Shown here: piece after piece, positions 1 to 12,235 of the stretch
Layout of the letters: each line of letters begins with the position of its first letter
Position numbering within the stretch: the first letter of the stretch is position 1
Origin: a virus
Lineage: Duplodnaviria > Heunggongvirae > Uroviricota > Caudoviricetes
Direction: 5' to 3' (one strand)
Virus record (IMG/VR): IMGVR_UViG_3300008259_000020
Location: 98,991 to 111,225 of that record
Length of the DNA: 12,235 bases
Notes under the pieces: model-generated
Databases searched by the model: none
Told to the model about the DNA's origin: nothing
The model's input: only the letters and a program-made list of their open reading frames with translations
Translations under genes and position numbers: made by a program

Positions 1-256
1 CCCAAACTTCTGCACCTTGTGTTACTGCACTACTCAAACTGCTAAAGTTATCTGCTGGCTCTCGTTGCCCGGTTTTGTCTGTGAAACTGTAAACACCGAT
101 AGTCATCTTAGGTCCATTTAGTGCAGGAACATTTGCAAGTTCTACACGCAAGGGATTATCTTGAATTCTCGGTTCTTCTATGATTTCACTGGCTTGTTCT
201 TCTATCGACACACATCCAGTTAGAAATAACAATCCTACTAATGCTGCTTTAATCAA
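1..256 (-). CDS. csgG: CsgG-like curli secretion channel lipoprotein (N-terminal part; runs off window)
   Basis: Not in ORF track. Manual translation from TTG at 256: MIKAALVGLLFLTGCVSIEEQASEIIEEPRIQDNPLRVELANVPALNGPKMTIGVYSFTDKTGQREPADNFSSLSSAVTQGAEVW. It has a lipobox (LTGC) and a CsgG-type 'VYSFTDKTGQR..SSAVTQGA' motif. The start overlaps the csgF stop (TTGA) and has GGAG upstream. Confidence 0.85.
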   Translation of the reverse strand, partial: MIKAALVGLLFLTGCVSIEEQASEIIEEPRIQDNPLRVELANVPALNGPKMTIGVYSFTDKTGQREPADNFSSLSSAVTQGAEVW

Positions 257-717
257 AAGTTAAACTCCCCTGCGCCAGGTATAGTAATAGTGGTTGTTCC
301 TTCATCGCTTACAACCTCCAAAGTAATACTACCGGTAACAGTGTCTTTGCTCCAACTAATAGTACTGCCTTCTATTTCAGTTGTACCACTGGTCGGACAA
401 GTTGCTCCTGTTTCATCAGCACAAGACTCGAACATAGCATCCACCATCTGCTTGGATAGTGTAGCATATATTCTACTTTCTATGTTGCGTAAAAATTTGT
501 TGAGTGTTGAGTTTTCTAATTCTCGCTCTATGCGTTCTTGTTCAGCAGCAATAGCATCGTCAATATCTTTTTGTCTATTGAACCCTAGTTGTTCAATACC
601 CAACACATGATTACTATACCCTTCACCGCTAAAACTTGGATTTTTAAATGTATGAACTAATTCTGCATTTGCAAATGTCGGTAATAGCATCAACATGACT
701 ATCGAGATTTTTTTCAT
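253..717 (-). CDS. csgF: CsgF-like curli assembly protein
   Basis: Signal peptide (MKKISIVMLMLLPTFANA) followed by ELVHTFKNPSFSG, resembling the CsgF N-terminal 'F.NPSFGG' motif. GGAGG RBS; directly upstream of csgG. Confidence 0.8.
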   Translation of the reverse strand: MKKISIVMLMLLPTFANAELVHTFKNPSFSGEGYSNHVLGIEQLGFNRQKDIDDAIAAEQERIERELENSTLNKFLRNIESRIYATLSKQMVDAMFESCADETGATCPTSGTTEIEGSTISWSKDTVTGSITLEVVSDEGTTTITIPGAGEFNF

Positions 718-738
718 TAAGACAGCGCCTCCACTATA

Positions 739-744
739 TATTTA
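739..744 (-). promoter_or_regulatory. TAAATA late-promoter-like box upstream of csgF
   Basis: Minus strand reads GTAAATATATAGTGGAGG before csgF; resembles the T4 late promoter TATAAATA. Confidence 0.55.
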
Positions 745-790
745 CTGTAAGAGGCAAAAAAATTTTGTAGTCGTATTATAGATCGGGTAA

Positions 791-796
791 TAAATA
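791..796 (+). promoter_or_regulatory. TAAATA late-promoter-like box upstream of the Cys/His-rich peptide
   Basis: TAAATA followed by the GAGGAG RBS (804-809) and GTG at 816; divergent from the box at 739-744. Confidence 0.55.
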
Positions 797-815
797 CCGT
801 ATAGAGGAGAATGTT

Positions 816-938
816 GTGAAAGCACCTAAACCTAAATGCAAAAATTGCGGACACGAATGTCACTGTCACGAAGACTGCAAACATTGTCGTAACGATGTTT
901 GCCACAGGTGCGAACACGACGAGAAGGCAGTAAAATAA
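816..938 (+). CDS. 40-aa Cys/His-rich metallothionein-like (metal-binding) peptide
   Basis: Manual translation: MKAPKPKCKNCGHECHCHEDCKHCRNDVCHRCEHDEKAVK* (8 Cys, 6 His). GAGGAG lies 6 nt before the GTG, with TAAATA upstream. The stop abuts the stop of the convergent gene at 939. Confidence 0.75.
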   Translation: MKAPKPKCKNCGHECHCHEDCKHCRNDVCHRCEHDEKAVK

Positions 939-2408
939 TTAAGTTACGCTGAAACTTAATTTGGCTTTGCCAGGATCTGTAGAACTTGCTTTACTATAAA
1001 GTTCTATTTTACCTGTGGCCATTTCTTTATTTGGCCACAATACATCAAATGTAAGTTTGCCGTTTTTGGGTCTAGCAAAAATTTGAATAAAGTTTTTTTG
1101 CAATATTTCTCTTGCCATTGGTTCAAAATTTGGTAATGCATTATTTTTATTTACTGCTTCAATTATTGCTTTAGTAAACAAATAATGAATTATACCTCCC
1201 GGAGTGGCTTCGAGTTTAATTCTTTCAAAGTTTGATCGTCCAACAATTTTTCTAAATTTATCAGATAATTCACTTACATCTCTCTTGTTGTAAAGGCGAC
1301 TGTTAGTAAATTGTTTTATTAGTGCTAGATCTTCGGTTGTAATCGGTAAGGCTTGTCTAAACAATGGATCAATTGCATCTGGATTATATTCAAAAATTTT
1401 ATTCAACCCTAGGAACGGCTGCTTTAATGCATCCGAAGATTGTAAAGTTTTGATTACATCAACTTCTACTCTATATTCGTTGCTTTTTTCTAGATTTTCA
1501 GGAATTTTTAAATTGTTTAAACTAGGTGGAGCGCCCTTGCTGCCGCCCTTGCTGCTGATTAAGATCATATTTCCGGTGTTGGCATTTTCAAAACTACCTA
1601 TGCTATCACCTAGAGCAAAGTTGCTTTGCTGTGGAAAGTTTATATAAATTCCTTCTAAGTTGTTTACACCTAAATGCTCAAACCATTGATCTCTTGTGGG
1701 AAAGTTAGCAATACCTTTAATTAAGGCTAACACACCTAGATATTCTCCTGCATAATCTCTAATTGCAGTTTGAAATTCATCAGGAACGTTGTTTAGACTT
1801 GGAAACTTTCCTGCTTGAATTTCTTTTGCCATTTCGATAATATACTTTCCGATATCAGATTGTGACAAAGTTTTATTTTGTGTTACTTCATTGAAAACCT
1901 GTGACGCAGGAAATCTCTCGTCATTAAAAATTTGACTGGGTTTAATTTGATACTTTTCTTTATCGGATACACTTTTTCCAGCGGCTAGTTTTATTTCATC
2001 TGATTTAAACAGTGTACTAACTAGAACAGAAATTTTTCTAGCTTTAAGTTCCTGTTGTGCAGGTTGACTTGCGTTAGGAATGTTTGCGTCTGCGATCTGC
2101 ATAAGTGTAATAGGAACCTGTTTTTTTAGTTCTGCTTGAACCTGTTCAGGAGCTAGGTCCTTTAGAGATTGAAGATACGCATCACTTATTTTTTGATCCG
2201 TATTTTGGACCATATAACCAACTATTTTATCTTGTCTAGAAGACACTTGCTGTCCTGGCAAAGGCATCAACGAGCCCTTTTCGCCCGACTTTCCTACTGG
2301 AAATTTGTGATTTGGATCTTTGAGTAATTGGTTTACCGCTGGAAGGTATTTGTCGTCGGTGGGTTTTCCCAGTAGGCCTTCAACTAATTTAAAATCACTA
2401 TAACGCAT
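939..2408 (-). CDS. Hypothetical phage protein, 489 aa; probable virion-internal protein with possible PD-(D/E)xK-like nuclease fold
   Basis: N-terminus MRYSDFKLVE resembles T4-type capsid targeting sequences (T4 IP: MKTYQEFIAE). Preceded by tandem TAAATA boxes. Internal GEYLG...LGDS...ISSKGG pattern. Confidence 0.5.
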   Translation of the reverse strand: MRYSDFKLVEGLLGKPTDDKYLPAVNQLLKDPNHKFPVGKSGEKGSLMPLPGQQVSSRQDKIVGYMVQNTDQKISDAYLQSLKDLAPEQVQAELKKQVPITLMQIADANIPNASQPAQQELKARKISVLVSTLFKSDEIKLAAGKSVSDKEKYQIKPSQIFNDERFPASQVFNEVTQNKTLSQSDIGKYIIEMAKEIQAGKFPSLNNVPDEFQTAIRDYAGEYLGVLALIKGIANFPTRDQWFEHLGVNNLEGIYINFPQQSNFALGDSIGSFENANTGNMILISSKGGSKGAPPSLNNLKIPENLEKSNEYRVEVDVIKTLQSSDALKQPFLGLNKIFEYNPDAIDPLFRQALPITTEDLALIKQFTNSRLYNKRDVSELSDKFRKIVGRSNFERIKLEATPGGIIHYLFTKAIIEAVNKNNALPNFEPMAREILQKNFIQIFARPKNGKLTFDVLWPNKEMATGKIELYSKASSTDPGKAKLSFSVT

Positions 2409-2420
2409 AAATTTATTTCC

Positions 2421-2435
2421 TATTTAGTATATTTA
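2421..2435 (-). promoter_or_regulatory. Two tandem TAAATA late-promoter-like boxes
   Basis: Minus strand GAATAAATATACTAAATAGGAAATAAATTTATG; boxes at 2430-2435 (overlapping the pcyX stop) and 2421-2426. Confidence 0.6.
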
Positions 2436-3116
2436 TTCAATGTCTGGAAACAAACATTCTTGTACGAATGCTCTTACATCTTCTTCGTTGAGCCCTAATG
2501 CTGTCATAGTACGTGGTGTATGTGGATTTTGTTTTTGATAATATGCATAGCGATTTTGTGCAGTCTTACCCAATTCTGCTGTGCAAGTGCCTGCATACTT
2601 TTGTATTTCAGTACCGTAATCTTCTAGATTAGCCCACGACAATTGTAGAAGTTTAAGCAGTTCTTCTTCGGTGTTAACATTGCCCACTGCCAACATGTGT
2701 TTGCTAAAAATTGCCTGCGCCCATTCAGGTAACTCGCGTTCTTTCTTCCAAGAGTGATCTTTTAGAACATCACCAAACTGTTCAATCATAGCATGGTTGT
2801 TGTCGACAGTAGGAGATAGATCGTGAAAGAATCCAGTGACTTTGTTTTTGCCTGCAATTACATCAAGCCCGTAGATTGGTCCAGAATTGTCCAGGTGTGG
2901 AAAAATACAAAAGTGCATCATCCAGAGACCTTTTGTTTCTCTGGCATCGACTACATCTAGATGTATGCGTCTTGCCCAGCCACTTTCCCAAACAAGATTG
3001 ATCCAGCCGGGTTGATTGAATCTGTCCATCCCAGGTTCATTAACACGTTCTGCGACTGAGTCTAAGTTATCAACAACTTCTTCTTGCCAGTCAATTAAGT
3101 AATTCCATACTGTCAT
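2433..3116 (-). CDS. pcyX: Ferredoxin-dependent bilin reductase, PcyX/PcyA family (PcyX-type)
   Basis: Motifs RRIHLD, LWMMHFCIFP, YGLDVIAG, FHDLSP, ERELPEWA.IFS and YQKQNPHT. His68 and Asp85 show the PcyA His88/Asp105 spacing, and Asp54 replaces PcyA Glu76 as in PcyX. The start is probably the second Met (3116), which forms an ATGA overlap with the upstream stop. Confidence 0.88.
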   Translation of the reverse strand: MTVWNYLIDWQEEVVDNLDSVAERVNEPGMDRFNQPGWINLVWESGWARRIHLDVVDARETKGLWMMHFCIFPHLDNSGPIYGLDVIAGKNKVTGFFHDLSPTVDNNHAMIEQFGDVLKDHSWKKERELPEWAQAIFSKHMLAVGNVNTEEELLKLLQLSWANLEDYGTEIQKYAGTCTAELGKTAQNRYAYYQKQNPHTPRTMTALGLNEEDVRAFVQECLFPDIE

Positions 3117-4285
3117 CTGATATCCCAATAATAATAAATTATACTTTTTTTTCCGTTTACAACGTCTTCTACAGTAGATACCTCAGCATCGGCCCCGAAG
3201 ACATGGCCGAAGTGAAAAAGATCATAAAGTAGAATGTCACAAATTTTATCCCCGTCATTGAATTTTAATTTTTTAATTAGTTGTTTTTGCTCATTTACAA
3301 CACTATTAAATAAAACATTGTAATTGTGATTTACATCGTCGTTTATTCTCTCAAAATCTAAATTTTTCCAGTTTTCTCTTATATGACAAATGTTTTTAAA
3401 TGCTGCTTCGAATCGATGTTCGTTGGAAGTTATGTTGTCATAATTTATTGGAAAACAATATTCAAATGTTTTAAATCCTTGAGATCTTAAGTGTTCTTCT
3501 GATCCGGGTTGACCAAACAATATAAACGGATGTCTATTTATTATGGCTCTATATGTTTTTTCAGTAATCCATAAGACAGATCTGTTTGCTCCTGTTTCGG
3601 AAATTAGTGACCATGAAGTATCCGAATATAGATTCTGACTGTAGGGAAATCCATCATAACTAAAAAGATTTCCGTACTGTGAAACTTTGATGTTGTCTGG
3701 ATTTCTTGAAGCAGAAGAAACAAAGTGTTGCAATTCGCCATTGTTGATATTTAAAAATCTCTTAATATCTACTGCATATTCTTTATAATAAAAGAAACTC
3801 CATTCCATGTCAATTTCATTTAACAAGTTATTATCTAATAAAAATTTTAATGGTATTAGTCTTTGAGGCTTATGCGCTTTTCCTGTAAGTAACAATCCTC
3901 TAAACTTGGATTTATCCCATTTTTTTGCTGTTTGTTGATTGTTGATGGTTGTTGCATGTACTGTCTTGCTTTGGAAAAAATTGTATTTTATAATATTTTT
4001 TGGAAGATCATCTTGATCATCTGCACATACACTATATAAAATAAAAAAATCTACATTGTAATTTTTGAGTTTGTTTTTAAAAAAGTTGTGTAAAAAGTTT
4101 AAATCTTTAACAAATGTTATTTCCCACATATGATTTAAAACAAATACAATTTGTTCATTTATTCCACGAGACTTTATGTTTTTTAAAAATATTTGCATGT
4201 CAGAAAAGCATTCTTCATATTGTGGTGCATCATCCATTACATCACTAAAGTACGGTAATCTAACATGAACAAAAAGTTTACTCAT
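3113..4285 (-). CDS. Putative glycosyltransferase-like protein (GT-B-like C-terminal domain), 390 aa
   Basis: C-terminal 'LISET....WITEKTYRAIINRHPFILFGQPGSEEHLRSQGFKTF....YD' resembles the sugar-nucleotide-binding half of GT-B enzymes common in large marine phages. Markedly AT-richer than its neighbours. Confidence 0.5.
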   Translation of the reverse strand: MSKLFVHVRLPYFSDVMDDAPQYEECFSDMQIFLKNIKSRGINEQIVFVLNHMWEITFVKDLNFLHNFFKNKLKNYNVDFFILYSVCADDQDDLPKNIIKYNFFQSKTVHATTINNQQTAKKWDKSKFRGLLLTGKAHKPQRLIPLKFLLDNNLLNEIDMEWSFFYYKEYAVDIKRFLNINNGELQHFVSSASRNPDNIKVSQYGNLFSYDGFPYSQNLYSDTSWSLISETGANRSVLWITEKTYRAIINRHPFILFGQPGSEEHLRSQGFKTFEYCFPINYDNITSNEHRFEAAFKNICHIRENWKNLDFERINDDVNHNYNVLFNSVVNEQKQLIKKLKFNDGDKICDILLYDLFHFGHVFGADAEVSTVEDVVNGKKSIIYYYWDIR

Positions 4286-4805
4286 CTAACTCAACAAACA
4301 ACTGCATTGCAAATTCAAAACAACGATTTGCTTCCTCTGCCATTGAGTCGTTTAACATAGATCTAACAGTTGCTTTGAGTTCTTCTACGTTATCAAAATC
4401 GTACATGGTGCCCGAACCAGGATTGCGTTTTCTAATCATTTGCCCGCCGTACATATCGCCAAAATGACGAACATATATGTGTGCAAGTATTCCTTGCCTG
4501 TCTAAAGTTATAACATGACGTTCATATTCACGTACAACCGGCATCAGTAGTGCAGATGTTGTGCCGATAGCATATTCTTTTTCAATTTCTCTAAGATCGG
4601 CGTAGATTCGTTCTGCTCTGTTTATACTCTTGAGTTCGGGTACTAATGATTTAGCAGCATCTTCCAGTATTGAATAAATCATATATTGATTGTAGAGATA
4701 TTTGTGATACTCTTCAGGGGTTAGACCTTTAAGTAGTTTGCAAGCGAACTCAGTACGCTCTGCTCGTTGATGTACTTCCCAAGTGAGTTCTTTTAGTTTG
4801 CTCAT
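4278..4805 (-). CDS. hemO: Heme oxygenase (phage HemO/Ho1 type)
   Basis: Proximal His in 'TWEVHQRAE', 'Y..YLYNQY.IY..LE', and distal helix 'HIYVRHFGDMYGGQMI'. Located near pcyX. Confidence 0.9.
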   Translation of the reverse strand: MSKLKELTWEVHQRAERTEFACKLLKGLTPEEYHKYLYNQYMIYSILEDAAKSLVPELKSINRAERIYADLREIEKEYAIGTTSALLMPVVREYERHVITLDRQGILAHIYVRHFGDMYGGQMIRKRNPGSGTMYDFDNVEELKATVRSMLNDSMAEEANRCFEFAMQLFVELDE

Positions 4806-5110
4806 AGTTCCTCTTCAACTCTAATGCGTAGAGGAAATCCGTTGTCTCTGCATAGGCTAGTTGCTTCGAGAGATTTTTGTTCTGCAATTTCGTAACTATA
4901 AACACCTACTACTCCACTACCTTCTTCGTGAATTTTCATTGTTAGTGTTTGTGCAGTGTTTTCAGAATGTTTAAATAGTTCGATCAATAAACTAACAACA
5001 AACTCCATTGGTGTTTTGTCATCGTTTAGAAAAATAACTTTGTATAAACTAGGTTCTTTAACTTCTACTTTAATTTTTTCATCAATTTTTATGTCAACTG
5101 CGGTGCTCAT
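4802..5110 (-). CDS. clpS: ATP-dependent Clp protease adaptor ClpS
   Basis: Motifs 'PSLYKVIFLNDDKTPMEFVV', 'TMKIHEEGSGVVGVYSYEIAEQK' and 'FPLRIRVE'. Confidence 0.95.
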   Translation of the reverse strand: MSTAVDIKIDEKIKVEVKEPSLYKVIFLNDDKTPMEFVVSLLIELFKHSENTAQTLTMKIHEEGSGVVGVYSYEIAEQKSLEATSLCRDNGFPLRIRVEEEL

Positions 5111-5129
5111 ATTTCTTTCCTTTGTTGAT

Positions 5130-5150
5130 GGGGGAGCTCATCACTCCCCC
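5130..5150. other. Perfect 7-bp GC-rich hairpin between hsp20 and clpS
   Basis: GGGGGAG-ctcatca-CTCCCCC. No U-tract follows on the sense (minus) strand, so it may be a processing or stability stem rather than an intrinsic terminator. Confidence 0.6.
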
Positions 5151-5158
5151 TAGACTTT

Positions 5159-5608
5159 TTAGCCTTGAATTAGATTTGGTATTTCAATAGCAATCTTCTT
5201 AGGCTGCAATGCTTCTGGAACATTTCGCACTAGATGAATGTTTAACATACCAAGTTCGAGTGTTGCATTGGCAACTTCGACATGCTCGGCTAGTGTAAAG
5301 GCTCTACGGAATACGCGACCAGCAATTCCTTTGTGTAGATACTTTACTTCCTCGTCACCCTTTGGTGGTGTACCCTCAACAGTCAACGTGTTCTTATCAA
5401 GAACAATGTCGAGGTTGTCCATACCAAATCCCGCAACTGCAATAGAGATCATCCATTCGTTCTCATTGATTTCTGCAACGTTGTATGGAGGATAGTTACT
5501 TGTGCTTTGTGAGTTAGCAAATTGACGTTCTAAATCATGAAAGATTCTATCAAAGCCAACTGTGGCACGGTGAAATGAAGGTAAGTCTAGAGTTGTAAGT
5601 CTTGTCAT
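5159..5608 (-). CDS. ibpA: Small heat shock protein (Hsp20/IbpA family)
   Basis: Motifs 'YPPYNV', 'IAVAGF', 'YLHKGIAGRVFRRAFTLAEHVEV..A.LELGML.I.L...VPE...PKKIAI'. Confidence 0.95.
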   Translation of the reverse strand: MTRLTTLDLPSFHRATVGFDRIFHDLERQFANSQSTSNYPPYNVAEINENEWMISIAVAGFGMDNLDIVLDKNTLTVEGTPPKGDEEVKYLHKGIAGRVFRRAFTLAEHVEVANATLELGMLNIHLVRNVPEALQPKKIAIEIPNLIQG

Positions 5609-5657
5609 TTTTTATCTCCTTTTAAAGCAAGATCTTCTGGAACCCAAGTGGCGTTCC
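5609..5657 (-). promoter_or_regulatory. ROSE-like RNA thermometer leader of the sHSP gene
   Basis: Hairpin GGAACGCC-actt-GGGTTCC (5639-5657), then ATCTTGCT-ttaaa-AGGAGAT (5614-5633). The UUGCU motif pairs with the Shine-Dalgarno and leaves a bulged G, the ROSE hallmark. Confidence 0.7.
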
Positions 5658-5661
5658 ACTT

Positions 5662-6786
5662 TTATTTACCATTGTTCGCATACACACCGTTAAATTGTTG
5701 TGTTACACGAACAAAGGTTGTGCATTTGCTAAGTTGTTTTAATGTCTTAGCGCCTGCATATGTGCAGGTAGATCTAATACCGCCAAGCAGTTCCTGTACT
5801 GTGTTGTTCACAGGACCTCTGTAAGGCACTAACACCTCCCTGCCTTCTGACGCTCGATAATCTTTCAAGCCGCCAAAATGTTTGTCGTTTGCTGCTTTAC
5901 TGCTCATACCATAGAACTTGACAAACCGTTTTTCTTCTACAACAAGATTTACACCATCGTGCTGTAGTTGATTTGTTCGGTAGTATTTGGCAATGACTTC
6001 ACCACCGCCTTCATCATGTCCGGCCAGCATCCCGCCCAGCATCACAAAGTCAGCACCAGCAGCAAAGGCTTTAGCAACATCGCCAGGGCAAGTACAACCG
6101 CCATCGGCAATAACATGACCACCAAGACCATGAGCAGCATCCGCACACTCGATGATGGCGGATAGTTGGGGATAGCCGACCCCAGTTTGTATACGAGTAG
6201 TACAAACACTGCCAGGACCAATGCCGACTTTAACAATATCTGCTCCAGCAAGAATTAATTCCTCTGTCATTTCGCCAGTAACAACATTACCAGCAATGAT
6301 TACAATATGTGGATAACGTTCGCGAATATTTCGTACATGATTTACAAATGTTTCTGTGTAACCATTTGCAACGTCAATACACAGATACTTTAGTTGTTCG
6401 CTAACATTAAGATAAACCTTGCAAAATTTGTCGTAGTCTGCATTGCTAACGCCAATGCTCATAGCAACATGTTCAGTACGAATGCTGTTGCCTTTAAAGA
6501 AATCTATAAGTTCTTGAGCACTGTATGTTTTAACAAGGCAAGTAAATGTACCGGATTTTGCTAGTGTGTCAGCCATGTCAAATGTGCCAACACCGTCCAT
6601 GTTAGCGGCCATAATAGGAACGCCACGATAGTGGTAATCTTCGATGTTATCTGGAAATCTCGGAACGTAATTTCTAAAACTAAATCTACGTTCTAGGTCT
6701 ACTTCACTACGACTGCCTAGTGTGCTTCTTTTAGGACGAATAAGAACGTCCTTATAATCTAATTTAACGTCGGTTTCTAACCGCAT
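5662..6786 (-). CDS. guaC: GMP reductase
   Basis: Motifs '[23 protein letters not shown]', '[11 protein letters not shown]', 'DVANGY', catalytic loop '[13 protein letters not shown]', 'FYGMSS' and 'YRASEG'. Confidence 0.95.
5663..5668 (-). promoter_or_regulatory. TAAATA box overlapping the guaC stop, upstream of the sHSP leader
   Basis: GGT AAA TAA: the last codon and stop of guaC form TAAATA immediately before the first leader hairpin. Confidence 0.45.
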
Positions 6787-6795
6787 GTTTGTATA

Positions 6796-7023
6796 TCAAA
6801 CCTCTCGGTTTGCTTGTGCTTTTTTATAGCGGCGCTTTGCGGCTTCTTTTGCTTTGCGACGCTTGGTGCCTTTGCTTTCAAAGGCTTCGCGATTACGGAG
6901 TTCTTGAAAAATGCCATCATCGGCTAATTTCTTTTTAAGTTTACGCAATGCTTTTGAAATATCATTGCCATAGACCTCAACTCGAAATCCTTTTGCACTG
7001 TCAGTAGATTGATGTTTACTCAT
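6796..7023 (-). CDS. rpsU: Ribosomal protein bS21
   Basis: 75 aa and basic; 'V.V..NDISKALRKLKKK...GIFQELRNREAFE.K..KRRKAKEAAKRR' is the bS21 pattern. Confidence 0.88.
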   Translation of the reverse strand: MSKHQSTDSAKGFRVEVYGNDISKALRKLKKKLADDGIFQELRNREAFESKGTKRRKAKEAAKRRYKKAQANREV

Positions 7024-7405
7024 TATTTCCTCTGTTTAAAACTGTTTCTAACCAAGACAAATCGTAAATTCTGTTCTTGCTTAATAAATTATATGGTGTA
7101 ATATTGTCACTTGTCAAGTAAAAAGTATTTGGCTGTGCAATAATATAAGATGCGAATTCGTATGTAAATGGTTCTGTACTATCTAAATCTAGAACAACTA
7201 CATCACATCTTTTAACCTGTGCCAATAACCATTCAATATCGTGATCGGCTTTTAATTCGTATAAAAACAAATTAACTGGTTCTACAGCGTTTATTAAAAT
7301 GTTGTTGAGTATAGATTTAAGTTCATCTCTAGGATGTATTACTAATATTGATAATACATCATTGTATAACACATCCGGAGGTGTAATTACAGTAATTTCA
7401 TTCAT
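7016..7405 (-). CDS. Hypothetical protein, 129 aa
   Basis: Open frame overlapping both neighbours by 8 nt. The GAGG at its 3' end serves as the rpsU RBS. No motif recognised. Confidence 0.8.
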   Translation of the reverse strand: MNEITVITPPDVLYNDVLSILVIHPRDELKSILNNILINAVEPVNLFLYELKADHDIEWLLAQVKRCDVVVLDLDSTEPFTYEFASYIIAQPNTFYLTSDNITPYNLLSKNRIYDLSWLETVLNRGNNE

Positions 7406-9167
7406 CTTTGTTTCTTATTTTACGCCAGATGCTGTTTTCACTTTGCTCGGAGTTTTGAGAATACCCTTCCCAAGGTAGACTATCTATCTCACCATTTATA
7501 TATGCTTCTTTAAACTCTTTGATGGTCAAGTCTGGATGATCTTGTTTCCACTGTATCTTGGCAAGTTTAGTGTCTGCTTGATTTTCAATAGCAACTAGTT
7601 CGTCTATTCGCTTTTGTCTATCTGCATCAATTGGTACTTCACTCGATTCCAATCCTGCATCATCTTCAATTGCGGTGGTAGCAGGGTCTTCTGCACGAAG
7701 TTCTCCCAGGCCTGCATCTGCATCAGCGTTAATTTTCTGTATAGGTCCATCATCGATTAGTCCTCCGTTTTGAGATCTTGTTCCAGACATGGTATCATCC
7801 GTCTCAGATCCTTTATCGTCGGTGCTGGCGTTCTCTGAGGTGGTGCTGGCAGTACTATCGCTTGTTGTACTGGCTGCGGGTGTTTTACTATCTGATTGTT
7901 CATTATCAGGTCTATCAGATACATCATTGTTTACATCCTTGTTTGTATCAACACTGTTTTGCCGAAGAGACTCCTTGCGAAGTTCTCTTTGAAAATTAAA
8001 TGTGTGCTGACTTGCAATTAGAAGTAACACAGCCAATGGATCAAACACAAAAATAATTAAAATAATTACCCAACGGACTGCTTCTTCTAAAAGATCTTTA
8101 TCTTCAGATTTGCCGTATACAAATTCTGCAAGATACTTGATAGGACCTACTTCTGCTTCTAGTTTTCTATATTCAGACTCAAGTCCATATTTCTGTTCTG
8201 TTAAGGCAGATACAACAGTTTCAGCCTCGACAATAATCTTATTTTGTTTTTCTACTTGAGCAGCAACTTTTGCTTCGTCGGTTACACCTAGTTGCTGTCT
8301 AAGTCTGTTGATTAATTCGTTGGAGTTTGCAATCTCTGTTTCGGCTAAACTGCGTAGTCTTTGAATCTCTGCTCGAGCAGTATCAATTACAGGTGATGAT
8401 AGTTTACTGCTTTCTTGTGCAATTAATTCTGCTAGACGTTGTTTTTCAGCAGTCTGTGCAGTTCTGTATGAGTCAATTGCTTGTGTAGTTGCAGGACCTA
8501 ATTGACCATCTGCACGAACACCTACCAATGCTTGTAATGCTTTGATGTTGTCAGTTGCAATGTATTGTTCTATGCTTTGTAGATTGCCAGTGATTGTGTT
8601 TAGTTGGTCTTCATACAAAGATAGTCCACCGCCAAGGCGTTGTTCTTCTTTGGTGATAATAACGTTTTGTTCATCAATTGCTGGTTGAATACGAGTGTAT
8701 GCACTGTCGATACGTTCTTGTTCTTTGTCAATCTGTGCTTGTATTTCTGTGTCGCGATCTGTGCCGGCTACTTCAAGTTGTTCGATTTCTTGCTCTGCCT
8801 TGGCAATGACGTCTTGTTGTCTAAGTATTTGACTGTCTATCTGTTCTAATCTTGCTAGACCGTCTTTGGCACTGGCAGTTTGATCGATGTGTGCTTTGGA
8901 CAAAAATCCAAAAATACCCATCGATGTGATCAACATCAGAACAGCAACAGATATGGTTAGATAAGTTTTTAACCACCATACTGCATGTTCCCAATAATAG
9001 TGTAACCACACTACGGTAACTAATTTTGCTATTTCAAGTATACTGCCCATTATGATGATAGGCACTGCTGCCGCAGCAAATATTGCTACGAGACCTGCAA
9101 CAGAATAGTATATTGCAACAGCACTGATACTCAATGCTGTTAGCATTGTAAGAATTCCTAAACCCAT
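7398..9167 (-). CDS. Membrane protein with long coiled-coil, PG_binding_1-like motif and acidic tail, 589 aa
   Basis: N-terminal hydrophobic helices (aa ~1-90), an E/Q/A-rich coiled-coil, 'IKALQALVGVRADGQLGPATTQAI' (~8465-8555), a further hydrophobic segment 'WVIILIIFVFDPLAVLLLIA', and a D/S/T-rich tail. Confidence 0.7.
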   Translation of the reverse strand: MGLGILTMLTALSISAVAIYYSVAGLVAIFAAAAVPIIIMGSILEIAKLVTVVWLHYYWEHAVWWLKTYLTISVAVLMLITSMGIFGFLSKAHIDQTASAKDGLARLEQIDSQILRQQDVIAKAEQEIEQLEVAGTDRDTEIQAQIDKEQERIDSAYTRIQPAIDEQNVIITKEEQRLGGGLSLYEDQLNTITGNLQSIEQYIATDNIKALQALVGVRADGQLGPATTQAIDSYRTAQTAEKQRLAELIAQESSKLSSPVIDTARAEIQRLRSLAETEIANSNELINRLRQQLGVTDEAKVAAQVEKQNKIIVEAETVVSALTEQKYGLESEYRKLEAEVGPIKYLAEFVYGKSEDKDLLEEAVRWVIILIIFVFDPLAVLLLIASQHTFNFQRELRKESLRQNSVDTNKDVNNDVSDRPDNEQSDSKTPAASTTSDSTASTTSENASTDDKGSETDDTMSGTRSQNGGLIDDGPIQKINADADAGLGELRAEDPATTAIEDDAGLESSEVPIDADRQKRIDELVAIENQADTKLAKIQWKQDHPDLTIKEFKEAYINGEIDSLPWEGYSQNSEQSENSIWRKIRNKDE

Positions 9168-9171
9168 GTAA

Positions 9172-9177
9172 TATTTA
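9172..9177 (-). promoter_or_regulatory. TAAATA box 4 nt upstream of ATG (probable leaderless transcript)
   Basis: GATAAATATTACATG, with no room for a Shine-Dalgarno between the box and the start. Confidence 0.55.
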
Positions 9178-9207
9178 TCCTACCATTTTTAGCAATATAG
9201 CAGTAGA

Positions 9208-9585
9208 TTAATTTCTACGCATTTGTGCAATATCTGTTGCATCTTGTTTCTTGTCTGCAAAGATAGGAACCATATTGCTTTTATGCATTGTAGCGACACC
9301 AAGCAGTTGACGTTCTCCGCTATAAACCATAGGTTCTTTAGCAGGCCCGTGACCTGCTACACGATCGCTGGTCATTCTAGGACCAGTTGAATAATCAGGA
9401 ATATCGTAAATGCCTACACGTTGACCTTTTTTGTCCACAGGCAATTTTGCTTTGCCTACACCCATTTTCTTAAGCCACGTTTCATGATCTGCTTTTGCGG
9501 CTTCTAACTTTTTACTGTTAGAAGTCTTCTTCTTTGAATTGTATTTTGTAGTAGTAAGGTATGGTCCCACAAGGTGCATACTCAT
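9208..9585 (-). CDS. Conserved basic hypothetical protein of T4-like phages (MHKSN motif)
   Basis: C-terminal 'GVATMHKSNMVPIF...A.DIAQMRR' is a recurrent T4-like phage motif. Start reassigned to ATG 9585 (GGAG 7 nt upstream, downstream of the sigma70 promoter). Confidence 0.7.
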   Translation of the reverse strand: MSMHLVGPYLTTTKYNSKKKTSNSKKLEAAKADHETWLKKMGVGKAKLPVDKKGQRVGIYDIPDYSTGPRMTSDRVAGHGPAKEPMVYSGERQLLGVATMHKSNMVPIFADKKQDATDIAQMRRN

Positions 9586-9611
9586 AGAAAGGCTCCATAG
9601 TTGATACAAAT

Positions 9612-9640
9612 ACTGTAACACATATGGAGCCCGATGTCAA
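9612..9640 (-). promoter_or_regulatory. Sigma70-type (early) promoter
   Basis: TTGACA (9640-9635), 17-nt spacer ending TGT, then TACAGT (9617-9612). Confidence 0.65.
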
Positions 9641-9641
9641 C

Positions 9642-9899
9642 TTAAGATTGAAACTTCTTTGGAGAACCCCAATAGTCAAATGCTTTGACTTTGATAAATC
9701 GCTTGTTAGTTTCGTTCTTGTTTGGATTTTCGATAGTAAGAACTACATTCTTGTTCTTTTTCCAGGCCTGTAATTGATTTATTACACGCTCGCTAGATGC
9801 AAGATACTCGCTTCTTAACTGATTTGTAATTCTTGCTGAAACATTGCTGTGAAGTCCTTGAGATGTAAAACCCGAACTCTTTCCGCCTTTTTTGGCCAT
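9642..9899 (-). CDS. Basic hypothetical phage protein, 85 aa
   Basis: GGAGG RBS with a TAAATA box upstream (9922-9927); Lys-rich with 'LTIENPNKNETNKRFIKV'. Confidence 0.8.
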   Translation of the reverse strand: MAKKGGKSSGFTSQGLHSNVSARITNQLRSEYLASSERVINQLQAWKKNKNVVLTIENPNKNETNKRFIKVKAFDYWGSPKKFQS

Positions 9900-9921
9900 T
9901 GCCGATCCTCCATTATGTAGG

Positions 9922-9927
9922 TATTTA
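9922..9927 (-). promoter_or_regulatory. TAAATA late-promoter-like box
   Basis: Lies immediately after the porin terminator and before the RBS of 9642..9899. Confidence 0.55.
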
Positions 9928-9935
9928 TTGAATAC

Positions 9936-9971
9936 AAAAAAAAAAGGGTTCTATTTTATAGGACCCTTTTT
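9936..9971 (-). terminator. Intrinsic terminator downstream of the porin (possibly bidirectional)
   Basis: Minus strand AAAAAGGGTCCTAT-aaa-ATAGAACCC followed by 10 T; stem with one mismatch. Confidence 0.85.
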
Positions 9972-9992
9972 GACTTTGTATTTTAGCGTAGA

Positions 9993-10784
9993 TTAGAAGT
10001 TAAATGATACGCCAATTGCAGGAGTAGTTTCTTCAGTGTCTAGATTGTAACCAACTTCAGCAAATGCACTTAGGCTATCCTTGGTGTAGACAACGCCAGC
10101 ACCGATGTTCTGTGCCATGTCGGTTTCGTCACCGTTGATGAAAGCAGAAACGTCTAGTGCGTCCATTGCACCGTAAGTACCCATTGCTTCATAAGCAAAT
10201 TCATCAGCATAAGTAACAGTTACGTTAGCATAAAGTGCTTCGCTAACATCAACACCAGTTGCTACTGCAACAGTAGTGTCCTCGGTGTCAAGATTGTAGT
10301 CAAGTGCTCCGGCTACATCAATCTTACCGTAGTCGTTGCTATAAGCAATCTGAACGTTTTCAATGTCGCCTACATTGGTGCTGATGTCAGTTAAACCAAC
10401 AAGAACTTCAACTGCACCGTGGCTAACAATCACACTCTCGTGATCGTCTGCTGGATCAGCAAGAGTATCGCCGCCAACAACTTCTAAGCCGCCAAAGCCA
10501 AACAAGTCGCCTTGATCGCCAAAACTAACACTAGTGCCGCCAAATGCTACACCAACATGCCACGAGTCAACAACAAGATCGCTGCCGTCTGCTTCTACGC
10601 CAACAGCGCCAAATGCAGTTGCGCCTTCGGCTTTGTGACCAAATGACAATTCAACAGTTGGAGTTGCAACAAAATTGCCAGCAACGTTTTTGGTGAATTC
10701 AGCGCCAACAGTGCCGCCAAAATCAGCAGCAAATGCAGCACCAGCAAATGCAATGGCTGCAACAGTAGTAAGTAATAGTTTCAT
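9993..10784 (-). CDS. Outer-membrane porin, Rhodobacter/Roseobacter-type beta-barrel
   Basis: Signal peptide MKLLLTTVAAIAFAGAAFA, alternating amphipathic beta-strands, very acidic loops, and a C-terminal BAM signal 'IGVSFNF'. Confidence 0.8.
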   Translation of the reverse strand: MKLLLTTVAAIAFAGAAFAADFGGTVGAEFTKNVAGNFVATPTVELSFGHKAEGATAFGAVGVEADGSDLVVDSWHVGVAFGGTSVSFGDQGDLFGFGGLEVVGGDTLADPADDHESVIVSHGAVEVLVGLTDISTNVGDIENVQIAYSNDYGKIDVAGALDYNLDTEDTTVAVATGVDVSEALYANVTVTYADEFAYEAMGTYGAMDALDVSAFINGDETDMAQNIGAGVVYTKDSLSAFAEVGYNLDTEETTPAIGVSFNF

Positions 10785-10933
10785 AAAGTTTTTCCCTTTG
10801 TTATTATAATGGCAAATTTCTTGCTCATTCGTAATATTAGTTATAACAGATATTCTGTAAAATACAACTAGTTTGAACAGATATCTAGGGTTTTTTGAAA
10901 ATGCTTTTTAAATGTGTGTTCAATGTGCAACAG

Positions 10934-11063
10934 TTACATAACACCTTGCATTTTTTCAATTACTGGTACCAGTCTTTCAAGTATGACAGTAATCAGTATG
11001 AATGCAAGTAAACCAAATAAAACCCAATTTTTCTTCTGGTGCTGGGTTATCGTTGTCGTCCAT
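10934..11063 (-). pseudogene. Small ORF, apparently frameshifted single-TM peptide
   Basis: TAAATA(11069-11074)-5 nt-ATG gives MDDNDNPAPEEKLGFIWFTCIHTDYCHT* (to 10977). Removing one A from the A5 run at 11028-11032 gives MDDNDNPAPEENWVLFGLLAFILITVILERLVPVIEKMQGVM* (to 10934). Confidence 0.35.
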
Positions 11064-11067
11064 ACAA

Positions 11068-11223
11068 CTATTTAGTTTTACGACGAGTGTTTTTCTTTGG
11101 CTGTTCCACTGTTGGCTTTAGAGTGACGTGACGTTCTTTATATCTTCCACAACGACCTTTGCCTACATAGTAGGGAGTGCCATCTTCTCGCAGGTATTCG
11201 TAAACATAGTAATCTGTGTGCAT
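11068..11223 (-). pseudogene. Truncated GIY-YIG (Seg-like) homing endonuclease, 51 aa
   Basis: Manual translation: MHTDYYVYEYLREDGTPYYVGKGRCGRYKERHVTLKPTVEQPKKNTRRKTK*. The YVY...YVGKG motif is present, but the catalytic Glu helix is not found in any frame. TAAATA box 5 nt upstream (11229-11234). Confidence 0.75.
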
Positions 11224-11276
11224 AATAGTATTTATGAGGAGATTCTGTTGCTACGCTCTCCCCGGGCGCCCTGTAG

Positions 11277-11321
11277 TTATGCTGCTAGAGCAAACTCAGA
11301 AGGTGCAAAATTTTCATTTGC
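11277..11321 (-). other. tmRNA tag reading frame ANENFAPSEFALAA*
   Basis: Follows 'caact', with resume codon GCA at 11321 and TAA at 11279-11277. The C-terminal LAA is a Clp degron; the tag resembles alphaproteobacterial tags (AND/ENFA...AA). Confidence 0.92.
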
Positions 11322-11373
11322 AGTTGTCAACTCCATCCTGCCTAGTTCGTTGATCGATCCTATGTCAGGCCCA

Positions 11374-11535
11374 TCATAAAAATACTGCGATTAATCCTAA
11401 TACTAAAACAAATATAATACTTACATTACCCCAAAAGATCTGTTCTTGCTCAGTCGGTACCTGTTCATCACAGTACTTTTTCCAATCAAGATCTTCGCTT
11501 CTGTCTTTACTCTCATCGTAATATACATACATCAT
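11374..11535 (-). CDS. 53-aa tail-anchored membrane peptide inside the tmRNA intervening segment
   Basis: MMYVYYDESKDRSEDLDWKKYCDEQVPTEQEQIFWGNVSIIFVLVLGLIAVFL*. It starts 11 nt after the CCA and stops 1 nt before G1, filling 162 of the 174 nt of spacer. Weak AAGAAG RBS. Confidence 0.7.
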   Translation of the reverse strand: MMYVYYDESKDRSEDLDWKKYCDEQVPTEQEQIFWGNVSIIFVLVLGLIAVFL

Positions 11536-11611
11536 CAGTCTTCTTATGGTGGACCTGCCGGGTGCCGCCCCCGGGTCTCATCCGTGTTCAGTGAACTTCA
11601 ACATCACAAGT

Positions 11612-11655
11612 TATTTATATGCTAAAACAGTCAACCAGTCAAGAACTTTTTTGTG
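11612..11655 (-). promoter_or_regulatory. Composite sigma70 plus T4-late promoter driving the tmRNA gene
   Basis: A-tract UP element, TTGACT (11642-11637), 17-nt spacer, then TATAAA. The -10 region is also an exact TATAAATA (11619-11612). Confidence 0.7.
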
Positions 11656-11667
11656 TATGCTTGTTCG

Positions 11668-12234
11668 TCATTTCGCTGCTGCAATACGACGTGAGAGAGT
11701 GGCTTGAGCGTTGTATTCCTCTTGCCATTTCGACGGGCCGTTGGAGGGCGACACCTGAACTGCCGTAACCTTGTATTCTGGACAGTTGGTAGCCCAATCG
11801 CTGAAATCGGTGGTGATAACATTGGCTTGGGTGTCGGGGTGGTGGAAGGTGGTGTAGACCACGCCCGGATTGACTTTGTCGGTCAGTGTTGCTCGCAGGG
11901 TGGTTTCCCCGGCACGTGAGGCCAGACGCACCCAATCACCCTCTTTGACACCGCGCACTTCAGCATCGTGGGGATGGATTTCCAACAAATCTTCAGTATG
12001 CCATATACTGTTCGCTGTGCGGCGTGTTTGGGCGCCCACGTTGTACTGCGACAGGATACGGCCCGTGGTGAGTAGCAGCGGGAAACGCGGGCCAGTGCGT
12101 TCATCAGTGGCAATATATTCGGTGTTGATGAACCGACCTTTGCCACGCACGAAGGCATCGACGTGCATCAAAGGCGTGCCTTCAGGCGCTTTTTCGTTGC
12201 AGGGCCACTGGACCGAGCCCATCTCTTCGATCTT
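11668..12234 (-). CDS. fdsA: Formate dehydrogenase alpha subunit (FdsA/FdhF), C-terminal molybdopterin-binding domain, partial; bacterial-type GC-rich DNA
   Basis: Motifs 'VQWPCN', 'LLTTGRILSQYNVGAQTRRT', 'EIHPHDAE.RG', 'GVVYTTFHHP' and 'TNCPEYKVTAVQV'. The frame is open to the window edge. A hand-counted 60-nt sample is 58% GC, well above the rest of the window. Confidence 0.93.
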   Translation of the reverse strand, partial: KIEEMGSVQWPCNEKAPEGTPLMHVDAFVRGKGRFINTEYIATDERTGPRFPLLLTTGRILSQYNVGAQTRRTANSIWHTEDLLEIHPHDAEVRGVKEGDWVRLASRAGETTLRATLTDKVNPGVVYTTFHHPDTQANVITTDFSDWATNCPEYKVTAVQVSPSNGPSKWQEEYNAQATLSRRIAAAK

Positions 12235-12235
12235 G

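What the first reader, a model, noticed from the sequence alone, without database searches (positions are those of the whole stretch)
11236..11620. Permuted phage tmRNA whose intervening segment encodes a complete membrane microprotein
Seen: the acceptor piece (T-arm plus CCA) lies upstream of the coding piece (G1 at 11372). The 174-nt spacer between them is almost exactly filled by a 53-codon ORF (11535-11374) with an acidic N-terminus and a C-terminal transmembrane helix. Established: in two-piece tmRNAs the intervening segment is excised by RNase P and 3'-processing and is generally short and non-coding (14 nt in Caulobacter). Inference: the pre-tmRNA doubles as an mRNA, so tmRNA maturation would release or destroy the message and couple microprotein output to processing. 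Alternatively, the spacer is a tolerated cargo slot for captured genes. I am not aware of this arrangement being described, but could not search for it.
Basis: partly seen in the sequence, partly recalled or inferred. Interest (0 to 1): 0.85.

Follow-up and report, generated by a model that had tools for sequence, protein, structure and literature searches.

The report
Membrane-protein gene inside phage tmRNA spacer
A large freshwater phage carries a split (two-piece) tmRNA gene, and the spacer that is cut out when this RNA matures holds a real 53-codon membrane-protein gene, so a supposedly throw-away piece of a stable RNA probably also serves as a messenger RNA.

Summary
On the minus strand lies an alpha-type permuted tmRNA gene (Rfam 77 and 60 bits): acceptor piece ending CCA at 11547, a 174-nt spacer, then G1 at 11372. 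A 53-codon ORF (11535-11374) fills the spacer.

The gene belongs to the phage, not to a host junction.

The ORF is a real gene. Eighteen distant relatives (36-54% identity) share invariant S13, W18, Q32 and W35 plus a variable membrane helix. The six I traced are free-standing phage genes.

The spacer is a hairpin: an 11-nt closing helix clamps the ORF, holding a weak ribosome-binding site on one strand and the last codons and stop on the other.

The layout is general. Of 93 distinct phage spacers, 28 are 100 nt or longer and 13 hold ATG ORFs of 30 or more codons. Of 115 bacterial spacers, none does (maximum 83 nt). Three other spacer ORFs show third-codon-position substitution bias, and one is Pfam DUF6356.

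The "cargo slot" reading is best supported. Coupling between processing and translation is untested.

Caveats: this copy lacks a 34-nt PK1 segment, and its own close relatives show no dN/dS signal.

I found no paper describing this layout. This scan has already noted it on other DNA (91 notes, at least 82 genomes).

The parts
11637..11642 (-). -35 box TTGACT of the tmRNA promoter
   Evidence: Read. It is conserved in all five family members, while the 17-nt gap between the two boxes varies (alignment A1). The consensus scanner did not list it because the second hexamer ends in A.
11614..11619 (-). -10 box TATAAA, 17 nt after the -35 box; the predicted transcript start is near 11607
   Evidence: The start position is an inference.
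11547..11607 (-). Acceptor piece: 5' hairpin, T-arm 11574-11558, acceptor 3' strand 11557-11551, ACCA 11550-11547
   Evidence: Rfam alignment; sequence.
11373..11546 (-). Intervening segment (spacer) of 174 nt, about 33% GC, removed in the mature two-piece tmRNA
   Evidence: It is the most conserved segment of the gene against relative L133: 94%, compared with 49-83% for the mature parts.
11536..11546 (-). 5' strand of the closing helix (UAAGAAGACUG), containing the weak Shine-Dalgarno-like AAGAAG
   Evidence: It appears in the minimum-free-energy fold. 10 of 11 positions pair with 11387-11377. The same register pairs in 92% of cells across phage spacers, against 33-60% when the register is shifted.
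11377..11387 (-). 3' strand of the closing helix (CAGUAUUUUUA), which also encodes the last residues AVFL of the ORF
11373..11376 (-). UGAU tail before G1. It contains the ORF stop codon UGA and can pair with ACCA (U-A, G-C, A x C, U-A)
   Evidence: UGAU is the tail in 72 of the 85 unique phage spacers tallied (those of 20 nt or more). The pairing with ACCA is an inference.
11374..11535 (-). 53-codon ORF plus stop (protein P0001): acidic N-terminal part and a C-terminal membrane helix
11233..11372 (-). Coding piece: G1 at 11372, acceptor 5' strand GGGCCUG, tag frame, terminal hairpin GGAGA/UCUCC with loop GCGUAGCAACAGAA (holding the conserved GCAACAGAA)
   Evidence: The terminal hairpin covaries with that of L124 (GGUAC/GUGCC).
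11277..11321 (-). Tag reading frame: GCA resume codon to UAA, peptide ANENFAPSEFALAA
   Evidence: Read. It aligns with the tag region of the Rfam models.
11329..11330 (-). Site where this copy lacks a 34-nt PK1-like segment present in relatives and in lake-water DNA contigs with otherwise identical flanks
   Evidence: Alignment A1; loose ends of the contigs of run X1.
11668..12235 (-). Context: C-terminal part of a phage-borne 1002-aa molybdopterin oxidoreductase (NuoG/FdhA-like) at about 58% GC, cut by the contig end
   Evidence: The full gene on sister contig L131 is flanked by 40% GC phage DNA.
11068..11223 (-). Context: the next ORF (51 aa), same strand, starting 10 nt after the tmRNA 3' end with no terminator between

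Best explanation
This is a phage-encoded alpha-type two-piece tmRNA gene.

Its intervening segment is a hairpin. An 11-nt closing helix starts at the first base after CCA and ends four bases before G1. A small gene for a single-pass membrane protein has been captured in the loop.

The gene has no promoter of its own. It is transcribed from the conserved sigma-70-type tmRNA promoter as part of the pre-tmRNA. It is then translated either from that precursor or from the roughly 174-nt spacer RNA released when RNase P cuts at G1 and the CCA end is trimmed.

The weak ribosome-binding site lies in one strand of the closing helix. The last four codons and the stop lie in the other strand and the tail. 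Helix formation and processing could therefore gate translation.

Shown: the tmRNA features, the hairpin, that the ORF belongs to a protein family, and that the layout recurs. Inferred: co-transcription, translation, and any gating.

The spacer loop behaves as an exchangeable slot for small phage genes. The microprotein is most likely a membrane-anchored accessory (host-takeover) protein. Its activity is unknown.
For: The tmRNA is real:
- Rfam scores above cut-off, G3:U, ACCA and an ALAA-ending tag.
- -35 and -10 boxes conserved across relatives while the DNA between them diverges.

It is phage DNA, not a host junction:
- The record is 111 kb at 39% GC.
- The high-GC neighbour is a single gene flanked by phage DNA with ribonucleotide reductase genes.

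The ORF is a real gene:
- HMMER against 1.8 billion representatives finds 18 relatives. Most are 44-67 aa (full range 44-775 aa), with E-values from 2.6e-10 to 1e-3.
- The alignment shows invariant S13, W18, Q32, W35 and near-invariant Y6, D11, K20, E24, E31 before a variable hydrophobic helix. The window's copy keeps all of them.
- The fold has pLDDT 85 with a helix over residues 29-52.

Capture:
- Six distant homologues I traced are free-standing genes with no tmRNA nearby.
- The 87%-identical P0002 sits in a tmRNA spacer.

Constraint or exchange:
- The spacer is 94% identical to L133, while the mature tmRNA parts are 49-83% identical.
- L115 has a 90%-identical acceptor piece but an unrelated 74-nt spacer.

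Generality:
- Eight independent spacer families have sense ATG ORFs filling 80-94% of the spacer, each with P of 0.009 or less. Antisense ORFs are much shorter: 0-31 codons against 32-75 in sense.
- They carry AAGGA or GGAG motifs 5-9 nt before the ATG.
- Substitutions by codon position are [1,3,11], [1,0,7] (8 of 8 synonymous) and [2,1,7] in three pairs.
- One spacer ORF matches Pfam DUF6356 at 46 bits.
- The closing helix pairs in 92% of cells, with several pair types per position.
- A matched bacterial control has no spacer of 100 nt or more and no ORF (0 of 115 against 28 of 93; Fisher 1e-11).

A weak hint of precursor RNA: a 169-nt contig from a river metatranscriptome runs from inside the ORF (11440) across G1 into the coding piece.
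Against: - No direct evidence of translation or of RNA ends exists. The one RNA contig has depth 3.3, and DNA carry-over cannot be excluded.
- Among this ORF's close relatives, substitutions are about 2 synonymous against about 9 non-synonymous. All are in the N-terminal half. The 3' 100 nt are identical at the nucleotide level even in L133. That fits RNA-level constraint or recent transfer as well as protein selection.
- The ribosome-binding site here is weak (AAGAAG instead of the AAGGA of other spacers) and sits inside the closing helix.
- This copy of the tmRNA lacks the 34-nt PK1 segment, so the tmRNA itself may be impaired, or the assembly may be imperfect at that point.
Confidence: 0.75

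Rival explanations
1. Decaying passenger. The ORF was captured in the spacer but is no longer translated, as reported for the S23p ORF in the 23S rRNA intervening sequence of Coxiella. The spacer survives because the hairpin is needed for processing.
For: - The ribosome-binding site is weak and helix-buried.
- About 2 synonymous against about 9 non-synonymous changes among close relatives.
- The precedent is in PMC4990558.
Against: - The frame is intact in all six copies seen (window, L123-L126, L133), including one whose mature tmRNA parts have diverged to 49-83% identity.
- Every family-invariant residue is kept.
- The only indel is a 3-nt in-frame ATG repeat.
- Other spacer ORFs show clear third-position bias.
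Confidence: 0.12
2. RNA-level element. The spacer is conserved for a structural or regulatory RNA role in tmRNA maturation, and the open frame is incidental.
For: The 3' half is 100% identical at the nucleotide level across diverged tmRNA genes, and the closing helix is conserved.
Against: - Apart from the closing helix, the spacer folds no better than shuffles (z = -0.30).
- The same peptide family exists at 36-54% identity outside any tmRNA gene, which an RNA element cannot explain.
Confidence: 0.05
3. Independent expression. The ORF is transcribed from its own promoter inside the acceptor piece, or read from a longer polycistronic phage transcript, so the link to tmRNA maturation is only positional.
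For: All neighbouring genes are on the same strand with no terminators, so read-through transcripts from upstream are likely as well.
Against: Only 11 nt separate CCA from the ATG, and the 61 nt upstream are the structured acceptor piece. The conserved promoter directly precedes that piece. Any transcript that carries the ORF also carries the tmRNA pieces.
Confidence: 0.05
4. Host-prophage junction or assembly chimera. The tmRNA is a host ssrA at a prophage end, and the high-GC flank is host DNA.
For: The last 570 nt are 55% GC, against 39% for the record. Contigs from several samples break at 11329/11330.
Against: - On sister contig L131 the high-GC stretch is one 1002-aa gene. Phage-like 40% GC DNA (ribonucleotide reductase, nucleotidase) resumes beyond it.
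- L126 carries the same tmRNA gene with the ORF in the middle of a 49-kb phage contig.
- The same junction appears in two assemblies.
Confidence: 0.02

Closest known systems
Circularly permuted (two-piece) tmRNA genes of Alphaproteobacteria and of aquatic T4-like phages such as Methylophilales phage Melnitz (Rfam RF01849/RF04321; PMC9004378; PMC11915505)
   Same: Gene order is acceptor piece, intervening segment, coding piece. It has the T-arm, the G3:U acceptor stem, an encoded CCA and an alanine-rich tag. Phage carriage of such genes in aquatic phages is published (53 two-piece tmRNAs in isolate phages, 50 of them aquatic).
   Different: The spacer here is 174 nt and holds a protein gene. 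Bacterial spacers matched by the same pattern are 3-83 nt with no ORF. The Melnitz paper never uses the word 'intervening'. The 2025 tmRNA database paper mentions only a tRNA-Ala gene and a repetitive element in intervening sequences.
Intervening sequences of 23S rRNA that carry the S23p ORF (Coxiella burnetii; PMC4990558)
   Same: An excised, stem-closed insert in a stable-RNA precursor that contains an ORF. The mature RNA works in pieces.
   Different: A different RNA and host. There, excision is by RNase III, the ORF is reported as apparently not translated and as degenerating, and it is always the same ORF. Here many unrelated ORFs occupy the slot, and several are under codon-level selection.
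Group I introns in the T-loop of tmRNA genes, some with homing endonuclease genes (PMC11915505)
   Same: A protein gene nested in a removed part of a tmRNA gene.
   Different: The intron is self-splicing and the ORF serves the intron's own mobility. Here there is no intron and no ligation. The cargo consists of small, unrelated accessory proteins.
tRNA-mRNA co-transcripts and small ORFs within phage tRNA arrays (own knowledge: E. coli thrU-tyrU-glyT-thrT-tufB operon; T4 tRNA region)
   Same: One transcript yields both stable RNA, through RNase P, and a translated message. Homologues of this microprotein lie beside tRNA genes in L136 and L138.
   Different: In those cases the ORF lies between separate RNA genes. 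Here it lies inside one RNA gene, between two halves that must pair with each other.

Membership tests
Two-piece (permuted) tmRNA, alpha type (RF01849 / RF04321) | Covariance-model score above the curated cut-off | tested here: met
   77.2 bits against 50, and 59.8 against 47
Two-piece (permuted) tmRNA, alpha type (RF01849 / RF04321) | Permuted order: T-arm and CCA piece upstream of the piece that starts with G1 and carries the tag | tested here: met
   CCA ends at 11547, G1 is at 11372, same strand
Two-piece (permuted) tmRNA, alpha type (RF01849 / RF04321) | 7-bp acceptor stem with G3:U70, discriminator A, CCA | tested here: met
   GGGCCUG pairs with CAGGUCC, followed by ACCA. Complementary strands were found in nearly all of the viral and bacterial loci tested: 114 of about 122 viral (most exceptions are cut by a contig end) and 117 of 120 bacterial
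Two-piece (permuted) tmRNA, alpha type (RF01849 / RF04321) | Tag reading frame starting at GCA and ending in a hydrophobic ALAA-type tail plus stop | tested here: met
   ANENFAPSEFALAA then UAA, 11321-11277
Two-piece (permuted) tmRNA, alpha type (RF01849 / RF04321) | Pseudoknot PK1 upstream of the tag | tested here: not met
   The 34-nt segment CGG...GCG-CCG...CGC is present in L124-L126 and in the DNA contigs of run X1, and is absent between 11330 and 11329. It may be a deletion allele or an assembly loss
Two-piece (permuted) tmRNA, alpha type (RF01849 / RF04321) | Charging with alanine, SmpB binding, processing into two pieces | not testable with these tools
   Needs biochemistry or RNA-end mapping
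Unnamed phage small membrane protein family (alignment A2) | Motif Y-D-x3-D-x-S-E-x2-G-W-K-K-x-C-D-E ... E-Q-x2-W-G followed by one hydrophobic helix | tested here: met
   All invariant and near-invariant positions are kept. D17 replaces the usual G. Helix over residues 29-52. No Pfam or PHROG family matches
ORF-bearing intervening sequence of a stable RNA (23S rRNA IVS type) | Insert closed by a stem and excised by RNase III | tested here: inconclusive
   The closing helix is present and covaries. With the UGAU/ACCA pairing and the acceptor stem it could reach about 22 bp, which is an inference. The nuclease was not tested
Prophage or island attachment site in ssrA | Host DNA on one side, and an integrase or a displaced gene fragment | tested here: not met
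   The high-GC flank is a single phage-borne gene. No second tmRNA fragment above noise was found in the record

The most novel reading that the evidence does not exclude
In aquatic phages, the intervening hairpin of two-piece tmRNA genes is a dedicated, exchangeable expression slot for small genes. The closing helix hides the ribosome-binding site and the stop codon. The cargo would then be translated only in a defined processing state: either from the open precursor, or from the excised spacer RNA whose paired ends protect it. Microprotein output would be timed by tmRNA maturation. Spacers would move between tmRNA genes as cassettes.
Probability: 0.35. Interest if true: 0.85.

Novelty: new variant of a known kind. 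Interest (0 to 1): 0.72.

Why it matters
tmRNA intervening segments are treated as disposable linkers. Gene callers and tmRNA finders therefore either miss these genes or miss the tmRNA, as ARAGORN did here.

If the spacer is a working message, several things follow:
- One promoter would deliver both a ribosome-rescue RNA and an accessory membrane protein early in infection.
- A new kind of stable-RNA and mRNA dual-use transcript would be established.
- A hidden reservoir of phage microproteins would open up.

The cultured phage Melnitz has a similar ORF-bearing spacer. This makes the question testable at the bench.

Tried and rejected
- ARAGORN found no tmRNA in the window, although it finds the one in L133.
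- The promoter scanner listed nothing because the -10 box ends in A.
- The host-junction or chimera idea was prompted by the 55% GC end. I rejected it after reading the whole sister contig.
- dN/dS within this ORF's own close relatives is uninformative: five to eleven changes, about 2 synonymous against about 9 non-synonymous.
- Pfam and PHROGs do not match P0001. The word-index protein search found only one 87% relative. The protein atlas gave only unnamed clusters below 0.9.
- GenBank phages hold no match to this tmRNA gene or to the peptide.
- RNA runs:
  - X18 is only guessed to be RNA. Its 12-kb contig is a relative, so it gives no evidence of expression.
  - X20 covers only the acceptor piece of a relative that has a different spacer.
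  - Stretches without cover say nothing.
- The spacer has no excess folding energy beyond the closing helix (z = -0.30).
- The papers PMC516066 and PMC16621 are not held. I could not check the stated 14 nt for Caulobacter.

Full report
**What is there.** Rfam finds an alpha-type permuted tmRNA on the minus strand, at 11646-11233 (77.2 bits) and 11605-11277 (59.8 bits). ARAGORN reports nothing. The sequence reads as follows:
- A promoter TTGACT (11642-11637), a 17-nt gap, then TATAAA (11619-11614).
- An acceptor piece with T-arm 11574-11558, acceptor 3' strand 11557-11551 and ACCA ending at 11547.
- A 174-nt spacer, 11546-11373.
- G1 at 11372, whose strand GGGCCUG pairs with CAGGUCC, including the G3:U pair.
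- A tag frame at 11321-11277 encoding ANENFAPSEFALAA.

The ORF at 11535-11374 has 53 codons. It starts 11 nt after CCA, and its UGA ends 1 nt before G1.

**Phage or host?** The window is the last 12 kb of a 111-kb IMG/VR record at 39% GC. The final 570 nt are 55% GC and encode a molybdopterin-binding domain, which suggested a host-prophage junction at ssrA.

A sister contig (L123/L131, 99.7-100% identical across the junction) settles this. The high-GC stretch is one 1002-aa NuoG/FdhA-like oxidoreductase gene. Beyond it, 40% GC DNA resumes, carrying ribonucleotide reductase and a nucleotidase. L126 carries the same tmRNA gene with the ORF in the middle of a 49-kb phage contig.

The tmRNA is therefore a phage gene. 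The -35 and -10 boxes are conserved in all relatives, while the DNA between and upstream of them differs.

**Is the ORF a gene?**
- An ORF this long occurs in about 0.1% of shuffles of the spacer, and the antisense strand has none.
- An exhaustive HMMER search finds 18 relatives at 36-54% identity, most of them 44-67 aa.
- Their alignment has invariant S13, W18, Q32 and W35, and near-invariant Y6, D11, K20, E24 and E31, followed by a hydrophobic helix of variable sequence. That is a protein-level pattern, and the window's copy keeps every one of these residues.
- AlphaFold gives pLDDT 85, with a helix over residues 29-52.
- The six distant homologues I traced are free-standing genes on phage-like contigs. 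None has a tmRNA nearby. Two lie beside tRNA genes.
- Only the 87%-identical P0002 lies in a tmRNA spacer.

The gene was therefore captured into the spacer in this lineage.

**Anatomy of the spacer.** Its first 11 nt (UAAGAAGACUG) pair with 11387-11377 (CAGUAUUUUUA) at 10 of 11 positions. This is the only structure in the minimum-free-energy fold that stands out.

Across 93 distinct phage spacers, the same register (base i after CCA with base i+4 before G1) is paired in 92% of cells. Shifted registers give 33-60%. Each position shows several Watson-Crick pair types.

The 4-nt tail is UGAU in 72 of the 85 unique spacers tallied (those of 20 nt or more). It can pair with ACCA, so the precursor may form a nearly continuous helix of about 22 bp together with the acceptor stem. 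This last point is an inference.

In the window, the weak Shine-Dalgarno-like AAGAAG sits in the 5' strand. The last four codons and the stop sit in the 3' strand and the tail.

**Generality.** The same T-arm and acceptor pattern retrieved about 120 loci each from viral contigs and from bacterial genomes.

| Set | Unique spacers | Median length | Maximum | 100 nt or more | With ATG ORF of 30+ codons |
|---|---|---|---|---|---|
| Viral contigs | 93 | 69 nt | 266 nt | 28 | 13 |
| Bacterial genomes | 115 | 28 nt | 83 nt | 0 | 0 |

The Fisher test for spacers of 100 nt or more gives P = 1e-11.

- Eight independent families of long spacers hold sense ATG ORFs filling 80-94% of the spacer, each with P of 0.009 or less.
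- These ORFs have AAGGA or GGAG 5-9 nt upstream of the ATG.
- The peptides are unrelated to each other. One matches Pfam DUF6356 at 46 bits.
- Close pairs show substitutions by codon position of [1,3,11], [1,0,7] (8 of 8 synonymous) and [2,1,7].

**Exchange.** Against L133, identity by segment is 64% for the promoter, 83% for the acceptor piece, 94% for the spacer, 79% for the first part of the coding piece and 49% for the rest. L115 has a 90%-identical acceptor piece but an unrelated 74-nt spacer. Spacer content therefore does not follow the flanks. This fits cassette-like exchange or strong constraint.

**Weak points.**
- Among the window's close relatives I count about 2 synonymous and about 9 non-synonymous changes, all in the N-terminal half. 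The 3' 100 nt are identical at the nucleotide level. This family on its own gives no dN/dS signal.
- The ribosome-binding site is weaker than in other spacers.
- The window lacks a 34-nt PK1-like segment between 11330 and 11329. That segment is present in L124-L126 and in lake-water DNA contigs whose flanks are identical to the window. This copy is either a deletion allele or an assembly loss.
- The terminal hairpin of the coding piece is kept by compensatory changes, so the divergent 3' part is not junk.

**Expression.** The stretch occurs in 17 DNA runs from at least 12 studies of lake, freshwater and estuary samples. One river metatranscriptome contig (169 nt, depth 3.3) runs from 11440, inside the ORF, across G1 into the coding piece. 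This is a weak hint of an unprocessed precursor. DNA carry-over cannot be excluded.

**Literature.**
- Phage two-piece tmRNAs are published. The Melnitz paper (PMC9004378) counts 53 among isolate phages, 50 of them aquatic, but never mentions the intervening segment.
- The 2025 tmRNA database paper (PMC11915505) notes only a tRNA-Ala gene and a repetitive element in intervening sequences.
- Four further searches found no description of ORFs there.
- The nearest analogue is the S23p ORF in the 23S rRNA intervening sequence of Coxiella (PMC4990558).

Earlier notes of this scan describe the same layout on other DNA: 91 notes in at least 82 genomes, including a 53-aa membrane protein case. I reached my reading before looking at them.

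Melnitz itself has a 142-nt spacer with the closing helix, a GGAG 8 nt before an ATG, and an ORF that runs 42 nt past G1. It is not annotated as coding.

**Verdict.** This is a real phage tmRNA gene with a real captured membrane-protein gene in the loop of its processing hairpin. The cargo-slot reading is well supported. Translation from the precursor or from the excised spacer is likely but unproven. Coupling to maturation remains open.

Noticed in passing
window 11668-12235 (minus); full gene on L131:336-3344 (minus): A 1002-aa molybdopterin oxidoreductase (2Fe-2S, NuoG-type 4Fe-4S, Molybdopterin and Molydop_binding domains; formate-dehydrogenase-alpha/NuoG-like) at about 58% GC. It sits as a single gene in 39-40% GC phage DNA directly upstream of the tmRNA promoter. 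It looks like a recently acquired auxiliary metabolic gene, and relatives L124-L126 lack it at this position.
   Followed up: partly
window 11329/11330: A 34-nt PK1-like segment is missing here. It is present in lake-water DNA contigs with identical flanks and in L124-L126. Contigs from several assemblies break exactly at this point, which suggests co-existing alleles.
   Followed up: partly
L262:11078-11219 (Methylophilales phage Melnitz MZ577097, 46077-46218): The cultured phage Melnitz has a 142-nt tmRNA spacer with the same closing helix, a GGAG 8 nt before an ATG, and a 54-codon frame that continues 42 nt past G1 into the coding piece. No CDS is annotated there, and locus tags 87 and 88 are missing from the record.
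   Followed up: partly
L018:8612-8782 and the 29-30-nt spacers of L029, L031, L032 and others: The 164-nt spacer of L018 shares its closing-helix sequence with a group of 29-30-nt spacers that are bare hairpins. It therefore looks like an insertion of an ORF into the loop. Its 57-codon frame also reads 30 nt into the coding piece.
   Followed up: no
L136:85-2370: A phage tRNA array of 11 tRNA genes. A homologue of the microprotein (P0004) lies in the 216-nt gap between two of them, on the opposite strand. L138 shows another homologue next to a tRNA-Arg gene.
   Followed up: no
window 2433-3128, 5159-5608, 5662-6786 (all minus): A PcyX/PebS-type ferredoxin-dependent bilin reductase, an Hsp20 small heat-shock protein and an IMP dehydrogenase/GMP reductase-family gene: auxiliary metabolic genes of this phage.
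   Followed up: no
G000:C1:21630-21806 (outside the window): A weak second match to alpha_tmRNA (16 bits, below cut-off). By earlier notes this region is the phage's tRNA island, so it is probably a tRNA-like element rather than a second tmRNA.
   Followed up: no
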